Virus record (IMG/VR): IMGVR_UViG_3300020477_000990
Coordinates: 186,001-250,000 of that record
Strand: one strand, 5' to 3'
Length of the DNA stretch: 64,000 bases
Part shown: positions 1 to 64,000 of the stretch, piece after piece
Layout of the letters: the number at the start of each line of letters is the position of its first letter
Position numbering within the stretch: the first letter of the stretch is position 1
Translations under genes and position numbers: made by a program
The notes under the pieces: model-generated
The model's input: the letters and a program-made list of their open reading frames with translations, nothing else
Told to the model about the DNA's origin: nothing
The model's database searches: none

Positions 1-9
1 TTTTTTTGG

Positions 10-37
10 TTGACAGATTTCTATAGTATGCTATTAT
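10..37 (+). promoter_or_regulatory. sigma70-like early promoter
   Basis: TTGACA (10-15), 16 nt, then TG-n-TATTAT extended -10 (29-37). Confidence 0.65.
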
Positions 38-63
38 AGTTGAATATGTGGAGGTTATTAATT

Positions 64-636
64 ATGTATAAATTAAAAACAATAGTTGCAGGTTTGTTTG
101 CTATATTATTATTAACAAATTGTACAGCAACAACTGGTCAAACTGTTTCTAAAACAGATACCTATACATTAGGTGGAGCAGTAGTTGGCGGAGTTATTGG
201 TAATCAATTTGGTAGTGGAAGTGGTAAGACTGCGGCTACTATAGTTGGAATATTACTAGGTTCAAACATTGGTAATAATATTGGTCAACAATTAGATCAA
301 TATGATGAACTAAAACATCAAAAAGCGGCCTATCAAGCATTAGAGTATACTAAAGACGGAGTTCCAGTTAGATGGTCAAATCCAAATGGTCATAAAGGTG
401 GAATAATGATTACAGATACTTACTATATTGAAAACGGCCAGGTACCTTGTCGTAAGTTTTATCAAGAAGTACAAATTGGTGCTAGAATAGAAACAGGTGA
501 AGGAATTGCTTGTAGAACAGCATCAGGTAAATGGGAACTTATGAAAGATCCTAAAGTAAAGATTGAAAATGGTATGCAAGTCACTAATGATAAAGGCCAA
601 TATATGCTAACACCTGTTGGCGTTGGTTGGAATTAA
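64..636 (+). CDS. Lipoprotein with glycine-zipper 2TM and 17-kDa surface antigen-like C-terminal domain
   Basis: Start moved to ATG 64 (GGAGG at 50-54); lipobox LLTN-C; GGAVVGGVIG/GILLGSNIG glycine zipper; 'WSNP...CRKFYQEVQIG...GIACR...G.W' resembles Rickettsia 17-kDa antigen family. Confidence 0.75.
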   Translation: MYKLKTIVAGLFAILLLTNCTATTGQTVSKTDTYTLGGAVVGGVIGNQFGSGSGKTAATIVGILLGSNIGNNIGQQLDQYDELKHQKAAYQALEYTKDGVPVRWSNPNGHKGGIMITDTYYIENGQVPCRKFYQEVQIGARIETGEGIACRTASGKWELMKDPKVKIENGMQVTNDKGQYMLTPVGVGWN

Positions 637-2096
637 CTTGTATATTCTTCCCTAGCATAAGGTTCTCTAGATGGGAACCTTGTTAGGATTGTTCCTACCC
701 TCTCAGTATTTCTCGTATCAGTATCAGGACTTCTTGTATAAAGAGTATTTGTAAAATACAATTCACCTTTAGCATTTGCTTTAACAGTCAGCCCACCATA
801 ATTACTTGCACCAGCGGCTTCTGGTCCATTCATATGAACATTTGTTGCAGTTTCTATATGATCACCGCCACTTTTAATATTAGTACTTGCAGAAGCAGTA
901 AAATGATTTGCTCCTGTAGTTGATAAATGGAAATCACTTCCGGAAGTAATTTTTGTATTGTTACCTGTTTTAATGTTTACTGAACCTTCAACATCTAAAT
1001 TTAAATTACCTTCAACTGACGTTAATATGTTTGTTGTATCAGATGGTTGTCCACTATCACTAGTTTTATGAGCTTTAATATTAATATGTCTTCCTGACTC
1101 AATATTAAAATCTCTATCTGCTCTAAAATTAATATCTTTTTGTGAACGCACACTAATTGAATCATTTGCCCAAACATCTATTTTACCATCATTATCAATT
1201 TCAACATATCCAGATCCTTTTTTATTAATAATATAAACATTACCATTAGATTCATCTAATAATATTTGGGCTCCAGATTTAGTTCTTAATCTAATTAATT
1301 GTTGGTCACCATCATCCATTACAAATTGGTTTGCATCTGGTGTTAATATACCAAATACTTTTGAAGGTGTTTCACGTCTAGCTGATGACGATGTTAATCC
1401 TCTATTAGTATCAGATTCTAATCCTTGTTCTCTTAATCCTTCAAAGTGTGGAGTATGTGTAGGTCTTTTAATACCTGATTCTGGTTCACTAGTACTTTTT
1501 CGTTCTTTTGTCCAGTCAACGTCATCTGCTATTTCTGATAATTTATTGTATTCAGTTACTGGACAATCTTTTGATTCTTCATCATTAGATGTAAATGTTC
1601 CTGAACGAGCAATTCCTGGAACCATATGATTCATTAAATGTTGATATAAACAACCAACAACTACACCTCTAGAAATATCACCACCAACAAACATTACTAA
1701 AACTTTATTTCCAACATCAGGTGGAATCATCCACATACCATAACTTCTTTGTGAACCACTATATGTTTTAGATGGATCTGTATTTAAATGTGGAGTAACT
1801 ATTTCGCCTGGGGCAATATTATTATTAATATTTGTTGCTCCAGCAAATGGAGAAGACCAACGAACAGTTAAATTAAGATGTGTTTCATTAACATCAAATG
1901 AGTCTGGTAAAAAATCTACATTAACGTTTGCTCCAATTAAGCGAACAGTTAGCCTACCATTTTTTTGTATATCAGCGGCACTAATAACGATAGCTTCGTA
2001 TATGCCGTCATATGTTTTAACGTGACCTAGTGATTTAGCACTATCACTTTCTAAATTTTTAACATTTGATATTCTAGTTATTTTTTTAGTTGCCAT
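633..2096 (-). CDS. Baseplate central spike / gp5-VgrG-like protein (OB-fold + beta-helix, no lysozyme domain seen)
   Basis: 'PPDVGNKVLVMFVGGDISRGVVVGCL' gp5 OB-fold motif; C-terminal repetitive beta-strands; baseplate context. Confidence 0.8.
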   Translation of the reverse strand: MATKKITRISNVKNLESDSAKSLGHVKTYDGIYEAIVISAADIQKNGRLTVRLIGANVNVDFLPDSFDVNETHLNLTVRWSSPFAGATNINNNIAPGEIVTPHLNTDPSKTYSGSQRSYGMWMIPPDVGNKVLVMFVGGDISRGVVVGCLYQHLMNHMVPGIARSGTFTSNDEESKDCPVTEYNKLSEIADDVDWTKERKSTSEPESGIKRPTHTPHFEGLREQGLESDTNRGLTSSSARRETPSKVFGILTPDANQFVMDDGDQQLIRLRTKSGAQILLDESNGNVYIINKKGSGYVEIDNDGKIDVWANDSISVRSQKDINFRADRDFNIESGRHINIKAHKTSDSGQPSDTTNILTSVEGNLNLDVEGSVNIKTGNNTKITSGSDFHLSTTGANHFTASASTNIKSGGDHIETATNVHMNGPEAAGASNYGGLTVKANAKGELYFTNTLYTRSPDTDTRNTERVGTILTRFPSREPYAREEYTS

Positions 2097-5044
2097 TATT
2101 CTTCTCCAAATGATTCTAAAGTATTAGTATTATATATAAACGTTTCTCTAGGTCCTTTAATATTTTGTGTAAATTGACCACCTTCAAATCTACTAACAAT
2201 TTCTACTGCGGCATACACACCATTTAATAATCTTTCTTTATGTGTATCGCCTGGTGTTGCAATTCCAGTTTCTAAACTTGGTTCTCCAGCACTAGTACGT
2301 GCTGTAAATAGTAAATAATTTTCTCCAGCAAAGGTTGATACAGAGAATTCATCTGGATCATTTTCACTTTCTAACCAAAATATATCACCTCTAATTTCCA
2401 TATCCATTTGTACCATATCAGCTTGGAAGTCACTTAAAGTACCTTCCATTACCATATCAAATTGGTGTTTTCCTTTGTTTTTAGGATGTCCTTCACTATT
2501 ATATTTACCGCTCTCAGAACGATTAAGTCCCCACATTACTGTTACAGGACGATCCATACTTTCAATTTTATCAACTAATGATTGCTCATTTATTTTTTCT
2601 GCGTAAATTTGTTTAAAGTTTTCAGTTCCATCTACAGATACAGGAGTTTTTGCATCATCGTTCATTCTACCACGAACAATAACTTCTTTTTTATTTCCGA
2701 ACTCGTCTTCTACAACTTTAGTTCCACCATAAGTTGCTAACTGTCTATCTTCTTTTGTGTTTAAAGATTCAAGTGAGGTCGCCAATGCCTGGTCTGCTTC
2801 AAATGTACCATCTTTAATACCTGCAACAAATTGACTTACTAATTCTTTTCTTTCTTTTTCAAAATTACTTAATCCTGATTTCATTTCTTCTGTATTCTTT
2901 TTTTCTAATGAACTTGCTTTTGTTTTTAAATAACTTTTCCATGCTTCACGAACATTTTTTTGTTGTTCTCTAAAGTCATTAACTCTTATTGATGACTCTT
3001 TGATTTTTGTTTGTGCAGTATCATCTAACCCGGTAAATAAGTTTTGATAACTTTGTAGTGCCATGAAAAAATTATTATTATACTTAATATCAAATCTTAA
3101 AACTTTATCGTTTAACCCTGTAAATAGATAATCATATCTTTTCCTCATACATTTGTATGATGTAGTTTGACCTTCTTCACTACCAAAATTTTCATTTACT
3201 AGTGCTGTTATTTTCTTTTTTGCCCATTCTTCTGATTTATTAAATATTCCTTGTAAAATTTCTGGTCTGATAGTTGGAAACAATGATACTGTATAATGAT
3301 ATTCTCTAGCATAATCATTTCTTAATGAATCCCAAGCTATGTTAACAACGTCACATTTAATTTTAAAAATATATTTTATATGGTTTTTAACTTTATCTGA
3401 ATCATTTGAATCTGGATCTTCGTCATCAGGATTAAATCCTTTGGCTAAATTTTGCATTTTTTTTGAATGCGATAATCCAAATTCTAGTATTCTATCTAAA
3501 CTTGTATCTTGTGGAATAACAAATGATCTTAAAGTTGGATCCCATAACTCTTTATCCAATCCAGTACTTCTGTTTTCAGCAGTTGACTCTTTTTCTCCAT
3601 CAGTTGGAACAATATCATCATCGCCAATAAATTTTTTAGCTCCTGGACTTAAATGTATGTAATATTCATCTAATGTTTCTTTTTCAATTGCTAATTTATC
3701 AACTTCGTTAAGATTAATTGCTTCTGCTACTGAATCACATAAATTTTTAACTGTTCTAATATTGTTAAGTTGTAATGGTCTATCTGTAGTAAAGACGTGA
3801 TCGTATTTTCCTTGGTCACCTGCTCTAATACATTGTAAACTATATATTGCTCCTGATGTATCTACAGAAGTTTCTACAGCAATTATATTAATTAAAAATT
3901 GTCTTTCAGTATTTGGAATTGGTTTTACAATTTCTCCTGTATCTGGTTTACGTCCTATGAATTGGAGTTTCAATAAGTATGTTGCTTTTAAGCCATCTGG
4001 CATACCAAGTTTAACTGCACTATTAACTAAAATTGTTGTAAGTGATTCTCCTAATGGCTGAGCCATTGTAATCATAAAATCAACAGCCCCAGAAACTCTA
4101 TGAGCATTGCTAATTGGACCACCCACAGCATTAATTTGCACTCCTTGTATATTCATAACTGTAGAGGCTGTTTCTGCAATTGTAATAGGTTGTATAGTTG
4201 GACTCCATTTATTAAAAGATTTTCCACCTTCAACAATATATCTTTGAGCTCTAATGGCATCATCTTCATGAAGCATTTGTAGTTCAAAGTTATATGTTGG
4301 TCCATCATAATCTAAAAGTACATTTCTTTGAAAAAAGTGTGATAAATTTCTTTCAGCATCAGAAGTTACATTACCAGCTTTGTCTTTATAGTCGATATCA
4401 TCAAACCTTTGGAGAGCAACTGTTATATCTTTTTTAGTAAATTTTACAGCCGAACCTTCATGAGGATTTATAACAATTTTATCCTTTAGTACTGCTTTGT
4501 CTTCATTTGAAAACTTTTTTATTTTACCTTCTCCGGCATTTTCGTCACCTTCAAATAATCCTGGTTGTCTATCAGAAATTATTGATGCATTTGAATTTTT
4601 AATTATTTCTGCATGATCTCTATATGCTTTTGTATATATTGGATGTTGGAATGTTTTTTTCTCTTTACTTGCAACAGTATTATCAGTATTAGTAAGTGAA
4701 TTTTCTAAACTTCTTTTCCAACCAACATGAGCAAAACCTTTACCTGCGGCAGTATGATCACCTTTATAGTTGTTACCATGGGCTAATATTTCACTATGGT
4801 TAGTTTTTTTATTAGTAAGATCTTCGCCGCCAGTAACAATAGCTTCTGCAGATATACTATTTTTATGATTAGCTACCTCGGCAAATGCTCTAGGTTTATA
4901 AAATTTTCCATCTTTTATAAATCCACCTCTAGTTCGAACACCTCCCTCGATTTTACCCCAGTTTGGGTTTTCAGTCACAACCTCATCTTTCTTTTTATTT
5001 TTTTCTTTGTGTGCTGGATGTTTATTTTTTCCAAAGCCAACCAT
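2096..5044 (-). CDS. Large baseplate hub-like protein (gp27/VgrG-N-like)
   Basis: 982 aa; lies between LysM/wedge gene and spike; C-terminal 'YAAVEIVSRFEGGQFTQ' resembles hub proteins. Confidence 0.5.
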   Translation of the reverse strand: MVGFGKNKHPAHKEKNKKKDEVVTENPNWGKIEGGVRTRGGFIKDGKFYKPRAFAEVANHKNSISAEAIVTGGEDLTNKKTNHSEILAHGNNYKGDHTAAGKGFAHVGWKRSLENSLTNTDNTVASKEKKTFQHPIYTKAYRDHAEIIKNSNASIISDRQPGLFEGDENAGEGKIKKFSNEDKAVLKDKIVINPHEGSAVKFTKKDITVALQRFDDIDYKDKAGNVTSDAERNLSHFFQRNVLLDYDGPTYNFELQMLHEDDAIRAQRYIVEGGKSFNKWSPTIQPITIAETASTVMNIQGVQINAVGGPISNAHRVSGAVDFMITMAQPLGESLTTILVNSAVKLGMPDGLKATYLLKLQFIGRKPDTGEIVKPIPNTERQFLINIIAVETSVDTSGAIYSLQCIRAGDQGKYDHVFTTDRPLQLNNIRTVKNLCDSVAEAINLNEVDKLAIEKETLDEYYIHLSPGAKKFIGDDDIVPTDGEKESTAENRSTGLDKELWDPTLRSFVIPQDTSLDRILEFGLSHSKKMQNLAKGFNPDDEDPDSNDSDKVKNHIKYIFKIKCDVVNIAWDSLRNDYAREYHYTVSLFPTIRPEILQGIFNKSEEWAKKKITALVNENFGSEEGQTTSYKCMRKRYDYLFTGLNDKVLRFDIKYNNNFFMALQSYQNLFTGLDDTAQTKIKESSIRVNDFREQQKNVREAWKSYLKTKASSLEKKNTEEMKSGLSNFEKERKELVSQFVAGIKDGTFEADQALATSLESLNTKEDRQLATYGGTKVVEDEFGNKKEVIVRGRMNDDAKTPVSVDGTENFKQIYAEKINEQSLVDKIESMDRPVTVMWGLNRSESGKYNSEGHPKNKGKHQFDMVMEGTLSDFQADMVQMDMEIRGDIFWLESENDPDEFSVSTFAGENYLLFTARTSAGEPSLETGIATPGDTHKERLLNGVYAAVEIVSRFEGGQFTQNIKGPRETFIYNTNTLESFGEE

Positions 5045-5050
5045 AGTTAC

Positions 5051-5335
5051 CTACCTTATATTTTTTAATTTAGGAATTCTAATTACTATACCTGCTCTAA
5101 AATCTTGAATAGGATCAATTAATATGTTTTCATTTCTTACAGCAAATACCCACCAATAGTCTACAGTTCCATATTTATTGTTTGATAATAAATCTGGTCT
5201 TTTGTCATATTTTGATTCAATAACATAAGACTCATCTGACTCATCTTTAATAATATATTTTGGATCCATTATATCAAGGTAATCACCTTTAATTGATGTT
5301 TTACTATATGGACTTGTAGATTTATATGATGCCAT
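5051..5335 (-). CDS. Baseplate wedge LysM/gp53-like protein
   Basis: 'RPDLLS...YGTVDYWWVFAVRN...DF..G..IRIP' LysM/tail-X pattern. Confidence 0.75.
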   Translation of the reverse strand: MASYKSTSPYSKTSIKGDYLDIMDPKYIIKDESDESYVIESKYDKRPDLLSNNKYGTVDYWWVFAVRNENILIDPIQDFRAGIVIRIPKLKNIR

Positions 5336-6045
5336 TAATAAAATCCTTTATCTAATAATTTTCCTGTACGGAAATCTTCTAAATTAAATTCGTCTCTTAA
5401 TGCTGATGGATTAGGACTTACAACCAAATCAACAAACACATTAAGAATTAATGGTACATATGATTTTGATAGCATTTCTTGAAGTTGTGAAGTTTCGTTT
5501 CTTTGTTCTTGGATATTCATTCCTTCATAATCCATTGAAGAACCGCATGGAACATAATCAACATCTTGGTCTAAACCATAAGCAACTGATCTTATATATA
5601 CTGGTGTTCTATCAAACATTGCAGGACCATAAGCACTAAAGGCTAATTTTGGAGGTGGTGTACCTCTTTTTTGACGGTCTGCTTTATCTGATTCAACTCC
5701 ACCAAAAGCAGATTTTGACACCACTCTAAAAAAATGTAAAGCGGCCATCATATATGATGCTTCTTCTTCAGTATGAGCACCAAAAGTTCCTGTAACAGTC
5801 ATTGATGGTGATTGTGTTCTTGAGTATGCTAGATAATCATAGTTTGTGTGTGGTAGTTCATATTGTCCAAAACCAACGTTGGCGTGTTGTACTTGAATCA
5901 TTGGAGTATATGGAAACATTAATCCATTTGTTTTCCATAATGGTCTTATTAAATTACCTGGTTCATCTGGACCATAAATTAAGGCCTTATGTTCAGGTAA
6001 TTTACCCATTGCTTGAATTTTTGCTCTATAATCTGTACGTGCCAT
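5335..6045 (-). CDS. Tail tube initiator / baseplate gp48-gp54-like protein
   Basis: 'LMFPYTPMI...TNY.Y.AY...SP...VTGTF' tube-initiator pattern; directly upstream of LysM gene. Confidence 0.6.
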   Translation of the reverse strand: MARTDYRAKIQAMGKLPEHKALIYGPDEPGNLIRPLWKTNGLMFPYTPMIQVQHANVGFGQYELPHTNYDYLAYSRTQSPSMTVTGTFGAHTEEEASYMMAALHFFRVVSKSAFGGVESDKADRQKRGTPPPKLAFSAYGPAMFDRTPVYIRSVAYGLDQDVDYVPCGSSMDYEGMNIQEQRNETSQLQEMLSKSYVPLILNVFVDLVVSPNPSALRDEFNLEDFRTGKLLDKGFY

Positions 6046-6053
6046 TATAGTAT

Positions 6054-6059
6054 TATTTA
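6054..6059 (-). promoter_or_regulatory. Late promoter core TAAATA for baseplate operon
   Basis: TAAATA 8 nt upstream of ATG 6045; no SD. Confidence 0.6.
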
Positions 6060-6096
6060 TTGGAAAAATTAACTACACACATAATAAAAAACATTC

Positions 6097-6125
6097 TTGA
6101 CTTTTAGCCGTTAATATTATATTAT
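6097..6125 (+). promoter_or_regulatory. sigma70-like promoter for gp55-gp47-gp46
   Basis: TTGACT-17-TATTAT. Confidence 0.6.
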
Positions 6126-6149
6126 ATTATATAAATCAAAGGATATAGT

Positions 6150-6956
6150 GTGGCTAAAAGAGTAAATTACCTTAATAACAAAGATATGTTGGCTGAAATT
6201 CATAAGAGTAAAACCTCTTATTGCCATTATACAAAGCCAGAATATCAGCAATATGACATAATTTTACCAAGTATTTCAAAGATTAATAGGCTAACAATAT
6301 CACAAGCACGTAAGAACCATGCAGAAAGATTACTTCAAATTAAAGTAGATGAGCTTGGGCTAAAAAGATCACAATATGATGAATATAGAGTTGATCATAA
6401 AACAATACCTGTAACTTCTTTAATTTTTAGAGTAATGACATATGATCATATTCCAGATGAACCGGGGCGTAAATTAAATCCAAAAACTGTTGCTGACACA
6501 AAAGTTAAATTAAATTTTCCACCATTTAAACATTATAAGTTAAACAAAAATGGACAACCTTTTGAAGTAGGAAAAAGCCATTATAGAAATCATAATGAAT
6601 TTTGTTTAGATCATGGAAAAATTACACCAAAGTTAGCTACTATGTTTATTAAGTTATGCCATAGATATGGTACACGAGCTAACTGGCGAGGATATACGTA
6701 TAACGATGAAATGCAAGGACAAGCATTGTTACAATTATCACAAATTGGTTTACAATTTGATGAGTCAAAATCACAAAATCCATTTGCTTATTATACAGCA
6801 ACAATTACAAACTCATTTACAAGAGTTTTGAATATGGAAAAGAAAAATCAAAATTTAAGAGATGACTTGTTACAAGAGGCAGGAGTAATGCCATCCTTAA
6901 CAAGACAAATGCAAAACGAAGAAAAGCAGAAAGAACCACCCAAGGAAACTAAATGA
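6150..6956 (+). CDS. gp55: Late transcription sigma factor, T4 gp55-like
   Basis: N-terminal 'NYLNNKDML.EI' and 'NPFAYYT..I.NSF.R.LN.EKK'; upstream of gp47/gp46 as in T4-like phages. Confidence 0.8.
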   Translation: MAKRVNYLNNKDMLAEIHKSKTSYCHYTKPEYQQYDIILPSISKINRLTISQARKNHAERLLQIKVDELGLKRSQYDEYRVDHKTIPVTSLIFRVMTYDHIPDEPGRKLNPKTVADTKVKLNFPPFKHYKLNKNGQPFEVGKSHYRNHNEFCLDHGKITPKLATMFIKLCHRYGTRANWRGYTYNDEMQGQALLQLSQIGLQFDESKSQNPFAYYTATITNSFTRVLNMEKKNQNLRDDLLQEAGVMPSLTRQMQNEEKQKEPPKETK

Positions 6957-7963
6957 CGTTATTTAAAAAGGCGGCGTGTTTTACTGACATACACTTTGGT
7001 ATGAAAAACAATGCTAGGCAACATAACATAGATTGTGAAAATTTTGTCAAATGGTTTATAGAAGAAGCTAAAGAACGTGGATGCGAAACCTGTTTCTTTT
7101 TAGGCGATTGGCACCACCAAAGATCCGCAATTAATATTTCAACATTAAATTATTCAATATCAAATTTAAAAAGATTAAATGAATCTTTTGAAAAAGTTTA
7201 TTTTATTGTTGGTAATCATGATTTATTTTATAGAGATAAACGTGAGATATCTTCAGTAGTATTTGCTAATGAACTTGCAAATATTAAAGTAGTTGATGAA
7301 TGGATTGTTGAAGATGAAGTTGCTATTATACCATGGTTAGTAGGTGATGAATGGAAACAAATTAAAAAAATGAAATGTAAGTATATGTTTGGTCATTTTG
7401 AATTGCCACATTTTAAAATGAACGCAATGGTAGAGATGCCAGATATAGGAACAATACGAAGTGACCATTTTAAAAATGTTGGTCAAGTGTTTACAGGACA
7501 TTTTCATAAAAGACAACATTCAGGGAATATTTCTTATATTGGAAATCCTTTTCCTCATAACTTTGCAGATGTTTGGGATGATGACCGTGGAGCAATGTTT
7601 TTAGAATGGGACCAAAAACCAGAATATAGAATTTGGCCTGACGCACCTAGATATAGATCAATTAATTTAAGCAAGTTATTAGAAGACCCAGAAACAGTTT
7701 TAGAACCAAATTCTTATATAAGAGTAAAAGTAGATTTAGATATTTCATATGAAGAAGCAAATTTTATTAAAGAAAATTTTGCACAAAATTATGATATTAG
7801 AGATTTATCTTTAATACCGCAGAAAAAAGAAGAACACGCACAAGAAGTAGAAGGTGAGATTATATTTGAATCAGTTGATCAAATAGTAACAAATCAATTA
7901 TCAAAAATAGAATCTGATACTTTTGAAAATAATGTGCTAATTGAGATTTACAATAATTTATGA
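6953..7963 (+). CDS. gp47: Recombination endonuclease, Mre11/SbcD-like
   Basis: Phosphoesterase motifs DIHFG, GDWHH, GNHD, GHF, GHFH. Confidence 0.92.
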   Translation: MTLFKKAACFTDIHFGMKNNARQHNIDCENFVKWFIEEAKERGCETCFFLGDWHHQRSAINISTLNYSISNLKRLNESFEKVYFIVGNHDLFYRDKREISSVVFANELANIKVVDEWIVEDEVAIIPWLVGDEWKQIKKMKCKYMFGHFELPHFKMNAMVEMPDIGTIRSDHFKNVGQVFTGHFHKRQHSGNISYIGNPFPHNFADVWDDDRGAMFLEWDQKPEYRIWPDAPRYRSINLSKLLEDPETVLEPNSYIRVKVDLDISYEEANFIKENFAQNYDIRDLSLIPQKKEEHAQEVEGEIIFESVDQIVTNQLSKIESDTFENNVLIEIYNNL

Positions 7964-9792
7964 TTAAATTACAAAACATAACTATTAAAAATTTTATGAG
8001 TGTAGGTAATACTACTCAAGCAGTTAATTTTTCCCATGATGGACTTACACTAGTTCTTGGTAATAATTTAGACTTGGGTGGTGAAGGTTCTAGAAATGGT
8101 ACTGGAAAAACTACACTTATAAATGCTCTAAGCTATGCAATATATGGACAAGCACTTACAAATATTCGTAAGGACAATCTTGTTAATAAAACTAACAATA
8201 AAAACATGATTGTTACTGTGGATTTTGAAAAGGATGGTCACAAGTATAGATTAGAGAGAGGACGTAAGCCTAATAAATTCCAATTCATTGTTGACGATGC
8301 CGTTGTAAACGAGCAAGGTACAGATGAAGCACAAGGAGAAAATAGACTTACGCAAGATGAGGTGTTGAGGGTATTTGACATGAGCCACACCATGTTTAAA
8401 CATATTGTTGCCCTCAACACTTACACCGAACCATTTTTAGCAATGAAATCAAATGACCAACGTTCTATTATTGAAGAATTGTTAGGTATATTAAGGTTAA
8501 GTGAAAAAGCAGAAGTATTAAAAGAAAGAATTCGAGAAGTTAATGATGATATAAAAACTGAACAAGCACGATTAGAACAAATTAAAATATCAAATGAAAA
8601 AATTGAAGATACTATTAGAAAGTTTCATATTAAAAGTATTGCTTGGGAAGAGTCACATAAAAAAGCAATTACAGAACTTACTAATGGTATTATAGAATTA
8701 GAAAAAATAGATATTAATAGTGAAATTGAAAAACATAAATTACTAACATTATGGCAAGAACAATCTCAAAAAATTAAATCATATACACAAAATCTAAACT
8801 TTAATAAAAGTAATATAGTTGCTGTACAGAAGCAAATAGACTCTTTAAACACACAATTAAACACACTTGATGGTAAGCAATGCCCTATGTGTGAACAAGA
8901 ATTGCATACAGAGAAGCATACGCACTTGGTTGATGACGTTAAGGTACAACATACTGCTAAACTTGAAGAAGAAACACAAATACAATCAACAATAGAGTCA
9001 ATTGAAAAGCAAATTGCTGAACAAGGAGATATTGGTGAAAGGCCGGAAACAGCATACAGTTCAGCTGATGAGGCATATCAACATAGGCAAAATCTTGCAG
9101 AGTTAAAAACACAATTAGAAACAGAACAGCAAAAAGAAAATCCTCATACAGAACAAATTAATACTTTAAAAACTAAAAATATAGAAGAAGTTGATTATGC
9201 ACAAATTAATTCTTTAACAAAACTAAAAGATCATCAAGACTTTTTATATAAATTATTAACATCAAAAGATTCATTTATACGTAAAAAAATTATTGATCAA
9301 AACTTATTATATTTGAATTCAAGATTAAATTATTATTTGGATAAAATTGGTTTGCCTCATGAGGTTGTGTTTAAATCAGATTTATCTGTAGAAATTACTG
9401 AACTAGGACGAGAGTTAGACTTTGATAACTTATCTAGAGGTGAACGTAATAGACTTATACTTGGTTTAAGTTGGGCATTTAGAGATGTGTATGAATCAAT
9501 GAATACTACTGTAAACTTATTGTTTATTGACGAACTTGTAGATTCTGGTATGGATACAATGGGTGTAGAGTCAGCAATGTCGGTATTGAAAAAAATGTCT
9601 AGAGAACGTAGTAAAAATGTTTTCTTAATTTCACACAGAGATGAGCTAACATCTAGATGTTCTAATGTATTAAATGTTGTTAAAGAAAATGGATTTACAT
9701 CATTTGCTACAGACATTGAAACTGTAAGTCATAAATCACATCCTGATTTGTTTAAGGAAAAAGCAAATGAGCACGATACAGTTAGCACCTAA
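7960..9792 (+). CDS. gp46: Recombination ATPase, Rad50/SbcC-like
   Basis: Walker A NGTGKTT, coiled coil with CPMC zinc hook, LSRGE signature, LFIDE Walker B. Confidence 0.93.
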   Translation: MIKLQNITIKNFMSVGNTTQAVNFSHDGLTLVLGNNLDLGGEGSRNGTGKTTLINALSYAIYGQALTNIRKDNLVNKTNNKNMIVTVDFEKDGHKYRLERGRKPNKFQFIVDDAVVNEQGTDEAQGENRLTQDEVLRVFDMSHTMFKHIVALNTYTEPFLAMKSNDQRSIIEELLGILRLSEKAEVLKERIREVNDDIKTEQARLEQIKISNEKIEDTIRKFHIKSIAWEESHKKAITELTNGIIELEKIDINSEIEKHKLLTLWQEQSQKIKSYTQNLNFNKSNIVAVQKQIDSLNTQLNTLDGKQCPMCEQELHTEKHTHLVDDVKVQHTAKLEEETQIQSTIESIEKQIAEQGDIGERPETAYSSADEAYQHRQNLAELKTQLETEQQKENPHTEQINTLKTKNIEEVDYAQINSLTKLKDHQDFLYKLLTSKDSFIRKKIIDQNLLYLNSRLNYYLDKIGLPHEVVFKSDLSVEITELGRELDFDNLSRGERNRLILGLSWAFRDVYESMNTTVNLLFIDELVDSGMDTMGVESAMSVLKKMSRERSKNVFLISHRDELTSRCSNVLNVVKENGFTSFATDIETVSHKSHPDLFKEKANEHDTVST

Positions 9793-10924
9793 TAATTTAG
9801 CATATAAATTTGAAAGTCCTGGAAGATATGCTACTCATGTAAATTATCTTAATGGACATAATAGTTATGATATTATAGAATTTAATTCTTATTTAGATAA
9901 GCCATATCATCTTAATGATAGTTTTAAATTTGTTAATTTAACTAAATTAAAAAATCCAAATACCAGAGTATTAATAAGTCATATAAGAGAACGTTTAAAT
10001 TCTGATAGTAGTATATTACGAGGCCAGGCAGTTTTTATTGATTGGTTAGTGCAAAGCGAAGTATGTAAGGCAGAGCAAATTTTATATATTGTTGGATGTC
10101 AAACTGAACAAGATTTTTTACAAGAGTATACACAGGCTTGTTTAAAAGAACATACATTCCAACATAAAATAAAAATATTATCATATCCTCATTTTGAAAC
10201 TGATGCTGTTTGGCGTATGTATCAAGAAGGATTATCTATTGCAAATAGAAATTATGATGAACTAAAAACATTTGTTAAAAAAGATTTTTTATTTTTAAAT
10301 GCAAAAATACATAAAGCTAATAGAATTAATTTAGCAGTTGATTTGTTTCAACGTGGAATTTTAGATAATGGAATTTACTCTTTAAATACAAGTCATACAA
10401 GTACTGAACTTTATCCTTTAGTACAACACTTAATAGATCAATATTCATTTGGTCATTTTTATAGTAATATCCCACATAGTCCAGATAATATTGAGTACGA
10501 TAGTGAGTCGGACCATTATTTAGGTTATCCTTTTGATTATACTTTATATGAAAAAACAAAATATAGTTTAGTCGCAGAAACTCATTATGAAAATAATCCT
10601 TTTTTATTAACAGAAAAAACAGCAAGACCTATTTTAAATAAGCACCCTTTTGTTATAGCCAGTACGGTTGGTTTTTTAAAACAATTACATGAATTTGGAT
10701 ATCATACTTTTAATGAACTATGGCCAGAAGAATATGATTTAGAAACTGATACAACAAAACGTTTAAGCCTTGTTGCAGATACAGTTGAATACATAAACAA
10801 TAATACTGTTGATTGGATTTACGCATATCAAATCTCTAAGGAGAATTATACAACCCTGCAGAGGAGATATGATAGAAGTGTTAGACTATTAACAGAATGC
10901 CTTAGCGGTTCTTTTCGGATTTAG
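9767..10924 (+). CDS. Hypothetical protein, possibly glycosyltransferase-like
   Basis: C-terminal 'VAETH...FLLTEKT.RPI....PFVI' resembles GT10-like C-termini; weak. Confidence 0.4.
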   Translation: MSTIQLAPNNLAYKFESPGRYATHVNYLNGHNSYDIIEFNSYLDKPYHLNDSFKFVNLTKLKNPNTRVLISHIRERLNSDSSILRGQAVFIDWLVQSEVCKAEQILYIVGCQTEQDFLQEYTQACLKEHTFQHKIKILSYPHFETDAVWRMYQEGLSIANRNYDELKTFVKKDFLFLNAKIHKANRINLAVDLFQRGILDNGIYSLNTSHTSTELYPLVQHLIDQYSFGHFYSNIPHSPDNIEYDSESDHYLGYPFDYTLYEKTKYSLVAETHYENNPFLLTEKTARPILNKHPFVIASTVGFLKQLHEFGYHTFNELWPEEYDLETDTTKRLSLVADTVEYINNNTVDWIYAYQISKENYTTLQRRYDRSVRLLTECLSGSFRI

Positions 10925-11315
10925 TTACCATTACCTAAGAGATAAAATCATTTTGATTAATGATTGTATTGCATCATACAGAACCAGTCATAACTCACCC
11001 TGTTACGGGATGAGTCATTTTCGGCATCATACGAGACCACGCCATTCTAACTTTACAATCCTAAGGAAGCGGTTGGCCGGTACTCCCATCAATTGCGTCT
11101 CATCCAACGGAACTAAAATGTGTAAAGTAAGTTAGCACTACACACCTAGCTGAAGTTGTATCTTTTTCACAGAGCTTCATCGTTTAGCAGATATTAGCCT
11201 TTAGTCGCAACATCAGATTCACCATCATGAAGACGCATTTCTGAGATATTTCTATCAAGTAAGGTTGCTATGTAAGTTGATATTAGTTGATATTAGCCTT
11301 TATTAGCCTTATTGT
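10925..11315 (-). ncRNA. Putative large structured non-coding RNA of unknown family
   Basis: Intergenic gap richer in GC than its flanks, with no credible ORF; own promoter; hairpin 10990-11018; long-range complement 11094-11103/11227-11237; GCATCATAC direct repeat; ends approximate. Confidence 0.6.
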
Positions 11316-11321
11316 TATTAA

Positions 11322-11351
11322 AGTATAAGATTAAATTGGGTGTTTTGTCAA
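11322..11351 (-). promoter_or_regulatory. sigma70-like promoter firing leftward into the non-coding gap
   Basis: Minus strand TTGACA-18-TATACT with no ORF downstream. Confidence 0.7.
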
Positions 11352-11369
11352 GAGGAAAATTAAAAAATA

Positions 11370-11398
11370 TTGACTAATTGTGAAAATAGTTGTATAGT
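11370..11398 (+). promoter_or_regulatory. sigma70-like promoter (divergent)
   Basis: TTGACT-17-TATAGT, 10 nt before ATG 11409. Confidence 0.7.
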
Positions 11399-11408
11399 AT
11401 TATTATAA

Positions 11409-11705
11409 ATGACGAAAGATACAGTAATATCTAACATATATGGTGAAGATGAAAATGGGAATCCTATATTCATAGATAGGATTTATGGAGATAAAAATAC
11501 ACAAAGACTTATACAAAAAGATGGGTCTGAATATAAAGGTAGTATAACTAAACGTAGAATTATAGTAAAAAGAAGTAATGGAGATAGTTTTACATCACAC
11601 GTACATGAAACAGCAGACGGAAGATGGTTTGATAGAGGTGGTATGCCAATTGATAAACCAAAGAATTTAGATACTAGAAAAAAAGAAGAGGAAACACAAG
11701 AGTGA
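11409..11705 (+). CDS. Hypothetical protein
   Basis: 98-aa ORF behind promoter, overlapping next gene start. Confidence 0.6.
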   Translation: MTKDTVISNIYGEDENGNPIFIDRIYGDKNTQRLIQKDGSEYKGSITKRRIIVKRSNGDSFTSHVHETADGRWFDRGGMPIDKPKNLDTRKKEEETQE

Positions 11706-12220
11706 GTGGAGCAAAATCTAAAAATAAAGGTAAAATATACGAAAGAGATGTAGCAAATTTTCTTTCTGAATTATACAAAGAACCTTTTACAAGGGTTCCA
11801 TATTCAGGTGCATTTATTGGTGGACAAAATATTAAAAGAATAGATAGTTTATCTGAAAATCAAACTAGAGGTTTTAAAGGTGATATTATACCACCTGATA
11901 CATTTCCATTGTTAGTTATTGAAGCAAAGAACTATGGAGAGTTTCAATGGCATAATTTAGCATTAGGTAAAGAAGTAAAACAGTTAGATGAATGGATCAA
12001 ACAAGCACAAGATTCTTGTGAAGATAAAGACAAATGGATATTAAGTGTTAAAATATCTAGGCAAGGTGAATTTGTTTTATGGGATCCAACTTTATGGAGT
12101 GATTTAGATACAGACAATATGTATAAGCAATTCTTTTATACTGAAGCTTCAAAGTTTTGGCAATTAAATAGTGATAAAGTTAAACAACAATCTAAACAAC
12201 TACTTGACCAGCCTTCTTAA
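11702..12220 (+). CDS. PD-(D/E)XK nuclease, Holliday-junction-resolvase (Hjc)-like
   Basis: 'KNKGKIYERDV', 'GDII', 'IEAKNY' = E..D..ExK pattern. Confidence 0.75.
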   Translation: MSGAKSKNKGKIYERDVANFLSELYKEPFTRVPYSGAFIGGQNIKRIDSLSENQTRGFKGDIIPPDTFPLLVIEAKNYGEFQWHNLALGKEVKQLDEWIKQAQDSCEDKDKWILSVKISRQGEFVLWDPTLWSDLDTDNMYKQFFYTEASKFWQLNSDKVKQQSKQLLDQPS

Positions 12221-12428
12221 ATCGTTCTGCATTTTCACCAACATACTTAATCATCTCATTACGGTCCACATCGGAAAGTGACCATGCTTCTTCCCAAGTA
12301 ATTGATCCTCGCATATACCAACAAATTTCTGTTATTTGTTTTTGTATTGCAGAACGTTCTTTAGCTAACTGATCAAAGTAGGCATTTATTTCTTGAGGCT
12401 CAGCCCTTAAGAGCCAGCTACGAAAAAA
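12192..12428 (-). CDS. Start-less -1 frame extension of the 12407..13267 ORF (gp51/tail chaperone GT-like; 'WYMRGSITWEEAWSLS')
   Basis: 78 sense codons open from the slippery site to TAG at 12192-12194; TGA immediately precedes; only ATG/GTG codons are internal; absent from ORF track. Confidence 0.75.
   Translation of the reverse strand, partial: FFRSWLLRAEPQEINAYFDQLAKERSAIQKQITEICWYMRGSITWEEAWSLSDVDRNEMIKYVGENAERFKKAGQVVV
12397..12428 (-). promoter_or_regulatory. Programmed -1 ribosomal frameshift signal
   Basis: T TTT TTC heptamer (12422-12428), 6-nt spacer, GGCUC/GAGCC stem. Confidence 0.75.
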
Positions 12429-13267
12429 TCAGTTGGATTAATGTCTAACGTAGTTTCCCACTCATGTTTACATTTTTCATTTTGACAAATTAACGATATT
12501 TTTTTGTCAACGTCTAATGCATTAATTTCTGCTAATTTACTGTCAATTGCCTTAGCGGCAGTTGAATCTATATTTTGTAAAAATGCAAAAATTTCATTTG
12601 CGTGAGTTTCTTCGTCACCATCTGGTGTTACTACTTTAACAATACTTCTAGCAAGTAGTGATACACTAATGTCAGCCATTTTATTAAAACTTTTATTATA
12701 CACAGACATAGCGTCAGCACTAATGTCAGCAGTTTCTTTTGTCAATTGCTGTATTGCTTTTGTTTCATCAAAAGCCGCAAGTGCCGCCTCTGTTTGCATT
12801 GTGTAAGTATAAGGTTTAATATAAACTTTAATGCCAGTCTCTAATGTTACAACGTATTCAGTTTCTAACATTTTAGCAGTAGCTAACAAGTTACGCATAT
12901 TAACAGTAACTCTGTTGTCAGTTTTACAGCTAGGACATTTAGCAGTAACTTCGTGTTCATCTCCACTAGATGCAATTTTAATTGCAATTAAAAGAGTATC
13001 AATATCTGTTATTGGAATGTTTTTAGGTTCGCCAACTCCAGGAACACAACTTTTAATAACACTAGTAATAGCTTCGCCATTTAATAATGCATCTGGGTTT
13101 TTAGTTAATACTTCATCACGACCTGTCATAGCCATAACAGCTAATTCACCACTCATTGATTGTTCCATCTCTGGATTAAAAGCACCTTGACTTGGTATTT
13201 TTACATACAGTTTTGGAGCTCTATAATACTTCGATAGTTTGCTTTCGGTTTTAGTTTCTGTTGCCAT
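12407..13267 (-). CDS. Baseplate hub assembly / tail assembly chaperone, gp26-like
   Basis: 'MT..DE.L.KNPD.LLNG.AI..VIKSC', 'D.D.LLIAI.IAS.G', CPSC and C-terminal Cys pairs. Confidence 0.7.
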   Translation of the reverse strand: MATETKTESKLSKYYRAPKLYVKIPSQGAFNPEMEQSMSGELAVMAMTGRDEVLTKNPDALLNGEAITSVIKSCVPGVGEPKNIPITDIDTLLIAIKIASSGDEHEVTAKCPSCKTDNRVTVNMRNLLATAKMLETEYVVTLETGIKVYIKPYTYTMQTEAALAAFDETKAIQQLTKETADISADAMSVYNKSFNKMADISVSLLARSIVKVVTPDGDEETHANEIFAFLQNIDSTAAKAIDSKLAEINALDVDKKISLICQNEKCKHEWETTLDINPTDFFVAGS

Positions 13268-13308
13268 TTTTATTAGTTTCCCATTATATACGTAGTTTTC
13301 TACTACGA

Positions 13309-13318
13309 TAAATATTTA
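13309..13318. promoter_or_regulatory. Palindromic bidirectional late promoter core TAAATATTTA
   Basis: TAAATA on both strands between divergent chaperone and tape-measure genes. Confidence 0.5.
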
Positions 13319-13362
13319 TAATAATAGTATTTATTGAAGTATTTATATAGGGTTTTAATGAA

Positions 13363-15699
13363 ATGGCAGATGGCGATAGAATTATAGTTGATAAGATAAA
13401 TTGGAGTCCAGATCTTCCGGAATGGGCTACAGAAGCCACTCAAGCTAAAATTTTAGAAAAATTAGGTGGCCAATTAGATATTGTTAAAAAGACAGCAACT
13501 AAAACTACAACTAATTTAAAAGATAATACTAAAGCCCAAAAAGATACAACAACAATGCTTGAAAAAGGCTTTAAGTCGATGAAAGAAGCGGCTAGAAACC
13601 AAACGTCAGCCTTTAATAAATTTTCAGCACAAAAGCTAATACCCAAAACACCATTTAAAGCATTTAATAATGGAATTCAAAAAGTTGCAGGTAAATTAGG
13701 AATATTTGGTGCGGCACTAGGTGCAGTTGGATTTGTTATTGGTGGAATTATTGGTAGAATGAAAGCCTTTAGTGATCAATTTAGACAATTGTTTGCCGTA
13801 GGTTTCAGATTTGAAAAAGGTTCAATAGGTTTAGCACAGGCGGCTGTTAGAGCTGAAATGAGTTTAGATCAGTATAGTGAAATTTTAGGAAGATATTCAA
13901 CTACAATAGGAGTACTTGGTACAAGAGCATTTTCAGATTTAAATGTACAGATGAGGGAAACATTAATGGAAGTTGGATTACTTGGTATGAACTTATCTGA
14001 GTTAACTGAGTATACAGCTGATTATTTAGATCAAAGAAGATTGCTTGGTATATTAGAAGAAACAGATAGAGCGGCGTTGGCACAACAAACAGAAACATAT
14101 TTAAAAAATATTTCTGCAATGTCTACTTTACTGAATGTATCTAGAGACCAAATATCACAAATAGTTAAATCATCTGTAACAGTAGCGGCATTTACAAATG
14201 CATTAAACAAAGCACCACAAGAGTTACGAGAGCAGATGTTAGCTACAGCACAGGTAGTTACTGCCGGTTTTGCGGCATTAGGTAATGATTATGGTAATGC
14301 TTTAGCAAATGCATTTACAACAGCAGTTGGACGAGGTGGGTTATACTTCACAGAAGTAGGTAGAGAACTATTAGCAATAAGTCAACCATTGTATCATGCA
14401 ATGTCTGAATTAGCCAACACAGTTGGTCCACAAGAAGCTGGTGCTAAATTTAGTGCAATGTTAGATATAATGGCAAATGTATCTGATGCAGAACGTCAAC
14501 GTTTAATGATTTTAGAACGTTCTAATACTCAATATGCACAAGGTGCCAGAAATATGATTACATTAATTAATCAAGCACAACAATTAGAAGAAGAGCAAAT
14601 TGCGGCAATTAGAAACATGGAAAAAATGAGAGAGGCTCAAAGACCAGATGATACTACAAGAGCATTTACAAATTTAGAAATTGCAATGCAAAAATTAAGA
14701 GTTGTTTATGATAAGTTTTTTACAACATTATTTGGTAACAATAGAATATTAAATCTATTTGAAAGAATTATGATTAAGTTATCTAAAGCAGTAGTTAAGT
14801 TTGCTGATTGGATTTTAGAAAGAGCAGAAAAAATTGGTGATGCTATTGCTAATGTAGTTACAAGATTAATGGATTGGATTAAAGGTTTTGAAGGAATGGG
14901 ACTAGGAGCGTCAATTGCCAGAGCATTAAGCGGTGTGTTTGGATTAATGTCAGATATGATTGTTGGTGCAATTGTTAAAGGAATGAAAATGGCTCTACCA
15001 GGTGGTGGAGCGGCAAAAAGAGCTGAAAGTCAAAGACAAATAGCAAATCAAGATATTCAAAGATTATCAGGTGGTGGCTTAAATATAGATCCTAATAATA
15101 CAACATTTAATAAAGAATGGTTAAAGAGATGGTCCGGACCTAACGCAACAAGATTTGATTTTGATAACGATATAGTATCAGGAATTGCTAACGAATTACC
15201 ACCTACTCTTGCTAAAACGTTTGCATCAATGTTTCCAGATGGTGACGTAGATACGTCAGCAATAGAAACAATGCAATCTAGAGAAGGTGTTTTTGCAACA
15301 ATACTTGAAGAAGTAACTAAAAGTGGAAATAAAGATTTAATTGAAGCATTAAATAAATTATTACTTTCTCAAGCAGTTCTAGTAAGTAATACTGCAAAAG
15401 CAACACTAGATGACGAACTAGGTGTTAAAACAACTACTATGTCTGGTACTGACATTGCTAATAATTTAGCTGGCAAACAAGATGATAATGCAGTATTAAC
15501 TGGTACAAAAACACCAGCTGAAATTACTGAAGCTAAATTAAAAATAATGAGACAATATTTGCCAATGGCCGGAAAAGGTGATCCAAATCAGGACGCAACT
15601 GGTAATTATTATGAACAAATGATTGCTGAATTAAAGATTTTAAACGGTAAACAGGAAAAACAAATAAAAGAATTAGAGTCAGCAAACGCCAAATTATAA
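13363..15699 (+). CDS. Tail tape measure-like protein
   Basis: 778 aa, Ala/Leu-rich helical, Gly-rich hydrophobic segments; adjacent to chaperone genes. Confidence 0.7.
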   Translation: MADGDRIIVDKINWSPDLPEWATEATQAKILEKLGGQLDIVKKTATKTTTNLKDNTKAQKDTTTMLEKGFKSMKEAARNQTSAFNKFSAQKLIPKTPFKAFNNGIQKVAGKLGIFGAALGAVGFVIGGIIGRMKAFSDQFRQLFAVGFRFEKGSIGLAQAAVRAEMSLDQYSEILGRYSTTIGVLGTRAFSDLNVQMRETLMEVGLLGMNLSELTEYTADYLDQRRLLGILEETDRAALAQQTETYLKNISAMSTLLNVSRDQISQIVKSSVTVAAFTNALNKAPQELREQMLATAQVVTAGFAALGNDYGNALANAFTTAVGRGGLYFTEVGRELLAISQPLYHAMSELANTVGPQEAGAKFSAMLDIMANVSDAERQRLMILERSNTQYAQGARNMITLINQAQQLEEEQIAAIRNMEKMREAQRPDDTTRAFTNLEIAMQKLRVVYDKFFTTLFGNNRILNLFERIMIKLSKAVVKFADWILERAEKIGDAIANVVTRLMDWIKGFEGMGLGASIARALSGVFGLMSDMIVGAIVKGMKMALPGGGAAKRAESQRQIANQDIQRLSGGGLNIDPNNTTFNKEWLKRWSGPNATRFDFDNDIVSGIANELPPTLAKTFASMFPDGDVDTSAIETMQSREGVFATILEEVTKSGNKDLIEALNKLLLSQAVLVSNTAKATLDDELGVKTTTMSGTDIANNLAGKQDDNAVLTGTKTPAEITEAKLKIMRQYLPMAGKGDPNQDATGNYYEQMIAELKILNGKQEKQIKELESANAKL

Positions 15700-15702
15700 T
15701 GG

Positions 15703-15742
15703 TTGCTTATTTTATTAAAATACTATATAATTTATATAAATA
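15703..15742 (+). promoter_or_regulatory. Tandem sigma70-like and T4-late promoters upstream of portal
   Basis: TTGCTT-17-TATAAT (15703-15731) and exact TATAAATA (15735-15742). Confidence 0.65.
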
Positions 15743-15766
15743 CTGTTATAAAGGTACATATATACA

Positions 15767-17485
15767 ATGAGCTGGAAAAAACATTTTACAGAATATAGCA
15801 CAAAATTAGGTCAACAGTCAGTAATTGGTAATGCTGGAACGTCATATGGTAGTTCTTCACAATCAAAATACAGCACATGGTTACCAGAAGTATATGCAGG
15901 TCAACCAAATCGTATTGAACGTTATTACCAATATGATCAAATGGATTTAGATACTGAAATTAATGCTTCATTAGATACTATTGCAGAATTTGCCACTCAA
16001 GTAGAAACAAAAACAGGTACCCCATTTAAAATATTTTATAAAGATAAGCCAACAGATACAGAAACAGAAATTTTAAATCAATCAATTAAGCAATGGACTA
16101 ATATAAATGATTGGGACAAAAGATGCTTTAAGTTATTTAGAAATGTTATTAAGTATGGAGACCAAGTATTTGTTAGAGATCCAGAAACTTATAAATTACT
16201 TTGGGTTGATCAAAGTAAAATTGAAAAAATTATTGTTAATGAAGGTAAAGGTAAAAAACCAGAAGCATACTTTATTAGAGATTTAGATTTAAATTTACAA
16301 AACTTAAACTTAACAACAATGAGTCAATATAAAATGTCGGCTCCTATAGCATTCCAAGGTGGTAGTATGCCTTTTGCCACAGATGCAAAATATCAAGGAG
16401 TGACAACAAGTATTAGTACGTCAACAGGTGGTAGATTTATGCAAGAAACTCAAACAACACCTGTAGATGCTTCGCACATAGCACATATAAGTTTATCAGA
16501 AGGTATGGATAGATTTTGGCCTTTTGGTACTTCAGTACTAGAAAGTATTTTTAAAGTTTATAAACAAAAAGAATTATTAGAAGATGCAATTATAATTTAT
16601 AGAGTACAAAGAGCACCTGAAAGAAGAGTGTTCTATATTGATGTAGGTAATATGCCAACAAATAAAGCAATGGCATTTATTGAAAGAGTTAAAAATGAAA
16701 TACACCAAAAACGTATTCCAAATAAAACAGGTGGTGGTGCTAATGTAATGGATGCCGCATATAATCCATTGTCAATGATTGAAGATTATTTCTTTGCACA
16801 AACGGCTGAAGGTAGAGGATCAAAAGTTGAAACATTACCAGGTGGACAAAACTTAGGCGAAATTGATGATTTAAAATACTTTAATAATAAGTTGATGAAA
16901 GGCTTAAGAATTCCATCAAGTTATTTGCCATCAACACCAGAAGATCCAGGGTCAGCATTTACTGATGGTAGAGTTGGTACAGCATATATACAAGAATTTA
17001 GATTTACAAAATATTGTAAACGTTTACAATCAATGATTATGCCAACACTTGATAAAGAATTTAAAATGTTTTTAAAACATAGAGGTATTGAAATTGATTC
17101 AGGATCATTTGAATTACAATTTAATGAACCACAAAACTTTGGTAAGTATAGACAAATTGAAATTGATAATCAACAAACAAGTATCTTTACACAATTACAA
17201 CAAATTCCATTTATGTCAAAACGTTTTGCAATGAAACGTTATCTTGGACTTGATGAACATGAAATTTATCAAAATGAAAAATTGTGGGCAGAAGAAAATG
17301 CAAATGTAACAGGTCCAGCACCACAAGGTGATGATATAGCCGGCGGAGCAGGATTAAGTGATGTTGGTGCGGCTCCAATGCCAATGGCAGAACCAGAAGC
17401 AGATGCTGATGTAACTGACCCAGATACAGCAGGTGAAACTCCACCAATTAGTGGTGCTGAACCTACTCCAGACGAAACAGCATAA
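15767..17485 (+). CDS. gp20: Portal protein
   Basis: 'EDAIIIYRVQRAPERRVFYIDVGNMP', 'EDYFF...EGRGSKVETLPGGQNLGEIDDLKYF'. Confidence 0.96.
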   Translation: MSWKKHFTEYSTKLGQQSVIGNAGTSYGSSSQSKYSTWLPEVYAGQPNRIERYYQYDQMDLDTEINASLDTIAEFATQVETKTGTPFKIFYKDKPTDTETEILNQSIKQWTNINDWDKRCFKLFRNVIKYGDQVFVRDPETYKLLWVDQSKIEKIIVNEGKGKKPEAYFIRDLDLNLQNLNLTTMSQYKMSAPIAFQGGSMPFATDAKYQGVTTSISTSTGGRFMQETQTTPVDASHIAHISLSEGMDRFWPFGTSVLESIFKVYKQKELLEDAIIIYRVQRAPERRVFYIDVGNMPTNKAMAFIERVKNEIHQKRIPNKTGGGANVMDAAYNPLSMIEDYFFAQTAEGRGSKVETLPGGQNLGEIDDLKYFNNKLMKGLRIPSSYLPSTPEDPGSAFTDGRVGTAYIQEFRFTKYCKRLQSMIMPTLDKEFKMFLKHRGIEIDSGSFELQFNEPQNFGKYRQIEIDNQQTSIFTQLQQIPFMSKRFAMKRYLGLDEHEIYQNEKLWAEENANVTGPAPQGDDIAGGAGLSDVGAAPMPMAEPEADADVTDPDTAGETPPISGAEPTPDETA

Positions 17486-17506
17486 TATTAACGTCAATAT
17501 TTTTAT

Positions 17507-17514
17507 TATAAATA
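17507..17514 (+). promoter_or_regulatory. T4-type late promoter TATAAATA
   Basis: Exact T4 late consensus upstream of 17534. Confidence 0.7.
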
Positions 17515-17533
17515 GTATTAAAGGTATAGTACT

Positions 17534-17929
17534 ATGAAAATTTACGAAATTAGCAATACAGATTTTTATTGTTTTGAGCCAGTATTAGGCGAAGCAAGTA
17601 GAAGACAAGGTGGAGCATTCCAAATATTTGGTAGAAGTCCAGGTAAATTTGGATCAGGTGCTAAAAAAGGAAAACTAACTAGAAAATTTAGATGTCCTAC
17701 AGGTCCACGTAAAGGACGTATTGTTGCTAAACCTGAAACTTGTAATGCACCGTTAAATGTTAGACAAAGTACTAGAATGAAAGGCACACGTGCCGCGAAA
17801 GCTGGAATACATGGTAAAAAATCAAGCTATACTAAAAAATATAGTCCAGCATCAATACGTACTAAAAAAATGAATAAAGGCTTAAAGAAATTGCGTGGTA
17901 GAGCAAGAAAAAGTATTAGAAGAAGGTAA
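17534..17929 (+). CDS. Basic prohead core protein (gp68-like)
   Basis: Very Lys/Arg-rich 131 aa between portal and protease. Confidence 0.55.
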   Translation: MKIYEISNTDFYCFEPVLGEASRRQGGAFQIFGRSPGKFGSGAKKGKLTRKFRCPTGPRKGRIVAKPETCNAPLNVRQSTRMKGTRAAKAGIHGKKSSYTKKYSPASIRTKKMNKGLKKLRGRARKSIRRR

Positions 17930-17932
17930 ATA
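17927..17932 (+). promoter_or_regulatory. Late promoter core, leaderless
   Basis: TAAATA-5 nt-ATG(17938); overlaps upstream stop. Confidence 0.5.
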
Positions 17933-17937
17933 TTAAT

Positions 17938-18138
17938 ATGCGTTATAGAGAGTTAATTAAAGAGAATTATTTTCCAGCAGATGATCAATATCATCAAGCA
18001 ACTGTTAACGATAGTCGTAAGACTAGATTAACTTTAGTTCATTTAAATAAGTTGCGTAAAGTACGTGAAATGCGTAAAGCAGATAAAGAAAAAAACAGCG
18101 AATTTGTAGCTACAATGTATGCTCCAGTAATGCAATAG
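17938..18138 (+). CDS. Small head-module hypothetical protein
   Basis: 66 aa, starts MRYRELIKE. Confidence 0.6.
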   Translation: MRYRELIKENYFPADDQYHQATVNDSRKTRLTLVHLNKLRKVREMRKADKEKNSEFVATMYAPVMQ

Positions 18139-18162
18139 GCCAAATAAAGCATATTTTAATAT

Positions 18163-18195
18163 AAAATAGGTTCAAAAATGGCTCAAAATAGGCTT
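18163..18195 (+). repeat. Three imperfect tandem 11-nt repeats
   Basis: AAAATAGGTTC / AAAAATGGCTC / AAAATAGGCTT. Confidence 0.7.
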
Positions 18196-18296
18196 CTTTA
18201 CCTTAAATTTCCTATAAATCTGTTAAATAATATATACGATGGGTATCTTATAGGTATCTAAACTATTCACGTGAATAAGATTTAGGAGTATATATT

Positions 18297-19301
18297 ATGT
18301 CTACAACCAGATCAAAACTAGAACAAGTTCTAGAATATCTAGTAAACAATGAATCTGAAAAAGCTTCAGAGCTTTTGCATGATGTTATTGTTGAGAAAGC
18401 TAGAAAAATTCATGAAGAGTTAATCGATACACAGACTGATGAGATCGAAGAAGATCTTACTACTGAAACAAAAGACGAAGCAGTAGATGAAACTAAAGAC
18501 GAAGCTAAAGACGAAGCTAAAGAAGAAGTAGCTGAAACAGAAGAATCAAAAGATGAAGAAGCTGTTGAAGAAACTACTGACGCTGAAGCTGAAGATAAAG
18601 CTGATGTTGAAGAAACAGTTCTTGGTACAGGTGACTCTGAAGAAGATTTAATTAATGCTGTTAAAGACGAAGCTGACACAAATGCTGAAGAAATTGAGCA
18701 TGAAGAAACTAATGAAGAAGGCGACGATGACGAAGCATCTGATGATGCTGAAGCACCAGCTGACGACAATGGTGACGATGAAGGCGAAGTTGAAGACAGA
18801 GTTGACGACTTAGAAGACGCTTTAGAAGATCTTAAAGCTGAATTTGAAAAACTTATGGGCGACGAAGAAGCAGGTGACGATGCTGAAGCGGCGGCTGATG
18901 ACTTAGAAGGTGATGCAGAAGTTCCTGCAGAAATTCCAGTAATTGGTGCACCTGAAGAATCAGTTGAAGTTGCAGACGAAGTTGCTACTGAAAGCGAAGC
19001 TAAAGAAGATTCAAAAGAAGGCGAAGATTTAGAAGAAGCAACTGAATTATCTAAAGTGGCAGTTAGCCATTCAGATGGTTCTGATAGTACTAAATCACCA
19101 GTTGCGGCAGATGGCGGAGCTAAAAGAATCGACGGAGCAGATCCAGTTGATTTTACAGGCGGTGACGAAAAAGGTGGAAAAGCACCAGCAGTTAAGGACA
19201 ATCCAAATAGTTCTAAACAAGGCGATGCTAAATTGAAACCGGCACCAAAAGCTAAAGCACCAGCGAGTGATAAAAGTAAATCACCAGTTGCATCTAGATA
19301 A
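18297..19301 (+). CDS. Acidic prohead core/scaffold protein (gp67-like)
   Basis: Extremely Asp/Glu-rich; SD GGAG; precedes protease. Confidence 0.65.
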   Translation: MSTTRSKLEQVLEYLVNNESEKASELLHDVIVEKARKIHEELIDTQTDEIEEDLTTETKDEAVDETKDEAKDEAKEEVAETEESKDEEAVEETTDAEAEDKADVEETVLGTGDSEEDLINAVKDEADTNAEEIEHEETNEEGDDDEASDDAEAPADDNGDDEGEVEDRVDDLEDALEDLKAEFEKLMGDEEAGDDAEAAADDLEGDAEVPAEIPVIGAPEESVEVADEVATESEAKEDSKEGEDLEEATELSKVAVSHSDGSDSTKSPVAADGGAKRIDGADPVDFTGGDEKGGKAPAVKDNPNSSKQGDAKLKPAPKAKAPASDKSKSPVASR

Positions 19302-19338
19302 GGTGTAAGGAAGTTAGAAGATTAGGAGATCGTCAAAT

Positions 19339-19968
19339 ATGGTAAAACCGTTACTAGAGAGTTTAACTTTTGACCAAGCCGGAATGCAAGTATTACATGA
19401 AGGCGAAGGTGATAAGAAAAACTTATATATGAAAGGTGTTTTCATCCAAGGCGGAGTGAAAAACCAGAATCAACGTGTTTATCCACTTGAAGAAATTCAA
19501 AAAGCAGTTTCTTCAGTAGATGAAAGATTGAAATCTGGATTTTCAGTTTTGGGAGAAGCCGATCATCCTGAAGAATTAACAGTCAATTTGGATCGTGTGT
19601 CACATATGATAGAAAATATGTGGATGGACGGTCCGAATGGAATTGGTAAACTTAAAATTTTACCAACCCCAATGGGGAATATTGTTAAAACACTTTTGGA
19701 AAGTGGAGCGAAATTAGGTGTAAGCTCAAGAGGAACAGGAAACGTTAATGAGTCAGGCAATGTGTCTGATTTTGAAATTGTTACTGTTGATATTGTAGCT
19801 CAGCCATCGGCTCCAGATGCTTATCCGAAAGCAATATATGAAGGTCTTATGAACATGAGAGGCGGCAGACGAATTTATGGTCTAGGCGCTGAATCCGTAT
19901 ATGATCGTAGGGCTGAACGTTACCTTAAAGAAGAGGTAATGAAATTAATAAAAGAGCTGAAGTTATAG
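19339..19968 (+). CDS. gp21: Prohead protease
   Basis: 'GVFIQGGVKNQNQRVYP', 'GEADHP', 'LGVSSRGTG', 'DIVAQPSAPDAY'. Confidence 0.95.
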   Translation: MVKPLLESLTFDQAGMQVLHEGEGDKKNLYMKGVFIQGGVKNQNQRVYPLEEIQKAVSSVDERLKSGFSVLGEADHPEELTVNLDRVSHMIENMWMDGPNGIGKLKILPTPMGNIVKTLLESGAKLGVSSRGTGNVNESGNVSDFEIVTVDIVAQPSAPDAYPKAIYEGLMNMRGGRRIYGLGAESVYDRRAERYLKEEVMKLIKELKL

Positions 19969-19979
19969 GAGAACGACTC

Positions 19980-21092
19980 ATGGCAGATATTTTTACAGGT
20001 ATTCTTGAAGCAGACGGTATTTCAGAAGAATTGAAAAATCAAATTCAAGAAACGTGGAAAACTAAATTAGATGAAGCCAGAGAAGAAATCACAGCTGAAC
20101 TTCGCGATGAGTTTGCTCAACGTTACGAAAGTGACAAGAGCCAAATTGTTGAAGCAATGGACAAAATGTTAACTGATAGACTTGTTTCAGAAATGGAAGA
20201 GTTTAAAGCTGACAAAGAAGCTTTAGCGACAGAAAGAGTTGCATACAAAACTAATGTTGCAAAACATTTAGGTTTGGTAGACAAATTTGTTGCTGAGCAC
20301 CTTGCTAAAGAAGTGAAGGAATTACACGCTGATAAGACTGATTTGAAAAACAATTTTGCAAAATTGGAAAACTTTGTTGTTAAACAATTAGCAAAAGAGT
20401 TAACTGAGTTTGAAAATGACAAAAAAGCAGTTGTAGAACAAAAAGTTAAATTAGTAGCAGAAGGCAAGAAAATGATTGCTGAAGCTAAAAAACGTTTTGT
20501 TACTAAAGCGGCTGGTGTTGTTGAGAAAGCAGTTGAAAAATCACTAACTAGCGAATTATCACAACTTAAAGATGATATTAAAGTTGCTAAACAAAACAAC
20601 TTTGGTAGAAAAGTATTTGATGCATTCGCAGGCGAGTATATGTCTTCTCATCTAGCCGAAGGTACAGAGGTTAGAAAACTTCAAAAAGAATTAGAAACTG
20701 TTAAAGCAAATACTACTGAAACAGAATCTAAGATTAAAGAAAAAGACGCTGAAATTGAAGCAACTCAGACTAAATTGAGAATTGCTGAAGATAAAAACAT
20801 TCGTGAAAAAACTCTAGTAGAGTTAACAAGTGCTTTATCTAAAGATAAGCGTCGAGTAATGAATGAATTGCTTGAATCTGTACAAACAAGCGATTTAAAA
20901 AAGCAGTTTAACAAATACTTGCCAGCTGTTTTAAATGAATCTGCTCCGGCAGAATCAAATAAAACAATTGTTACTGAATCAGCTGATTCAAGAACAGAGG
21001 TAACTGGTAACAGAGAAACACCTGCTGAGCCTAGCTCAGAAGCTGGTGAAATTGTTGAACTTAAAAAACTAGCAGGTCTAGGAGTTAAGTAA
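19980..21092 (+). CDS. gp22: Prohead scaffolding protein
   Basis: Long coiled coil between protease and capsid; LLES/LNES/VTES cleavage-like sites. Confidence 0.85.
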   Translation: MADIFTGILEADGISEELKNQIQETWKTKLDEAREEITAELRDEFAQRYESDKSQIVEAMDKMLTDRLVSEMEEFKADKEALATERVAYKTNVAKHLGLVDKFVAEHLAKEVKELHADKTDLKNNFAKLENFVVKQLAKELTEFENDKKAVVEQKVKLVAEGKKMIAEAKKRFVTKAAGVVEKAVEKSLTSELSQLKDDIKVAKQNNFGRKVFDAFAGEYMSSHLAEGTEVRKLQKELETVKANTTETESKIKEKDAEIEATQTKLRIAEDKNIREKTLVELTSALSKDKRRVMNELLESVQTSDLKKQFNKYLPAVLNESAPAESNKTIVTESADSRTEVTGNRETPAEPSSEAGEIVELKKLAGLGVK

Positions 21093-21093
21093 A

Positions 21094-22290
21094 ATGACTG
21101 ATAAAGTAATCACAGATCAATGGGCTGATACAAAGAAGGCTTTAACTGAAGGTCTTGAAGGCCAAAGAAAAGCTTCAATGGAAACAGTTCTAGAGAATAC
21201 TAAATCATACTTGGCAGAGGCGGCAACAACAGGTGCTACAGGCGCCGGTAACGTTGCGGCTTTAAACAAAGTTGTATTGCCAATTATTAGACGTGTGATG
21301 CCAACTGTTATTGCGAACGAAATCATTGGTGTGCAACCAATGACTGGTCCAGTTGGACAAATTCACACATTAAGAGTTAGATATGCAGAAACAGCCGCTG
21401 GCGTAACAGCAGGTTCGGAAGCATTATCACCATTCGACATTGCAAGATCTTATTCAGGTTCTGGCACGTCAGACGATGGTAACCAAGGAACAGCAGGAAT
21501 GACTGGTGCAACTACTTCTACTTTAGAGGGTGCGGCAGGTTCTAAGATGTCAATTCAAATCTTAAAACAAACTGTTGAAGCTAAAACAAGAAAACTATCT
21601 GCAAGATGGACATTTGAAGCGGCGCAAGACGCAAGTGCTATGCACGGTTTAGATGTTGAAGCAGAAGTTATGGCGGCTTTAGCTCAAGAAATTACTGCTG
21701 AGATTGACCAAGAAGTTTTAACATCATTAGATAGATTAGCGGCACCAGGTGGTACTGCAGATGCTACTTATGATCAAAACTCTACAACAGGTACAGCAAC
21801 GTTTATTGGGGACAAACACGCGGCTTTGGCTGTTATGATCAATCAACAAGCTAACTTAATTGCACAAAAAACAAGACGTGGCGCGGCTAACTGGGCAGTG
21901 GTATCACCACACGCATTAACAGTTATCCAATCTGCGACAACTTCAGCGTTTGCAAGAACAACTGAAGGTACGTTCGAAGCTCCAACAAATACTAAATTCG
22001 TTGGTACATTAAATGGCGCTATGAGAGTTTATGTTAACTCTTATGCGGCTTCTTCAGCAAGAATCCTTATTGGATACAAAGGTGCTGGTGAAGTTGATGC
22101 GGCGGCTTTCTATTGCCCATACATTCCACTAATGTCTTCAGGCGTTATCGTTGATCCGTCAACTTTTGAACCAGTAGTAAGCTTCATGACAAGATATGGT
22201 TATGTTGAGTTAACAAACACAGCATCATCACTTGGTAATTCAGCTGACTATGTGGCTTCAATTGCGTTATCAAACGTAACATTTATCTAA
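21094..22290 (+). CDS. gp23: Major capsid protein
   Basis: 'IIGVQPMTGPVGQI', 'VEAKTRKLSARWTFEAAQD', 'FYCPYIPL', 'FMTRYG'. Confidence 0.97.
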   Translation: MTDKVITDQWADTKKALTEGLEGQRKASMETVLENTKSYLAEAATTGATGAGNVAALNKVVLPIIRRVMPTVIANEIIGVQPMTGPVGQIHTLRVRYAETAAGVTAGSEALSPFDIARSYSGSGTSDDGNQGTAGMTGATTSTLEGAAGSKMSIQILKQTVEAKTRKLSARWTFEAAQDASAMHGLDVEAEVMAALAQEITAEIDQEVLTSLDRLAAPGGTADATYDQNSTTGTATFIGDKHAALAVMINQQANLIAQKTRRGAANWAVVSPHALTVIQSATTSAFARTTEGTFEAPTNTKFVGTLNGAMRVYVNSYAASSARILIGYKGAGEVDAAAFYCPYIPLMSSGVIVDPSTFEPVVSFMTRYGYVELTNTASSLGNSADYVASIALSNVTFI

Positions 22291-22334
22291 TTTATATTAG
22301 ATACTTGAAGTGCAAATTAATTAATGAATAACTT

Positions 22335-22366
22335 AAACCCCCGGGGCAACTCGGGGGTTTTCTTTT
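22335..22366 (+). terminator. Rho-independent terminator after capsid
   Basis: AAACCCCCGGG-GCAA-CTCGGGGGTTT followed by T-tract. Confidence 0.9.
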
Positions 22367-22436
22367 ATAACAGCATATAATACATATTGGCCAAATCTGC
22401 TAAATAACTATATAGATATAAAAGAGAGATTATATA

Positions 22437-24848
22437 ATGGCTGATCTAACTATTTTAAAAGCAGATGATTTAGTAATTTCTGGTAACCTTACAGTTAAAG
22501 GTACAGAAGAAGTTATTACTACGACACAAACAGATTTACATATTAAAGATAGAATAATTACACTTAATAAAGGTGGTACTTTAGGTGGTAATACAGCAGG
22601 TATTGAAATAGAATCAGGTGGTGGTATTGTAGCTACAATGGGATACACTACAGCATCAGGATTTGATTTTGGTAATAAAAATATAACAACAAGTGGTACT
22701 ATTGCTGGTACTTTTAATATAGCAGTTAATTCAATTAATGATACACACTTAGATTGGGGTACTGGTGCTGATCAAATTAGTACAGCAGATATTCCAGAAA
22801 ATACAAATTTATTTTATACTCAAGCAAGATTTGATGCGGCTTTAACAGCAAAAGATACAGATGCATTATCAGAAGGTTCAACGAATTTATATTATACAGT
22901 TGCAAGAGCAAATTCAGCCATTGATGCTAGAGTATTAACAACGTCAATTAATTCATTACAAGATGTTGATACATCAGGTGTAGCAAGTAATAACACTTTA
23001 AAATGGAATGGTACAACTTGGGTACCAGGTGATCCAGGACACTCAACAACAGATACTTTAAATGAAGGATCAACAAATCTTTATTATACAAATGCAAGAG
23101 CTGATGCACGTATAGCCGCGGCAAGTATTAATGCATTATCAGATGTTAATACAACTGGAGCGGCAGGTGGTAAAGTTTTAATGTGGGATGGTACAAATTA
23201 TGTACCAAATGAAATTGCAGTAGGAGCCGCAAAAGCACAAAAAGGAACGTTAGCATCAAACCTAACTCATACAGCAACGTCAACAAGCGCCGCTGGTGAT
23301 CATGGCACAATTGTTATGTCTGGTCCATTAATAAATTATGTGGCTGGACAAGGAAAATTCTTAGTAAGTGTAGATATGACAATTAGTCAAACACACTCAC
23401 ACTTGGCAGTAAATGGTAGTGGTAATGGTACTGGACACGGAAACAAATATGAATTTAAAGTTCATAAAGTTCAAGGTGGTGCGGCAGTAAATTATGCATC
23501 ACCAATTTATTCATCAACAGTTTCAGGTTGGGAAGAACATATATCTTTACAATTTATTGATGATGGTTCAGTTGTAGGACATGGTTCAGCTCCAGATGGA
23601 GTTACATACCACGTTACAACAAATACAATATCAAATGGAGCAACAGTATATAATACAGCTGGTACAAGTGCGGCGGCATCAACAATAACAATATCAGCAA
23701 TAAATGGTTATGCAGTTGAATTAAATGATAAAGATTTTAATATAGGTGAATTAAAGAATGTCTTAATAACAACACCAGCAGAAGGACACCAATTGTATTA
23801 TGAAAATGCAACGTCAAAATGGAAAAACCATTTACCAACTTTAAGTAAACTTTCTGATGTAGATAGTGCTTTAAATCCTGCAGGTGGACAAATTTTAAAA
23901 TATACAGCAGGTGCAACAAATAAATGGCAACACGCAGACTTTAGTTTAAATGATGTTTCAGATGTTAACACGGCCGGTGTAGCAAATGGATCTATTATAA
24001 AATATAATGGTTCAAATTGGGTAATTGCTTCTGATGTTGATACAACAACAGATGTTGTTGATGATACAACACCACAACTTGGTGGTGATTTAGATGTTAA
24101 TGGTAAACAAATTGTTACAACGGCAAATGGTAATATTGCTTTAACACCAAATGGTTCAGGACAAGTAATTATAACAGGTGACTTAACAGTAACTGGTACA
24201 GCAACAACAATGGATGTTCAAAATATGACTGTTGAAGATTCAGTTATATTAGTTAACAAACATGACTCACAACCAGCAAATAATACTAATGATGCTGGAA
24301 TTATGGTACAACGTGGTTCAAGTGAAAATAATGCGGCTTGGTTCTGGGAAGAAACTACTGATCGTTGGATTGCAACAACTACAACAAGTGCGGCAAATGC
24401 CGTAGATATTACAGTAACAGCAAACGCAGATATACAAGCAGGAACAGTTTACGCAACAGCAACAACGGCTCAATATGCTGACTTGGCTGAGATATATGAA
24501 TCTGATTCAAATTATGAACCAGGAACAGTAGTTGTATTTGGTGGTGAAAAAGAAGTAACACAATCAACACACTTTACAGATCATAGAGTAGCAGGAGTTG
24601 TATCATCTAATCCAGCATATTTAATGAATAAAGATGCTGAAGGTGTTGCAGTAGCATTACGTGGTAAAGTTCCTTGTAAAATTGATGGACCTGTTAAAAA
24701 AGGTGATATTATAGTAACTGGAACACAACCAGGAACAGCAACAGGATTAGCAGAAGATAGTGCTATGCCAAGTGCTGTATGTGTTATTGGTAAATCAATT
24801 GAAGATGACAGCGGAACTAGTGTAAGATTAATTAATATTGTTGTTTAA
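22437..24848 (+). CDS. Virion fibre protein with repeats and C-terminal autocleaving chaperone-like domain
   Basis: 3x 'E.xTNL[YF]YT.AR', several 'L.DV' repeats; C-terminal 'AQYADLAEIY...PGTVVVFGG...VAGVVS.NPAYLMN'. Confidence 0.7.
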   Translation: MADLTILKADDLVISGNLTVKGTEEVITTTQTDLHIKDRIITLNKGGTLGGNTAGIEIESGGGIVATMGYTTASGFDFGNKNITTSGTIAGTFNIAVNSINDTHLDWGTGADQISTADIPENTNLFYTQARFDAALTAKDTDALSEGSTNLYYTVARANSAIDARVLTTSINSLQDVDTSGVASNNTLKWNGTTWVPGDPGHSTTDTLNEGSTNLYYTNARADARIAAASINALSDVNTTGAAGGKVLMWDGTNYVPNEIAVGAAKAQKGTLASNLTHTATSTSAAGDHGTIVMSGPLINYVAGQGKFLVSVDMTISQTHSHLAVNGSGNGTGHGNKYEFKVHKVQGGAAVNYASPIYSSTVSGWEEHISLQFIDDGSVVGHGSAPDGVTYHVTTNTISNGATVYNTAGTSAAASTITISAINGYAVELNDKDFNIGELKNVLITTPAEGHQLYYENATSKWKNHLPTLSKLSDVDSALNPAGGQILKYTAGATNKWQHADFSLNDVSDVNTAGVANGSIIKYNGSNWVIASDVDTTTDVVDDTTPQLGGDLDVNGKQIVTTANGNIALTPNGSGQVIITGDLTVTGTATTMDVQNMTVEDSVILVNKHDSQPANNTNDAGIMVQRGSSENNAAWFWEETTDRWIATTTTSAANAVDITVTANADIQAGTVYATATTAQYADLAEIYESDSNYEPGTVVVFGGEKEVTQSTHFTDHRVAGVVSSNPAYLMNKDAEGVAVALRGKVPCKIDGPVKKGDIIVTGTQPGTATGLAEDSAMPSAVCVIGKSIEDDSGTSVRLINIVV

Positions 24849-25516
24849 AGATAACGATTTTTAATATCGTCTTCAGAACCCCATTTTAAAAATTCTTGAA
24901 AAGTTTTAATCCAAGTAAGCATATCTTGTTCCATTTCTTTACAATGGTAATAACTCATTGGTAATACAAAATATGAATATTTTTCTTTAGCACGTAAATA
25001 TCTTTTTTGTAGCTCTTTTAATTTAAGCATATCATTTTTAATTGCAAATACAATTTCATTAATTTTTTCTACATTATGAAATTCTTTAACAATCCATATA
25101 TGATATTCTTCGGTAGCTTTATACATTGCCATTATTTCTTGGATTTCATATTTAAGAGCACGTATAGGATTAATATTTTTTCTATATTTAATTAGTATAG
25201 ATGGAACTTTCCATTTAGGATCTATAGTTTCTAGTTTTTGTAATAATGCAAAATAACTATCTTCGAGCTCGTATCTGATTTCTAAATTTTTATCACTAGT
25301 CATAGTTTTTACAGCACTTTTCATTTTTTGCAAAGTTTCATAAAAACGTACACGATCGTTGTCAGGATAGGAATCTAAAACATCATCTATATCGCTTTGA
25401 AAATGAAAATGTGGAATTATATTTTCTAATATATAATCAGTCACAGCAAAATCCTTTTCAAATTGTTCAAAAGTATGTGCTATTTTGGCTTGATCGAAAT
25501 TAATAATTCTTGACAA
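24845..25516 (-). CDS. Hypothetical protein
   Basis: TTG start with GGAG SD; 223 aa helical. Confidence 0.6.
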   Translation of the reverse strand: MSRIINFDQAKIAHTFEQFEKDFAVTDYILENIIPHFHFQSDIDDVLDSYPDNDRVRFYETLQKMKSAVKTMTSDKNLEIRYELEDSYFALLQKLETIDPKWKVPSILIKYRKNINPIRALKYEIQEIMAMYKATEEYHIWIVKEFHNVEKINEIVFAIKNDMLKLKELQKRYLRAKEKYSYFVLPMSYYHCKEMEQDMLTWIKTFQEFLKWGSEDDIKNRYL

Positions 25517-25534
25517 TGTTTTTCTCCAGTATTT

Positions 25535-25957
25535 TTAGCTATTGTTATTTACTATTAATTTTAGTTTTTTAACATTGTTTTTATCTAATAATGTTCTTTT
25601 AGCACCACGATGTAAAGGAGCAGGAAAGTGATTAATTTCGCACCAACGGTATCCTTTAGATTCATGATTTATTTTTGGTTTAAACTCAGTAGGTGTAATT
25701 ATAACAAATGTATGATACATAAATTTTTCATCATCACTTAAGAATACATCAAGTGGTTGTATTTTTATAATTTCTGGAACAAATCCCATTTCTTCTTTTA
25801 TTTCACGTCTAAGAGCTTGAATTGGATTTTCTCCAGACTCAAGTTTTCCACCCCAAAAACTCCAAGTTCCAGAATGACTTACTTCTTTTGAACGTAAGTT
25901 AAATATAATTCTTTTTGTGTCTTGTGCTAAAAATGTGGCGCCTACTGCATCATACAT
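25535..25957 (-). CDS. NUDIX hydrolase
   Basis: Nudix box GGKLESGENPIQALRREIKEEMG. Confidence 0.9.
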   Translation of the reverse strand: MYDAVGATFLAQDTKRIIFNLRSKEVSHSGTWSFWGGKLESGENPIQALRREIKEEMGFVPEIIKIQPLDVFLSDDEKFMYHTFVIITPTEFKPKINHESKGYRWCEINHFPAPLHRGAKRTLLDKNNVKKLKLIVNNNS

Positions 25958-25964
25958 AAAATTA

Positions 25965-27335
25965 TCAGCCTGTTAAATTTAATATCCAATAACCTGGTTT
26001 ATATTGACCTTGATATGTGTCAATCCATTCTGCTCCAGTCCATTTATATTGGTAACCTGTTGCTGTATTAGTAACATATTGTACAGTTGATCCATTAACA
26101 CTAACGTCTAAACTTACATTCCAATTAGTTCCATCAAACTCAATTATATCATTTGTTGATGCCTCTACGGAACCCCAGTTAACAGAGCCACTTAAAATAT
26201 CACCTACTAGTAAATATCTTTGTCCTGTAACTTGACCTGCTAATGTACCATCTCCTGGATTATTTTTTATTGGATCGACAATTTTTAAAACAGCCGTTTG
26301 TGTGTTAGTTGGTAATGTTGCTGAATCAACAGTAAACACTAATTGGTTTTCATTTAATGGATTATATGCAATGCTACCAACAATATCTTGTGATGAATCT
26401 TCTATATCTGAACTTCTTCTTAATTTAAGTTTGTCTGTACCACTTTGAAACTCTCCATATTGTTCAAAAAATTCTTTCCATGAATAATTTTCATTTACAC
26501 CGTGTTTATTTAATAAGCTAATTGTATTTCCAGAAACACTAACTTGAGCATCTTGTGGAGTAATAACAATTTCTTCTAATGTATTAAATTGACCAAAGAA
26601 ATCTGACATATTTTTATCATAAACTAAATCATCCATAGTTTCGTCTAAATGAATTCTATTAATAATTTGGTTTATAATAGTTTGCTTTTTAACTTTAGCT
26701 GGTGGATTAATCCAAATAGGTACTTGAAATATTAGTGTTCCAATATCTAATTGTGTGTCAACACCTTGTGGAACTGATCTTGAAGACCATTGTATATCAA
26801 TAAGTTCAACAACTGTAATATTTGTCCAATCTAAAGGGTTTGTGTTTGCTTGTAATTCAACAGTAGGATTAAACAAAGTTAATATTTGTTCCATAATTTG
26901 TAATTTTTGTTCTGTGTTAGAACACCAAATATCAACATTAATTGTTAGGTCGTATGGTACAGGCATATAACGTTCTACTGTATATGTGTTTCCTAATTCT
27001 GCTGTATATTGATCATTTAGAGGATCATATTTTCTTTCTTGAACTTGCTGTGCTGAAATTAATTTTGGATCATGACGTCTTTCACGTGCAACGTTCATGT
27101 TTGCAATATTACAAGTCATAAATGGTGTTGAATTAATTGCGTTCTCAGTATTACCACGTAATACGTGTGCAACTAATCTAGACATATCAGCATAACGCAT
27201 AGGTACAGTTTTATATACTTGTGATGAACTACCACCAGCATTTTTCTGTCCGCTTTGTACTTGAAAGCCATTAAAGATACGTACAAATTGTAGTAAATAT
27301 CTTCTTATTTGTTGATCATACCAAAAAGTTGCCAT
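25965..27335 (-). CDS. gp15: Tail sheath stabiliser/terminator, gp15-like
   Basis: 'FWYDQQIRRYLLQF', 'MPVPYDLT..VDIW..N..Q.LQI.EQIL..FNP'. Confidence 0.8.
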   Translation of the reverse strand: MATFWYDQQIRRYLLQFVRIFNGFQVQSGQKNAGGSSSQVYKTVPMRYADMSRLVAHVLRGNTENAINSTPFMTCNIANMNVARERRHDPKLISAQQVQERKYDPLNDQYTAELGNTYTVERYMPVPYDLTINVDIWCSNTEQKLQIMEQILTLFNPTVELQANTNPLDWTNITVVELIDIQWSSRSVPQGVDTQLDIGTLIFQVPIWINPPAKVKKQTIINQIINRIHLDETMDDLVYDKNMSDFFGQFNTLEEIVITPQDAQVSVSGNTISLLNKHGVNENYSWKEFFEQYGEFQSGTDKLKLRRSSDIEDSSQDIVGSIAYNPLNENQLVFTVDSATLPTNTQTAVLKIVDPIKNNPGDGTLAGQVTGQRYLLVGDILSGSVNWGSVEASTNDIIEFDGTNWNVSLDVSVNGSTVQYVTNTATGYQYKWTGAEWIDTYQGQYKPGYWILNLTG

Positions 27336-27340
27336 ATCAT

Positions 27341-29176
27341 TTAATCCGTTTTAGGCGTAACTGCCTTACTTAATCCTTGTTTCTCTTTACCGTCTGAAGT
27401 ATCTGTGTTTGTATTAGAATTTTCTATAAATGTATTTAATATTCTATTAGCCGCAGAGTAAGTACCTCTAAAGTCATCTTCAATTCTAATATATCTGTTA
27501 CCAGCTTTTTTAAATAATCTATTTGGTGAGTAATCAGTTCTTAGAACATAATCCCCGTCATTTAATGAATTAGGGAAACTTGTACCAGTATGTGCTATTG
27601 CGATACCATTTGGTGGAGTACCATCTCCTGCATGAATACCAACTTTAACTGAAAATCCAAATGCACTATTGGCTGAATCTCTGCTAGAGTGTAAAGCTAC
27701 ATCAACACCAACCCAATTATCAACAGTTGAATCATATTTTTTAAATGAAAGATTTAATCCACCAGTTGTATTAGTTTTTAACCAAATTTTGTTTGCTGTA
27801 TTATTACTTGGGGTTGTTGAATTAATAGCAACGTCAACTCCTAGTAAAGCTAAATTAGTAGCGTCAGTTGAAATTTTAACCCAAGAGCCATTTGTAACTT
27901 TTTTATAATAAGCTGAACCAAAGCTACCATCAATATTAACTACTGCATAATCGTTTGTAGGTGCATATGATGAAATTGGTGCTTTTGTTTGTCCGTCAAT
28001 ATTTGCATCATCAACTATTGAAACTGCTTGACTTGTCCAAGTAGTTCCATTTCCAATATATAACCCCCAATTAGTTGAAGTTGTATCTAACCAATAGTCT
28101 CCATTTTTATAATTTGTAGTTGGTTTAGTTGAGCTAACAAAATAATCAAATGTTTCCCATCTAGAATCAGTTGACTTATATAATTTAAGTGAAGCTTCAT
28201 TAGTTTGCCAATGTGCGTAAATGCTACCAGGTGTATATTGATCTGCTTTATTAATATATAAATGACCAGTTTCAACACCTTTTTTAGGTACATCAGTTTG
28301 TGCTTGGTTTACTATTGCTTCTGAAATGTCAATTTCTGATTGATAAGTTGAAATTAAATTTTTAATATCATCTTTTTGTTCACCAGTACCAAGTATATCT
28401 GTAAATTCTTGACTATCTGTAATTGGAGTACATTTAACTCTCCAAATATGTGGGAACCAAGTTGGTGAATAACCTTCTGATCCTCTAGCGGCATCTTCAA
28501 TAACATAGTAACGGTTCATTGCTTGTGGACCTTCAGGATAAAATGCTGATACTTCACTAGTTGCAGTACTCTTACTACCAGTAACAGTTTCTCCTGCAAT
28601 AAACACACCGTCAGTAACCATTCTTAAAACTTTAGCATCTTGATTAAAGTTTACTACAGTTGCAGTTGCTCCACTTGATGCTCCAGTTATTGTTTCGCCT
28701 TTTCTAAATTTTTTAGCCGCTTTAGTTGTAAATTCTAAACGTGCCATATCAAGCATCATATCTTCACGTTGATGTGGAAGTTCAATTACGTCACCACTCA
28801 TTAACTTTCTACCTAATATGTCTACCATATCATTTAGATGGAAAGTTAAAAAGATTGTATCGTTAGATAAAAATGCACCAAATTGTGTTAAATCAAATTC
28901 AGAATCAGCAACTTGATATACTCCACGTAAATCATATACGTCTGCATCATACTTGCGATCTCTATTTTCTAAAAATAATAAGTCTTGTATATTAGTAGGT
29001 CTAACTACAGAATTATCTGGTTGTGTAGCATCAGTAGTTGATGCTTGGGCATGAGGACCAAGGTACTTATGTACAAAAACTCCAGTACCACCCATATTAA
29101 AATGCTCCCGTATAACACGGTCTATCATTTTATAATCATTACCTTTTTCTGGTTTCCACAAACTGATTCTTGGCAT
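27341..29176 (-). CDS. gp14: Neck protein gp14-like with inserted domains
   Basis: 'DSEFDLTQFG.FL..D', 'GDVIELPH', 'PH.WRVKC.P'; insertions at aa ~145-213 and ~310-520. Confidence 0.7.
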   Translation of the reverse strand: MPRISLWKPEKGNDYKMIDRVIREHFNMGGTGVFVHKYLGPHAQASTTDATQPDNSVVRPTNIQDLLFLENRDRKYDADVYDLRGVYQVADSEFDLTQFGAFLSNDTIFLTFHLNDMVDILGRKLMSGDVIELPHQREDMMLDMARLEFTTKAAKKFRKGETITGASSGATATVVNFNQDAKVLRMVTDGVFIAGETVTGSKSTATSEVSAFYPEGPQAMNRYYVIEDAARGSEGYSPTWFPHIWRVKCTPITDSQEFTDILGTGEQKDDIKNLISTYQSEIDISEAIVNQAQTDVPKKGVETGHLYINKADQYTPGSIYAHWQTNEASLKLYKSTDSRWETFDYFVSSTKPTTNYKNGDYWLDTTSTNWGLYIGNGTTWTSQAVSIVDDANIDGQTKAPISSYAPTNDYAVVNIDGSFGSAYYKKVTNGSWVKISTDATNLALLGVDVAINSTTPSNNTANKIWLKTNTTGGLNLSFKKYDSTVDNWVGVDVALHSSRDSANSAFGFSVKVGIHAGDGTPPNGIAIAHTGTSFPNSLNDGDYVLRTDYSPNRLFKKAGNRYIRIEDDFRGTYSAANRILNTFIENSNTNTDTSDGKEKQGLSKAVTPKTD

Positions 29177-29225
29177 ATTAATATCCTTTTACATTAGTAT
29201 TTATTTGATTGAAATCTATTAGTGA

Positions 29226-29253
29226 TTGACAAAACTAGCTAATTATGTATAAT
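29226..29253 (+). promoter_or_regulatory. sigma70-like early promoter
   Basis: TTGACA-16-TATAAT. Confidence 0.75.
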
Positions 29254-29270
29254 CATGTATATATAGCTAT

Positions 29271-30200
29271 ATGGAGAAGAAAAAATTGACAAATGAGGAT
29301 TTATTAGATATTCCTGAGTTTCTAAAGCGTCAAAGTAATGGCGATTCTGCCGAAACTGAAGTAAAACAGCCAGTTAAAGAAGAACCAAAGCCAGAAGTTG
29401 TCGAAGAAGTTAAAGAGCCAGAGAAGCCAAAAAAGCCTACGATTCAAGATCGTATGCAAAGACGATTTTTAACTATCATGGGTGATATACATGATGCATT
29501 TGAAGACGTATGGGATCGTAATGGTGATCCAATGAAGTTTAAAGCATATGATTATTTTGCTAAAGAAGAAATTCCTGGGGCTTTTATGAAAATGATTATA
29601 GCAGATGTTAATGAATGTTTAGATGAAGAACGTAAAGCACTTGATTGGAGAGCAATTCCAAAAAGTGAACGTACAGATATTCAAGAAGATTATGTTGAAA
29701 GTTTTGATTCATACACTAAAAAAGAAATGCAAACACATATTTCTTGGTGGGAAAGAATTATAAAAGACTGTGAAATATATAAAATTCAAAAATTAAAAGA
29801 ACGTAAGCCAAGAAGATTTAAAGCACCTAGTAAAGAAAAACTAGCTAAAAAAGTAAAATATAAAGAAAAAGATGATGATGCTAAATTAACATCAATAAAC
29901 CCAGTACTTATTATAGGAGCTCATGGATTAATAGTGTATAATAGCAAAACTAGAAAACTAGGGTTATATGAAGCAACACATAAACACCATGGATTAACAG
30001 TACGTGGTACTACAGTATTAAATTATGATAGTGAAACGTCAGTACAAAAAACACTCCGTAAGCCGGTTGAAGTATTAGAAAGAGTACATACAGGGGGAAT
30101 TCAAGCATTTAAAAATACACTTGAATCAGTTAAATCAACTGATGTGAAGCTTACAGGACGTTTAAATGCTGATACTGTACTTGTCCGTGTTTTTAACTAA
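29271..30200 (+). CDS. Hypothetical protein with N-terminal FtsZ-tail-like peptide
   Basis: aa 12-23 LDIPEFLKRQSN, P/E/K-rich linker, then globular 'YNSKTRKLG...KTLRKP' domain. Confidence 0.8.
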   Translation: MEKKKLTNEDLLDIPEFLKRQSNGDSAETEVKQPVKEEPKPEVVEEVKEPEKPKKPTIQDRMQRRFLTIMGDIHDAFEDVWDRNGDPMKFKAYDYFAKEEIPGAFMKMIIADVNECLDEERKALDWRAIPKSERTDIQEDYVESFDSYTKKEMQTHISWWERIIKDCEIYKIQKLKERKPRRFKAPSKEKLAKKVKYKEKDDDAKLTSINPVLIIGAHGLIVYNSKTRKLGLYEATHKHHGLTVRGTTVLNYDSETSVQKTLRKPVEVLERVHTGGIQAFKNTLESVKSTDVKLTGRLNADTVLVRVFN

Positions 30201-30230
30201 AACAATAAATACATATATAGGATATATAAA

Positions 30231-30980
30231 ATGGCTAAAGACAAAAGCAACAGATCAAAAATTATCGACGAACTTCGCAATATATTAGGTGATGGTATGG
30301 TTGATGTAGAGCTTGATCCCAAGCACTATGATACAGCATTAGATTTAGCAGTTGATAGATTTAGACAAAGATCATCAAATGCTAATGAAGAAGCAACATT
30401 ATTTTTAACTTTGCTTGAAGATATAAATGAGTATACATTACCTGGTGAAGTAATTGAAGTACGTGAAACATTTAGACGTGCTTTAGGATCTGATACACAA
30501 AGTGGTGTTGATGTAGATCCATTTGAATTAGCATATACCAACTTATATTTCTTACAAGCAGGTAGAATTGGTGGGTTAACTACTTGGGAAGCATTTAGTC
30601 AATATCAAGAAACTGTAGGTAGATTGTTTGGTAATAAACTTAATTTTACTTGGGATACTGTTACTAAAAAAATTACACTTGTTAGAAGGCCAAGAAATAC
30701 AGAAACTATTTTATTACAAGTTTATATGCTAAGAACTGATGAAACATTATTATCTGATCCTTATGCTAAACCATGGTTACGTGATTATGCATTGGCACAA
30801 TGTAAAATGATGTTAGGAGAGGCCAGAAGTAAGTTTGCATCATTACCTGGTGCACAAGGTGGTGTTAGCTTAAATGGTGCTGATCTTAAAGCAGAAGCAC
30901 AGGCTACAATGGATAGATTAGAAGAAGAAATTCAAAAATATTCAGATGGTGGCGATCCTATTACATTTTTAATTGGATAA
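30231..30980 (+). CDS. gp13: Neck protein gp13-like
   Basis: 'LG...VDVEL', 'WLRDYALAQCK..LG.AR.KF..LPG..GGV.LNG'; TAAATA at 30206. Confidence 0.85.
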   Translation: MAKDKSNRSKIIDELRNILGDGMVDVELDPKHYDTALDLAVDRFRQRSSNANEEATLFLTLLEDINEYTLPGEVIEVRETFRRALGSDTQSGVDVDPFELAYTNLYFLQAGRIGGLTTWEAFSQYQETVGRLFGNKLNFTWDTVTKKITLVRRPRNTETILLQVYMLRTDETLLSDPYAKPWLRDYALAQCKMMLGEARSKFASLPGAQGGVSLNGADLKAEAQATMDRLEEEIQKYSDGGDPITFLIG

Positions 30981-30986
30981 TTCCAA

Positions 30987-31015
30987 TTGACAAACTCATT
31001 ATAATATTATACTAT
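30987..31015 (+). promoter_or_regulatory. sigma70-like promoter, near-leaderless
   Basis: TTGACA-17-TACTAT-7-ATG. Confidence 0.6.
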
Positions 31016-31022
31016 ATTAACT

Positions 31023-31283
31023 ATGATTGAAGTTACTTTAGATATAGATAAAATTTCCAAACGAGATGAATATATAGGACAATCAACAGGTACTAGTGTT
31101 GAGGGCGGAGCTCTTAATGCCAACTATAGAGAAGTTGATGCAGTAGCCAGAGTAGCAAACTTTATGGGTATGGTAGGTTATAAGTATGAAAAAGATTGGC
31201 ATTGGGAAGATGCTGGTTGTGATGAATTAATACTTAAAGTAAAAGACGAAGAAATAGCTACACAATTAAAGTTAAGGTGGTAA
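31023..31283 (+). CDS. Hypothetical protein
   Basis: 86-aa ORF behind promoter, co-operonic with kinase. Confidence 0.6.
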   Translation: MIEVTLDIDKISKRDEYIGQSTGTSVEGGALNANYREVDAVARVANFMGMVGYKYEKDWHWEDAGCDELILKVKDEEIATQLKLRW

Positions 31284-31284
31284 T

Positions 31285-31953
31285 ATGATCGTTGGACTAG
31301 TAGGCTGGATAGGTAGTGGTAAAAATACAGTTGCTAATATACTAACAGAAAAGCATAGTTTTAATTCTGATTCATTTGCGGCACCATTAAAAGATGCAAC
31401 AGCACACATTTTTAATTGGCCTAGAGAAACATTAGAAGGTGATACAGATCGTAGTAGGCATTTTAGAGAATGCGTAGATTATTGGTGGCAATCAAAGTTA
31501 AATATTAAAAATTTTACACCAAGATTAGCATTACAAATAGTTGGTACAGAATTATTTAGAGAACACTTCCACCATGAAATTTGGTTAAACAGTTTAGAAA
31601 ATAGATACATATCAGCTGGTAAAAAACTTACAGTAGTTACAGATTGTAGATTTAGAAATGAAATACAATTTATTAAAAATTTAGGTGGATTTACAATACG
31701 TGTAAAACGTGGTCCAGATCCACATTGGACTACAATGGCAGAAGAAGCTCAACAAGGAGATGAGTTTGCTGAACAACAATTGGCTGATATTGGTATACAT
31801 AAATCCGAATGGGATCATACAGGAGCCCCTGTAGATTTTATTATAACTAATGATGGTACGTTAGAGCAGTTGCATGATAAGGTTAGTAGTGTAATAAAAG
31901 TATTAAGCAATATAACTAAAGTTAAAAGACAAAAGCAACGTGAAGTATTTTAA
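31285..31953 (+). CDS. gp1: Deoxynucleoside monophosphate kinase
   Basis: P-loop GWIGSGKNT, 'SFAAPLKD', 'PRLALQIVGTE', 'DCRFRNE'. Confidence 0.9.
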   Translation: MIVGLVGWIGSGKNTVANILTEKHSFNSDSFAAPLKDATAHIFNWPRETLEGDTDRSRHFRECVDYWWQSKLNIKNFTPRLALQIVGTELFREHFHHEIWLNSLENRYISAGKKLTVVTDCRFRNEIQFIKNLGGFTIRVKRGPDPHWTTMAEEAQQGDEFAEQQLADIGIHKSEWDHTGAPVDFIITNDGTLEQLHDKVSSVIKVLSNITKVKRQKQREVF

Positions 31954-32303
31954 TCTGGCATTAAATCACCTTGTCTCCATTTAAATTGATCAGTACTTAA
32001 TAAACGTTGACAATTAGCACATATAGTTTTTAGATTATCCCAGCTACTATTTTTTAAATTACCGTCAATATGAAACACATCCATTTGTGCAGAGTGTTTA
32101 GCTTTATACCCACACTTTTCACATATAGATTTTTTCTTATAGCCACTACTTTGCCAAGATGCAGTACCACCAATACCTTTACCTTTGCCTAGGCGTATAC
32201 ATTTATCACACATTTTTCTATAGTAAGTCTTATCACCTTTTTTATAATTAAAGGCGGCTGGTCTAGACTTACATTTAACACATAATTGACGTAATTCGTT
32301 CAT
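31950..32303 (-). CDS. Zinc-finger/HNH-like protein
   Basis: Four CxxC pairs; 'HIDG.L.N....NL.TIC.NC'; TAAATA-5-ATG at 32309-32314. Confidence 0.7.
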   Translation of the reverse strand: MNELRQLCVKCKSRPAAFNYKKGDKTYYRKMCDKCIRLGKGKGIGGTASWQSSGYKKKSICEKCGYKAKHSAQMDVFHIDGNLKNSSWDNLKTICANCQRLLSTDQFKWRQGDLMPD

Positions 32304-32444
32304 ACTACTATTTACTGCCCTTTTAAAGGGAATTTTATTGGTGTATAAACCCCTTGTTTTACACCTGGTTCGAATAAATATTACTAACAGAATACGGCAA
32401 ATTCAATACTTTATTGAAGCAAAAGAGTTTAAGGAGAGATTATT

Positions 32445-35438
32445 ATGCCAGATTTAGTTTCACCAGGTATATCAGTTTCCGTAACCGATGAATCGTTTTA
32501 CGCAGGCGCTGGTACAGGTACTATACCTTTATTTGTAGTTGCTACGGCTGAAAACAAAACAGACCCTAGTTCAACAAATGCAACGGCTATTGGTACTACA
32601 TCAGCAAATGTTGGTAAAGCATATTTGATTGGTTCACAGAGAGAATTGATATCTACCTTTGGTACACCAAATTTTTATTCAGCTGGAGCTACAATGCTAC
32701 CAGGTGATGAAAGAAATGAATACGGCTTATTAGCCGCATATAGTTATTTAGGAATTGCAAATAGAGCCTATGTAGTTAGAGCTGGAGTAGATCTAGCAGA
32801 ACTTACAGGTTCAACTTCAGTACCTACATCTAACCCAGCTAATGGAACATATTGGTTGGATACAGCATCTACTGATTGGGGAATTTACGAATCAGCTGGT
32901 GCAGACTCAACAAGTTGGTCAAAAGTTACACCAACAGTATTATTAGATACACCAAGTGCATCAGCAACTTCAAACGTTGGCGCAGACGGATACCCAAAAG
33001 CATCATACGGTGCAAATGACGACTATGTAGTTGTAGCTTCAACTACACCAGCTAGATTGTTTGAAAAACTTGCTGGAACTTGGTATCAAGTAGGCGGAAC
33101 TGACGGTGGTGCTGGTTCTTGGGCATCAGACAAAACAGGTTCAGTTGATACACACATACAACCAGGAACAGGCGTAGCACCAACGGCAGGTGCGGCAGGT
33201 TCAATTTGGTTGAAATCAACAGCAATTGGATCAGGCTCAAACGTAGTTGTTAAATATTGGACAGGTTCAACATCAACTTGGTCAACATTATCATCACCAT
33301 TACACGCAGATGATGACAATGCAATTGGTACAACAACAGCGGCAGGTAGCTTATATACATTGTTTGATGATGAAGATGACGCCGCTTGGGACAAAACAGA
33401 TATCGGTAATGCATCAGTAACACAAAAAGCAAACAATGCCACTCCAGAAATACAATGGACAATTAGAAAAAGAGCGGCAGGTACTGAAACTACGGTTACA
33501 GGTACAGCTGATATGGCAGATACTACAGCTTGGTATACAGCAGGTGGTTCTGATACTCACGTTAAAGTAAAAATTAACGGAGTAGAAGTAGAATGTGCTA
33601 CAGCAGGTGCGGCAGGTACAAGAGTTAAAATATCAGAAGTAGTTGCGGCAATTAACGGTAATGCTACATTGTCAGCGGCAAAAATTGTTGCATCAATTGA
33701 TGCATCTTCTGGAACAAAAGAATATTTAAAATTAACTAGAACAAATGGTAAAGCAATTTGGGTTGAAGATTCTTCAGCATCAGGGGCTAACAAAACTGGA
33801 ACTGTTACATCAGATCTAGGCTTTACAGACAATATGGGAACAGGTTCAGATTCATGGTACATGACGTCTTTATGGGCAGACTTATCATATGAAGCAAAAG
33901 CAACTGCACCAACATCATCGCCAACAGATGGTACATATTGGTACGATACTAACGTTACAGCAGACTTATATATTGCTGAAAACGATGGTGGTACAATGAA
34001 ATGGTTTGCTTATGCAAACAGTAAAAATACATTTACGGCAGGTTCAGTTGTTACTGGCGGCATCAAAGACTTGCAAATGGTATCTACAGAACCAACTAAA
34101 CAATCAGATGGTACTGCATTAGAAGACGGTGATATTTGGGTTGATTCAAATGAATTAGAAGCATATCCAACAATTTACAAATGGGGTTCTTCAAAATGGA
34201 ACGCAATAGATACTACAGACCAAAACTCAGCGGCAGGTATTGTTTTCGCAGATGCGGCTGGTAATCCAGCAGGCACAACAGACGCGGCAGTAGGTTGGGG
34301 AACAGCATACGCATCATTTGATGCAGATGCTCCAGATCCATCGGCTTATCCAGCAGGTATATTATTGTGGAATACTAGAACATCAGGTTATGCTACAAGA
34401 AAATACAATACTTCATATACTGCACCTAACGGTACGGCTATGGGAGCTACTTGGACTAACGCGGCAGGCCTTAAAGCAGATGGTTCACCATTCATGGGTA
34501 GAAAATCACAAAGAAAAGTTGTAGTAACAGCTCTTCAAAGTGCATTTAGCTCAAATGATGAAATCAGAGCTGAATCAAGAAACTTTAACTTGATTGCTTG
34601 TCCTGGATACGCAGAAACATATGATGAAATGATTGCTCTAAATACAGCGAAAAAAGAAACAGCATTTATTGTTGTTGACGCTCCGTTTAGATTAAAAACT
34701 CCATCAGAAGTTTCTAACTGGATGAATAATACAGCTAACTCAACTGAAAACGGTGAAGACGGTTTAGTATCAGCATCAACATATTCAGGTGTTTACTATC
34801 CATCAGCACTTACAACTGATTTAGCAGGTAACAATGTTGTTGTTCCAGCTTCACACGTAGCATTAAGAACAATTGCTTACAATGACCAAGCGGCATTCCA
34901 ATGGTTTGCTCCAGCTGGTTACCAAAGAGGTTCAGTAACTAACGCAACTTCAGTAGGTTATATTGATTCAAGCACAGGTGAATATAATTCAGTTGTTTTA
35001 AGTTCAGGATCTAGAGATACACTTTATACAGCTAAAGTTAATCCAATTGCTTATATGCCAAATAGAGGTTTAGTAGTGTTTGGTCAAAAAACATTACACT
35101 CTACAGCATCAGCACTTGATAGAATTAACGTAGCTAGATTAATTTGTTACTTAAGATATCAATTTGATAACTTGGCTAAACCATTCTTATTTGAATTAAA
35201 TGACAGAATGACAAGAGATCAAGTAACTGATACTTTCGAAAGATTCTTAGCTGATTTATCGGCAAAGAGAGCATTATATGACTTCTTAGTTGTTTGTGAT
35301 GAAACGAATAATACAGGTACACGTATTGATGCAAATCAATTATGGGTAGATGTAGCAATTCAACCAGCAAAAGCGGCTGAATTTATTTACATTCCAATCA
35401 GAATAAAGAACACAGGTGAGTCTTTAAGCTACAGTTAA
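32445..35438 (+). CDS. gp18: Tail sheath protein (long, with inserted domains)
   Basis: 'LVSPGISVSVTDES', 'WFAPAGYQRG', 'RDTLY..KVNPI', 'GQKT...ALDRINVARL'; TAAATA at 32375. Confidence 0.95.
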   Translation: MPDLVSPGISVSVTDESFYAGAGTGTIPLFVVATAENKTDPSSTNATAIGTTSANVGKAYLIGSQRELISTFGTPNFYSAGATMLPGDERNEYGLLAAYSYLGIANRAYVVRAGVDLAELTGSTSVPTSNPANGTYWLDTASTDWGIYESAGADSTSWSKVTPTVLLDTPSASATSNVGADGYPKASYGANDDYVVVASTTPARLFEKLAGTWYQVGGTDGGAGSWASDKTGSVDTHIQPGTGVAPTAGAAGSIWLKSTAIGSGSNVVVKYWTGSTSTWSTLSSPLHADDDNAIGTTTAAGSLYTLFDDEDDAAWDKTDIGNASVTQKANNATPEIQWTIRKRAAGTETTVTGTADMADTTAWYTAGGSDTHVKVKINGVEVECATAGAAGTRVKISEVVAAINGNATLSAAKIVASIDASSGTKEYLKLTRTNGKAIWVEDSSASGANKTGTVTSDLGFTDNMGTGSDSWYMTSLWADLSYEAKATAPTSSPTDGTYWYDTNVTADLYIAENDGGTMKWFAYANSKNTFTAGSVVTGGIKDLQMVSTEPTKQSDGTALEDGDIWVDSNELEAYPTIYKWGSSKWNAIDTTDQNSAAGIVFADAAGNPAGTTDAAVGWGTAYASFDADAPDPSAYPAGILLWNTRTSGYATRKYNTSYTAPNGTAMGATWTNAAGLKADGSPFMGRKSQRKVVVTALQSAFSSNDEIRAESRNFNLIACPGYAETYDEMIALNTAKKETAFIVVDAPFRLKTPSEVSNWMNNTANSTENGEDGLVSASTYSGVYYPSALTTDLAGNNVVVPASHVALRTIAYNDQAAFQWFAPAGYQRGSVTNATSVGYIDSSTGEYNSVVLSSGSRDTLYTAKVNPIAYMPNRGLVVFGQKTLHSTASALDRINVARLICYLRYQFDNLAKPFLFELNDRMTRDQVTDTFERFLADLSAKRALYDFLVVCDETNNTGTRIDANQLWVDVAIQPAKAAEFIYIPIRIKNTGESLSYS

Positions 35439-35454
35439 TAGTTAAAATACATAG

Positions 35455-35490
35455 AAAAGGCTACTATAGAGATATAGTAGCCTTTTTTTT
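35455..35490 (+). terminator. Rho-independent terminator after sheath
   Basis: AAAAGGCTACTATA-GAGA-TATAGTAGCCTTTT plus T-tract. Confidence 0.9.
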
Positions 35491-35576
35491 ACCCTTTAAC
35501 TTCAAACTTTTTCCTAAATTTTCCTATATTAGCATAAATACTAGTAATACAAATTAGTTTGTAAGGAGAGATTACA

Positions 35577-36179
35577 ATGGCTACATTAAATAAATTTGGC
35601 GTACCAATAGACGGTTCTACAGGTAGAGGTGGTATTTTACAACCTAAACTTAAATATCGTTTTAGAGTACGTTTTACAGGTTTTGGTAACCTTGGTGCTA
35701 ATCCTATTGATTTAACTCAACAAGTGATGAACATTACAAGACCAAAAGTAACACACGAAGAAGTACCTGTTCACGTGTATAACTCAGTAGCATACCTAAT
35801 GGGTAAACATACATGGGAACCAATCACAATTACTTTACGTGATGACATCAATAACAGTATTTCAAGATTAACTGGTCAACAAGTTCAAAAGCAAATGAAC
35901 CACTTTGAACAAACTGGTCCAATTAGTGGTGGACAATATAAGTTCACTTCAAAAGTTGAAATATTAGATGGTACTAACGATGCTGAATTAGAGCAATGGA
36001 ATCTAGAAGGTTGTTTCCTACAGAACGTTGACTATTCAGATGGTGACTATGCAGTTTCTGAACCTGTACAAGTTATTATGACCATGAGATATGATAATGC
36101 TACACACTTTGGTGCGGGTGGTAATGAAATATTCCCACAATTCCCATTAACGTTTCCTGGCAATTCATCGATTGGTTAA
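35577..36179 (+). CDS. gp19: Tail tube protein
   Basis: Follows sheath; 'KHTWEPITITLRDD', 'W.LEGCF...VDYSD.DY'; TAAATA at 35535. Confidence 0.88.
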   Translation: MATLNKFGVPIDGSTGRGGILQPKLKYRFRVRFTGFGNLGANPIDLTQQVMNITRPKVTHEEVPVHVYNSVAYLMGKHTWEPITITLRDDINNSISRLTGQQVQKQMNHFEQTGPISGGQYKFTSKVEILDGTNDAELEQWNLEGCFLQNVDYSDGDYAVSEPVQVIMTMRYDNATHFGAGGNEIFPQFPLTFPGNSSIG

Positions 36180-36211
36180 TAGTATAACTTTAGTATAGGG
36201 AGAGATTAGCA

Positions 36212-37903
36212 ATGCCAGAGATTACACCGGAACACGCGAAGTTGCTTCATGCAAAATATAGTAAAAGCACAAATACAACTTCGCAGTTTCCTAATCCACA
36301 TTCAGATGACTATCAGAAGTATGTAAATCCAAACGAGGAAACTACTAGCTCTTCGGCTAAAGTACAAAAGACAGAAGCCAAAGAAGCTCAAGTCCAAGAA
36401 CCTGGTGCAGAGTCTAATTTTAGAACCGGTAATAATAGACGTCAGTCTGATTCATTTGATCCAAATCTTAGAGGTCCATCGAGAGCCCAAGAACAATTTA
36501 GTTTGCGACAATCGCCAACTGGTTTTATGGATGGTGTACCAAGGCAGAAATTTCAATATGTTGCAACACTTAGATTTGCAAATGATGATACGTTTGAGCA
36601 AGTATTTAAAACAGCAATTGATTCTCAAGTAGAAACAAATAGTGGACCAGATCAATATACTGGCCCAGATGCCGCTTGGTATGATCCAAACACAGAAGCA
36701 TTTAAAAATGGTTTAAAAATTATACGTCAAAATGTTATTAGAAATTTAAGAAAAGATTTAATTTGGAATATTAAAAATATAGATGGCCCAAAAGTAAATT
36801 TACAATTAGATGTTTTAAATCAATACAATAGAAAAAGAAATGTTTATAGAACTAGACAATACGATCCAATTAATGTAACATTTTATGATACAATGAATAG
36901 TACTGCATTAAATTTATGGAGATACTTGTATGAGTATTATGCAGTAGATGGAAGAAATAAAAGTAAATTATATAATAGTACTAGTGGTAAACATGGAAAA
37001 AGATCTCCGTATGGAAATACAACATTAGCAACAAGTGAACAGTTTACTGAAGAACATAATTATGGTTTGTCAAATAGCTTTACAAATGATGATTACTTAA
37101 TTAAAAGTTTAGATTTATTTTTAATTCATGGACAAAAATATACACTAATAAGATTTGTTCATCCTAAAATTACAGGAATGGATCATGATATATTTACATA
37201 TGAAGCTTCAGCACCTGTTGAGTTAAGAATGCAATTTGCATATGAAACAGTTTTATATGAAACAGTAAATCATCCATTTGAAGATGGAAAAGATATGAAT
37301 GTTGATTTAAAAGATTTATTTAGAACAGTAATGATGCCAGACACACCAACAGTTGATACTAGAGCAGGTTCAACAGGTGGTGGAGAAGGATCACTTAAAG
37401 ATGATTCATACTTAACAAAAATGACAGGAGATATGAATCTTCAAGATACATTAAAAGCAAAATCACCTGGTAGTGGAACAAATTATATGACAGCTAATCA
37501 AAGAGGTGACGCTAATATTATTAATAAAAAATCAAATGGAGTATTAACTAGTATATTAGGTGGGTCACCAATTAGTGATGCAATTAGTAAAGTTTCAGAA
37601 GAAGTTTATAATATAACAAAAGGTGCAGTTTCAAGTTTTGGTAATGCTATAGGAACTTCAGGAAATTCTTTTACTAATAGTACTGCAAGTATTGATAAAT
37701 TATATAGTGATGATATGTATGCTTCTTTTGGCGGCAAAGAAAATTATGAAGCGGCACAAAAGAAAGCATTAGAAAAAGCAAATTCAGGTGGCTGGGGTTG
37801 GCAGAAAAAAGATAAAAATAATAGAGTAGTTAAAAACAATGATGGTAATCCTACTAGACATGATAAGAAAAAAATTAATAATAATAAAGGGATTTGGACA
37901 TAA
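36212..37903 (+). CDS. Tube-like baseplate protein (gp48/gp54-like) with long extensions
   Basis: 'NQYNRKR....R.YDPINVTFYD', 'P.I....HD...Y......E..M.F.YE' tube-fold pattern. Confidence 0.6.
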   Translation: MPEITPEHAKLLHAKYSKSTNTTSQFPNPHSDDYQKYVNPNEETTSSSAKVQKTEAKEAQVQEPGAESNFRTGNNRRQSDSFDPNLRGPSRAQEQFSLRQSPTGFMDGVPRQKFQYVATLRFANDDTFEQVFKTAIDSQVETNSGPDQYTGPDAAWYDPNTEAFKNGLKIIRQNVIRNLRKDLIWNIKNIDGPKVNLQLDVLNQYNRKRNVYRTRQYDPINVTFYDTMNSTALNLWRYLYEYYAVDGRNKSKLYNSTSGKHGKRSPYGNTTLATSEQFTEEHNYGLSNSFTNDDYLIKSLDLFLIHGQKYTLIRFVHPKITGMDHDIFTYEASAPVELRMQFAYETVLYETVNHPFEDGKDMNVDLKDLFRTVMMPDTPTVDTRAGSTGGGEGSLKDDSYLTKMTGDMNLQDTLKAKSPGSGTNYMTANQRGDANIINKKSNGVLTSILGGSPISDAISKVSEEVYNITKGAVSSFGNAIGTSGNSFTNSTASIDKLYSDDMYASFGGKENYEAAQKKALEKANSGGWGWQKKDKNNRVVKNNDGNPTRHDKKKINNNKGIWT

Positions 37904-38343
37904 TGGCACAAGATAGTACAAGTATAGTTAGTAAAGTAGGAGCAGAGTCTAAAGTTACTACATTATTTGGTAATATTGTTAATTCATTAAGTAATAGTGC
38001 TGGCGGTATTCCTGCAGGAGATGTTACAACAAGAATATTAAATCAATATGGTGGCGAGTTAAGACAAATAAGCCCTGCAAAATATGATTACATATATGGT
38101 ATATTTCAAAAAGAAACTGAATCTGAACAATTAGCAAAAGCATATACTTTATTAACAATAGATTCTGTTAAAACTTTAGGTATTACTGTTGATGAATTAT
38201 TTAAGAGTATAGAAAATCCAATTGAGTTTACTAATTTAGGATTAACATTATTAAATCATTATAGACCATTAACAAGCCAAGTAGGTAAAACAGTAACAGT
38301 TTCACAATCTCCTGATCATGTATCAAGAATGATATCATACTAA
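37894..38343 (+). CDS. Hypothetical virion-associated protein
   Basis: 149-aa ORF in tail operon. Confidence 0.55.
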   Translation: MDIMAQDSTSIVSKVGAESKVTTLFGNIVNSLSNSAGGIPAGDVTTRILNQYGGELRQISPAKYDYIYGIFQKETESEQLAKAYTLLTIDSVKTLGITVDELFKSIENPIEFTNLGLTLLNHYRPLTSQVGKTVTVSQSPDHVSRMISY

Positions 38344-38362
38344 CATCTCAATAAATACTAAT

Positions 38363-39616
38363 ATGACAACAAATGTAAACTGGCAGATTAATAATTCTGT
38401 GCATATTCATCCTGACAAATTAGTAAAAATTCAGTTTGAGCCAACGAGTTATTGTAATTTAAGATGTCCAGGATGTTCAAGAACTGATGAGTATACAGGG
38501 TTAGCAAAAAAAGATGTAATAAAATATCAACAACATATTCCAATGTCATTAATTAAGCCTATATTTTCTAATTTACCAAATTTAAAAGAAGTTAAAATGG
38601 ATGGTGATATAGGAGATGCAATGATGCATCCACATCTAGATAAAATTTGTGAAATGCTTATAGAAATGTATCCTAACATTTATATTCAAATTAATACTAA
38701 TGGAACTCCTGGGAAAGATAGTGTTTTTACAAAATTGTTAAGAATGAAAAATGTTATGTTTGTTTTAGGAATAGATGGATTAGAAGATACAAACCATTTA
38801 CATCGTGTAGGAGCAAACTGGAAAATAATTAAAAGGCGTCTTAAGTTAATTAAAAACATTGCTCCAGATCGTCATAAATGGAGATGGCTTGATTTTAAAC
38901 ATACTAGGCATCAGTTAGATGAAGCATTAGAGGTAGCAAAGTATTATCGAATAAGAAATCTTGAAGTTGGTGTACCTTATTCAGGGTCTGATGGAATGAT
39001 GCAAGAAGTTATAAAAGAAAGACAAGAAGGTATAAGAGACAGTAAAGGTCGAAAAGAAAAGAAAGAAGAAAAATTTACACCAGAACCTTATGAATTACCC
39101 AACATACACCAACACATAATAGAAGAAAAATTATTAAAAAAAGATGAATTGTTTAGTTGTCCATGGCAGGGTGCAAAGTTAATACAAGTTATGAGTACTG
39201 GTCAAATCTGGCCTTGCTGTTGGTCATCACAAATGCAAATAAGTACAATGAAATTTACAGCTGATGAAATAGTTAGTGAATATTATTTAGAAGATAATAT
39301 GAGGTATTTGCAGGTAGCTATGACTGATTGGTATAGTAAAATAAGTACTAATTGGGTAAAAGAAATAACAGTTACACCTAGTTATACTTTACGTGATGTA
39401 TTATTAGGAAAGTCATACAGAAAATTAGCAATGCTTTTAAAACCACAAAAAGAAAAGTATAATTTAAGTTATTGTAATATAACGTGTGGGAAATTTACCG
39501 AAGTGGAGAGGAATTCATCTAAAGGAGATAATTTATCTTCTGGGGTTGGTATAGCTCTTAAAAAGCAAATTTTAATTGACCCTTCAGGTCCAATTAATAT
39601 ACATAAAGGTTCGTAA
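38363..39616 (+). CDS. Radical SAM protein with SPASM/twitch-like C-terminus
   Basis: CNLRCPGC (CxxxCxxC), 'INTNG', 'GIDG', 'CPW...G.IWPCC...C..TC'; TAAATA-5-ATG at 38352. Confidence 0.88.
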   Translation: MTTNVNWQINNSVHIHPDKLVKIQFEPTSYCNLRCPGCSRTDEYTGLAKKDVIKYQQHIPMSLIKPIFSNLPNLKEVKMDGDIGDAMMHPHLDKICEMLIEMYPNIYIQINTNGTPGKDSVFTKLLRMKNVMFVLGIDGLEDTNHLHRVGANWKIIKRRLKLIKNIAPDRHKWRWLDFKHTRHQLDEALEVAKYYRIRNLEVGVPYSGSDGMMQEVIKERQEGIRDSKGRKEKKEEKFTPEPYELPNIHQHIIEEKLLKKDELFSCPWQGAKLIQVMSTGQIWPCCWSSQMQISTMKFTADEIVSEYYLEDNMRYLQVAMTDWYSKISTNWVKEITVTPSYTLRDVLLGKSYRKLAMLLKPQKEKYNLSYCNITCGKFTEVERNSSKGDNLSSGVGIALKKQILIDPSGPINIHKGS

Positions 39617-39691
39617 ATAGTGTATATATTGGTGTCTGTGTCCTATTTTAAGGTAGGCTACAATAAGGTTTAGAGGTTAAATAGTAGTGTT

Positions 39692-40129
39692 ATGCCAAAG
39701 TTTCAATCAGGTAATTATACGTTAAAAAATCCAACAAAATATGTTGGCCAAACAGTTCCAAGATATCGTTCTGGGTGGGAATTTTCTTTTATGAAGTTTT
39801 GTGATGAACATCCTAATATAATTGCTTGGTCCAGTGAGCCAATTAAAATACCATATCGTAATCCTTTTACTGGAAAATGGACGGTATATGTTCCAGACTT
39901 TTTAGTAACATATCTTAATAGAAGAGGTAGACGTTTTAGTGAACTAATAGAAGTTAAACCACGTGCAGAAACAATTTTTGAAGCGGCTAAAAATGCAAAA
40001 CATCGTGCCACTATTGTTCTTAATAGAGCTAAATGGAAAGCGGCAGGTGAATGGTCTAAAAGAAAAGGAATACGTTTTCGTATTTTAAATGAAGATTCTA
40101 TATATAAAATGAAGCCAAAAGGTAGATAA
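39692..40129 (+). CDS. gp4: Head completion nuclease (TnsA-like)
   Basis: 'YRSGWE..FMKFCD', 'WSSEP..IPY', 'YVPDF', 'IEVKP', 'N.AKW.AA'. Confidence 0.88.
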   Translation: MPKFQSGNYTLKNPTKYVGQTVPRYRSGWEFSFMKFCDEHPNIIAWSSEPIKIPYRNPFTGKWTVYVPDFLVTYLNRRGRRFSELIEVKPRAETIFEAAKNAKHRATIVLNRAKWKAAGEWSKRKGIRFRILNEDSIYKMKPKGR

Positions 40130-40159
40130 ATAATATACGTAGTTAATAGGTATTATAAT

Positions 40160-40777
40160 ATGACAAAAAAATTAGAAGAAGAATTCGATTTACCACCAAT
40201 GGAAGAGGTAATTAGAAAAGCCAAGGAGAAAGCTGATGAGGAAACTATCGAAAAAACAGAAAATTCGAAAGATCAAAATGGACAAGAAGAAGTTCAGCAG
40301 GAAGTTAGTGAGCAAAGCGAAGAAAAAAGCGGAGAGAGTAGCGAAGGCAATTCACAGTCAATTATAAGAGCACTCTCAACAGCAGAAAAAATTGATAGAG
40401 CATTACCACAAGTAACAGGATTAGATTCAGAAGATATTGATATGGACACTTACTCAAATGAAGCAATGAAATCATATAAAGATTTAATGGATTTAGGAAT
40501 GAATGTAGAAGTACGACATTCAGGTAAGCTATTTGAAGTAGCTTCAGCTATGCTTAAAAATGCTGTAGAAGCCAAAAACGCCAAATTAGAGAAAAAATTG
40601 CGTATGGTAGAATTACAATTAAAGAAGCAACGTATAGATCAAATGTCAGGAAATGACACAAATTCTGCAGATATTGTAGAAGGTGAAGGCTATATTGTTG
40701 GTGAAAGAAACCAATTATTAAAGCAAATTATAGACAAAGTACAAGATAATAGCAATAAAGACAAAAAGGATAAATAA
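40160..40777 (+). CDS. Terminase small subunit-like
   Basis: Helical 'R...LFEVAS.MLK..VEAK...L..ELQLKK'; next to gp4 and upstream of terminase large subunit. Confidence 0.55.
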   Translation: MTKKLEEEFDLPPMEEVIRKAKEKADEETIEKTENSKDQNGQEEVQQEVSEQSEEKSGESSEGNSQSIIRALSTAEKIDRALPQVTGLDSEDIDMDTYSNEAMKSYKDLMDLGMNVEVRHSGKLFEVASAMLKNAVEAKNAKLEKKLRMVELQLKKQRIDQMSGNDTNSADIVEGEGYIVGERNQLLKQIIDKVQDNSNKDKKDK

Positions 40778-40794
40778 AAATATAGGATATTATT

Positions 40795-41406
40795 ATGAAA
40801 ACATTTAAAGACTATCTTGCAGAAGCAGTAAAAGAGTACACGTTTAAAGTTAAAATTGCTGGTATTCTTGAAGATGAACATTTAAGCTCAATGGAAAGAG
40901 CTTTATCACGTTATAACGTAGTTAAAATGTCATCACCTAAAAAAACTATTATGCAAGAACATCCACTGGATTTTCCAACAGATGTTACAAACACAGAAGT
41001 AACAATGTTTGAAGTAACAACTTCACTTCCGGTATCATATGATACTGTAGCAAGACAAATTTCTGATCATACAGGAATACCATTTCAATCAGTTGTAGTA
41101 ACACACGAAGGTATGCCTTTAGAGCAAGAGCAAGTTAAAGAAATTGAAAAAGCAAAAGCTAAACCAGAAGATTATAAACCAGTTATGGGTCAAGCATACG
41201 ATAAAAAAGAAGAAGCTAATACTAAAAATGTAGTACATGATGAAAAATCTAAAGTAAGTTTTTTAGCTAAATTAGAAAAAGCTAAAAAAGAACGTGCAAA
41301 CGTTGAAGTAGTTACAGGCTTATCAGAAAGTAAAGAACCAGAAACATTAAGTCCGTCAACTACAATTACTACACCAACAAGTTATTTTGCAAAGGGGAAA
41401 AAATAA
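40795..41406 (+). CDS. Putative internal head protein
   Basis: N-terminus MKTFKDYLAE resembles T4 capsid-targeting sequence. Confidence 0.55.
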   Translation: MKTFKDYLAEAVKEYTFKVKIAGILEDEHLSSMERALSRYNVVKMSSPKKTIMQEHPLDFPTDVTNTEVTMFEVTTSLPVSYDTVARQISDHTGIPFQSVVVTHEGMPLEQEQVKEIEKAKAKPEDYKPVMGQAYDKKEEANTKNVVHDEKSKVSFLAKLEKAKKERANVEVVTGLSESKEPETLSPSTTITTPTSYFAKGKK

Positions 41407-41726
41407 TGTCAGATAAAATTAACGAAGATTTTGGTTTATCAAGATTATTATCATTAGCTGGTCTAAAACCAACTATTGTTGTTCTTCCAACTAAAGCAGT
41501 TGAACCAACAGATGAAGAGGTTGAAGACGAAGTTGAAACTGATGCTGAAATGAAATATTCAGATGCTAAAGTTGTAGACCCTAATGCATTTGTTCCATCT
41601 AAAAAAACTACTAGAAAACTTAAATGGGTACCTTCTAAACAAGGTGACAATCCATTAGATGAAAAAGTAATCGACGAAAAAGCTACACAACTTCAAGACG
41701 AGTACGCAAAATTTAAAGCGGAGTAA
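41406..41726 (+). CDS. Putative internal head protein
   Basis: INE site near N-terminus; 'RLLSLAGL' motif shared with scaffold C-terminus. Confidence 0.45.
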   Translation: MSDKINEDFGLSRLLSLAGLKPTIVVLPTKAVEPTDEEVEDEVETDAEMKYSDAKVVDPNAFVPSKKTTRKLKWVPSKQGDNPLDEKVIDEKATQLQDEYAKFKAE

Positions 41727-41731
41727 CTATC

Positions 41732-42100
41732 ATGGCTACTTTAGGAGCCACGATATTTCTTTTTTTACTTCTTAAGCATTGTGTAATTGATTTATACTTA
41801 CAAAGTTTAATTCATTTTAAAACTAGAAAATCTGATTATCTTTCTTTACCGGCACAGTTCCATTATTTTGAACATGGTGTTGGTACTTTTATTGTATTAA
41901 CATTTTTTATTCCATGGCCAATGGCACTATTTTTTGGAATGGTGGATCATTTATCCCATTGGCATATTGATTATTCTAAATCAGTAGCACAAAAACATTT
42001 TGGTATTGTTGCACCAGATAAAGGATATTGGTTCTTGTCGTCAATTGACCAAGCACTACATTATTTTACATATTATCTAATTGTATTATTAATTACGTAA
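41732..42100 (+). CDS. DUF3307-like membrane protein
   Basis: Hydrophobic; 'H..ID..LQ', 'H...HG', 'H.HID..K', 'DQ.LH' His pattern. Confidence 0.7.
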   Translation: MATLGATIFLFLLLKHCVIDLYLQSLIHFKTRKSDYLSLPAQFHYFEHGVGTFIVLTFFIPWPMALFFGMVDHLSHWHIDYSKSVAQKHFGIVAPDKGYWFLSSIDQALHYFTYYLIVLLIT

Positions 42101-42117
42101 TAATATTAAATAATTGT

Positions 42118-42366
42118 ATGCTTATTCGTGATCTAAGAATAACAACTATTAAAGTTTATTATTGGATGCCAGATTATATAAACATCCTACAATTATTCAT
42201 GTGGCAATTTGATGACTTGCCACCACGTTTTCCAAAAGCACATAAGTTTTTAAATCATTGGCATAAAAATATAGATGCAATTATTAAAGACATTTATTTA
42301 GGCCATTCCGGAAAATATAGACAAGTAGAATTTAATCCTATTGATGATATTTTTAATCTTCATTAA
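42118..42366 (+). CDS. usg: Usg-family protein
   Basis: 'TT..V.Y.MPD...LQ.F.WQ..D..P.FP....FL..W...I' Usg pattern; TAAATA-5-ATG at 42107. Confidence 0.75.
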   Translation: MLIRDLRITTIKVYYWMPDYINILQLFMWQFDDLPPRFPKAHKFLNHWHKNIDAIIKDIYLGHSGKYRQVEFNPIDDIFNLH

Positions 42367-42395
42367 GTACGCATATAATTCTGATAAATATAATT

Positions 42396-43991
42396 ATGTC
42401 AAGAAGTAAAGTATTAGAAGGCAATTTAATTAAAAAAGCATACGCCAAAACAAAGTATACAGCAAAGCAAATAAGAGAATTAAAAAGTTGTGCTGATTCT
42501 GAAAACGGTTATATGTATTGGATGAAAAAGTATATGTGGATACAACATCCAACAAAAGGTCGTATGAAATTTAAACCATATAAGTTTCAAGAAGAATTAT
42601 TAGAAGCATACAATGGTTATAGATTTAGTATTGCCATGTGTGCAAGGCAAACAGGTAAAACAACCTGTGCGGCCGGATATTTATTATGGTATGCAATGTT
42701 TCATCCTGATACTTTAATTTTAATTGCGGCACACAAATATCAAGGTGCCCAAGATATTATGCAACGTGTTAGATTTGCATATGAAGAATGTCCGGATTAT
42801 ATTAGATGTGGGGTTACAAGTTATAATAAAGGATCAATGGATTTTGATAATGGATCAAGAATTATAGCACAAACAACTACAGAAACAACAGGACGTGGTA
42901 TGTCTATTTCAATGATATACATGGATGAGTTTGCGTTTGTTGAACCACAAAATAAAGCAAGAGAATTTTGGACTTCTTTATCTCCAACTTTGTCAACAGG
43001 TGGTAAATGTGTAATTACATCTACACCAAATAATGATGATGATTTGTTTGCTCAACTTTGGCGTGGTGCAAATAAATTGCAAGATGAATATGGTAATCCT
43101 GCTGAAGTAGGGCTTAATGGTTTTAAGCCAACATTTGTTCATTGGAGCCAACATCCTGAACGTGATGAAGATTGGGCTAAAGAAGAAAGACAACGTATTG
43201 GTGAAGAAAGATTTAGACGTGAGCATGAATGTGAGTTTATTGCATTTGATGAAACATTAATTGATGGATTAAAATTAATTACATTACAAGGAACGCAACC
43301 ACAAGTTAAACATGGACAAGTTCGTTGGTATGATAAAGTTAAAAAAGGTAGTAGTTATGTTATTGGACTAGATCCTTGTTTAGGAACGGGCGGTGATTAT
43401 GCCGCAATACAAGTTTTTAGTTTACCAGATTTTAAACAAGTTGCAGAATGGCAACACAATAAAACACCAATACAAGGACAAGTAAGAATAATGCATAGTA
43501 TATTAAAAGAAATAGATGCAAAATTACGTGAGCTAGGTACACCACAACCTGAAATATATTGGACAGTAGAAAATAATACATTAGGTGAAGCGGCAATTGT
43601 TACTATTGATGAAATGGGAGAAGATAAATTTCCAGGATACTTTTTACACGAACCACGTAAAGGTGGACAGCAAAGAAGAGTACGTAAAGGATATAATACT
43701 ACTCATAAATCAAAAGTTACTGCTTGTTCAAAACTTAAAGCATGGATAGAAACAGATAAAATTACAGTATATTCAAAACCATTAATACGAGAATTAAAAG
43801 TTTATGTTGCTAGAGGAAATAGTTTTCAAGCCAAGTCTGGTGAAAATGATGATTTAGTAGCCGCATTATTATTAGTAATTCGAATGACAGACTTTTTAAC
43901 AAAGTATGATGCTACAATGGAAGAGTCTTTAGGAGCCACACTTGAAGACGATGATGAATATAGAGATCCACCTCCAATAATGATTGGATAG
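42396..43991 (+). CDS. gp17: Terminase large subunit
   Basis: Walker A ARQTGKTT, Walker B YMDEFAF, 'ITSTPN', nuclease 'GLDP..G.G.DY', 'DDLV'; TAAATA-5-ATG at 42385. Confidence 0.96.
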   Translation: MSRSKVLEGNLIKKAYAKTKYTAKQIRELKSCADSENGYMYWMKKYMWIQHPTKGRMKFKPYKFQEELLEAYNGYRFSIAMCARQTGKTTCAAGYLLWYAMFHPDTLILIAAHKYQGAQDIMQRVRFAYEECPDYIRCGVTSYNKGSMDFDNGSRIIAQTTTETTGRGMSISMIYMDEFAFVEPQNKAREFWTSLSPTLSTGGKCVITSTPNNDDDLFAQLWRGANKLQDEYGNPAEVGLNGFKPTFVHWSQHPERDEDWAKEERQRIGEERFRREHECEFIAFDETLIDGLKLITLQGTQPQVKHGQVRWYDKVKKGSSYVIGLDPCLGTGGDYAAIQVFSLPDFKQVAEWQHNKTPIQGQVRIMHSILKEIDAKLRELGTPQPEIYWTVENNTLGEAAIVTIDEMGEDKFPGYFLHEPRKGGQQRRVRKGYNTTHKSKVTACSKLKAWIETDKITVYSKPLIRELKVYVARGNSFQAKSGENDDLVAALLLVIRMTDFLTKYDATMEESLGATLEDDDEYRDPPPIMIG

Positions 43992-44602
43992 TGATGTTTA
44001 ATTTAGATACAATAAAAAATACAAAAATAGATACGTATCCATGGGAGCATATTATAATTAAAAATTATATTAATAGTGATATAGCAATTAATCTTAGTAA
44101 AGAATTACAAGAAATATATAATTGGAAGTATGATACACATCCAGATATGAAAGGATGTGTGCAAGTTGCAGTTAATACAGAAAATTTTGAACATTTTAAT
44201 AGTAAAAATTTTTGTGAAGTTATAGTAGAAAAATTTGGTCATAAATTACCAAATAATTATCTATCAACACAAACTAATACTTGGCATACACAAGGAGCAA
44301 CTTTACCAGCTCATACAGATATGCATTGTCTTCCAAATACTAATGAAAAAATGAATACTAATTATACAAATTGTTTAACTTGGCAATTATATCTTCCAGA
44401 TACGGATAAATTTCCAAATAGTGGAGTTTGGTTGCATGGCGATTGGAATGATAGTGAAAATTCAAGGCAAAAAATAAAGCAAATTCCATGCTATCCAGGA
44501 ACATTTTTTGCATATATTAATACTAAAAAAAGCTACCATTCTGTACCAGAACAAATTGACAATTTTAATAGGGTAAGTCATATGGGTAGGATATATTGGT
44601 AG
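43991..44602 (+). CDS. 2OG-Fe(II) oxygenase
   Basis: HxD (AHTD), distal 'SYHSV', 'R.S' co-substrate motif. Confidence 0.75.
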   Translation: MMFNLDTIKNTKIDTYPWEHIIIKNYINSDIAINLSKELQEIYNWKYDTHPDMKGCVQVAVNTENFEHFNSKNFCEVIVEKFGHKLPNNYLSTQTNTWHTQGATLPAHTDMHCLPNTNEKMNTNYTNCLTWQLYLPDTDKFPNSGVWLHGDWNDSENSRQKIKQIPCYPGTFFAYINTKKSYHSVPEQIDNFNRVSHMGRIYW

Positions 44603-44620
44603 TAAAGGATAAATATTAGT

Positions 44621-46807
44621 ATGGCAGTTAATTATAGTACAGTTTCTGATAAAGTTTTTAAAGTTATTAAAGGTAGTGGGCATGAAGTAAAGATGTATGA
44701 CTCAACTACTGGTGATGAAACAGTTGATCCATCAAAATCACGTTATTTTTACGTAAAAAATCCAAATTTTATGGTTAATATTGATGAAGAAACTGGAGAA
44801 ATTAAGTTCCACGAAGGGTCAAATGATAATGTGGCTACTAATTTAAAAAGTATTATAAATAACATAAAGCATTTAGCAAAAGGTTATATGCTTGATTTTG
44901 ACCATAGGCAATTTGGTAAAGAATTAAAACCAAAGAATTATGCTTGGAGAGTTGAGCAAAATAAAGGTACACAAATGGCAGACGTTACAACAGAAGGTTA
45001 TACACCGTTACAAGGATCAACAAAAACAAGTGAACAAAAACTTGAAGGTGTTAAAGTTATTGTAAGACACAATAAAGCAGTTGACGAAACTAGCAGAGGT
45101 GCTAGATCAAGAAATATACAAGGTATATTTGTTGAAACATCAGAAGGTGAAAGATTTAAATATCCGCACATTCATTTAAATGGTGCTAGAGCAATGGCAC
45201 GTCACGTACACGCAGGTGGTAAACCACATGATGAAGTAGGTGAAGCAATTGTTGAATTATCAGACACATTAGCAAAATTAAAAGAAGTTACAAAATACGC
45301 AAGACGTTTTAGCCAAGTACAAGAACAAGCGGCAGATATTTTACCATTAGTAGATAGCAAAATTGCTAGTGTTAAAAATCAAATTCATAAATTAACAACT
45401 GCAAGTGGATACACTTCATTTGTTGAAGGATATAAAAAAGCAGAATCAAAAGAACATAGTATTGAATCATTAGAAGATTTAAAAACTAAATTTACTGTTA
45501 CAAAATTTGATGAAAAAATTGGAGAGGTTCTTCCATTATTACAATCAATAATGGATGAAGCAAAAGCAGAACAAGACAATTCTACAGAAGCAATGATGCA
45601 ACGAATTGCACAAAAATTAAAAACTGGCGAACCAGTTGAATTAATGGCACCAGCCAAGGACGAGTACGCGATCGATAAAGTGGGGAGCTTTAAAGATAAT
45701 GCGAGTGCAATTTCATATAAATTAGCAGACATGGCAGGTAAAATTAAAGATGATGAAATGAGTGTATTCCTTTCAAGACTTTCAGATAAAGTTGGTCATA
45801 TGCATAGAAGTAAATATGAACCACAACCAACAAGACAAGAAATGGAATTAGCAAAACAAATAGTTTCTTTGTCTAAAATGAAAGATGTAACACCAAATGA
45901 AGATTTAGTTCCAGACACAGTTAAAGAGTTAGAAGAGTCAGTAGAAGACTTTGGTACAGATGCTTCATTTATAGAAGCAGACCCGGCAGTAAAAAGAGAT
46001 GATACTGTAGATAGAGCTGTTAAAAATGTTATGTCATATGTTGGTAAAGATGTTAATCCAAAAATGAGTTACCATAATTGGTTAAAAAAAGTTAAAGGTA
46101 TCGAAAGAGGTGCTAGAGGAATTAGTGGTAATCAACACGCAGAATTTTCAAAAGAGTTTAGAGCATATAAAGGTGAATCAGCTAATGAAGATGGAATAAC
46201 TCAAGCTGATTTAGATTCAGAAAGATTTGCTGAATTGCATGATTATGAAGAATATAAAGATGCAGTATTAGATGATATTAAAACAAATCCGCATTATGCA
46301 AAAATGTCAAGAGAACAAGTTATTGCAGATTTAAGAAAAGAAGCTGATAGTATTGGATATGCTGATGTTTCAGATGGTGATAGACGTCCAGAAGAACCAA
46401 CTTGGTTAACTAAAATTGCAGATGAGTTAGAAAGTGAACGACAAGAACCATCATTAAATGATCTAGTAAAACAAGATGCAGAATCAAAAGATGAAGATAC
46501 TACAGAAGCAAGTGGATATGAAGGACAAAATGAAGCACACGCACATCAAGTTTCATTTGATGGTGATTGGGATCAAGACAGAGGTATAAGTGATAAGGAT
46601 TGTAAAGAAGTTGAATTTGCACTTGCTAAAGTTGGAATTAAATCACAATGTGAACCAGATGAAATGAGACAAGGTGGAGTAATTATCCACACTATGGCTG
46701 ATAGAGATGCTACAGTTGATGCTTTAGATAAAGCAGGAATGAATTTAGACGAAACTTCTGAAGAATCAGAAGAAGTAAATAGAATCAAAGACCTAGCTGG
46801 TCTTTAA
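44621..46807 (+). CDS. Large putative internal/core virion protein
   Basis: TAAATA-5-ATG at 44610; multiple xxE-[ASG] sites; C-terminal RIKDLAGL. Confidence 0.6.
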   Translation: MAVNYSTVSDKVFKVIKGSGHEVKMYDSTTGDETVDPSKSRYFYVKNPNFMVNIDEETGEIKFHEGSNDNVATNLKSIINNIKHLAKGYMLDFDHRQFGKELKPKNYAWRVEQNKGTQMADVTTEGYTPLQGSTKTSEQKLEGVKVIVRHNKAVDETSRGARSRNIQGIFVETSEGERFKYPHIHLNGARAMARHVHAGGKPHDEVGEAIVELSDTLAKLKEVTKYARRFSQVQEQAADILPLVDSKIASVKNQIHKLTTASGYTSFVEGYKKAESKEHSIESLEDLKTKFTVTKFDEKIGEVLPLLQSIMDEAKAEQDNSTEAMMQRIAQKLKTGEPVELMAPAKDEYAIDKVGSFKDNASAISYKLADMAGKIKDDEMSVFLSRLSDKVGHMHRSKYEPQPTRQEMELAKQIVSLSKMKDVTPNEDLVPDTVKELEESVEDFGTDASFIEADPAVKRDDTVDRAVKNVMSYVGKDVNPKMSYHNWLKKVKGIERGARGISGNQHAEFSKEFRAYKGESANEDGITQADLDSERFAELHDYEEYKDAVLDDIKTNPHYAKMSREQVIADLRKEADSIGYADVSDGDRRPEEPTWLTKIADELESERQEPSLNDLVKQDAESKDEDTTEASGYEGQNEAHAHQVSFDGDWDQDRGISDKDCKEVEFALAKVGIKSQCEPDEMRQGGVIIHTMADRDATVDALDKAGMNLDETSEESEEVNRIKDLAGL

Positions 46808-46820
46808 GAATCCTCCCAGG

Positions 46821-46860
46821 AAAAAAAGGACCTAAGGCCTAAAAGCTATGGTTCTTTTTT
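46821..46860 (+). terminator. Probable (imperfect) terminator
   Basis: A-tract, GGACC..GGC-loop-GCT..GGTTC, T-tract. Confidence 0.55.
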
Positions 46861-46874
46861 TATGAAAAAAATAC

Positions 46875-46903
46875 TTGACAAATTGAAAAATAATAAATAT
46901 ACT
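46875..46903 (+). promoter_or_regulatory. Overlapping early and late promoters for gp32
   Basis: TTGACA-17-TATACT with TAAATA embedded at 46894-46899. Confidence 0.8.
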
Positions 46904-46936
46904 AGTAGATAATGTTTATAGAAACATTATTTACAG

Positions 46937-46990
46937 AGGCTAACATAGGCAATTATAGGCTAATATTTACAAAAGGAGGCAATTATGGCT
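46937..46990 (+). repeat. 10-nt phased AGGC(T/A)A repeats in gp32 leader
   Basis: AGGC at 46937, 46947, 46957, 46977 (last inside the SD). Confidence 0.8.
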
Positions 46991-48004
46991 ACATTGGCAC
47001 AAATTAGAGCAAAGCTTCAAGAACAAGAAGTAAAACGTTCACCGAACGCCACAGGAGGCGACAACGCAATTTATCCGTTCTGGAATATTCCTGAAGGTAC
47101 AACAGCAACATTAAGATTTCTAGCAGACAAAGATCAGAATAATACTTTTTTCTGGGTAGAAAGACAAATGATTAAATTACCATTTGCTGGAATTAAAGGA
47201 CAATCAGAAGCAAAACCAACTTTGGTACAAGTTCCTTGTATGGAGATGTGGGGAGAACCATGTCCAGTATTAAGTGAAATTAGACCATGGTTTAAAGATC
47301 CACAATTGGAAGATATGGGTAGAAAATATTGGAAGAAAAGAAGTTATATATTCCAAGGTTTTGTTGTAAATTCTCCACTTGATGAAGATACAACACCAGA
47401 AAATCCGATTAGACGTTTTGTAATTAATCCGTCAATCTTTAATATTATTAGATCAGCATTGATGAATCCAGAAATGGAAGATCTTCCAACTGATTTAGAT
47501 AAAGGTAGAGAGTTTAAATTAACTAAAACTCAAAAAGGTGGGTATGCTGACTATTCAACATCATCTTGGTCTTTCAAAGAAAGAGCATTGCAAGATAGCG
47601 AACGTCAAGCAATTAACACTAATGGGTTATATACTCTTAGTGATTATCTTCCTAAGAAACCTTCTTCAGAAGATGTTAAAATTATCGCAGAAATGTTTAA
47701 AGCATCTGTTGATGGTGAGTTGTATGATGAAAGCAGATTTGGTCAATATTACAGACCAGCTGGAATGGCATCAACACCTAAAACTGTACAAGCAACTACA
47801 ACAACTACAACTGCACCAGCGGCACCAGTTGTTGAAACTGCAACAGCACCAGCACCAGTAACACCGGTTCAAACTGCACCAGCACCAGCGGCACAGCCAG
47901 AAGTGGCTACTGCAACTGCAACTGCAAGTGCACCAGCATCGGATGGTTCTAAAGCATCAGCTGAAGATATTTTAGCAATGATTAGATCAAGGCAAAACAA
48001 ATAA
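46985..48004 (+). CDS. gp32: Single-stranded DNA-binding protein
   Basis: 'LRFL.D', 'C...WGE.CP', 'YWKK.SY', 'GY.DYS.S.W'; long A/T/P linker. Confidence 0.9.
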   Translation: MATLAQIRAKLQEQEVKRSPNATGGDNAIYPFWNIPEGTTATLRFLADKDQNNTFFWVERQMIKLPFAGIKGQSEAKPTLVQVPCMEMWGEPCPVLSEIRPWFKDPQLEDMGRKYWKKRSYIFQGFVVNSPLDEDTTPENPIRRFVINPSIFNIIRSALMNPEMEDLPTDLDKGREFKLTKTQKGGYADYSTSSWSFKERALQDSERQAINTNGLYTLSDYLPKKPSSEDVKIIAEMFKASVDGELYDESRFGQYYRPAGMASTPKTVQATTTTTTAPAAPVVETATAPAPVTPVQTAPAPAAQPEVATATATASAPASDGSKASAEDILAMIRSRQNK

Positions 48005-48014
48005 ATCAAAATTG

Positions 48015-48042
48015 TATAGTGCATAGGCAACTATGCACTATA
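48015..48042 (+). other. Perfect 12-bp GNRA-capped hairpin between gp32 and uvsX
   Basis: TATAGTGCATAG-GCAA-CTATGCACTATA; no U-tract. Confidence 0.85.
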
Positions 48043-48058
48043 TTAAAAGGAGAAATTT

Positions 48059-49120
48059 ATGGTAAGACCATTTGACGTTAGTAAGTTTAGAAAATCGATA
48101 ACAAAAAGCATTGGTGGTATTTCTGTTGGCTTTGATTCTGATCCAGTAGATTGGATAGATACAGGAAACTACACTTTAAATTATTTAATTAGCGGAGATT
48201 TTCAAAAAGGTATTCCGCTAGGTAGAGTAACAATGTTAGCAGGTGAATCAGGATCTGGTAAGAGTTTGATTGCATCTGGTAATATTATAGCTAATGCACA
48301 GAAGCAAGGAATATTTTGTATTCTTTTTGATTCTGAAAATGCATTAGATGAAAAATGGCTACAAGCATTAAACGTTGATACAGCAAAAGATAAATTAATG
48401 CGTATTAATGTTGCAATGATTGATGATGTAGCAAAAACAATATCAGATTTTGTAACAACATATAGAGCAGACTATGGATCTTTAGATATAAGTGAAAGAC
48501 CAAAAGTTATGTTTGTTATAGATTCGTTAGGTATGTTGTTAACACCAACAGATAGAGACCAATTTGATAAAGGTGATTTAAAAGGTGATATGGGTAGAAA
48601 ACCTAAAGCACTTACGGCACTTATTAGAAATTGTGTTAATATGTTTGCAGAATTAAACATTGGATTAGTAGCAACAAATCATACATACGCATCGCAAGAT
48701 ATGTTTGATCCAGATGACAAAATATCTGGAGGACAAGGATTTGTATATGCAAGTTCAATTGTAATAGCGATGAAAAAATTAAAACTTAAAGAAGATGAAG
48801 CAGGTAACAAGATATCGAGTGTTACTGGAATTAGATCGGCGGTTAAAGTAATGAAAACTAGATTTTCAAAACCTTTTGAATCTGTGCAAGTTAAAATTCC
48901 ATATGAATCAGGAATGGATCCATATTCAGGATTAGTTGATTTATGTGAGAAAAAAGGTTTACTTGTTAAAGATGGAAATAGATTAAGGTATGTAGATCGT
49001 TTAGGCAAAGAGCATAAGCACTATAGAAAAGATTGGACTGGAGACAACCTAGCAATGGTTATGGCCGAGTGGGATTCTAAAGTAGTAGAATCAGAGGAAC
49101 CTGCTGAAGCGGAGGCATAA
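48059..49120 (+). CDS. uvsX: RecA-like recombinase
   Basis: Walker A GESGSGKS, 'DSENA', 'VIDSLG', 'ATNHTY', 'SGG.G..Y'. Confidence 0.93.
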   Translation: MVRPFDVSKFRKSITKSIGGISVGFDSDPVDWIDTGNYTLNYLISGDFQKGIPLGRVTMLAGESGSGKSLIASGNIIANAQKQGIFCILFDSENALDEKWLQALNVDTAKDKLMRINVAMIDDVAKTISDFVTTYRADYGSLDISERPKVMFVIDSLGMLLTPTDRDQFDKGDLKGDMGRKPKALTALIRNCVNMFAELNIGLVATNHTYASQDMFDPDDKISGGQGFVYASSIVIAMKKLKLKEDEAGNKISSVTGIRSAVKVMKTRFSKPFESVQVKIPYESGMDPYSGLVDLCEKKGLLVKDGNRLRYVDRLGKEHKHYRKDWTGDNLAMVMAEWDSKVVESEEPAEAEA

Positions 49121-49365
49121 TGACTGAAGAAATTCAAGTGTTAATCGAAGCATGGGGAAAACTAAAAAGTTATATTCCTGCAAAAGATAGACTTGATGCG
49201 GCAATATCGTATGTTAATATAATTGACGAATACGGTGCAGATGAGCAAGATTGGAGAGAAGTTTTTTCATCGTCAACTCATTTACATGATGCATACAAAG
49301 AAGTCTTTGGTGAAATGGAAGATGATAACCCATTCCATGAAGATGAAAGCGAAGAGGATTATTAA
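49120..49365 (+). CDS. Hypothetical acidic protein
   Basis: 81 aa, coupled between uvsX and uvsY. Confidence 0.65.
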   Translation: MTEEIQVLIEAWGKLKSYIPAKDRLDAAISYVNIIDEYGADEQDWREVFSSSTHLHDAYKEVFGEMEDDNPFHEDESEEDY

Positions 49366-49841
49366 TGATTAACTGGTATGGTTTAGTTTCAAGTAATTTA
49401 GGAAAGTTACCAGAATGTATTGAATACTATTTAAAACAATTAGAAGAGGCTAGAGTTGAAGCAGGATTAGTAGGTAATATTGAACGTAATGCTTCACAAA
49501 TACCTGGAGTTGTTGAACATAGATTTAATCAATTACAGGAAATTGAAGCCATACTAGAGCATCTTAATATTGAATTAAGAAAAATAAGAGCAAGACATTA
49601 TAAGAAATTTTTAGAAGCATATCAAAGAGCTTTAACATCAAGAGATGCTGAAAAATATATTGATGGTGAAGATGAAGTAGTTACAATGAGTAGATTAATA
49701 AACGAGTTTGCACTTGTTCGTAACAAGTATCTAGGATTATTAAAAGCCATAGATGCAAAACAATTTCAAATTAACAATATTGTAAAATTAAGAGTAGCGG
49801 GGTTAGATGATGCGGAACTCTACAGCAAAAACAGGCACTAA
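49365..49841 (+). CDS. uvsY: Recombination mediator
   Basis: 'LTSRDAEKYIDGEDEV', 'K..FQINNI.KLR'; next to uvsX. Confidence 0.75.
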   Translation: MINWYGLVSSNLGKLPECIEYYLKQLEEARVEAGLVGNIERNASQIPGVVEHRFNQLQEIEAILEHLNIELRKIRARHYKKFLEAYQRALTSRDAEKYIDGEDEVVTMSRLINEFALVRNKYLGLLKAIDAKQFQINNIVKLRVAGLDDAELYSKNRH

Positions 49842-50022
49842 AGGTTGGAAAAACCACGAAGACGATCCTATGGAACAAATGCGTAGGTCACTTTTAGCTA
49901 AAGAAGATATCATACAAGGTCTTAAAAGACAAATAAAAGAAGAAGTAAAAGAGAAGTATTCTTTATATCATAGAATTATGGAATTGAATACTGAAATTGA
50001 AAAACTTAAGAGTAGTCTTTAA
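49807..50022 (+). CDS. Small coiled-coil hypothetical protein
   Basis: 71 aa, codon-like composition. Confidence 0.5.
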   Translation: MMRNSTAKTGTKGWKNHEDDPMEQMRRSLLAKEDIIQGLKRQIKEEVKEKYSLYHRIMELNTEIEKLKSSL

Positions 50023-50218
50023 GTGGACCACCATAGTGTACTGAACGTACTTTTTTACCCCTTAAAGATTTTCCTTTGTATTTTTTATCGGTTTCTCTAG
50101 CACGATGACCCTGTGCTTTACAACTAGATTCATCAGAAGCACCCAATTTTTTGTTACTTCTGCATACAGAACCGGGTACTGCACCCTTCCATTCACCAAT
50201 AATATCAATAACTTTCAT
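50006..50218 (-). CDS. Small basic late protein (possible head-internal)
   Basis: Start moved to ATG 50218 (TAAATA-5-ATG, 50224-50229); MKVIDIIGE N-terminus. Confidence 0.6.
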   Translation of the reverse strand: MKVIDIIGEWKGAVPGSVCRSNKKLGASDESSCKAQGHRARETDKKYKGKSLRGKKVRSVHYGGPLKDYS

Positions 50219-50242
50219 ACATTTATTTATGCTAAATTCCAG

Positions 50243-50270
50243 TTGACAAAGCAACTAAATATGTTATAGT
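50243..50270 (+). promoter_or_regulatory. sigma70-like promoter, leaderless
   Basis: TTGACA-16-TATAGT with TGn, 5 nt to ATG 50276. Confidence 0.7.
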
Positions 50271-50275
50271 AAGAT

Positions 50276-50890
50276 ATGCGATTAATAACAGTTATATTAA
50301 TAGTTGTAATAACTCTATTACCAAGTACTACAGTTGGTAATGGTATTAAAAAAGTAGACGTATTTTCAGTACAAAATAATGAAGATTTTGTGCTAAAAAT
50401 ATTTTCTTGTGTAAAAACCCTATATACAGAATTTCCGGAAAAATATCCATTAGAAAAACAAATACCATTTGATTTAATTGTAGCTATGGCGGCATATGAG
50501 TCAGCTTGGGGTAAAAGTAGATTTGCATTTGAAGGTAATAATTTATTTGGTATTAGGACTTGGGATCCATTAATTCCTCAAATGAAAGCTAAACAGAAAC
50601 CAAATGCTCCATGGGGAGTAAGAAAATATGAAACATATTGTACTTGTATAGTAGATTATATTCAAATTTTAAATAATCATCCTGCATATGAAGAATTTAG
50701 AACAGAAAGATCAATTGAGCTTGAAACATACGGATATACAAATGCAACTAATTTAGCACAATTCCTTGTAGCTTGGTCTGAACTTGGTGACCAATATACA
50801 AATAGATTAAGAGAAATTATTGTTTTAATTCATAAGCAAGGATATTATCAAGGTCTACCGGTTGATAATAAAGGCCGGATTATTAAATAA
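50276..50890 (+). CDS. Glucosaminidase (GH73/Bax-like) peptidoglycan hydrolase with N-terminal signal/anchor
   Basis: 'AAYESAWGKSRFA..GNNLFGI', 'LN.HPAY..FR'; hydrophobic N-terminus. Confidence 0.8.
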   Translation: MRLITVILIVVITLLPSTTVGNGIKKVDVFSVQNNEDFVLKIFSCVKTLYTEFPEKYPLEKQIPFDLIVAMAAYESAWGKSRFAFEGNNLFGIRTWDPLIPQMKAKQKPNAPWGVRKYETYCTCIVDYIQILNNHPAYEEFRTERSIELETYGYTNATNLAQFLVAWSELGDQYTNRLREIIVLIHKQGYYQGLPVDNKGRIIK

Positions 50891-50891
50891 G

Positions 50892-50920
50892 TTGCAATTC
50901 AATATTAAATCAGTTATTAT
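50892..50920 (+). promoter_or_regulatory. sigma70-like promoter, leaderless
   Basis: TTGCAA-17-TATTAT-6-ATG. Confidence 0.6.
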
Positions 50921-50926
50921 ATAATT

Positions 50927-52381
50927 ATGTCTAAAGTTACGAAATTAATTATTAAAGATGAAGTGAATGTAAGATTTGAAGGCCTAGATGTTATAACTAG
51001 ACGTAAAATTTCTGATAAGCTAAAATTCTTTTTACCGTATGCATATCATTTACCTGCTTATAAGTTAGGAAGATGGGATGGTAATATACGATTTTGTGAT
51101 ATTGGAGGAAGAACATATTTAAATTTACTTGATAAAATTTTACCAATAATTGAAGATCAAGAGTATGATGTGCAAATTGAAGATAATAGACAGCCACATG
51201 ATTTTCAATTTCAGTTAATAGATGAAAGTTTACATTTTAGTAAAAATTGGGGAGCAAAACATCCATTGGCAGGACAGCCAATTGTTTTAAGAGATTATCA
51301 AGTAAAAGCAATTAATAAATTTTTACAAGAGCCACAATGTTTACAAGAAATTGCCACAGGTGCAGGAAAAACATTAATTACAGCAACGTTATCTCAATTA
51401 GTGCAACCATATGGAAGATCAATTGTAATTGTTCCAAATAAATCATTAGTATCGCAAACAGAAGAAGATTATAAAACACTTGGATTAGATGTTGGTGTTT
51501 ATTATGGTGAAAGAAAAGAATTTGATAAAAAACATACAATTTGTACTTGGCAAAGTCTTAATGTATTATTAAAGAAAACAAAAAAATATGAAGCTGAAGT
51601 ATCTATAGGAGATTTTTTGCAAGATGTTGTATGTGTTATGGTTGATGAAGTACATCAGGCTAAAGCAGATGTTCTTAAAACATTATTAACAGGACCTTTT
51701 GCTAATGTTCCAATACGTTGGGGACTTACAGGTACAATACCTAAAGAAGATTATGAAATGGCATCATTAAAAGCAAGTTTAGGTGAAGTTATTAGTAAAC
51801 TATCAGCAAGTGAATTACAAGAAAAAGGTGTATTAGCAAAATGTCATGTAAATATTATTCAAACACAAGATACTCAAGCATTTACAAATTATGCAAATGA
51901 GCAAACACATTTAGTTACTAATCATGAACGTTTAGAATTTATTTCAGATTTAATTGATAAAATTAGAGCAGAAGGAAATACATTAATTTTAGTTGATAGA
52001 ATTAAATCAGGACAGTTGCTAGAAGAATTAGTTGTTGGATCGGTATTTGTTCAAGGTAGAACAAAGATGGAAGATAGAGAAGAAGAATATGATAGTATTG
52101 CAACAGAGCAACATAAAGTTATTATTGCTACATATGGTGTAGCGGCAGTAGGAATTAATTTACCAAGAATATTTAATTTGGTATTATTAGAACCAGGTAA
52201 ATCTTTTGTAAGGGTTATACAGTCAATTGGTAGAGGTATACGTAAAGCAGAAGATAAAGATCATGTAGAAATATGGGATATAACGTCGACGTGTAAGTTT
52301 TCAAAACGACATTTGACTACAAGAAAGAAATTTTATAAAGAAGCAAATTATCCTTTTACAATAGAAAAGGTAACAATATGA
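50927..52381 (+). CDS. uvsW: SF2 DNA helicase
   Basis: 'LRDYQ', ATGAGKT, DEVH, 'GLTGT', 'QSIGRG.R'. Confidence 0.92.
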   Translation: MSKVTKLIIKDEVNVRFEGLDVITRRKISDKLKFFLPYAYHLPAYKLGRWDGNIRFCDIGGRTYLNLLDKILPIIEDQEYDVQIEDNRQPHDFQFQLIDESLHFSKNWGAKHPLAGQPIVLRDYQVKAINKFLQEPQCLQEIATGAGKTLITATLSQLVQPYGRSIVIVPNKSLVSQTEEDYKTLGLDVGVYYGERKEFDKKHTICTWQSLNVLLKKTKKYEAEVSIGDFLQDVVCVMVDEVHQAKADVLKTLLTGPFANVPIRWGLTGTIPKEDYEMASLKASLGEVISKLSASELQEKGVLAKCHVNIIQTQDTQAFTNYANEQTHLVTNHERLEFISDLIDKIRAEGNTLILVDRIKSGQLLEELVVGSVFVQGRTKMEDREEEYDSIATEQHKVIIATYGVAAVGINLPRIFNLVLLEPGKSFVRVIQSIGRGIRKAEDKDHVEIWDITSTCKFSKRHLTTRKKFYKEANYPFTIEKVTI

Positions 52382-52878
52382 ACATATTAACAGTTGATAA
52401 CGTAACTTACGATTTAAATGCAGTTCCAAATGAAGTTGATGATTTACAATATTGTGTTTTAGATTGTGGAAATCCAAAATCATTGGATTATTTTTTTATA
52501 CCATTAATATTTTTAGAATCCTTTAATGCTCCAGCAGTAATATTAGACATTGGAGGACAACAAATAGAAATGCCAATGGATTGGAGTATATTAATTGGAG
52601 AAAAAGAAATGGGTATATGTGAAATGGTTCCATTAACAAGTTTAAATGATAGAGGATTTGAAGCATTTGTACATAATCCATTTTCAGGCTATACACACGA
52701 GTTTAAAGAAGTTAAAATAGTAAATGTATTTCAAGAAGTTAAATGGTATTTTCCAAAACTTAAAAATGGTCATATATTAACAGCACCGTTATATGCAGGA
52801 ACTAAACCGTCATGTGTATTTTTTGCTAAAGAATTAAACCAAATACCAGATACTATACAAGTAGGAGATTTAATATAA
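52378..52878 (+). CDS. Hypothetical beta-rich protein
   Basis: 166 aa, coupled to uvsW. Confidence 0.65.
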   Translation: MNILTVDNVTYDLNAVPNEVDDLQYCVLDCGNPKSLDYFFIPLIFLESFNAPAVILDIGGQQIEMPMDWSILIGEKEMGICEMVPLTSLNDRGFEAFVHNPFSGYTHEFKEVKIVNVFQEVKWYFPKLKNGHILTAPLYAGTKPSCVFFAKELNQIPDTIQVGDLI

Positions 52879-53357
52879 TGAGTGATAAAAAAATTAATTT
52901 AAATCAAATGTTATATAATATTGATATGGCAAATTCTAATTGGTATAATACATTAGAAGATGAAGAAAAGAAAACATTTTCTCCATATACAGCAATGAGA
53001 TTTACTAGCAATGTACAAGGTCAGAAAGCATTTAAAGAGCATTATATTTTAGCTATAAATGATTTTGCTAATAAGCATTTTGGTGTAACGCAAAAGCATC
53101 AAGGAGATTCTACAATGTTTTGGAAATTATTATCACTAGCTGGTATTAAAAAGAAAATGTTTCATCCATGGGTTAAAGCACCAAAAGGAAAAGGTAAAAA
53201 AAACGTAGTTGATAAACTATTATATGAGTGTTATCCAAATGCAAAACGTGATGAAATAGAAGTTTTAAGACAAATTAATAATAAAGATAGTTTAAAAAAG
53301 TTAGCACAAGAGCATGGTTGGACAGATAAGGAAATTAAAGAGCTTGGTAAAAAATAA
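52878..53357 (+). CDS. Clamp-loader small subunit (gp62)-like
   Basis: 'F.PY...R', 'KK.FHPWVK.PK' pattern. Confidence 0.5.
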   Translation: MSDKKINLNQMLYNIDMANSNWYNTLEDEEKKTFSPYTAMRFTSNVQGQKAFKEHYILAINDFANKHFGVTQKHQGDSTMFWKLLSLAGIKKKMFHPWVKAPKGKGKKNVVDKLLYECYPNAKRDEIEVLRQINNKDSLKKLAQEHGWTDKEIKELGKK

Positions 53358-54031
53358 TGTTTAAATGTAAGTATTGTGAATCAGAATTTACTAAAGAACA
53401 AACGTTATCAATTCATATGTGTGAGCCAAAAAGGCGATGGAAACAACAAGATGATCGATTTGTTCAGTTGGCATTTAGAGCTTATCAACATTTTTATAAA
53501 CAAACAATGACTCAAGCAGTAAAAGAAAGAACATATGAAGATTTTTCTAAAAGTAGATATTATACGGCATTTACAAAATTTGGAAGATATTTAGTAGATG
53601 TAAATGTTATAGACCCAACTGATTATGTAAATTATTTAATTAAGAATACAGTTAATATTGATAAATGGCATTTGGATTCTATATATGAACAATATGTTAA
53701 AGATCATGGTAAAAAAGAAGAAGCAAAAAATGCCATAGAACGTGGAATAATAGTTATGAAACGTTGGGAAGATGAAACAGGAGAACCTTGGTATATGTTT
53801 TTAGAAAATATAACACCAAACAGGGCAGTTCATTATATTAGATGTGGAAAAATATCACCTTGGATCTTGTATAATTCCAAAAGTGGTGTTAAACTATTAC
53901 AGTCATTAAATGAAGAACAGGTATCATTAGTAAATGATTACATTGATCCTGATTTTTGGACAGCAAAATTTCAGATGGCAAATAATGATGTTAAGTTTGT
54001 AACTGAAGTATTAGAAAAGGCGGGTATATGA
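53357..54031 (+). CDS. Hypothetical protein with N-terminal zinc finger
   Basis: CKYC-x12-H-x-C. Confidence 0.65.
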   Translation: MFKCKYCESEFTKEQTLSIHMCEPKRRWKQQDDRFVQLAFRAYQHFYKQTMTQAVKERTYEDFSKSRYYTAFTKFGRYLVDVNVIDPTDYVNYLIKNTVNIDKWHLDSIYEQYVKDHGKKEEAKNAIERGIIVMKRWEDETGEPWYMFLENITPNRAVHYIRCGKISPWILYNSKSGVKLLQSLNEEQVSLVNDYIDPDFWTAKFQMANNDVKFVTEVLEKAGI

Positions 54032-54579
54032 GTGAAAAAGATAATATGAAAAAATATCATGGCACACCAGAAATAGTTGCCAAAATAGCAGAAGAAAGTG
54101 ATCATCCATCTGTACGTGAAAAATGGGACGAGCTTAATACATTAGTACATTTGGTGCATAAAGAAAAAGTTATAAAGAAAAAACAAGAAGCATCTGACTT
54201 ATCAAAAACTTGGGATGAAATTGAACATAGAATGAGATTAGTTAAGAATGCAACTAAAGGTTCAGGTATTGATTATGAAGGATACGATGTTGATAAAGGT
54301 TTTTTAGATGGGTATAATCCAAATGTAACGTATTCGTTTGGTAATGATGATGGGACGTATGAATGGCCTGACCCGTCAACACAAATGACTTTAGACTTTC
54401 CTGGAGTAGATATGCAACCAACGGCATCAAGTGCTGTTAATGTAGAAACAGTTGCAGTATCGTTTCCAAAAGAAAAACCACTTAAACTTGATGAAATGGA
54501 AAAACATATTGAAGAAAATACATTGTCATCACCGTTATCAGAATATGAAGCAATTGAAAAATTAAGTAAAGATGATTAA
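54028..54579 (+). CDS. Hypothetical, largely disordered protein with QMTLDF motif
   Basis: Acidic low-complexity C-half; overlaps mini-DnaE start. Confidence 0.55.
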   Translation: MSEKDNMKKYHGTPEIVAKIAEESDHPSVREKWDELNTLVHLVHKEKVIKKKQEASDLSKTWDEIEHRMRLVKNATKGSGIDYEGYDVDKGFLDGYNPNVTYSFGNDDGTYEWPDPSTQMTLDFPGVDMQPTASSAVNVETVAVSFPKEKPLKLDEMEKHIEENTLSSPLSEYEAIEKLSKDD

Positions 54580-55144
54580 AACAGACGTAGATATTGATGT
54601 AAAAGATAGAGATAAAGTTTTAGAAAAGCTAAAACATATACCAGCAAGTATTATACAAAATGGTGAAATTAAAAAGCATAATACTGGAGTATACTTTACT
54701 GACATACCTACACATCCGTTTACTAATTCAGCAAATATAGATTACAAGGAAGCAGAAGACAGAGGTTATTTTAAATTAGATTTTTTAAATGTAGGTGTTT
54801 ATGAAAAAGTAAAAGACGAAAAGCATTTAATTGAATTAATTAATCAAGAACCAAATTGGTCGTTATTAGACCATAAAGAAATTGTAGAGGGGTTATTTCA
54901 TATTCATAATCATTTTGATATTGTTAGTAAATTAAAACCAAAGTCAGTTGAAGAATTGGCGGCAGTTTTGGCAATAATAAGACCAGCTAAGAGACATTTG
55001 CTTAATGTTAGCTGGCCAGAAATTCATTCCAAAGTTTGGGTAAAGCCAGAGGATAACACATATTACTTTAAGAAAAGTCATGCTGTAGGATATGCGTTAG
55101 CCATTTGCGTACAATTAAATCTATTATCTAATGCTATTGTTTAA
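54572..55144 (+). CDS. Miniature DNA polymerase III alpha (DnaE)-like protein
   Basis: DVDID, KHNTGVYF, GYFKLDFLN, FKKSHAVGYA match successive DnaE motifs. Confidence 0.8.
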   Translation: MIKTDVDIDVKDRDKVLEKLKHIPASIIQNGEIKKHNTGVYFTDIPTHPFTNSANIDYKEAEDRGYFKLDFLNVGVYEKVKDEKHLIELINQEPNWSLLDHKEIVEGLFHIHNHFDIVSKLKPKSVEELAAVLAIIRPAKRHLLNVSWPEIHSKVWVKPEDNTYYFKKSHAVGYALAICVQLNLLSNAIV

Positions 55145-55512
55145 TCGTCAGTCTTTTTCACTAATTGAATTTGACGCCTTTTAATACGTTTTCTTATAAT
55201 ATTGTTTAAGCTAGTTACAGGGCCAAATACTAATTTAACATCTTTAGTAGTAAATGTTTTTAAGCAGTTTCCAAATTTAGTAAAATCACCAGCTAAAAAT
55301 ATATTAATAGGAATTACACGGTTTGATTCCCACCACCATACATCACCTAGACGTAAAAATTCACGTTTTTGATCTTCATTATCTAGCACATCATACACGT
55401 ACATACTGGTAACAAAATCATCTTGATTTTGCATAATGCCAACATATTCGTTAGTACCATGCTTTATGCATGATAAGAAAGGAAATTTATCTGTAAGTTC
55501 GTTATAATCCAT
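55141..55512 (-). CDS. Hypothetical protein
   Basis: 123 aa with own promoter. Confidence 0.7.
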   Translation of the reverse strand: MDYNELTDKFPFLSCIKHGTNEYVGIMQNQDDFVTSMYVYDVLDNEDQKREFLRLGDVWWWESNRVIPINIFLAGDFTKFGNCLKTFTTKDVKLVFGPVTSLNNIIRKRIKRRQIQLVKKTDD

Positions 55513-55518
55513 CGCTAT

Positions 55519-55547
55519 ATTATACTTGCTTTAATTTTATTTAGCAA
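55519..55547 (-). promoter_or_regulatory. sigma70-like promoter, leaderless
   Basis: TTGCTA-17-TATAAT-6-ATG. Confidence 0.7.
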
Positions 55548-55581
55548 CATAAATATACATATAATTTGAAGGAAATTTACT

Positions 55582-56373
55582 ATGTCAATAAATGTATATG
55601 TATATAATAATACCCATACAGTTATAGTAAATACAAGTACAAATCAAGGTAGTGTAACTATGTACGATAAAACTATAAAACTATATCAAGGTATTGATAA
55701 TACAGTAAAGTTTGAGTTAAAAGATAATGACAGAGCACCTGTTAATTTAACCAATATGACTGTAACTATGAATATTCTTGATACTAAAAGCAACGAAACA
55801 TCAATCACACGAGCTTTAGAAATAACAAACGCAACTTCAGGGTTAGCATCATTGAATTTAACTAGTGCTGATTTAGACAATTTAGCTTCTGGATTTTATA
55901 ATTATAGTCTATATACTACAGATGCTAATAGTGAACAACAAATAGTATATACAGACTTAAATCAAGCGGCAAAAGGTACAGTTGAAATTATTGAAGGTGT
56001 AGTACCAAATCCAGCAACAACATTTACAATGGAATGGAATCCTGGTACAAATGATGGAACTTGGTATTATTCAAATGCAGTTTCAGGAGCATCAGAACGT
56101 AATTTAACATCAAGTAATCATACTATTGCAGTTTATACATCATCATTTGATGGTAAATTTAAAATGCAAGGTTGTTTGGCAGACACGGCTAGTACTGTTA
56201 ATACTGATTGGTTTGATATTCCATTAACAACTGGAACAACTGAAGTAACATTAACTAATTCAGATTCACTTGCACCATATAGATTTATAAGTCAAGCACG
56301 TTGGATTAGATCAGCATATGATCCAGATGCCGGTAACGCAGGAACTTTTACTAAAGTACTAATGAGGAACTAA
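55582..56373 (+). CDS. Virion structural protein (BppU-N-like Ig-type fold)
   Basis: 'LYQGIDNTVKF...D.D..PVNLT', 'G.A.L.LT..DL....G.Y.Y'; T/N-rich; TAAATA upstream. Confidence 0.55.
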   Translation: MSINVYVYNNTHTVIVNTSTNQGSVTMYDKTIKLYQGIDNTVKFELKDNDRAPVNLTNMTVTMNILDTKSNETSITRALEITNATSGLASLNLTSADLDNLASGFYNYSLYTTDANSEQQIVYTDLNQAAKGTVEIIEGVVPNPATTFTMEWNPGTNDGTWYYSNAVSGASERNLTSSNHTIAVYTSSFDGKFKMQGCLADTASTVNTDWFDIPLTTGTTEVTLTNSDSLAPYRFISQARWIRSAYDPDAGNAGTFTKVLMRN

Positions 56374-56375
56374 GA

Positions 56376-57533
56376 ATGGTTAATAGACCATTTTTAAAAA
56401 TAGAAGAAATCAAAAGAGCTGATTTTGAAAGAGTTATTCATGCGACTCAAGAAGATTCAAATTTCAGTTGCTATATTGCAATTCATACTTTAAAAAATGG
56501 TCCAGCTTTTGGCGGCATAAGATTTTGGAAGTATAAAGATTCACAAACACCATATAAAGATGTTTTAAATTTATCAAGAGCAATGACAACTAAATGTGCA
56601 ATTGCTGGAATACAGTTAAGTGGTGGAAAAACAGTTATTGAAGGAGTAGTTCATAGAGAAACAGGTAATCTTGGTGTTGAACCAAAACGAATATTAGGTT
56701 GGTTAGGCGACGCAATTAATTATTTAAAAGGTGATTATTATGCAGGGCTAGATGTTGGCTTTGATTTTGATATGTTAACAAAACTAAGATTACATACAGA
56801 ATATACTGCAACATATTCTGATCCAAATGTTGGTAGTTCATGTACTGCTTATAGTGTTTATAATTCTATGAAAGCCGCTGTTGAATATAAACTTGGTAAG
56901 CAATCACTTGAAGGTGTTAAAGTAGGTATTAAAGGTTTAGGAAAAGTTGGTTTTCAGTTAGCAAATTATTTGTGTGATGATGGTGCTAAATTATATTTTT
57001 CAGAAGTAGATCAAGATAAATTTAATCAGTTTAAAAATGAATCATTACCACCTAGGTGGGTATATAAAGTTGTACCAACATATAATTTGCATAGAGAAGA
57101 TCTTGATGTTTATTCTCCATGTGCATTAGGTAATGATATAAAATTGCATATGGCTGAAGAAATGAATTGTAAAATTATTTGTGGAGCCGCAAATAATCAA
57201 ATTGATTTATCTGAACCAGATAGAACAATAGAAGCATTAACTAAAAAAGATATATTATATATACCAGATAATTTGGCCAATGTTGGCGGGGTATTTAGAT
57301 CTGCTGGAACAATATTAAAATCAAGAGATGAAGAAGAATCATTTAAATTAATAGGAACATCATATCCAAGAACATTGCATATATTAAAAATAGCAGAAAA
57401 TTATAAAGTTACACCTAATGAAATTTGTAAAGAAATGGGTCTAGCGGCATCAGGAGAAGGTCAAAATAGGTTTAAACTTAATGTTGGTGGCCTTGGTGAT
57501 GTTTTTGAAGGCAATAATACCTATAATTATTAA
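56376..57533 (+). CDS. Glu/Leu/Phe/Val dehydrogenase (leucine dehydrogenase-like)
   Basis: 'GPAFGGIR', 'MTTK...AG...GGKTV', 'DVG', GLGKVG, 'SPCALG', 'GAANNQ', 'N.GG'. Confidence 0.9.
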   Translation: MVNRPFLKIEEIKRADFERVIHATQEDSNFSCYIAIHTLKNGPAFGGIRFWKYKDSQTPYKDVLNLSRAMTTKCAIAGIQLSGGKTVIEGVVHRETGNLGVEPKRILGWLGDAINYLKGDYYAGLDVGFDFDMLTKLRLHTEYTATYSDPNVGSSCTAYSVYNSMKAAVEYKLGKQSLEGVKVGIKGLGKVGFQLANYLCDDGAKLYFSEVDQDKFNQFKNESLPPRWVYKVVPTYNLHREDLDVYSPCALGNDIKLHMAEEMNCKIICGAANNQIDLSEPDRTIEALTKKDILYIPDNLANVGGVFRSAGTILKSRDEEESFKLIGTSYPRTLHILKIAENYKVTPNEICKEMGLAASGEGQNRFKLNVGGLGDVFEGNNTYNY

Positions 57534-57562
57534 TTGACTTTTTGTTAATTTTCTTATATTAT
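57534..57562 (+). promoter_or_regulatory. sigma70-like promoter, leaderless
   Basis: TTGACT-17-TATTAT-6-ATG 57569. Confidence 0.7.
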
Positions 57563-57568
57563 ATAAGC

Positions 57569-58558
57569 ATGAATCTTCAAACAACAATATTAACACATTT
57601 ACGTGGAAAAAGAAAAATGACTCCAAGTGGGTGGACAACGGTTAATTGTCCAATGTGTGTGACTAACGGGCAACCAAGGCCAGACACTAGATCACGAGGA
57701 GGCTTCAGTTTTGTTGATGGAATGGTTTACCATTGCTTCAATTGTGGATTCAGTACTAGTTTTAAATCAGGTAGATTATTTGGTAAGAAACTAGTAGGAC
57801 TATTGCGTGGAATTGGTATACCTGATAATGAAGTTAAAAAACTTCAATTGTTAGCAATACGTGAAAAAGAAACTTTCACGCAAGAAGTCCATAAAGAAAA
57901 ACCAAAGGTATCGTGGAGAGAAATACAGTTACCAAAAGGATCTAAACCTTTAATCGAGATTATTAAAAATGATAATCCACCAGATGATGCTGTGTGGGTA
58001 TACAAGCACATTATTGATAGAGGTTTAGATCATTATGGTGATTTTTATTGGAGCAATGATACATATTTAGATTTGAACAGAAGGTTTATCGTACCGTTTT
58101 ATTATCAAGGTAGTACAGTTGGTTATACATCAAGAATTATTGATAATAATCCAGATAAGCCAAAATATTTTACAAATTCACAACCAAATTATATGTATAA
58201 TTTAGATGTATTAAGTAAAAAAAGAAAATATTTAATTGTTGTAGAAGGTGTACTAGATGCTTTAAGTATTGATGGATTAGCAGTATTACATAATAAACTA
58301 AACCAACAGCAAATAGATATTATAAATGAATTTGAAGGTGAAATTATAGTTTGTCCTGATAGAGATAGAGCAGGAACAACATTAATTGATCAAGCAGTTG
58401 AAAATAATTGGGCTGTCAGTTTTCCGCCATGGCATAAAAAAATAAAAGATTGTGCTGATGCTGTAAAAAATTATGGTCAATTGTTTACTATAAAAAGCAT
58501 CATAGAAAATCGAGTAAATAATAAAGTAAAGATTAATGTATTGAGAAAGATCGCATAG
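57569..58558 (+). CDS. DNA primase (gp61/DnaG-like)
   Basis: CPMC...HCFNC zinc domain; TOPRIM 'VVEGVLDAL', 'PDRDRAG'; start moved to 57569. Confidence 0.9.
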   Translation: MNLQTTILTHLRGKRKMTPSGWTTVNCPMCVTNGQPRPDTRSRGGFSFVDGMVYHCFNCGFSTSFKSGRLFGKKLVGLLRGIGIPDNEVKKLQLLAIREKETFTQEVHKEKPKVSWREIQLPKGSKPLIEIIKNDNPPDDAVWVYKHIIDRGLDHYGDFYWSNDTYLDLNRRFIVPFYYQGSTVGYTSRIIDNNPDKPKYFTNSQPNYMYNLDVLSKKRKYLIVVEGVLDALSIDGLAVLHNKLNQQQIDIINEFEGEIIVCPDRDRAGTTLIDQAVENNWAVSFPPWHKKIKDCADAVKNYGQLFTIKSIIENRVNNKVKINVLRKIA

Positions 58559-58571
58559 GAGAATAAAAAGA

Positions 58572-59183
58572 ATGGCGGATTTAGATAGAAAGAAAAAAGA
58601 AGATAAAGCAAGAGGGCCGACCCCATCTCCACAACCATTACAACCAGGAGTAATGATGTGGGAAGCTGGAATAATGTATTTTAGTGAACCATTTGATGCT
58701 AAAACAACGCAACCAGTTATTAACACAATTATCGAAAAGAACTTATTGCCAAATTCACAAAGACCAAATGAACTTACGTTAGTAATTAATTCACCAGGTG
58801 GGCAAGTTCATTCAGCATTTGCTTTAATTGACACGATGAAAGGATCAGCTATTCCTGTAAAAACTGTAGGATTAGGTATGATAGCATCATGTGGATTATT
58901 AACATTTATGAGTGGAACAAAAGGACGTAGAGTGTTAACACCAAATACATCTATATTATCACATCAATATAGTTGGGGATCAGGCGGAAAAGAACACGAA
59001 TTATTTGCAAGAGTACGAGAATTTGAATTAAGCACAAAAAGAATGATTGAACATTACAAAAAATGTACAGGATTATCTGAAAAGAAAATTAGAGAGATAT
59101 TATTACCACCAGAGGACGTTTGGTTATCAGCCAAAGAAGCAGTCAAATATGGTATAGCAGATAAAATTGTAAAAACTTATTAA
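58572..59183 (+). CDS. clpP: ClpP-like serine protease
   Basis: 'INSPGG', 'IASCG' (Ser), 'SHQ' (His), 'EDVWLSA.EAV.YG..D' (Asp). Confidence 0.85.
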   Translation: MADLDRKKKEDKARGPTPSPQPLQPGVMMWEAGIMYFSEPFDAKTTQPVINTIIEKNLLPNSQRPNELTLVINSPGGQVHSAFALIDTMKGSAIPVKTVGLGMIASCGLLTFMSGTKGRRVLTPNTSILSHQYSWGSGGKEHELFARVREFELSTKRMIEHYKKCTGLSEKKIREILLPPEDVWLSAKEAVKYGIADKIVKTY

Positions 59184-59365
59184 TGAGTCCAAGAGAAAAA
59201 ATATTAATAGTAATTTTTTTATTTGTATTAGGAATATCAAACTTGTTTTTAGCTTATCAGATAATTGATTTGCAGGTTACTGTAACTGAATTGTTTGAAA
59301 TGGTTTATAAGCATGATGCTTTTTTACGAATGATAGAAATGTTTAGTCCAGGAATGGAAATTTAA
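59183..59365 (+). CDS. Small single-pass membrane protein
   Basis: N-terminal hydrophobic helix; coupled to both neighbours. Confidence 0.55.
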   Translation: MSPREKILIVIFLFVLGISNLFLAYQIIDLQVTVTELFEMVYKHDAFLRMIEMFSPGMEI

Positions 59366-60012
59366 TGATTGTAGAATTAATAGATAAAATGGGATCTGAT
59401 CTAACGGTAGTAAATGCCGCTAGAGTTAGTTATGGTAAAAACAAAGAAGTATTTGATGCATCAGATGAAAAACTTATTAAGTTTTTAGCTTTGCATAATC
59501 ATTGGTCTCCATTTGCTCATTGTAGCCTACAATTTAGAATTAAAGCACCAATATTTGTTGCTAGGCAGTTAGTTAAGCATCAAGTAGGATTAAGTTGGAA
59601 TGAAATTAGTAGACGCTATGTTGATTTCCCACCTGAATTATATAGCCCAAAAGAATGGAGAGGCAGACCAAAAAATTCTAAACAAGGATCAGATGGCACA
59701 GTTGAATTTAATAAAAATGAACAACATATACTTGATACAACTATGGAACAATGTTTATTAATTTATAATAATATGATAGCAAAAGGTGTAGCACCAGAGC
59801 AGGCTAGAATGGTATTACCACAATCAATGATAACAGAATGGTATTGGACAGGAAGTTTATATGCGTTTGCTAGAGTTTGTGATTTAAGATGTGCAAGTGA
59901 TACACAAGAAGAAACTAGAATAATAGCAAATTCAATTGATAAATTTTGCAATGAGGAATTTCCATATAGTTGGAAATATTTAAGACTTGTAAAACAACAG
60001 GAAAGTGTGTAA
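59365..60012 (+). CDS. thyX: Flavin-dependent thymidylate synthase
   Basis: 'VNAARVSY', 'HWSPF', 'RQLVKH....NEISRRY', 'EQARMVLP', 'TQ.E.R'. Confidence 0.95.
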   Translation: MIVELIDKMGSDLTVVNAARVSYGKNKEVFDASDEKLIKFLALHNHWSPFAHCSLQFRIKAPIFVARQLVKHQVGLSWNEISRRYVDFPPELYSPKEWRGRPKNSKQGSDGTVEFNKNEQHILDTTMEQCLLIYNNMIAKGVAPEQARMVLPQSMITEWYWTGSLYAFARVCDLRCASDTQEETRIIANSIDKFCNEEFPYSWKYLRLVKQQESV

Positions 60013-60021
60013 TATATAACT

Positions 60022-60189
60022 ATGGGTATGGATATTAAAAGAGAATATAGTGCTGATAAACCAGAAGATATAAAAGCAAAAGAAGATGCAAAGAAAAAAA
60101 TGTGGAAAGAGTTTTTTGCAAAAGGTGGAAAAATTGAAAAGATTCCATATAAGGTAACAAAAGATCAATTGAAAAAAGGACAACTGTAA
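60022..60189 (+). CDS. 55-aa protein with SutA RNAP-binding-like motif (not in ORF track)
   Basis: MGMDIKREY...EFFAKGGKIEKIPY; TAATG overlap with helicase; TTGTAA-17-TAATAT-6-ATG. Confidence 0.65.
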   Translation: MGMDIKREYSADKPEDIKAKEDAKKKMWKEFFAKGGKIEKIPYKVTKDQLKKGQL

Positions 60190-61619
60190 TGGCCGCATCT
60201 GACTATAAAAATTATGATGAAAGTTTACAAAAACTTTTTATAGAGTTTTGTGCAACTGATCCTGAGTTATTTGTAAGAGTAAAAAATATAGTTAGGAAAG
60301 AATATTTTTCAGGAAAATTATCTAATGCAGTTAAGTTTATGTTAGAGCATACTGAACAATATAATGCATTACCAACAACTGAACAAATTAAAGCAACCTG
60401 TGATGTAGAATTAACAAAAGTTGAAATAACTGAACAACATAAAAATTGGTTCTTTGATGAGTTTGAAACATTTTGTAGGCACAAGGCATTAGAACACGCA
60501 ATTATAAGTTCAGCTGATTTATTAGAAAAAGGCGATTATGGTCAAGTAGAAGAAAAAATAAAACACGCAGTAAGAATTGGACTTACAAAAGATTTAGGTA
60601 CAGATTACTTTGTTGATCCAAAAGCAAGATTGTTAGCACTTAAAGATAATAATGGCACAATTAGTACAGGATGGACAGCATTAGATCAAAAATTATATGG
60701 TGGATTTAATAAAGGTGAATTGAATATATTTGCAGGACAAAGTGGTGCAGGTAAAAGTTTATTTTTACAAAATCTTGCATTAAATTGGGTAACTTCTGGA
60801 ATGAATGTAGTTTACTTTACTTTTGAGTTAAGTGAAAATTTAAGTTCGATGAGAATTGATTCGATGTCAACAGGTGTAGCATCAAATGAAATATTTAAAA
60901 AGATTGATGATATTGATTTAATGGTACGTATGCAAGGACAAAAAGCAGGTAAGTTTCAATTAAAGTACATGAATAGTGGATGTACAGTAAATGATTTAAG
61001 ATCATATATAAAAGAATATGAAGTACAAACAAATGCAAGACCAGATTGTATTTGTGTTGATTATTTAGATTTGTTAATGCCAATTAGTAAGAGAGTTTCA
61101 CCAAGTGATTTATATATTAAAGACAAATATGTATCTGAAGAATTACGTAATTTAGCAGTAGAAAATCAAATTGTATTAGCAACAGCATCACAATTAAATA
61201 GGTCATCAGTAGAAGAAATTGAATATGATCATTCACATATAGCTGGTGGGTTAAGTAAGGTTCAAACAGCTGATAATGTTATAGGGATTCAAACTAGTAG
61301 AGCTATGCGTGAACGTGGTAGATATTTAATACAATTAATGAAAACTAGGTCAAGTGGTGGTATTGGAAATAAAATATCATTATCATTTAATATAGATACC
61401 TTAAGAATTACTGATCTAACTGAAGAGCAAATAGCAGAAGATGATAATATGACGTCATCATCAATAACTAGTTCTATTAAGAAGCGAACTGCTACAATTA
61501 AGCCAAAAACACCACAAAATCAAGGAGCTCAAGTAGTTCAACAAGTAGAACAAGTAGCAAATTTACGTAGTATGCTTAAGACTAGAAGAACTGCATTAGA
61601 TGACACAGACAAGTTATAA
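60189..61619 (+). CDS. gp41: Replicative DnaB-like helicase
   Basis: GQSGAGKS, 'FTFELSE', 'VDYLDL', 'TASQLNRS', 'QLMKTR'. Confidence 0.93.
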   Translation: MAASDYKNYDESLQKLFIEFCATDPELFVRVKNIVRKEYFSGKLSNAVKFMLEHTEQYNALPTTEQIKATCDVELTKVEITEQHKNWFFDEFETFCRHKALEHAIISSADLLEKGDYGQVEEKIKHAVRIGLTKDLGTDYFVDPKARLLALKDNNGTISTGWTALDQKLYGGFNKGELNIFAGQSGAGKSLFLQNLALNWVTSGMNVVYFTFELSENLSSMRIDSMSTGVASNEIFKKIDDIDLMVRMQGQKAGKFQLKYMNSGCTVNDLRSYIKEYEVQTNARPDCICVDYLDLLMPISKRVSPSDLYIKDKYVSEELRNLAVENQIVLATASQLNRSSVEEIEYDHSHIAGGLSKVQTADNVIGIQTSRAMRERGRYLIQLMKTRSSGGIGNKISLSFNIDTLRITDLTEEQIAEDDNMTSSSITSSIKKRTATIKPKTPQNQGAQVVQQVEQVANLRSMLKTRRTALDDTDKL

Positions 61620-61681
61620 TACACACTTATATAGGTTTCCTTTAATAATAAATAATAGTATAAGATTTAGGAGATGTAGTT

Positions 61682-61945
61682 GTGAATAAGCGAAATACAA
61701 AATCAATACTTGAAGAAATCAGTAAAGTTATACCAAATAGCAATCGTGAGTCATTAATTGAATCACGAGCTGGGCACGTTATATCTTCAGCTATAAATCT
61801 TATTGATATGCTCCACGAGTCATATGATCAAGAAACTGCCGGCGAGCTAACTAGACGTTTAGTTAATAGTATTAAAAGTAGCGACCCTGCTAAATTTGAA
61901 CGTGGAATTAGAAGGGTTTTACAGAATAAAAATGAAGATAAATGA
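61682..61945 (+). CDS. Hypothetical helical protein
   Basis: GTG start, GGAG SD, TAAATA at 61649. Confidence 0.65.
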   Translation: MNKRNTKSILEEISKVIPNSNRESLIESRAGHVISSAINLIDMLHESYDQETAGELTRRLVNSIKSSDPAKFERGIRRVLQNKNEDK

Positions 61946-63926
61946 TATTAAAATCGATGAAAATATCAACACACATTTAACCCATTTAGAAGATTTAAGT
62001 CTTTTTAATGGTAAAAAAGGTGCGGTGCAGGCACTTGGTTTTTTAACAGGATTATCTAATATTGTAAAAGGGAATTCATCAAAAAAATTTAATATTACTA
62101 CAAAATGGGATGGGTCTCCAGCAATTGTTTGTGGAACAGATCCTAAAGATGGTAAATTTTTTATTGGCACAAAAGGTGTTTTTAACAAAAACCCAAAATT
62201 AAATAAGTCAATGAAAGATGTATCAGTAAATCATGCTGATACAGTTGCTAAAGGTGAAACTACAGATAAAAGTGAGTTAAGAGGCAAATTAAGACAAGCA
62301 TTAAAATATTTAGAAAAATTAAATATTAAAGGTGTATTACAAGGTGATTTAATGTTTACACAAGGTGACCTTCAAGAAAAGAATTGCCAAGGTGAAGCTT
62401 GTATAACGTTTCAACCAAATGAAATAGTTTATGCTGTCCCATCAAATAGTGAATTAGCACAAAGAATTAAAAGAGCTAAAGTTGGAATAGTATTTCATAC
62501 ATCATATGAAGGTGATAGTTTAGATAATATGACAGCGTCATTTAGAGTTGATTTATCTAATTTAACACCTACACCAGATGTTTGGTTTGATGATGCATAT
62601 ATTAAAGACTATTCTGGTATGGCAACAATGACAGCACAAGAGTCAGCGGCAGTAGATTCTGGAATAGCTCAAATAAAAAGTAGTTTGCAATCAGTAGGAA
62701 ATGCATTTGAATTTTTAGATGGTTCTGAAGCTGGTAATGATTTAAAGATTAATATTGCGGCTAATATTAATTCTAATATTAAGCAAAATGTAATACAACA
62801 AAATCCTGAAACATTTTTTAATCAATTTGTTGAGGATTATAAGAAAAGAGCAGAAGCTAAAATAGAGCAATTAAAGACGGGTAGAGAGGGTGTTGCAGGA
62901 CAACGTCGCTTAAATGCCCTACAAATTGGCTTAAATTACTTAAATACTAATAAGAATAATATGTTGAGTTTTTACTCTATATGGCTTAAATTAGGTGCTA
63001 TGAAGAACATATTATATAAAAAATTATCAAGTATTAAAGCAATTGATAGTTTTGAACAAAATGGAGATGAATTAAAAGTAAGAGATCCAGAAGGTTTTGT
63101 TGCTGTTGACCATATAGGAAATGCAATAAAAGTTGTGGATAGATTAGATTTTAGTAGGAAAAATTTTATGAAAAAAGAAGGTATAGAATTAGATTTAGTT
63201 ACACAATTGCTTACTGAAGCAAGAATGTTTAAATCAAGACAAGGTGTATCAAAGTTTTCAGCACGTGAAATAGCTGATATGGCTTTTGCACATTGTATCG
63301 CTTTGCAAGTAATGAATCGTGAATTCAAGTACACATCAGTTGCAAAAAGTTATGCATCAAGAACTTCAAGTTATGGTAACTATGATTATTTTAGATCAAA
63401 TGGTACTGATTTATATGTAATGTTACACGCCTTATTTGGTAAAGGTTCTATTATTAAATTTGATGATGAAAAAAATAGTAAAATTTTATTAAGCAGAATG
63501 AAAAGTGATATAATGCCGTTTAGAGAATTTTTAAGTCATATTGGATCTTCAGGATCAAATACTGATACTGAACAACGTATGTTAATGAGATTGCAAGGAG
63601 CATTGTATATTTCAAACAGTAAGTTACGTTCTATGAAACGTTTAGCAGGTGATTGGGAAAATTTAAAAACACGAGAAAAAAGAACATTAGTATCTAGCTT
63701 ATTAACTTATTTTAGATCAAATTCACCTATGTCATCGCTTACAACTTATATTCAAAGATTAGCACGTGAACGTGATTTTGGTGATGATAAGCAAAAAGTT
63801 AAAACATCAAAAGCAATGGCAGTTGGTGCGGCATTGGCAGGTGCATATTTAGGTTATAAACTTGGTCGTGGTAAAACACCAAGCTATGCAGATAAAAAAT
63901 TTAATTTTAAAAAGGATAAAAAATAA
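61932..63926 (+). CDS. Covalent nucleotidyltransferase/RNA-ligase-like protein (DUF6267-like) with extra C-terminal domain
   Basis: KWDG (motif I, Lys58), 'LQGDL', 'EGFV', 'KVVDR'; start moved to ATG 61932. Confidence 0.65.
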   Translation: MKINDIKIDENINTHLTHLEDLSLFNGKKGAVQALGFLTGLSNIVKGNSSKKFNITTKWDGSPAIVCGTDPKDGKFFIGTKGVFNKNPKLNKSMKDVSVNHADTVAKGETTDKSELRGKLRQALKYLEKLNIKGVLQGDLMFTQGDLQEKNCQGEACITFQPNEIVYAVPSNSELAQRIKRAKVGIVFHTSYEGDSLDNMTASFRVDLSNLTPTPDVWFDDAYIKDYSGMATMTAQESAAVDSGIAQIKSSLQSVGNAFEFLDGSEAGNDLKINIAANINSNIKQNVIQQNPETFFNQFVEDYKKRAEAKIEQLKTGREGVAGQRRLNALQIGLNYLNTNKNNMLSFYSIWLKLGAMKNILYKKLSSIKAIDSFEQNGDELKVRDPEGFVAVDHIGNAIKVVDRLDFSRKNFMKKEGIELDLVTQLLTEARMFKSRQGVSKFSAREIADMAFAHCIALQVMNREFKYTSVAKSYASRTSSYGNYDYFRSNGTDLYVMLHALFGKGSIIKFDDEKNSKILLSRMKSDIMPFREFLSHIGSSGSNTDTEQRMLMRLQGALYISNSKLRSMKRLAGDWENLKTREKRTLVSSLLTYFRSNSPMSSLTTYIQRLARERDFGDDKQKVKTSKAMAVGAALAGAYLGYKLGRGKTPSYADKKFNFKKDKK

Positions 63927-64000
63927 TGGCAGTAAGAATTAATGGTGCGGCAAGAGGCGGCGAGTTTATTAGTAATAACTTACAGTTTTATACAATGTAT
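63926..64000 (+). CDS. Partial ORF running off window (MAVRINGAARGGEF...)
   Basis: TAATG coupling; open to end of window. Confidence 0.5.
   Translation, partial: MAVRINGAARGGEFISNNLQFYTMY

What the first reader, a model, noticed from the sequence alone, without database searches (positions are those of the whole stretch)
29304..29339. Early protein begins with an FtsZ C-terminal-peptide mimic
Seen: aa 12-23 of ORF 29271..30200 read LDIPEFLKRQSN, followed by a P/E/K-rich disordered linker, behind a TTGACA-16-TATAAT promoter. Established: the conserved FtsZ tail (E. coli DYLDIPAFLRKQAD; alphaproteobacterial L[ED]IP[AS]FLRR type) is the docking site for FtsA, ZipA, MinC and ClpXP. Inference: a phage decoy that titrates or localises to divisome partners, arresting host division or tethering the globular C-terminal domain to mid-cell. 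Placing the motif at an N-terminus is unusual.
Basis: partly seen in the sequence, partly recalled or inferred. Interest (0 to 1): 0.8.

Follow-up and report, generated by a model that had tools for sequence, protein, structure and literature searches.

The report
Phage protein with FtsZ-tail look-alike
A marine T4-like phage gene starts with a strictly conserved copy of the short peptide that the bacterial division protein FtsZ uses to dock onto its partners; the same peptide occurs on some 40 unrelated phage protein families, which suggests phages commonly copy this docking tag, though no binding has been tested.

Summary
ORF 29271..30200 (309 aa) reads LLDIPEFLKRQSN at aa 11-23, followed by a P/E/K-rich disordered linker, behind a perfect TTGACA-16-TATAAT promoter.

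- **Conservation:** in 77 non-identical homologues (93% down to 34% identity), L11, L12, I14, P15, F17 and L18 are invariant while the linker varies freely. The motif is the most conserved segment of the protein.
- **Resemblance to FtsZ:** it matches real FtsZ tails almost letter for letter, for example ILDIPEFLKK at the end of Melainabacteria FtsZ.
- **Family:** the protein belongs to a large T4-superfamily family of unknown function (phrog_11903; 3318 clusters at 50% identity). Its usual ~130-aa N-terminal helical domain has here been replaced by the peptide, apparently once.
- **Wider pattern:** DNA encoding L[DE]IP[DE/A]FL[RK][RK] occurs in 138 viral ORFs falling into about 43 unrelated protein clusters. 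Reversed-peptide controls gave 4 hits. Carriers include DNA methyltransferases, a helicase fusion, DUF1376 and many small proteins. The motif is near a protein end in 31 of 40 clusters, and no carrier scanned (30 with Pfam, 20 with PHROGs) is an FtsZ.

Best reading (confidence about 0.55): a short linear motif that mimics the FtsZ tail and engages host tail receptors such as FtsA, either to block division or to tether the protein. Binding, phenotype, host and the function of the globular part remain untested.

The parts
29226..29231 (+). -35 hexamer TTGACA
   Evidence: Read directly. Part of the only 12/12 promoter match in 24-36 kb. Invariant in four relatives' loci.
29248..29253 (+). -10 hexamer TATAAT, 16-nt spacer
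29258..29265 (+). Conserved TATATATA block just upstream of the ATG. Possibly the transcription start region or a T4-late-like element; function not tested.
Evidence: Invariant in alignment A5.
29271..30200 (+). ORF of 309 aa, short form of family phrog_11903. An alternative start TTG at 29286 follows GGAG at 29273-29276.
   Evidence: PHROG E = 2e-48, matching only aa 38-308 to profile positions 126-383. Homologues; 3318 clusters at 50% identity.
29301..29330 (+). FtsZ-tail-like short linear motif LLDIPEFLKR (aa 11-20). The finding's span 29304-29339 covers aa 12-23.
   Evidence: L11, L12, I14, P15, F17 and L18 are 100% invariant and R20 is 95% conserved in 77 non-identical homologues. Matches true FtsZ C-termini.
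29337..29435 (+). Disordered P/E/K-rich linker, aa 23-55
   Evidence: pLDDT below 50 for aa 23-47. Mean column entropy 1.98 bits against 0.35 bits for the motif. Composition.
29436..29801 (+). Helical middle domain, aa 56-177, acidic (pI 4.9)
   Evidence: AlphaFold2 helices with pLDDT about 90. No PDB match.
29802..29870 (+). Conserved basic stretch RKPRRFKAPSKEK..., aa 178-200 (12 K/R of 23, pI 10.9)
29871..30197 (+). Conserved alpha/beta C-terminal domain, aa 201-309, the hallmark of the family
   Evidence: Invariant S208, N224, R228, K260, R263, G296 and R297. Fold matches only uncharacterised phage proteins.

Best explanation
The N-terminus of this phage protein is a short linear motif that copies the conserved C-terminal peptide of host FtsZ. 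It is displayed on a flexible tether of about 35 residues. The copy is expected to occupy the same peptide-binding sites that the real FtsZ tail uses: FtsA in most bacteria, plus ZipA, MinC, SlmA, ZapD, SepF or ClpX depending on the host.

Two consequences are possible and are not distinguished here. The peptide may compete with FtsZ filaments for their membrane anchors and regulators, which would delay or block division. Alternatively it may tether the conserved globular part of the protein (helical domain, basic stretch, alpha/beta domain; function unknown) to the membrane or divisome.

**Shown:** the motif, its invariance, its identity with real FtsZ tails, the disordered tether, the conserved sigma-70-type promoter, replacement of the family's usual N-terminal domain, and recurrence of the same motif on many unrelated phage proteins.

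**Inferred:** every step that involves binding, the host partner and the phenotype.
For: 1. **The motif matches the FtsZ tail consensus and real tails.** The window reads LLDIPEFLKR. Melainabacteria FtsZ ends ILDIPEFLKK, Nostoc FtsZ has GLDIPDFLKKRR and Clostridia FtsZ has GLDIPDFLRKYR; all of these ORFs carry the tubulin signature. The E. coli tail is DYLDIPAFLRKQAD (PMC4117426).
2. **The invariant positions are the functionally critical ones.** The counterparts of I374 and L378 (critical for ZipA, FtsA, MinC and SlmA binding; PMC4117426) and of F377 and L378 (key for ZipA; PMC10769210) never vary in the phage family. Positions 13 and 16, the counterparts of D373 and A376, do vary.
3. **The motif is under stronger constraint than the rest of the protein.** Column entropy is 0.35 bits in the motif, 1.98 in the linker and 0.65-0.86 in the folded domains. 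The motif is kept across two deep clades whose stem branches are 1.4 and 0.88 substitutions per site.
4. **The layout mirrors FtsZ.** It is a peptide, a disordered linker of variable sequence, then a globular body.
5. **The motif recurs widely in viruses.** The L[DE]IP[DE]FLRR scan gave 79 viral loci, the x=A variant 43 and the AAR/AGR-codon variant 23. Reversed-peptide controls gave 3 and 1. The ORFs fall into about 43 clusters, and the motif is near a terminus in 31 of 40. None of the 30 carriers scanned with Pfam has a tubulin/FtsZ domain; a further 16 carriers, scanned with PHROGs only, gave no FtsZ/tubulin family either.
6. **A free tail can work in trans.** Free FtsZ tail peptide competes with full-length FtsZ for SlmA (PMC4117426). 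Fragments 354-383 of FtsZ are inhibitory in vivo in E. coli (PMC10769210).
7. **The promoter is conserved.** A strong sigma-70-type promoter is invariant in relatives.
8. **Weak lead only.** The nearest named cluster in the ESM Atlas feature search includes FtsZ_C fragments, at score 0.53.
Against: - There is no binding, localisation or phenotype data. Everything rests on sequence.
- The host is unknown, so its FtsZ tail and its set of tail receptors could not be compared.
- Monomeric tail peptides bind weakly: 20 uM to ZipA, 50 uM to FtsA and 81 uM to SlmA, against 0.21 uM for full-length FtsZ on SlmA (PMC4117426). A decoy therefore needs abundance or multivalency, and neither was tested.
- Many other carriers are DNA-metabolism proteins (ParB-like/MT-A70 methyltransferases, DUF1376, a helicase fusion). 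A divisome link is not obvious for these.
- The gene sits inside the structural module.
- AlphaFold2 confidence for the motif itself is low (pLDDT 50-58). That is expected for an unbound peptide but gives no information.
Confidence: 0.55

Rival explanations
1. The motif is a docking peptide for a different host hub, for example a replisome- or nucleoid-associated protein. On this reading its likeness to the FtsZ tail is convergent or incidental.
For: Many carriers are DNA-associated: ParB-like plus MT-A70 methyltransferases, DUF1376, a helicase-methyltransferase fusion, and small proteins in which the motif is followed by an AT-hook-like RGRPRK. The window protein itself has a conserved basic stretch.
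Against: No known replisome hub recognises this consensus. The beta-clamp motif QL[SD]LF and the SSB tip DDDIPF-COOH do not fit (own knowledge). In the searched literature the strings DIPAFL and IPAFLR occur only in papers where they can be the FtsZ tail sequence; only one such passage was read in context. A peptide this close to the FtsZ tail would bind FtsZ-tail receptors anyway.
Confidence: 0.2
2. The peptide is mainly a recognition tag for the ClpXP protease. FtsZ's C-terminus is one ClpX recognition site. The tag would time the destruction of this early protein, or would saturate ClpX.
For: ClpX is listed among the FtsZ-tail binders (PMC4117426; title of PMC3983244). The window encodes its own ClpP at 58572..59183. 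A distant short-form homologue lies two genes from a phage clpP.
Against: ClpP is common in large phages, and here it lies 28 kb away. Invariance falls on I, P, F and L, the residues that matter for FtsA, ZipA and MinC. No degradation data exist.
Confidence: 0.1
3. The motif is an intra-phage signal, either a capsid-targeting or propeptide sequence or a peptide that binds the phage sliding clamp.
For: The gene lies among head, neck and tail genes. T4 packages proteins through N-terminal targeting peptides and tethers factors to gp45 through short terminal peptides (own knowledge).
Against: The same extended motif occurs on about 40 unrelated families in very different viral contigs, with GC from 0.30 to 0.70. 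The PA5oct homologue lacks the mass-spectrometry tag that its virion neighbours carry, although it is a long form without the motif. The I-P-E resemblance to a T4 protease site is not conserved, since position 16 is D or S in most homologues. The motif is unique in the window.
Confidence: 0.08
4. The resemblance is due to chance and has no function.
For: Short motifs can arise by chance.
Against: Six positions are 100% invariant in 77 homologues next to a freely varying linker. There were 0 of 100 shuffles with a match. The motif is 20- to 26-fold more frequent than reversed controls in viral contigs.
Confidence: 0.02

Closest known systems
Conserved C-terminal peptide of FtsZ (CCTP / C-terminal tail; E. 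coli DYLDIPAFLRKQAD)
   Same: It has the same consensus, L-[DE]-I-P-x-F-L-[RK]-[RK]. The same positions are invariant. It is displayed at the end of a long disordered linker of variable sequence. AlphaFold2 predicts a short helix over E16-S22.
   Different: It lies at the N-terminus rather than the C-terminus. It is attached to a phage protein with no tubulin/FtsZ domain. The order is reversed, with the peptide before the linker. Position x is E, D or S here, against A in E. coli; D and E do occur in the cyanobacterial, Melainabacteria and Clostridia FtsZ found.
Phage and prophage cell-division inhibitors (lambda Kil, Rac KilR, T7 Gp0.4, DicB, SPO1 Gp56)
   Same: These are phage-encoded, often early, small or modular proteins that interfere with the host divisome (own knowledge; KilR preprint 10.1101/2025.01.07.631774 appeared).
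   Different: There is no sequence relationship, since Pfam and PHROGs gave no such hit. As far as I know and as far as the searched library shows, none of them acts by copying the FtsZ tail. A division phenotype is unproven here.
Inhibitory FtsZ C-terminal fragments and tail peptides made in the laboratory
   Same: A free tail peptide competes with FtsZ for SlmA and binds ZipA and FtsA (PMC4117426). Fragments 354-383 are inhibitory in vivo (PMC10769210). This is the mechanism proposed for the phage protein.
   Different: Those are artificial pieces of FtsZ itself. Here the peptide is a natural, conserved part of a viral gene.
phrog_11903 family (PA5oct gp192, Sinorhizobium phage phiM12 gp314, Caulobacter phage Cr30 gp005; all annotated hypothetical)
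   Same: The middle helical domain, the basic stretch and the C-terminal alpha/beta domain are homologous. In PA5oct the gene has the same position directly upstream of the neck gene.
   Different: Those proteins are 365-388 aa long. They start with a helical domain of about 130 aa and have no motif. The window protein has the peptide and linker in its place.
Short-linear-motif mimicry by viruses of eukaryotes
   Same: A few residues copied from a host protein are placed in a disordered region. They are acquired convergently by unrelated viral proteins and give access to a host hub (own knowledge).
   Different: This is a bacterial system, and the phenomenon is not described for phages in the library searched.

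Membership tests
FtsZ C-terminal peptide, as a linear-motif class | Consensus [DE]-[IV]-P-x-[FY]-[LI]-[RK]-[RK] | tested here: met
   The window reads D-I-P-E-F-L-K-R. Compared with true FtsZ tails and with the E. coli tail in PMC4117426.
FtsZ C-terminal peptide, as a linear-motif class | Hydrophobic contact positions (equivalents of I374, F377, L378) conserved while the x positions vary | tested here: met
   I14, F17 and L18 are 100% invariant in 77 sequences. Positions 13 and 16 vary.
FtsZ C-terminal peptide, as a linear-motif class | Joined to the folded body by a long disordered linker of variable sequence | tested here: met
   pLDDT below 50 for aa 23-47. Linker entropy is 1.98 bits.
FtsZ C-terminal peptide, as a linear-motif class | Binds FtsA, ZipA, MinC or other tail receptors | not testable with these tools
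   No multimer prediction or experiment was available.
FtsZ / tubulin protein family | Tubulin-type GTPase domain with the GGGTG[ST]G signature | tested here: not met
   There is no Pfam tubulin or FtsZ_C hit, and the fold has no PDB match. The protein is not an FtsZ.
phrog_11903 (T4-superfamily conserved hypothetical protein) | Conserved middle helical domain, basic stretch and C-terminal alpha/beta domain | tested here: met
   E = 2e-48. Invariant columns. Foldseek BFVD E down to 6e-23.
phrog_11903 (T4-superfamily conserved hypothetical protein) | N-terminal helical domain of about 130 aa, as in the long forms | tested here: not met
   Profile positions 1-125 are unmatched. The alignment shows the domain absent. 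The domain was modelled from long forms.
Known phage division inhibitors (Kil, KilR, Gp0.4, DicB, Gp56) | Sequence membership in one of those families | tested here: not met
   No such Pfam or PHROG family was matched.
Known phage division inhibitors (Kil, KilR, Gp0.4, DicB, Gp56) | Expression causes filamentation or loss of the Z-ring | not testable with these tools
   This needs an experiment.
T4-type capsid-targeting or propeptide sequence | N-terminal peptide ending in a conserved L/I-x-E protease site, with the protein found in virions | tested here: not met
   I-P-E is not conserved, since position 16 is D in 61% of homologues and S in others. The PA5oct homologue is not flagged by virion mass spectrometry.
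Sliding-clamp binding peptide (bacterial QL[SD]LF; T4 gp45 L-D-F-L type) | Match to the clamp-binding consensus | tested here: not met
   LLDIPEFLKR does not fit either consensus. Both consensus sequences are from my own knowledge. No binding test was possible.
SSB C-terminal tip mimic (DDDIPF-COOH) | D-I-P-F with the Phe as the free C-terminal residue | tested here: not met
   There is an extra residue between P and F. The motif is N-terminal here, and in other carriers it is followed by LRR.

The most novel reading that the evidence does not exclude
Copying the FtsZ tail is a general phage strategy that has evolved convergently. More than 40 unrelated phage protein families have acquired the same docking peptide at a terminus or in a linker, in contigs with GC from 0.30 to 0.70. 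They include methyltransferases, replication proteins, a tape-measure-like protein and tiny ORFs. All would plug into the host's FtsZ-tail receptors. This would be a bacterial counterpart of short-linear-motif mimicry by eukaryotic viruses. DNA-bound or oligomeric carriers would present multivalent tail arrays that imitate an FtsZ filament.
Probability: 0.4. Interest if true: 0.9.

Novelty: new variant of a known kind. Interest (0 to 1): 0.78.

Why it matters
Phages are known to interfere with host division, but the known inhibitors are unrelated one-off proteins with individually worked-out targets.

A copied FtsZ tail would be a simple, transferable mechanism. About ten residues on a flexible tether would give any phage protein access to the hub that organises the divisome. 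That hub is FtsA, and by lineage also ZipA, MinC, SlmA, SepF or ClpX.

If confirmed, three things follow:
- A motif search alone could predict division-targeting proteins in uncultured phages.
- There would be natural peptide ligands for a validated antibacterial target site.
- Motif mimicry, a central theme in eukaryotic virology, would be shown to operate in phage-bacterium conflicts as well.

The finding also gives a first functional handle on a large T4-superfamily family of unknown function, with 3318 clusters at 50% identity.

Tried and rejected
- **Function of the globular part.** Pfam gave only a sub-threshold Ter hit (E = 0.0048), judged chance. The Foldseek PDB search had a best E of 0.014 with TM 0.13. 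The profile against PDB sequences gave 0 hits. BFVD returned only uncharacterised homologues. The ESM Atlas gave nothing above 0.58. The long-form N-domain model had no PDB match.
- **A shared domain between the window family and small motif carriers (L099, L080).** hhalign aligned only the motif. Rejected.
- **A cultured phage carrying the motif, as a test bed.** L099 had no match among phages. The best relative of methyltransferase L090, Bradyrhizobium phage ppBdUSDA122-1, lacks the motif.
- **Host identification.** The window has no tRNA and no near DNA match to cultured phages. The closest tail sheaths are from PA5oct-like and Atu_ph07-like jumbo phages. The genome scan did not yield the host's FtsZ.
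- **Other points.**
It was re-run without them.
  - The PA5oct transcriptome preprint does not give a temporal class for gp192.
  - Some motif hits are not genes: a palindromic cyanobacterial DNA repeat reads as EIPDFFKKSGI, two low-GC families look spurious, and the 41-aa ORF in L039 overlaps a 319-aa ORF in another frame. Tiny ORFs are therefore cited with caution.
Full report
**1. The observation**

The ORF at 29271..30200 (+ strand, 309 aa) is real. The conserved core begins one residue earlier, so it is LLDIPEFLKR, aa 11-20, 29301..29330.

A degenerate DNA pattern for the motif matches once in the window. None of 100 shuffles gave a match. No other ORF of 60 or more codons in any frame carries the motif.

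Residues 23-55 are rich in E, K and P. AlphaFold2 predicts them as disordered, with pLDDT below 50 for aa 23-47.

TTGACA (29226-29231), a 16-nt spacer and TATAAT (29248-29253) form the only 12/12 sigma-70 match between 24 and 36 kb. The overall number of weaker promoter-like sites is not above shuffles. This block, together with a following TGTATATATAGC, is invariant in the four relatives' loci aligned (two distinct upstream sequences), whose proteins are only 56-71% identical. That argues for a working regulatory region.

The start codon is ambiguous. ATG 29271 has no ribosome-binding site. A conserved TTG at 29286 follows GGAG by 9 nt and was used by gene callers for several homologues. Either start leaves the motif within the first 20 residues.

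**2. Genomic setting**

The window has 32% GC. It comes from a T4-superfamily myovirus. Its genes include:
- gp46/47-like nuclease, portal and major head protein;
- a gp15-like tail sheath stabiliser, a gp13-like neck protein, tail sheath and terminase;
- gp32-like SSB, UvsX, helicases, primase, ThyX and ClpP.

The closest cultured relatives by tail sheath are jumbo phages of the PA5oct and Atu_ph07 type, at 44-50% identity. There is no near DNA match and no tRNA, so the host is unknown.

The ORF lies between a leftward 611-aa virion protein gene and the rightward gp13-like gene. The same order is kept in relatives at 56-71% identity. A 36%-identical short form sits in a different neighbourhood of radical-SAM genes, ClpP and ligase.

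**3. The protein family**

The ORF belongs to phrog_11903, a family of unknown function. Only aa 38-308 match, to profile positions 126-383.

Cultured-phage homologues are PA5oct gp192, phiM12 gp314 and Cr30 gp005. All are annotated hypothetical, are 365-388 aa long, and lack the motif. The PA5oct gene is also directly upstream of the neck gene. It does not carry the mass-spectrometry flag that its virion neighbours have.

A profile search finds 3318 clusters at 50% identity. Almost all are long forms.

The AlphaFold2 model has mean pLDDT 81.6. It shows:
- a helical middle domain, aa 58-177;
- a conserved basic stretch, aa 178-200;
- an alpha/beta C-terminal domain.

Neither the model nor the family profile matches any solved structure. 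BFVD matches are only uncharacterised homologues. The long-form N-terminal domain folds as a helical bundle (pLDDT 81) and also has no PDB match. The function of the globular part therefore remains unknown.

**4. Conservation of the motif**

Every one of 77 non-identical short-form homologues (34-93% identity) carries LL-x-IP-x-FL-[KR]-[KR] within its first 25 residues.
- L11, L12, I14, P15, F17 and L18 are 100% invariant, and R20 is 95% conserved.
- Position 13 is D, E, Q or N. Position 16 is E, D or S.
- Mean column entropy is 0.35 bits in the motif, 1.98 in the linker, 0.86 in the middle domain and 0.65 in the C-domain.

On a tree built from the shared region, the short forms fall on one side of a branch. 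This needs one change of state, with SH-aLRT support of 87. Long branches meet there, so a single origin is likely but not proven. The short forms comprise two deep clades with stem branches of 1.4 and 0.88 substitutions per site.

The peptide has therefore been held fixed while the rest of the protein diverged extensively.

**5. Is it really like an FtsZ tail?**

A scan of 185,579 species' genomes for L[DE]IP[DE]F[LF][KR][KR] returned many ORFs with the tubulin signature in which the motif lies at the extreme C-terminus. These are genuine FtsZ proteins:
- Melainabacteria: ...NNILDIPEFLKK, end of protein;
- Nostoc: ...SGLDIPDFLKKRRTPRN;
- Clostridia: ...DDGLDIPDFLRKYR.

The window's LLDIPEFLKR differs from the first of these at two positions.

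The literature adds the following.
- The E. coli tail is DYLDIPAFLRKQAD. It binds ZipA, FtsA, MinC, ZapD, ClpX and SlmA, and I374 and L378 are critical (PMC4117426).
- F377 and L378 are key residues for ZipA (PMC10769210).

These residues correspond to the invariant I14, F17 and L18.

In the paper library, strings such as DIPAFL and IPAFLR occur in papers that are, with two exceptions, on FtsZ, the divisome or septum placement. The exceptions are a review of bacterial degrons and a single EIPEFL hit in a Drosophila paper. Only one passage was read in context, in PMC4117426, where the string is the E. coli FtsZ tail. No paper describing a phage copy of the tail was found.

**6. A wider pattern found on the way**

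| Scan of IMG/VR viral contigs | Loci |
|---|---|
| L[DE]IP[DE]FLRR | 79 |
| L[DE]IPAFLRR | 43 |
| AAR/AGR-codon variant | 23 |
| Reversed-peptide control 1 | 3, all one family |
| Reversed-peptide control 2 | 1 |

Only about 15-20 of the loci belong to the window's family. The 138 ORFs fall into 54 BLAST clusters, about 43 once three spurious-looking ones are removed.

Among the 40 clusters that have an uncut member, the motif is:
- within 30 aa of the N-terminus in 17;
- within 25 aa of the C-terminus in 14;
- internal in 9.

Thirty carriers were scanned with Pfam and 20 with PHROGs (46 different ORFs); none has a tubulin/FtsZ domain. Those that could be named are:
- ParB-like plus MT-A70 DNA methyltransferases, the largest cluster;
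- DUF1376, DUF5131 and DUF3310 proteins;
- a helicase-methyltransferase fusion;
- a tape-measure-like protein.

Many carriers are small proteins of 50-150 aa in which the motif is followed by a basic or AT-hook-like stretch. Some of the tiniest ORFs may not be genes.

The flanks resemble FtsZ tails too, with acidic or glycine residues before the motif (DDGLDIP...), as in Clostridia FtsZ. Several AT-rich contigs carry other small proteins that begin ...DLL[DE]IP[DE]FLK[RK], the same flavour as the window's.

The motif is therefore a widespread, convergently acquired module in phage proteins.

**7. Mechanism**

The best-supported reading is that the N-terminal peptide is a short linear motif that mimics the FtsZ tail and engages the host's tail receptors.

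The physical argument is simple. An exposed peptide with this sequence will bind the same pockets as the native tail. Free tail peptide does compete with FtsZ in vitro (PMC4117426), and C-terminal FtsZ fragments are inhibitory in vivo (PMC10769210).

The purpose cannot be decided here. It could be competition with FtsZ, giving a division block. It could instead be tethering of the conserved body to FtsA at the membrane or divisome. Replacement of the family's usual N-terminal domain by the peptide suggests a swappable targeting module in front of a conserved effector part.

A quantitative caveat applies. Monovalent peptides bind at 20-80 uM, whereas full-length FtsZ binds SlmA at about 0.2 uM (PMC4117426). 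An effective decoy therefore needs high expression, oligomerisation, or display on DNA. The strong conserved promoter and the basic stretch are compatible with this but do not prove it.

The rivals are a different hub, a ClpXP tag, an intra-phage signal and chance. They are weighed in the Rival explanations section of this report.

**8. Comparison with what is known, and novelty**

The motif meets the sequence-level definition of the FtsZ C-terminal peptide, but the protein is not an FtsZ. It is a member of phrog_11903 that lacks that family's N-terminal domain. It is unrelated to Kil, KilR, Gp0.4, DicB and Gp56.

I rate it a new variant of a known kind. Phage interference with the divisome is known. 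Doing it with a copied FtsZ tail, and doing so repeatedly across phage families, is not described in the literature I could search. My own knowledge gives no counter-example, but the library is incomplete.

**9. Verdict**

The mimicry is well supported at the sequence and evolutionary level. Binding, phenotype, host and the role of the globular domains are untested.
- Confidence in the FtsZ-tail-receptor reading is 0.55.
- Interest is 0.78.

Noticed in passing
IMG/VR loci L004-L128 and L256-L271: The FtsZ-tail-like motif L[DE]IP[ADE]FL[RK][RK] occurs on about 43 unrelated viral protein clusters. Reversed-peptide controls gave 4 loci in 2 clusters. The motif is mostly at protein termini. Carriers include ParB-like/MT-A70 methyltransferases, DUF1376, DUF5131, DUF3310, a helicase-methyltransferase fusion and many small proteins.
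   Followed up: partly
L259:3119-6082 (+): A 988-aa tape-measure-like protein (phrog_9570, E = 1e-34) carries GLDIPDFLKR at aa 31. It would be a motif carrier that may be delivered into the cell with the tail.
   Followed up: no
L099:1153-1602 (+), L114, L118 and L007: These small proteins begin with the motif, which is followed at once by an AT-hook-like KKRGRPRK. This suggests DNA-binding carriers.
   Followed up: partly
L203:3790-6285 (+) (Comamonadaceae MAG): An 832-aa ORF without the tubulin signature ends in FEIPDFLRKQAD, an E. coli-type FtsZ tail on what seems to be a non-FtsZ cellular or prophage protein.
   Followed up: no
Genome loci such as L136, L144, L198 and L228 (filamentous cyanobacteria): A short palindromic DNA repeat translates as [LF]EIPDF[FL]KKSGI in tiny ORFs. 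It is a repeat element, not a protein motif, and is a trap for motif searches.
   Followed up: partly
window 58572..59183 (+): The phage encodes a ClpP protease (Pfam E = 3e-33). A distant short-form homologue also lies two genes from a phage clpP (L254). This is possibly relevant because ClpX recognises the FtsZ C-terminus.
   Followed up: no
window 56376..57533 (+): A 385-aa protein has Glu/Leu/Phe/Val dehydrogenase domains (E = 2e-15 and 1e-13), an unusual metabolic gene for a phage. In Caulobacter a glutamate dehydrogenase (GdhZ) regulates FtsZ (own knowledge). No link was tested.
   Followed up: no
window 31950..32303 (-): An HNH endonuclease gene on the opposite strand is inserted between the dNMP kinase and tail sheath genes. 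A 118-aa minus-strand gene occupies the same position in relatives.
   Followed up: no
Long-form homologues P0086-P0120, first 35 aa: The long forms share a conserved N-terminal stretch, a basic run followed by EKYTGxEPxW, ahead of their helical domain. It may be another short motif.
   Followed up: no
L039:7797-7922 (-): A 41-aa ORF that is little more than the motif plus a basic tail has a good GGAG ribosome-binding site. It overlaps the 3' end of a 319-aa ORF in another frame, so it could be an overlapping gene, a frameshift product or a false ORF.
   Followed up: partly
window 29271..29288: The start codon is ambiguous. ATG 29271 has no ribosome-binding site, while the conserved TTG 29286 lies 9 nt after GGAG.
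   Followed up: partly
It had no bearing on the work.
   Followed up: no

What the first reader, a model, noticed from the sequence alone, without database searches (positions are those of the whole stretch)
54572..55144. A 190-aa 'mini-DnaE' retaining all three catalytic aspartates
Seen: DVDID at the N-terminus, then KHNTGVYF, GYFKLDFLN and YFKKSHAVGYA, in the same order as DnaE PDFDVDF, HAAGVVI, GLVKFDFLG and FNKSHSAAY. Established: E. coli DnaE (~1160 aa) uses D401/D403/D555. Here the PHP, most of the thumb/fingers, HhH and OB domains are missing. Start and stop are clean and coupled to neighbours, with no frameshifted continuation, so this does not look like a decayed fragment. Inference: a stand-alone minimal C-family nucleotidyltransferase (primer extension, repair or base/terminal modification) that may rely on the adjacent Zn-finger and gp62-like ORFs as partner subunits.
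Basis: partly seen in the sequence, partly recalled or inferred. Interest (0 to 1): 0.7.

Follow-up and report, generated by a model that had tools for sequence, protein, structure and literature searches.

The report
Half of a split mini-polymerase
The 190-aa ORF is real and conserved, but it is only the metal-binding half of a two-gene "minimal DNA polymerase III alpha" already described in jumbo phages in 2021; the nucleotide-binding half lies 230 kb away in the same 328-kb phage genome.

Summary
The ORF (window 54572-55144, +) exists as described. It is a true, strongly conserved relative of the Pol III alpha catalytic core. All 190 residues superpose on E. coli alpha 398-780 (Z 9.2), D5/D7/D70 are invariant in the 63-sequence alignment, and median dN/dS is 0.12. 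It is not stand-alone.

The window lies in a complete 328-kb jumbo phage. That genome also encodes a 179-aa protein ("A", genome 9786-10325). A carries the invariant GVGRGSS triphosphate loop and superposes on alpha 278-396, ending where the flagged ORF ("B") begins.

- A and B co-occur in about 90 of 96 sequenced jumbo phages, always far apart.
- One metagenomic protein (P0298, 375 aa) has them fused in one chain.
- A complex prediction scores 0.89 against 0.00 for controls.
- The genome has a 907-aa family-B polymerase and no detectable PHP or HhH domain.

Iyer et al. 2021 (PMC7824862) describe exactly this split minimal Pol III alpha for "group 2.2" jumbo phages. I found no biochemistry on it. 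The adjacent Zn-finger ORF is a conserved neighbour of unknown function, and the "gp62-like" label has no support.

Verdict: a correct observation of an already published system.

The parts
54572..55144 (+). Half B: the C-terminal (Mg2+-binding and finger) unit of the split minimal Pol III alpha, 190 aa
   Evidence: phrog_11778 matches end to end at E 6e-75. The fold superposes on E. coli alpha 398-780 at Z 9.2. pLDDT is 96.5. Median dN/dS is 0.12.
54584..54598 (+). DVDID strand (D5, D7, D9), corresponding to E. coli D401/D403/D405; D401 and D403 are catalytic metal ligands
   Evidence: The profile alignment to Taq 'PDIDTDF' is. D5 and D7 are invariant and D9 is at least 90% conserved. This strand touches the GRGS loop of half A in the predicted complex.
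54773..54781 (+). K68-L-D70, corresponding to E. coli K553/D555 (third catalytic Asp and a phosphate-binding Lys)
   Evidence: K68 and D70 are invariant. They align to Taq 'GLLKMDFLG'.
54977..54991 (+). IRPAK motif (R137, P138, K140), corresponding to the Pol III alpha finger 'RPGP' segment
   Evidence: P138 is invariant; R137 and K140 are at least 90% conserved. The motif aligns to Taq 698-703.
55067..55096 (+). FKKSHAVGYA motif (K167, H170), corresponding to Pol III alpha 'FNKSHAAAY'
   Evidence: K167, H170 and A175 are at least 90% conserved. The motif aligns to Taq 813-824. It contacts half A residues 160-171 in the predicted complex.
53357..54031 (+). Conserved upstream neighbour: a 224-aa protein with an N-terminal C2H2-like Zn finger; function unknown
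   Evidence: phrog_11058 at E 4e-66. Syntenic with B in PA5oct, Atu_ph07, 121Q and 15 metagenomic viral loci. The Atlas holds only phage C2H2 clusters for it.
54028..54579 (+). Variable insert between the Zn-finger ORF and B (183 aa, acidic); not a conserved partner
   Evidence: No PHROG, Pfam or NCBIfam family. Found only in the closest relatives at 34-36% identity, where flanking genes are 66-87% identical. Absent in PA5oct.
55141..55512 (-). Convergent 123-aa ORF that overlaps B's stop; a conserved neighbour
   Evidence: phrog_11637 at E 9e-36. It follows B in 3 isolates and 14 of 15 metagenomic loci, and a homologue follows the fused gene too (E 1e-7).
50927..52381 (+). UvsW-type helicase; start of the conserved replication block that holds B
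   Evidence: ResIII, Helicase_C and UvsW_N domains. Synteny.
57542..58558 (+). Toprim DNA primase (T4 gp61-like); conserved downstream member of the block
   Evidence: phrog_47 at E 1e-30 and Toprim_2. Synteny.
60189..61619 (+). DnaB/gp41-like replicative helicase
   Evidence: DnaB_C at E 1e-20.

Best explanation
**Identity.** The ORF is the C-terminal unit (B) of a two-gene, non-covalently assembled minimal C-family polymerase core. It belongs to a marine 'group 2.2' (Rak2/PA5oct/121Q-like) jumbo phage.

**What each half supplies.**
- B supplies the beta-strands carrying the three metal-binding aspartates (D5, D7, D70), the phosphate-binding K68, and a shortened finger region.
- Half A supplies the preceding palm helices and the GRGS triphosphate-binding loop. 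A is 179 aa and lies outside the window, at genome 9786-10325, next to the clamp-loader gene.
- The break falls inside the Pol-beta-like nucleotidyltransferase fold, between E. coli alpha residues 396 and 398. Neither half can therefore form an active site alone.

**What is shown.** Homology, exact complementarity of the halves, co-occurrence, the existence of a natural fusion, purifying selection, and a confidently predicted interface.

**What is inferred.**
- A and B form a heterodimer that polymerises nucleotides.
- The heterodimer acts as an accessory DNA polymerase in phage replication or repair, beside the T4-type family-B polymerase.
- Because it has no thumb, clamp-binding tail, PHP or OB domain, it should have low processivity on its own.
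For: **Family and complementary halves.**
- B is a full-length member of phrog_11778 (E 6e-75).
- A matches phrog_11127 (E 1e-48) and PF07733 at 43.9 bits against a 23.9-bit cut-off.
- By structure, A 78-179 corresponds to E. coli alpha 278-396 (Z 9-10.7) and B 1-190 to 398-780 (Z 9.2). By sequence, A 103-179 aligns to alpha 316-392 without gaps.
- GVGRGSS is invariant in A. D5, D7, K68 and D70 are invariant in B.

**Co-occurrence and fusion.**
- With the fused protein as query, 96 phage records give 186 places, and none covers 80% or more of the query in one place. Separations range from 15 to 182 kb.
- A natural single-chain form exists: P0298, 375 aa. Its residues 14-181 match A (36% identity, E 8e-27) and 190-373 match B. 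DnaE models align straight across the junction.

**Predicted complex.** ipSAE is 0.89 against a best control of 0.00. The mark was reached by 58 of 80 solved complexes and 2 of 110 mismatched pairs. The three runs agree in at least 92% of contacts and the partner's pLDDT is 91. The GRGS loop of A (141-151) packs on the Asp strand of B (1-11).

**Selection and context.**
- Median dN/dS for B is 0.12.
- The genome has a 907-aa family-B polymerase and no PHP or HhH match.
- Both halves sit in conserved replication blocks: B in UvsW…B…primase…helicase, and A in A–ORF–Cpn10–gp44 clamp loader.

**Literature.** Iyer et al. 2021 (PMC7824862) reached the same architecture independently.
Against: - There is no biochemical or genetic evidence for any member of the family. 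I found none in the literature.
- The complex score may partly reflect the model's memory of the intact Pol III alpha palm. It shows likeness to one fold, not measured binding.
- The enzyme lacks the thumb and the middle fingers (Taq 709-799). I recall from my own knowledge, not checked here, that this segment holds arginines that contact the incoming dNTP. Templated DNA synthesis is therefore not assured.
- The two genes lie in different transcription units 230 kb apart, and co-expression is not shown. The metatranscriptome fragments cannot exclude DNA carry-over.
- No DnaQ-type exonuclease was found in this genome.
Confidence: 0.85

Rival explanations
1. The A+B heterodimer is catalytically active but is not a templated DNA polymerase. 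It would be some other Pol-beta-fold nucleotidyltransferase, for example one doing non-templated 3' tailing, ribonucleotide or primer-like synthesis, nucleotide-signal synthesis, or DNA-end modification.
For: - The thumb is absent and the fingers are cut by roughly half. B covers E. coli 398-780 in only 190 residues.
- There is no clamp-binding, HhH or PHP module.
- The genome already has a complete family-B replicase.
- Pol-beta-fold enzymes as a class carry out many non-replicative transfers (general knowledge).
Against: - The retained finger motifs (RPxK, FKKSHAxxYA) are specific to C-family polymerases and nearly invariant.
- Both genes sit in replication modules.
- Iyer et al. read the C-terminal unit as binding template DNA.
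Confidence: 0.2
2. One reading: B alone is a stand-alone minimal nucleotidyltransferase that uses the adjacent Zn-finger and 'gp62-like' ORFs as partner subunits.
For: - B holds all three catalytic aspartates.
- The Zn-finger ORF, the 159-aa ORF and the convergent 123-aa ORF are conserved neighbours in 18 loci.
Against: - B lacks the GS triphosphate loop and the first half of the palm. These lie on A, which co-occurs with B everywhere and is fused to it in P0298.
- The 183-aa ORF directly upstream is a non-conserved insert.
- No gp62 likeness appears in any library.
- Gene order is conserved across the whole replication block, so adjacency is not specific to B.
Confidence: 0.04
3. A decayed fragment or pseudogene left over from a once full-length phage DnaE.
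For: - It is about one sixth the length of DnaE.
- The CBB paper called the A-type protein 'truncated'.
Against: - Median dN/dS is 0.12.
- The catalytic residues are invariant across 63 homologues of 30-53% identity.
- There are at least 7,900 metagenomic homologues of the same length and 437 clusters at 50% identity.
- The ORF has a clean start and stop, and the model's pLDDT is 96.5.
Confidence: 0.01
4. An intein-mediated trans-spliced DnaE, as in cyanobacteria.
For: DnaE is the classic host of split inteins (general knowledge; one search lists that literature).
Against: - A ends at …EFLKDK and B starts at MIKTDVDID.
- A's C-terminal part, right up to its last residue, and all of B are accounted for by Pol III alpha 278-396 and 398-780.
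- That leaves no room at the junction for an N-intein of about 100 aa or a C-intein of about 35 aa.
- The natural fusion has only a 9-residue linker.
Confidence: 0.01

Closest known systems
Split minimal DNA polymerase III alpha of group 2.2 jumbo phages (Iyer, Anantharaman, Krishnan, Burroughs & Aravind 2021, Viruses 13:63; PHROG families 11778 and 11127)
   Same: Everything that could be tested matches:
- a C-terminal Mg2+/template unit and an N-terminal NTP-binding unit on distant genes;
- no other Pol III domains in the genome;
- a family-B polymerase and a T4-like replisome in the same jumbo genome.

The closest isolates by protein identity are Phosso, PA5oct and Atu_ph07 (53-56%).
   Different: - This copy is from an uncultivated marine phage of about 31% GC, with 230 kb between the halves.
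- I also found a rare natural single-chain (fused) form in a metagenome. The passages of the paper that I read do not mention such a form.
Bacterial DnaE / Pol III alpha (E. coli 2HNH, Taq 2HPI/3E0D) and PolC
   Same: - The Pol-beta-like palm, with a GS loop, DxD plus a third Asp, and the K553-equivalent lysine.
- The finger motifs RPGP and FNKSHAAAY.
- A+B are colinear with alpha 278-780.
   Different: - The total is about 370 aa against about 1160 aa.
- The PHP and HhH domains are absent, and no beta-clamp-binding, OB or tau-binding region is accounted for.
- The thumb (E. coli about 433-510) and about half of the fingers are deleted.
- The polypeptide is broken inside the palm.
- It scores far below the TIGR00594 cut-off (17.6 against 434 bits).
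Intein-split DnaE of cyanobacteria (Ssp/Npu DnaE)
   Same: A C-family polymerase encoded by two distant genes.
   Different: - There the full-length enzyme is restored by protein trans-splicing, at a different site in the fingers.
- Here there is no intein, and the halves must stay non-covalently bound.
Other split phage polymerases (intein-split PolB of MIJ3/PA5oct; chimallivirus split PolB with a clamp-derived subunit, bioRxiv 2026)
   Same: Jumbo-phage polymerases assembled from separate polypeptides.
   Different: Those are family-B enzymes, with unrelated folds and unrelated split points.

Membership tests
Split minimal Pol III alpha of group 2.2 jumbo phages, C-terminal unit (phrog_11778) | End-to-end sequence match to the family | tested here: met
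   phrog_11778 at E 6.2e-75, residues 3-189 against profile positions 6-195 of 197. 96 jumbo-phage records match in tblastn.
Split minimal Pol III alpha of group 2.2 jumbo phages, C-terminal unit (phrog_11778) | A separate N-terminal NTP-binding unit encoded at a distant locus of the same genome | tested here: met
   The unit lies at genome 9777-10325, with PF07733 at E 3e-11 and phrog_11127 at E 1e-48. It is 230 kb from B.
Split minimal Pol III alpha of group 2.2 jumbo phages, C-terminal unit (phrog_11778) | The Mg2+-chelating aspartates are retained | tested here: met
   D5, D7 and D70 are invariant in 63 homologues and map to E. coli D401/D403/D555.
Split minimal Pol III alpha of group 2.2 jumbo phages, C-terminal unit (phrog_11778) | The genome lacks other Pol III domains and has a family-B polymerase and a T4-like replisome | tested here: met
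   No PHP or HHH_6 match. PolB is 907 aa. UvsW, primase, a DnaB-like helicase and a gp44 clamp loader are present.
Split minimal Pol III alpha of group 2.2 jumbo phages, C-terminal unit (phrog_11778) | The two units reconstitute one enzyme | tested here: inconclusive
   The prediction supports binding: ipSAE 0.89 against a best control of 0.00. The mark was reached by 58 of 80 solved complexes and 2 of 110 mismatched pairs; the runs agree in at least 92% of contacts; the partner's pLDDT is 91. A natural fusion also exists. No experiment has been done.
Bacterial DnaE / Pol III alpha (TIGR00594, full-length replicase) | N-terminal PHP domain | tested here: not met
   No PF02811 match in the whole genome at E up to 10.
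Bacterial DnaE / Pol III alpha (TIGR00594, full-length replicase) | Complete palm-thumb-fingers on one polypeptide | tested here: not met
   The palm is divided between two proteins. The thumb and the middle fingers are skipped in the alignments: the matched blocks are Taq 460-521, 601-708 and 800-824.
Bacterial DnaE / Pol III alpha (TIGR00594, full-length replicase) | HhH, OB and clamp-binding C-terminal region | tested here: not met
   No HHH_6 match in the genome. B ends at the equivalent of E. coli residue 780. OB and clamp-binding regions were not searched for separately.
Bacterial DnaE / Pol III alpha (TIGR00594, full-length replicase) | Score above the curated family cut-off | tested here: not met
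   TIGR00594 scores 17.6 bits for B and 34 bits for A against a cut-off of 434.
Intein-split DnaE | Intein halves flanking the break | tested here: not met
   The residues of both proteins at the junction are accounted for by Pol III alpha. The linker in the natural fusion is 9 residues.

The most novel reading that the evidence does not exclude
The thumb-less A+B heterodimer would not be a second replicase. It would be a specialised enzyme with a role that no characterised phage polymerase fills. One possibility is a Pol-alpha-like primer extender that hands over to the family-B polymerase. Another is a non-templated or modified-nucleotide transferase. In either case the split would serve to regulate activity through separate expression of the two halves. 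The rare single-chain form (P0298) would then give a ready-made, minimal C-family catalytic core of about 43 kDa for biochemistry and for testing ideas on the origin of Pol III.
Probability: 0.2. Interest if true: 0.65.

Novelty: already known. Interest (0 to 1): 0.3.

Why it matters
As a discovery it adds little. The family is in PHROGs, it is annotated as "DNA polymerase III alpha" in many GenBank phage records, and its split minimal architecture was published in 2021.

It still matters as an open biochemical problem.
- It is the smallest known C-family catalytic core, and it is broken inside the active-site fold.
- It is universal in a large clade of jumbo phages, and its relatives are very numerous in ocean metagenomes (at least 7,900 for each half).
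- It is under strong purifying selection.
- No activity, partner or phenotype has been reported for it.

Two points here may help whoever takes it up. A natural fused version exists. The break maps exactly to E. coli residues 396/398.

Tried and rejected
- **megablast of the region against phage records:** no match. The genome is an uncultivated IMG/VR record.
- **Single-sequence PDB search with B:** only noise. A profile was needed.
- **DnaQ/RNase_T exonuclease in this genome:** none found, unlike the epsilon-like genes reported in Atu_ph07 and CBB.
- **Search for A on five B-bearing viral contigs:** nothing found. Those contigs are only 8-29% complete, so this says only that A is not nearby.
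- **PA5oct transcriptome paper:** no gene-level values in the text and no supplements held.
- **Marine metatranscriptomes:** identical short contigs overlap parts of both A and B in run X1. Coverage is patchy and DNA carry-over cannot be excluded, so I do not count this as expression evidence.
- **First attempts at the complex and the fold:** I re-ran them without those rows.
- **Joint alignment to fold the fused protein (A5):** wrong, because MAFFT laid the A homologues on the B half. I discarded it, and the fused protein was not folded.
- **Intein hypothesis, pseudogene hypothesis and 'gp62-like neighbour':** considered and rejected (see the rival explanations).
- **Papers on 'split DNA polymerase' in MIJ3 and chimalliviruses:** these concern family-B enzymes, not this one.

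Full report
**1. The observation.** The window is bases 186001-250000 of a complete 328,149-bp virus record with direct terminal repeats. The window is about 29-39% GC, and about 30% around the ORF.

An ORF of 190 aa lies at 54572-55144 on the + strand. Its ATG overlaps the stop of the upstream ORF, and its end overlaps a convergent 123-aa ORF by 4 nt.

**2. Is it DnaE-like beyond chance? Yes.**
- Pfam gives only a sub-threshold finger hit.
- PHROGs gives an end-to-end match to phrog_11778 'DNA polymerase' (E 6e-75) and a local match to the 1190-position DnaE-type phrog_405 (E 1e-7).
- A profile of 67 homologues hits Taq and E. coli Pol III alpha structures (E 7e-6 to 5e-5) in three colinear blocks: Taq 460-521, 601-708 and 800-824.
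- The AlphaFold model is very confident (pLDDT 96.5).
- Its top 16 Foldseek PDB matches are all C-family polymerases. BFVD likewise returns only larger phage DnaE-type proteins.
- VIA-align puts all 190 residues on E. coli alpha 398-780 and Taq 459-837 (Z 9.2-9.5, 184-188 residues aligned, rmsd 3.7 Å). The first unrelated fold scores Z 4.1.
- D5/D7/D9 correspond to E. coli D401/D403/D405, and K68/D70 to K553/D555.

**3. It is not decayed.**
- In 63 homologues at 30-53% identity, D5, D7, G39, K68, D70 and P138 are invariant. D9, H36, R137, K140, K167 and H170 are at least 90% conserved.
- Nei-Gojobori dN/dS over 116 pairs of related viral loci with dS 0.05-1.5 has a median of 0.12.
- At least 7,977 metagenomic relatives of the same length were found, many from Tara Oceans. 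There are 437 clusters at 50% identity.

**4. It is not stand-alone.** A search of the phage's own genome with PF07733 found a second DnaE piece at C1:10086-10319.
- It lies in an ORF at L001:1192-1740, genome 9777-10325.
- The ORF is 182 aa from a TTG start. Homologues show that the ATG three codons downstream is the likely start, giving 179 aa.
- This 'half A' passes the Pfam cut-off (43.9 against 23.9 bits) and belongs to phrog_11127.
- Residues 103-179 align without gaps to E. coli alpha 316-392.
- Its model superposes on alpha 278-396 (Z 9-10.7).
- It carries an invariant GVGRGSS loop, the counterpart of the GPGRGSG segment of E. coli alpha (alignment). Iyer et al. call this unit the NTP-binding one.
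- A therefore stops at alpha residue 396 and B starts at 398. The break is inside the Pol-beta-like catalytic fold, with the NTP loop on one protein and the metal ligands on the other.
- The first ~77 residues of A have no counterpart in Pol III alpha by structure.

**5. Evidence that the halves work together.**
- *Co-occurrence.* With the fused protein as query, all 96 matching phage records give 186 places, about two per record, and none covers 80% or more of the query in one place. Single-half searches found 96 and 87 records of the same taxa. Separations are 15 kb in XacN1, 31 kb in 121Q, 43 kb in PA5oct and 182 kb in Atu_ph07.
- *A natural single-chain form.* P0298 (375 aa) has an A-like part at residues 14-181 (36% identity, E 8e-27), a 9-residue linker, and a B-like part at 190-373. 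DnaE models align straight through its junction. It is followed by a homologue of the convergent ORF that follows B (E 1e-7). It is rare: one of the 150 best clusters.
- *Complex prediction.* ipSAE is 0.89 against a best control of 0.00. The mark was reached by 58 of 80 solved complexes and 2 of 110 mismatched pairs. The runs agree in at least 92% of contacts and the partner's pLDDT is 91. My own alignments were used, so the calibration holds only roughly, and a solved intact palm may be remembered by the model. About 190 contacts are predicted. A 141-151 (the GRGS loop) lies on B 1-11 (the Asp strand), and A 160-171 on B 167-177.
- *A folded alone.* It is less confident (pLDDT 79.7), and the GRGS loop falls below 50.

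**6. Genomic context.** The genome has a 907-aa family-B polymerase. It has no PHP, HHH_6 or RNase_T match.
- B sits in a block that is conserved in PA5oct, Atu_ph07, 121Q and 15 metagenomic loci.
- The block order is UvsW helicase, 166-aa ORF, 159-aa ORF, 224-aa Zn-finger ORF, a variable insert, B, a convergent 123-aa ORF, a structural protein, a variable GDH-like gene, and primase.
- In the window, ClpP, ThyX and a DnaB-like helicase follow.
- A sits in its own conserved block: A, a small ORF, Cpn10-like, and a gp44-type clamp loader.
- The Zn-finger ORF is a phage-only C2H2 family of unknown function.
- The 183-aa ORF just upstream of B is a poorly conserved insert.
- No library supports a gp62 likeness for any neighbour.

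**7. Comparison with what is known.** Iyer et al. 2021 (PMC7824862) describe this system. [quoted passage not shown] They suggest a role in synthesis of one strand or in repair.
- Earlier genome papers noted only the A-type protein, as a 'truncated' Pol III alpha (CBB; Atu_ph07).
- A marine jumbo-phage survey noted PF07733 as a marker of one phage cluster.
- I found no experimental work.
- The 'split DNA polymerase' papers on MIJ3 and chimalliviruses concern family-B enzymes.

**8. Mechanism and confidence.** The best-supported reading is that A and B co-fold into a heterodimeric core of about 42 kDa. Its active site is composite: the GS loop from A, and the Asp triad and Lys from B.
- Confidence is about 0.85-0.9 that B is the C-terminal half of this split enzyme.
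- Confidence is about 0.55 that it is a templated DNA polymerase acting in replication or repair.
- About 0.2 goes to some other nucleotidyl transfer, because the thumb and half of the fingers are missing.
- Stand-alone activity of B, decay, and intein splicing are each very unlikely.

**9. Verdict.** It is, however, an orthologue of an already published and database-annotated system.

Two minor additions come from this work. The break maps exactly to E. coli residues 396/398. A rare natural fused form exists.

Noticed in passing
L010:1066-2193 (ENA metagenome scaffold, 2.4 kb): A natural single-chain (fused A+B) mini-Pol III alpha of 375 aa (P0298). It is the only one among the 150 best clusters, and none is found in 96 sequenced phages. 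The contig is short, so the host phage is unknown, as is whether fusion or split came first.
   Followed up: partly
window 56376-57533 (+): A Glu/Leu/Phe/Val-dehydrogenase-like gene (385 aa; ELFV_dehydrog at E 2e-15) lies between the structural gene and the primase. It is present in the closest marine relatives (56-57% identity) and absent at this position in PA5oct, Atu_ph07 and 121Q. It may be an auxiliary metabolic gene.
   Followed up: partly
window 54028-54579 (+): An acidic 183-aa ORF without any family lies between the Zn-finger ORF and B. It is only 34-36% identical in relatives whose flanking genes are 66-87% identical, so it is a fast-evolving insert.
   Followed up: partly
L001:1192-1740 (genome 9777-10325), residues 1-77 of half A: The N-terminal ~77 residues of A have no structural counterpart in Pol III alpha. 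They hold invariant residues (N47, W81-x-x-P84 nearby) and are predicted to touch B (residues 7-36 and 70-83). This may be a phage-specific clasp that holds the halves together.
   Followed up: partly
L066:9945-12633 (genome about 13.9-16.6 kb): GTP cyclohydrolase I, a cytidylyltransferase-like protein and an FkbM-type methyltransferase are clustered a few kb downstream of half A, with a weak glycosyltransferase hit upstream. This may be a nucleotide, sugar or DNA-modification module.
   Followed up: no
L066:1099-2598 and L066:13554-14084: The phage encodes an M17 leucyl aminopeptidase (E 6e-120) and a peroxiredoxin (Redoxin, E 2e-26).
   Followed up: no
window 58572-59183, 59365-60012, 61896-63926: A ClpP-like protease, ThyX thymidylate synthase and a 676-aa DUF6267 protein (E 8e-96) lie downstream of the primase.
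   Followed up: no
L002 (genome 34406-35629 within a 907-aa open frame): The family-B polymerase is one uninterrupted ORF here. In the PA5oct-like phage MIJ3 it is reported as split by an intein.
   Followed up: no
BFVD entry A0A249Y020 (rank 15): An unnamed 374-aa viral protein matches the B model (probability 1.00, 144 columns). Its length equals that of the fused form, so it may be another single-chain mini-Pol III.
   Followed up: no

What the first reader, a model, noticed from the sequence alone, without database searches (positions are those of the whole stretch)
56376..57533. Leucine-type amino acid dehydrogenase coupled to a late structural gene
Seen: an intact ELFV dehydrogenase (both active-site Lys in MTTK and GGK, the DVG Asp, and the GxGxxG NAD site) starting 2 nt after a virion-type gene whose upstream region has TAAATA (55550). 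Established: LeuDH interconverts branched-chain amino acids and keto acids with NH4+/NADH. I am not aware of it as a common phage auxiliary gene (not verified). Inference: late redirection of nitrogen/redox or branched-chain keto-acid supply, or a structural moonlighting role.
Basis: partly seen in the sequence, partly recalled or inferred. Interest (0 to 1): 0.6.

Follow-up and report, generated by a model that had tools for sequence, protein, structure and literature searches.

The report
Divergent amino-acid dehydrogenase in jumbo phage
A 328-kb marine jumbo phage carries an intact, selected amino-acid dehydrogenase with an unusual substrate pocket, placed directly behind a virion-protein gene with a late-type promoter; the only close cellular copies are in a few tiny-genome marine bacteria.

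Summary
Window 56376-57533 (+) encodes an intact 385-aa dehydrogenase of the Glu/Leu/Phe/Val (ELFV) family. All catalytic residues and an NAD-type Rossmann motif are present.

It belongs to the short LeuDH/PheDH/TrpDH branch but is not a canonical leucine dehydrogenase. The four specificity positions (LeuDH L40/A113/V291/V294) read F/G/V/S. Together with L114, F292 and R293, this signature is invariant in all 28 clade members examined and was found in no other homologue.

The clade is isolated: its own cluster representative scores 483 bits and the next best of 1.84 billion representatives scores 181.

The gene sits at the same position, between a virion-protein gene and the primase, in all 10 informative relatives. 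It is under purifying selection (dN/dS 0.09-0.17).

A conserved late-type promoter precedes the virion gene. A conserved sigma70-type promoter follows the dehydrogenase stop. This supports co-transcription with the virion gene, but timing is untested.

The only close cellular homologues are single-gene insertions in about 1.1-Mb, low-GC marine Gammaproteobacteria. They nest inside the phage clade, which suggests phage-to-host transfer (AU test borderline).

Substrate and physiological role remain inferred.

The parts
55538..55555 (+). Conserved block TATTTAGCAACATAAATA. It ends in the late-promoter-like octamer CATAAATA (55548-55555), 26 nt before the ATG at 55582.
   Evidence: Identical in clade A and clade B relatives while the flanks differ. 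(N)ATAAATA lies 19-45 nt upstream of the portal, baseplate hub, tail tube, head-tail adaptor and virion protein genes. A gp55-type late sigma factor is present.
55582..56373 (+). Virion-protein gene (263 aa), homologue of Pseudomonas phage PA5oct gp262.
   Evidence: BLASTP 29% identity over 255 aa, E 7e-32. gp262 is annotated as a structural protein by ESI-MS/MS. PHROG hits to a virion structural protein and a tail fibre assembly family. Weak BppU_N hits in relatives.
56364..56369 (+). Shine-Dalgarno-like GAGGAA inside the end of the virion gene, 6 nt before the dehydrogenase ATG.
   Evidence: Read directly from the sequence. AGGAA and a 1-2 nt gene gap are kept in all relatives.
56376..57533 (+). 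ELFV-family amino-acid dehydrogenase, 385 aa (P0001).
   Evidence: AlphaFold2 model: pLDDT 86.7, pTM 0.87. Foldseek best matches LeuDH, PheDH and TrpDH, TM 0.71-0.89. dN/dS 0.09-0.17.
56508..56516 (+). Codons for F45-G46-G47 (LeuDH L40-G41-G42). F45 is a changed specificity position.
56592..56630 (+). From the codon of K73 (LeuDH K68, substrate carboxylate binding) to the codon of K85 (LeuDH K80, general base).
   Evidence: Alignment to 6acf. Invariant. Roles as cited in PMC2723916.
56745..56753 (+). Codons for G124-L125-D126 (LeuDH A113-E114-D115). The catalytic Asp is kept; two pocket positions are changed.
56934..57005 (+). Rossmann motif G187-L-G189-K-V-G192, through to the acidic residue E210 (LeuDH D203), which suggests NAD+ rather than NADP+.
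   Evidence: The cofactor inference rests on general knowledge of Rossmann folds.
57291..57302 (+). Codons for V306-F307-R308-S309 (LeuDH V291-I292-N293-V294), part of the clade-specific pocket signature.
   Evidence: Invariant in 28 of 28 clade members. Absent from 62 other homologues, 57 other viral ELFV loci and 149 representative clusters.
57486..57530 (+). Phage-specific C-terminal tail (residues 371-385, ending in the G-N-N-T-Y motif), predicted disordered.
   Evidence: pLDDT below 50. Conserved in phage clades A and B but truncated at different codons in the bacterial copies. Unique within the phage proteome.
57534..57562 (+). Conserved sigma70-type promoter, TTGACT-17 nt-TATTAT, immediately after the dehydrogenase stop codon.
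   Evidence: Scan hit with 10 of 12 matches. Conserved in both clades, with TATAAT in the relatives. An RNA-library contig begins at about 57567.
57569..58558 (+). DNA primase (329 aa from the ATG at 57569; the TTG at 57542 is probably not the start).
   Evidence: Toprim and PHROG primase hits. Relatives are called at 329 aa. 81-91% identical in relatives.
58572..59183 (+). ClpP-family protease (context).
   Evidence: Pfam CLP_protease, E 2.8e-33.
59365..60012 (+). ThyX-type thymidylate synthase (context).
   Evidence: PHROG thymidylate synthase, E 3.6e-69. Thy1 in relatives.
60189..61619 (+). DnaB-like replicative helicase (context).
6150..6956 (+). gp55-type sigma factor for late transcription, which would read the late-type promoter.
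   Evidence: phrog_12791 E 2.9e-81 and phrog_234 E 7.7e-23. Weak match to T4 gp55, E 8.7e-5.

Best explanation
The gene encodes a catalytically competent, probably NAD+-dependent L-amino-acid dehydrogenase of the short LeuDH/PheDH/TrpDH branch of the ELFV family. It forms its own subfamily with a remodelled side-chain pocket, so its preferred substrate is probably not the canonical leucine/valine/isoleucine set. A hydrophobic or weakly polar amino acid is my guess.

It is a fixed auxiliary metabolic gene of a cosmopolitan lineage of marine jumbo phages distantly related to PA5oct. It is most likely transcribed from the conserved T4-type late promoter in front of the preceding virion-protein gene, and translated from its own ribosome-binding site.

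The proposed role is oxidative deamination of amino acids in the infected cell. This would yield NADH, 2-oxo acids and ammonium while phage DNA and virions are made, in a host lineage that often has no enzyme of this family.

Shown: the fold, the catalytic residues, purifying selection, conserved synteny, and conserved promoter-like elements.
Inferred: cofactor, substrate class, direction of the reaction, expression timing, and host identity.
For: Enzyme integrity and selection:
- Intact ORF with both Pfam domains.
- Best solved relatives are TrpDH 5b37 (1.4e-45), LeuDH 6acf (4e-44) and PheDH (1e-31); GluDH reaches only 1e-9.
- Confident model whose fold matches LeuDH, PheDH and TrpDH.
- G46, G47, M70, K73, K85, D126, N273 and N274 are invariant.
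- An acidic residue (E210, or D in relatives) sits at the LeuDH D203 position.
- dN/dS is 0.09-0.17 between moderately diverged pairs.

Distinct pocket:
- The signature F/G/L/V/F/R/S is invariant in 28 of 28 clade members and absent elsewhere.
- The specificity role of positions 40, 113, 291 and 294 is summarised in PMC2723916.

Fixed phage gene:
- Same position in every relative examined.
- 10 of 10 informative IMG/VR contigs with a primase at least 81% identical carry it.

Transcription architecture:
- Conserved late-type promoter block upstream of the virion gene, and a conserved sigma70-like promoter after the dehydrogenase stop.
- No conserved internal sigma70-like site.
- Late sigma factor present.
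- The same motif precedes the portal, baseplate, tail tube and adaptor genes.
- RNA-library contigs cover 56326-56554, which bridges the gene junction, and 56842-57007.

Host side:
- The candidate host lineage has no other ELFV enzyme in the 5 genomes searched.
Against: - No activity, substrate or cofactor data exist. The pocket differs from every characterised class, so even 'amino acid' as the substrate class is extrapolated from the conserved alpha-carboxylate and alpha-amino chemistry residues.
- The RNA evidence comes from contigs of two libraries of one study. It cannot show strand, transcript ends or timing, and DNA carry-over is possible.
- The gene sits in a replication and nucleotide module just upstream of the primase, so early or middle read-through transcription is not excluded.
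- The phage has no glutamine synthetase, asparagine synthase or NAPRTase family gene that would tie it to a nitrogen or NAD pathway.
- The gene evolves about twice as fast as its replication neighbours: 58% against 84% identity between clades.
- The host is not identified experimentally.
Confidence: 0.55

Rival explanations
1. It is an ordinary leucine (branched-chain) dehydrogenase. It would supply branched-chain 2-oxo acids, NADH and ammonium.
For: LeuDH structures are the top Foldseek matches. JGI annotates clade members as leucine dehydrogenase. V291 is kept and the pocket is mainly hydrophobic.
Against: Three of the four LeuDH specificity positions differ (L40F, A113G, V294S), and E114L, I292F and N293R differ as well. 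All are invariant in the clade. TrpDH is as close as LeuDH. The clade sits on a branch of about 2.1 substitutions per site, away from all LeuDH-like sequences.
Confidence: 0.2
2. It works mainly in the reductive direction. It would fix ammonium onto a 2-oxo acid to make a particular amino acid needed in bulk for virion proteins.
For: ELFV reactions are reversible (established knowledge). The gene shares a late-type unit with a virion gene. The candidate hosts lack any ELFV enzyme.
Against: An NAD-type acidic residue (E210 or D) is more typical of catabolic enzymes (general knowledge). A ClpP protease gene lies nearby, which fits amino-acid release rather than shortage. There is no direct evidence either way.
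Confidence: 0.15
3. It acts on a non-standard substrate, as ScyB does in a pigment pathway. The substrate could be an amino-acid-like intermediate of a phage-specific pathway, such as nucleotide or DNA modification or a cofactor. This would explain why ELFV genes sit beside replication genes in several jumbo phages.
For: The pocket is unique and invariant. The best NCBIfam hit is ScyB, at 204 bits against a cut-off of 600. Other ELFV genes lie next to the family-B DNA polymerase or to IMPDH/GMP-reductase-like genes in related contigs.
Against: No partner enzymes are conserved next to the gene. The bacterial copies sit as lone insertions next to arginine-biosynthesis genes. All residues that hold the alpha-carboxylate and alpha-amino group are standard.
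Confidence: 0.08
4. It has a structural or virion-associated (moonlighting) role. The phage-specific disordered C-terminal tail would dock it to the particle or to another phage protein.
For: Tight coupling to a virion gene and a late-type promoter. A conserved phage-only C-terminal tail is lost in the bacterial copies.
Against: The full catalytic set is under purifying selection. PA5oct, whose virion proteome is known, has no such gene. There is no structural-protein similarity.
Confidence: 0.05
5. It is a host insert or an assembly chimera, not a phage gene.
For: Close cellular homologues exist at 51-70% identity.
Against: The same junctions appear in independent assemblies from JGI, ENA, Tara, Logan and IMG/VR. 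GC content is the same as the rest of the phage. DNA contigs from 11 studies hold the stretch.
Confidence: 0.01

Closest known systems
Leucine dehydrogenase (EC 1.4.1.9), e.g. Geobacillus stearothermophilus 6acf and Lysinibacillus sphaericus 1leh
   Same: Two-domain ELFV fold of about 360 aa. K68, K80, D115, G41, G42, M65, N261 and N262 are kept. GxGxxG motif with an acidic residue. V291 is kept. Foldseek TM 0.75-0.83.
   Different: About 30% identity. L40F, A113G, E114L, I292F, N293R and V294S. An extra beta-hairpin at about residues 91-100. A disordered C-terminal tail.
Phenylalanine dehydrogenase (Rhodococcus 1bw9/1c1d) and tryptophan dehydrogenase ScyB (Nostoc 5b37)
   Same: Gly at position 113, as in enzymes for aromatic substrates. 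Similar E-values and TM-scores to LeuDH.
   Different: ScyB model scores 204 bits against a cut-off of 600. Position 291 is not changed as it is in PheDH. Ser at 294 and Phe at 40 are not PheDH or TrpDH features.
Glutamate dehydrogenase
   Same: Ser at the position of GluDH S380 (LeuDH 294); GGV-x-x-S spacing.
   Different: The partner Lys (GluDH K89, LeuDH position 40) is Phe. Sequence similarity is only 1e-9. The long GluDH-type N-terminal part is absent.
Auxiliary metabolic genes of marine phages (general concept)
   Same: A metabolic enzyme with cellular homologues that is fixed in a phage lineage, under purifying selection, and found in marine metagenomes and RNA libraries.
   Different: No report of an ELFV dehydrogenase as a phage auxiliary gene was found in the held library. 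The tree suggests the cellular copies derive from the phage, not the reverse.
Pseudomonas phage PA5oct (Arenbergviridae), gp263-gp262-gp261-gp260 region
   Same: Same gene order: small minus-strand gene, virion protein, primase, DnaB. DnaB is 56% identical.
   Different: PA5oct has no dehydrogenase between gp262 and the primase, and no ClpP or ThyX between the primase and DnaB.

Membership tests
ELFV (Glu/Leu/Phe/Val) amino-acid dehydrogenase superfamily | Both Pfam domains (PF02812 and PF00208) score above the gathering thresholds. | tested here: met
   51.4 and 57.6 bits against cut-offs of 25.3 and 23.4.
ELFV (Glu/Leu/Phe/Val) amino-acid dehydrogenase superfamily | Two-domain fold with an active-site cleft. 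| tested here: met
   AlphaFold2 pLDDT 86.7. Foldseek probability 1.00 to LeuDH, PheDH, TrpDH and GluDH.
ELFV (Glu/Leu/Phe/Val) amino-acid dehydrogenase superfamily | Catalytic and alpha-group binding residues (LeuDH K68, K80, D115, G41, G42, N262). | tested here: met
   K73, K85, D126, G46, G47 and N274 are present and invariant.
ELFV (Glu/Leu/Phe/Val) amino-acid dehydrogenase superfamily | NAD(P)-dependent oxidative deamination activity. | not testable with these tools
   Needs an enzyme assay.
Leucine dehydrogenase (EC 1.4.1.9) | Specificity pocket L40 / A113 / V291 / V294. | tested here: not met
   F45 / G124 / V306 / S309. The roles of these positions are as summarised in PMC2723916.
Leucine dehydrogenase (EC 1.4.1.9) | Groups with characterised LeuDH sequences rather than with other specificities. 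| tested here: inconclusive
   TrpDH 1.4e-45, LeuDH 4e-44. The clade sits on a stem of about 2.1 substitutions per site. No characterised reference sequences were included in the tree.
Tryptophan dehydrogenase ScyB (NF035922) | Score above the equivalog cut-off. | tested here: not met
   204.2 bits against 600.
Glutamate dehydrogenase | The Lys/Ser pair that binds the gamma-carboxylate (GluDH K89 and S380). | tested here: not met
   Ser is present (S309) but the Lys position is Phe (F45).
Phage auxiliary metabolic gene | A metabolic gene that is stably part of a phage genome, not contamination. | tested here: met
   The record has direct terminal repeats and is rated 100% complete. Identical synteny in independent assemblies; 10 of 10 relatives carry it.
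Phage auxiliary metabolic gene | Expressed during infection and changes host metabolism. | tested here: inconclusive
   Present in contigs of two metatranscriptome libraries. Timing and effect were not testable.
T4-type late transcription unit | A gp55-type late sigma factor is encoded by the phage. | tested here: met
   Window 6150-6956: phrog_12791 E 2.9e-81; T4 gp55 E 8.7e-5.
T4-type late transcription unit | A TATAAATA-type -10 element at the right distance, shared with structural genes. | tested here: met
   CATAAATA (7 of 8 matches) lies 26 nt before the ATG and is conserved across clades. 12 of 29 TATAAATA and 25 of 73 [ACG]ATAAATA sites lie 8-40 nt upstream of ORFs, where about 2% is expected. 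The ORFs include portal, baseplate hub, tail tube and adaptor.
T4-type late transcription unit | The transcript appears late and depends on replication. | not testable with these tools
   Needs a cultured phage-host pair.

The most novel reading that the evidence does not exclude
This is an amino-acid dehydrogenase that evolved within viruses and has a substrate specificity not yet described. It has been inherited for a long time in the late operon of a cosmopolitan marine jumbo-phage lineage. It was later donated to some strains of the phage's streamlined gammaproteobacterial host, which otherwise lack any enzyme of this family. There it lost its phage-specific C-terminal tail.
Probability: 0.3. 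Interest if true: 0.7.

Novelty: new variant of a known kind. Interest (0 to 1): 0.55.

Why it matters
If the enzyme is active, it adds amino-acid deamination (or amination) to the known ways marine phages rewire host metabolism. The phages concerned are large and widespread, and their likely hosts have minimal genomes with no enzyme of this class.

The invariant pocket is unlike that of any characterised ELFV enzyme. This makes it a natural candidate for a new substrate specificity, which is also of interest for biocatalysis, where LeuDH and PheDH scaffolds are engineered.

The nested phylogeny and the clean presence/absence site in the bacteria offer a testable case of a metabolic gene moving from virus to host.

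Tried and rejected
- Near-identical DNA search of the phage collection found nothing.
- The sigma70-like promoter scan of the region as a whole was no better than shuffles: 34 hits against 33 expected. Only the site at 57534-57562 gained weight, through its conservation. Only one terminator-like site was found, inside the dehydrogenase gene, which is not above chance.
- No conserved internal sigma70-like promoter lies upstream of the dehydrogenase.
- Family searches of the phage genome for NAPRTase, glutamine synthetase and asparagine synthase found nothing, so no nitrogen or NAD pathway partner can be named.
- Literature searches for leucine or amino-acid dehydrogenase as a phage auxiliary gene found nothing relevant (one query was malformed). 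The marine jumbo-phage survey PMC9123017 does not mention dehydrogenases. The PA5oct omics paper gave no timing for gp262 or the primase with the terms tried.
- The AU test of 'all phage copies form one clade, bacteria outside' gave p = 0.054. Host-to-phage transfer is disfavoured but not rejected.
- The order of the bacterial carriers could not be named, because the tools withhold group names for these genomes.
- Pseudomonas phage Y12, one of the two deposited phage records with an ELFV hit, is marked UNVERIFIED and has no annotation, so it was not used.
- An RNA contig joint from 56014 to 59192 has only 21 letters on one side and was taken to be an assembly chimera.
- No complex prediction was run, because no binding claim is made.
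- No genetic code other than table 11 was used.
Full report
**What is there**

The window is G000:C1:186001-250000 of a 328,149-bp virus record with direct terminal repeats, rated complete. GC content is about 32%.

The ORF at 56376-57533 (+) is open and encodes 385 aa. It hits both ELFV Pfam domains above their curated thresholds.

Among solved structures, the best sequence matches are:
- tryptophan dehydrogenase 5b37 (1.4e-45);
- leucine dehydrogenases 8gxd, 6acf and 1leh (4e-45 to 3e-40);
- phenylalanine dehydrogenase (about 1e-31).

Glutamate dehydrogenases reach only 1e-9. The only strong NCBIfam hit is ScyB tryptophan dehydrogenase, at 204 bits, far below its 600-bit cut-off.

An AlphaFold2 model built on 61 sequences is confident (pLDDT 86.7, pTM 0.87). 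It superposes on LeuDH, PheDH and TrpDH with TM-scores of 0.71-0.89.

**Residues**

The alignment to 6acf has the same numbering as the classical Bacillus enzyme. The catalytic and alpha-group residues are all present:
- G46 and G47 (LeuDH G41, G42);
- M70 (M65);
- K73 (K68);
- K85 (K80);
- D126 (D115);
- N273 and N274 (N261, N262);
- GLGKVG at 187-192.

They are invariant across the clade. E210, or Asp in relatives, aligns with LeuDH D203 at the end of the second Rossmann strand. By general knowledge this points to NAD+ rather than NADP+.

The specificity pocket is not that of LeuDH. The four positions known to set specificity are 40, 113, 291 and 294. Positions 113 and 291 change in PheDH; positions 40 and 294 are Lys and Ser in GluDH (PMC2723916). 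Here they read F, G, V and S. In addition E114 is L, I292 is F and N293 is R.

This seven-residue signature is invariant in all 28 clade members examined. It occurs in none of:
- 62 other homologues;
- 57 other viral ELFV loci;
- the 149 next-best representative clusters.

The protein also has an extra beta-hairpin at about residues 91-100 and a disordered 15-residue C-terminal tail.

**How isolated the clade is**

The word-based search found three tiers:
- 76-97% identity: close kin of this phage;
- 55-59% identity: 383-aa proteins, many from Tara samples;
- 51% identity: 366-368-aa proteins.

Everything else is at or below about 41% identity.

I ran the exhaustive search over 1.84 billion representatives because this claim rests on the absence of relatives. 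It gave the clade's own representative at 483 bits and the next hit at 181 bits. In trees the clade sits on a stem of about 2.1 substitutions per site with full support.

**It is a phage gene, and a fixed one**

The 55-59% tier lies on related jumbo-phage contigs of up to 285,939 bp. These have the same gene order:
1. UvsW-like helicase, followed by several small genes;
2. a 123-aa gene on the minus strand;
3. the virion-protein gene;
4. the dehydrogenase;
5. primase;
6. ClpP;
7. glutaredoxin (clade B);
8. ThyX;
9. DnaB.

Closer kin show the same order.

All 10 IMG/VR contigs that have a primase at least 81% identical, and that extend upstream of it, carry the dehydrogenase there. The stretch is present in DNA runs from 11 studies of marine samples.

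PA5oct is the nearest cultured relative by DnaB (56% identity). It has the order gp263 (minus strand), gp262 virion protein, primase, DnaB, with no dehydrogenase. No PA5oct-like record matched the protein. The gene therefore sits at a position that is empty in PA5oct.

dN/dS is 0.09-0.17 for pairs with unsaturated dS. The gene does evolve faster than its neighbours. Between the two phage clades it is 58% identical, against 84-87% for the helicase, primase, ClpP and DnaB. Within clade A it is 76-80% identical, against 90-91% for the primase.

**Coupling to the virion gene**

The upstream ORF, 55582-56373, is a full-length homologue of PA5oct gp262 (E 7e-32). gp262 is annotated as a virion protein by mass spectrometry.

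Its stop codon is 2 nt before the dehydrogenase ATG, and a GAGGAA ribosome-binding site lies inside its end. This junction is kept in all relatives.

The 69-nt divergent intergenic region upstream contains the block TATTTAGCAACATAAATA. It is identical in both phage clades, while the flanks have diverged.

The evidence that this is a late promoter is as follows:
- Genome-wide, 12 of 29 TATAAATA sites and 25 of 73 [ACG]ATAAATA sites lie 8-40 nt upstream of an ORF start. About 2% would be expected by position alone.
- The ORFs concerned include the portal, baseplate hub, tail tube, head-tail adaptor and virion proteins.
- The phage encodes a gp55-type late sigma factor.

Directly after the dehydrogenase stop lies a conserved sigma70-type promoter, TTGACT-17 nt-TATTAT (TATAAT in relatives). 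It ends 6 nt before the primase ATG at 57569. No conserved sigma70-like site lies between the late-type promoter and the dehydrogenase.

The simplest reading is one late unit (virion gene plus dehydrogenase) followed by a separately promoted replication unit.

Contigs from two metatranscriptome libraries of one study cover 56326-56554, which spans the junction, and 56842-57007. The primase region is covered much more deeply, and its contig starts at about 57567. Contigs cannot show strand, ends or timing, and DNA carry-over is possible, so this is consistent with the reading but does not prove it.

**Cellular relatives and direction of transfer**

The 51% tier is bacterial. The gene lies between a PF06181 membrane-protein gene and an argD-like aminotransferase gene followed by OTCase, amid valS, tsaE, phoU and pstCAB.

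In the species-level genome collection it was first found in two genomes of about 1.1-1.2 Mb: SAG AH-287-I11, labelled 'uncultured Thiothrix sp.', and MAG LRMED-300. In all, 4 of the 53 species genomes of their order carry it.

Four related genomes have the same flanking genes directly adjacent, with an empty site. The five genomes searched have no other ELFV enzyme above threshold. These genomes may be incomplete.

Their local GC content (26-31%) resembles that of the phage.

In quick and careful trees the bacterial copies form one clade nested inside phage clade B. None of 200 bootstrap trees recovered clade B as monophyletic. Forcing all phage copies into one clade costs 10.65 log-likelihood units, with AU p = 0.054. 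That is borderline, and the grouping was named after the tree had been seen.

The bacterial proteins end inside the region that forms the phage C-terminal tail, with stop codons at different positions in different lineages. This fits decay of a phage-specific tail.

Together, the nested topology, the patchy single-gene insertion in bacteria, the fixation in phages and the tail erosion favour phage-to-bacterium transfer. They also point to this gammaproteobacterial lineage as the likely host. Neither conclusion is proven.

**Wider context**

A profile-based scan of IMG/VR found 68 loci with ELFV dehydrogenases. Eleven belong to this clade.

Many of the others (29-35% identity, with more canonical pockets) lie on contigs of 112-342 kb that share numerous genes with this phage. 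In several of these the ELFV gene sits immediately upstream of the family-B DNA polymerase. In others it lies beside IMPDH/GMP-reductase-like, cytidylyltransferase and peroxiredoxin genes.

The phage's own genome has a second, degenerate ELFV-like ORF that lacks the catalytic residues.

Enzymes of this family are thus a recurring accessory of marine jumbo phages, although they are almost absent from deposited phage genomes and from BFVD. I found no paper describing them as phage auxiliary genes in the held library.

**Most likely mechanism**

- Shown: an intact, selected ELFV enzyme with a unique pocket, fixed at one locus, downstream of a conserved late-type promoter and a virion gene.
- Inferred: it uses NAD+; it deaminates a hydrophobic or weakly polar amino acid other than the canonical LeuDH set; it is made late; it supplies NADH, 2-oxo acids and ammonium in a host lineage that often lacks such an enzyme.

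A ClpP protease two genes downstream fits a picture of amino-acid release and use, but that link is speculation.

The rivals are a canonical LeuDH, a biosynthetic direction, a non-amino-acid substrate, a virion-associated role through the C-terminal tail, and an artefact. They are listed separately with what would refute each.

**Verdict**

- Observation: confirmed.
- Interpretation: partly supported.
- Novelty: a new variant of a known enzyme kind in an unusual carrier.
- Interest: moderate, rising if a new substrate specificity or virus-to-host transfer is confirmed.

Noticed in passing
L003:1489-2559 (G000:C1:2109-3179, outside the window): The same phage genome has a second ELFV-like ORF (356 aa, 24% identity). 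It lacks G41, G42, M65, K80 (Ser), D115 (Glu), N261 and N262 but keeps GxGxxG. It follows a SAM-methyltransferase gene that has TATAAATA upstream. It is probably not an amino-acid dehydrogenase any more.
   Followed up: partly
window 6150-6956 (+): A gp55-type sigma factor for late transcription (phrog_12791, E 2.9e-81).
   Followed up: yes
window 57534-57571 (+): A conserved sigma70-type promoter whose -10 element ends only 6 nt before the primase ATG. This implies a very short or absent leader. An RNA-library contig starts at about 57567. The TTG at 57542 listed as the ORF start is probably not used.
   Followed up: partly
L125, L132, L137, L144 (about 5000-8800); L122, L155: Related marine jumbo-phage contigs (112-342 kb) carry different ELFV dehydrogenases (29-35% identity, more canonical pockets). 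They sit directly upstream of the family-B DNA polymerase, or beside IMPDH/GMP-reductase-like, cytidylyltransferase and peroxiredoxin genes.
   Followed up: partly
L018, L019, L014 against L193-L196: In marine Gammaproteobacteria of about 1.1 Mb, the dehydrogenase is a single-gene presence/absence polymorphism between a PF06181 gene and an argD-like gene. No other ELFV enzyme was found in the five genomes searched.
   Followed up: yes
window 57486-57530; L018, L019 and L014 just past the gene's stop codon: The phage-only C-terminal tail ends in G-N-N-T-Y and is predicted disordered. The bacterial copies stop inside this region at different codons, as if the tail were decaying. Its function is unknown.
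   Followed up: partly
window 13313, 13340, 15735, 17507, 44854: TATAAATA is under-represented in the window (5 sites against about 15 expected), yet 4 of the 5 sites sit just upstream of gene starts (baseplate hub, portal and the next gene).
   Followed up: yes
window 58572-60012: ClpP protease, a 60-aa ORF and ThyX are inserted between the primase and DnaB, relative to PA5oct. Clade-B relatives also have a glutaredoxin there.
   Followed up: partly
window 55582-57533 against L106: The virion gene and the dehydrogenase are both about 58% identical between the two phage clades, while the flanking replication genes are 84-87% identical. This means either faster evolution or exchange of this two-gene unit.
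   Followed up: partly
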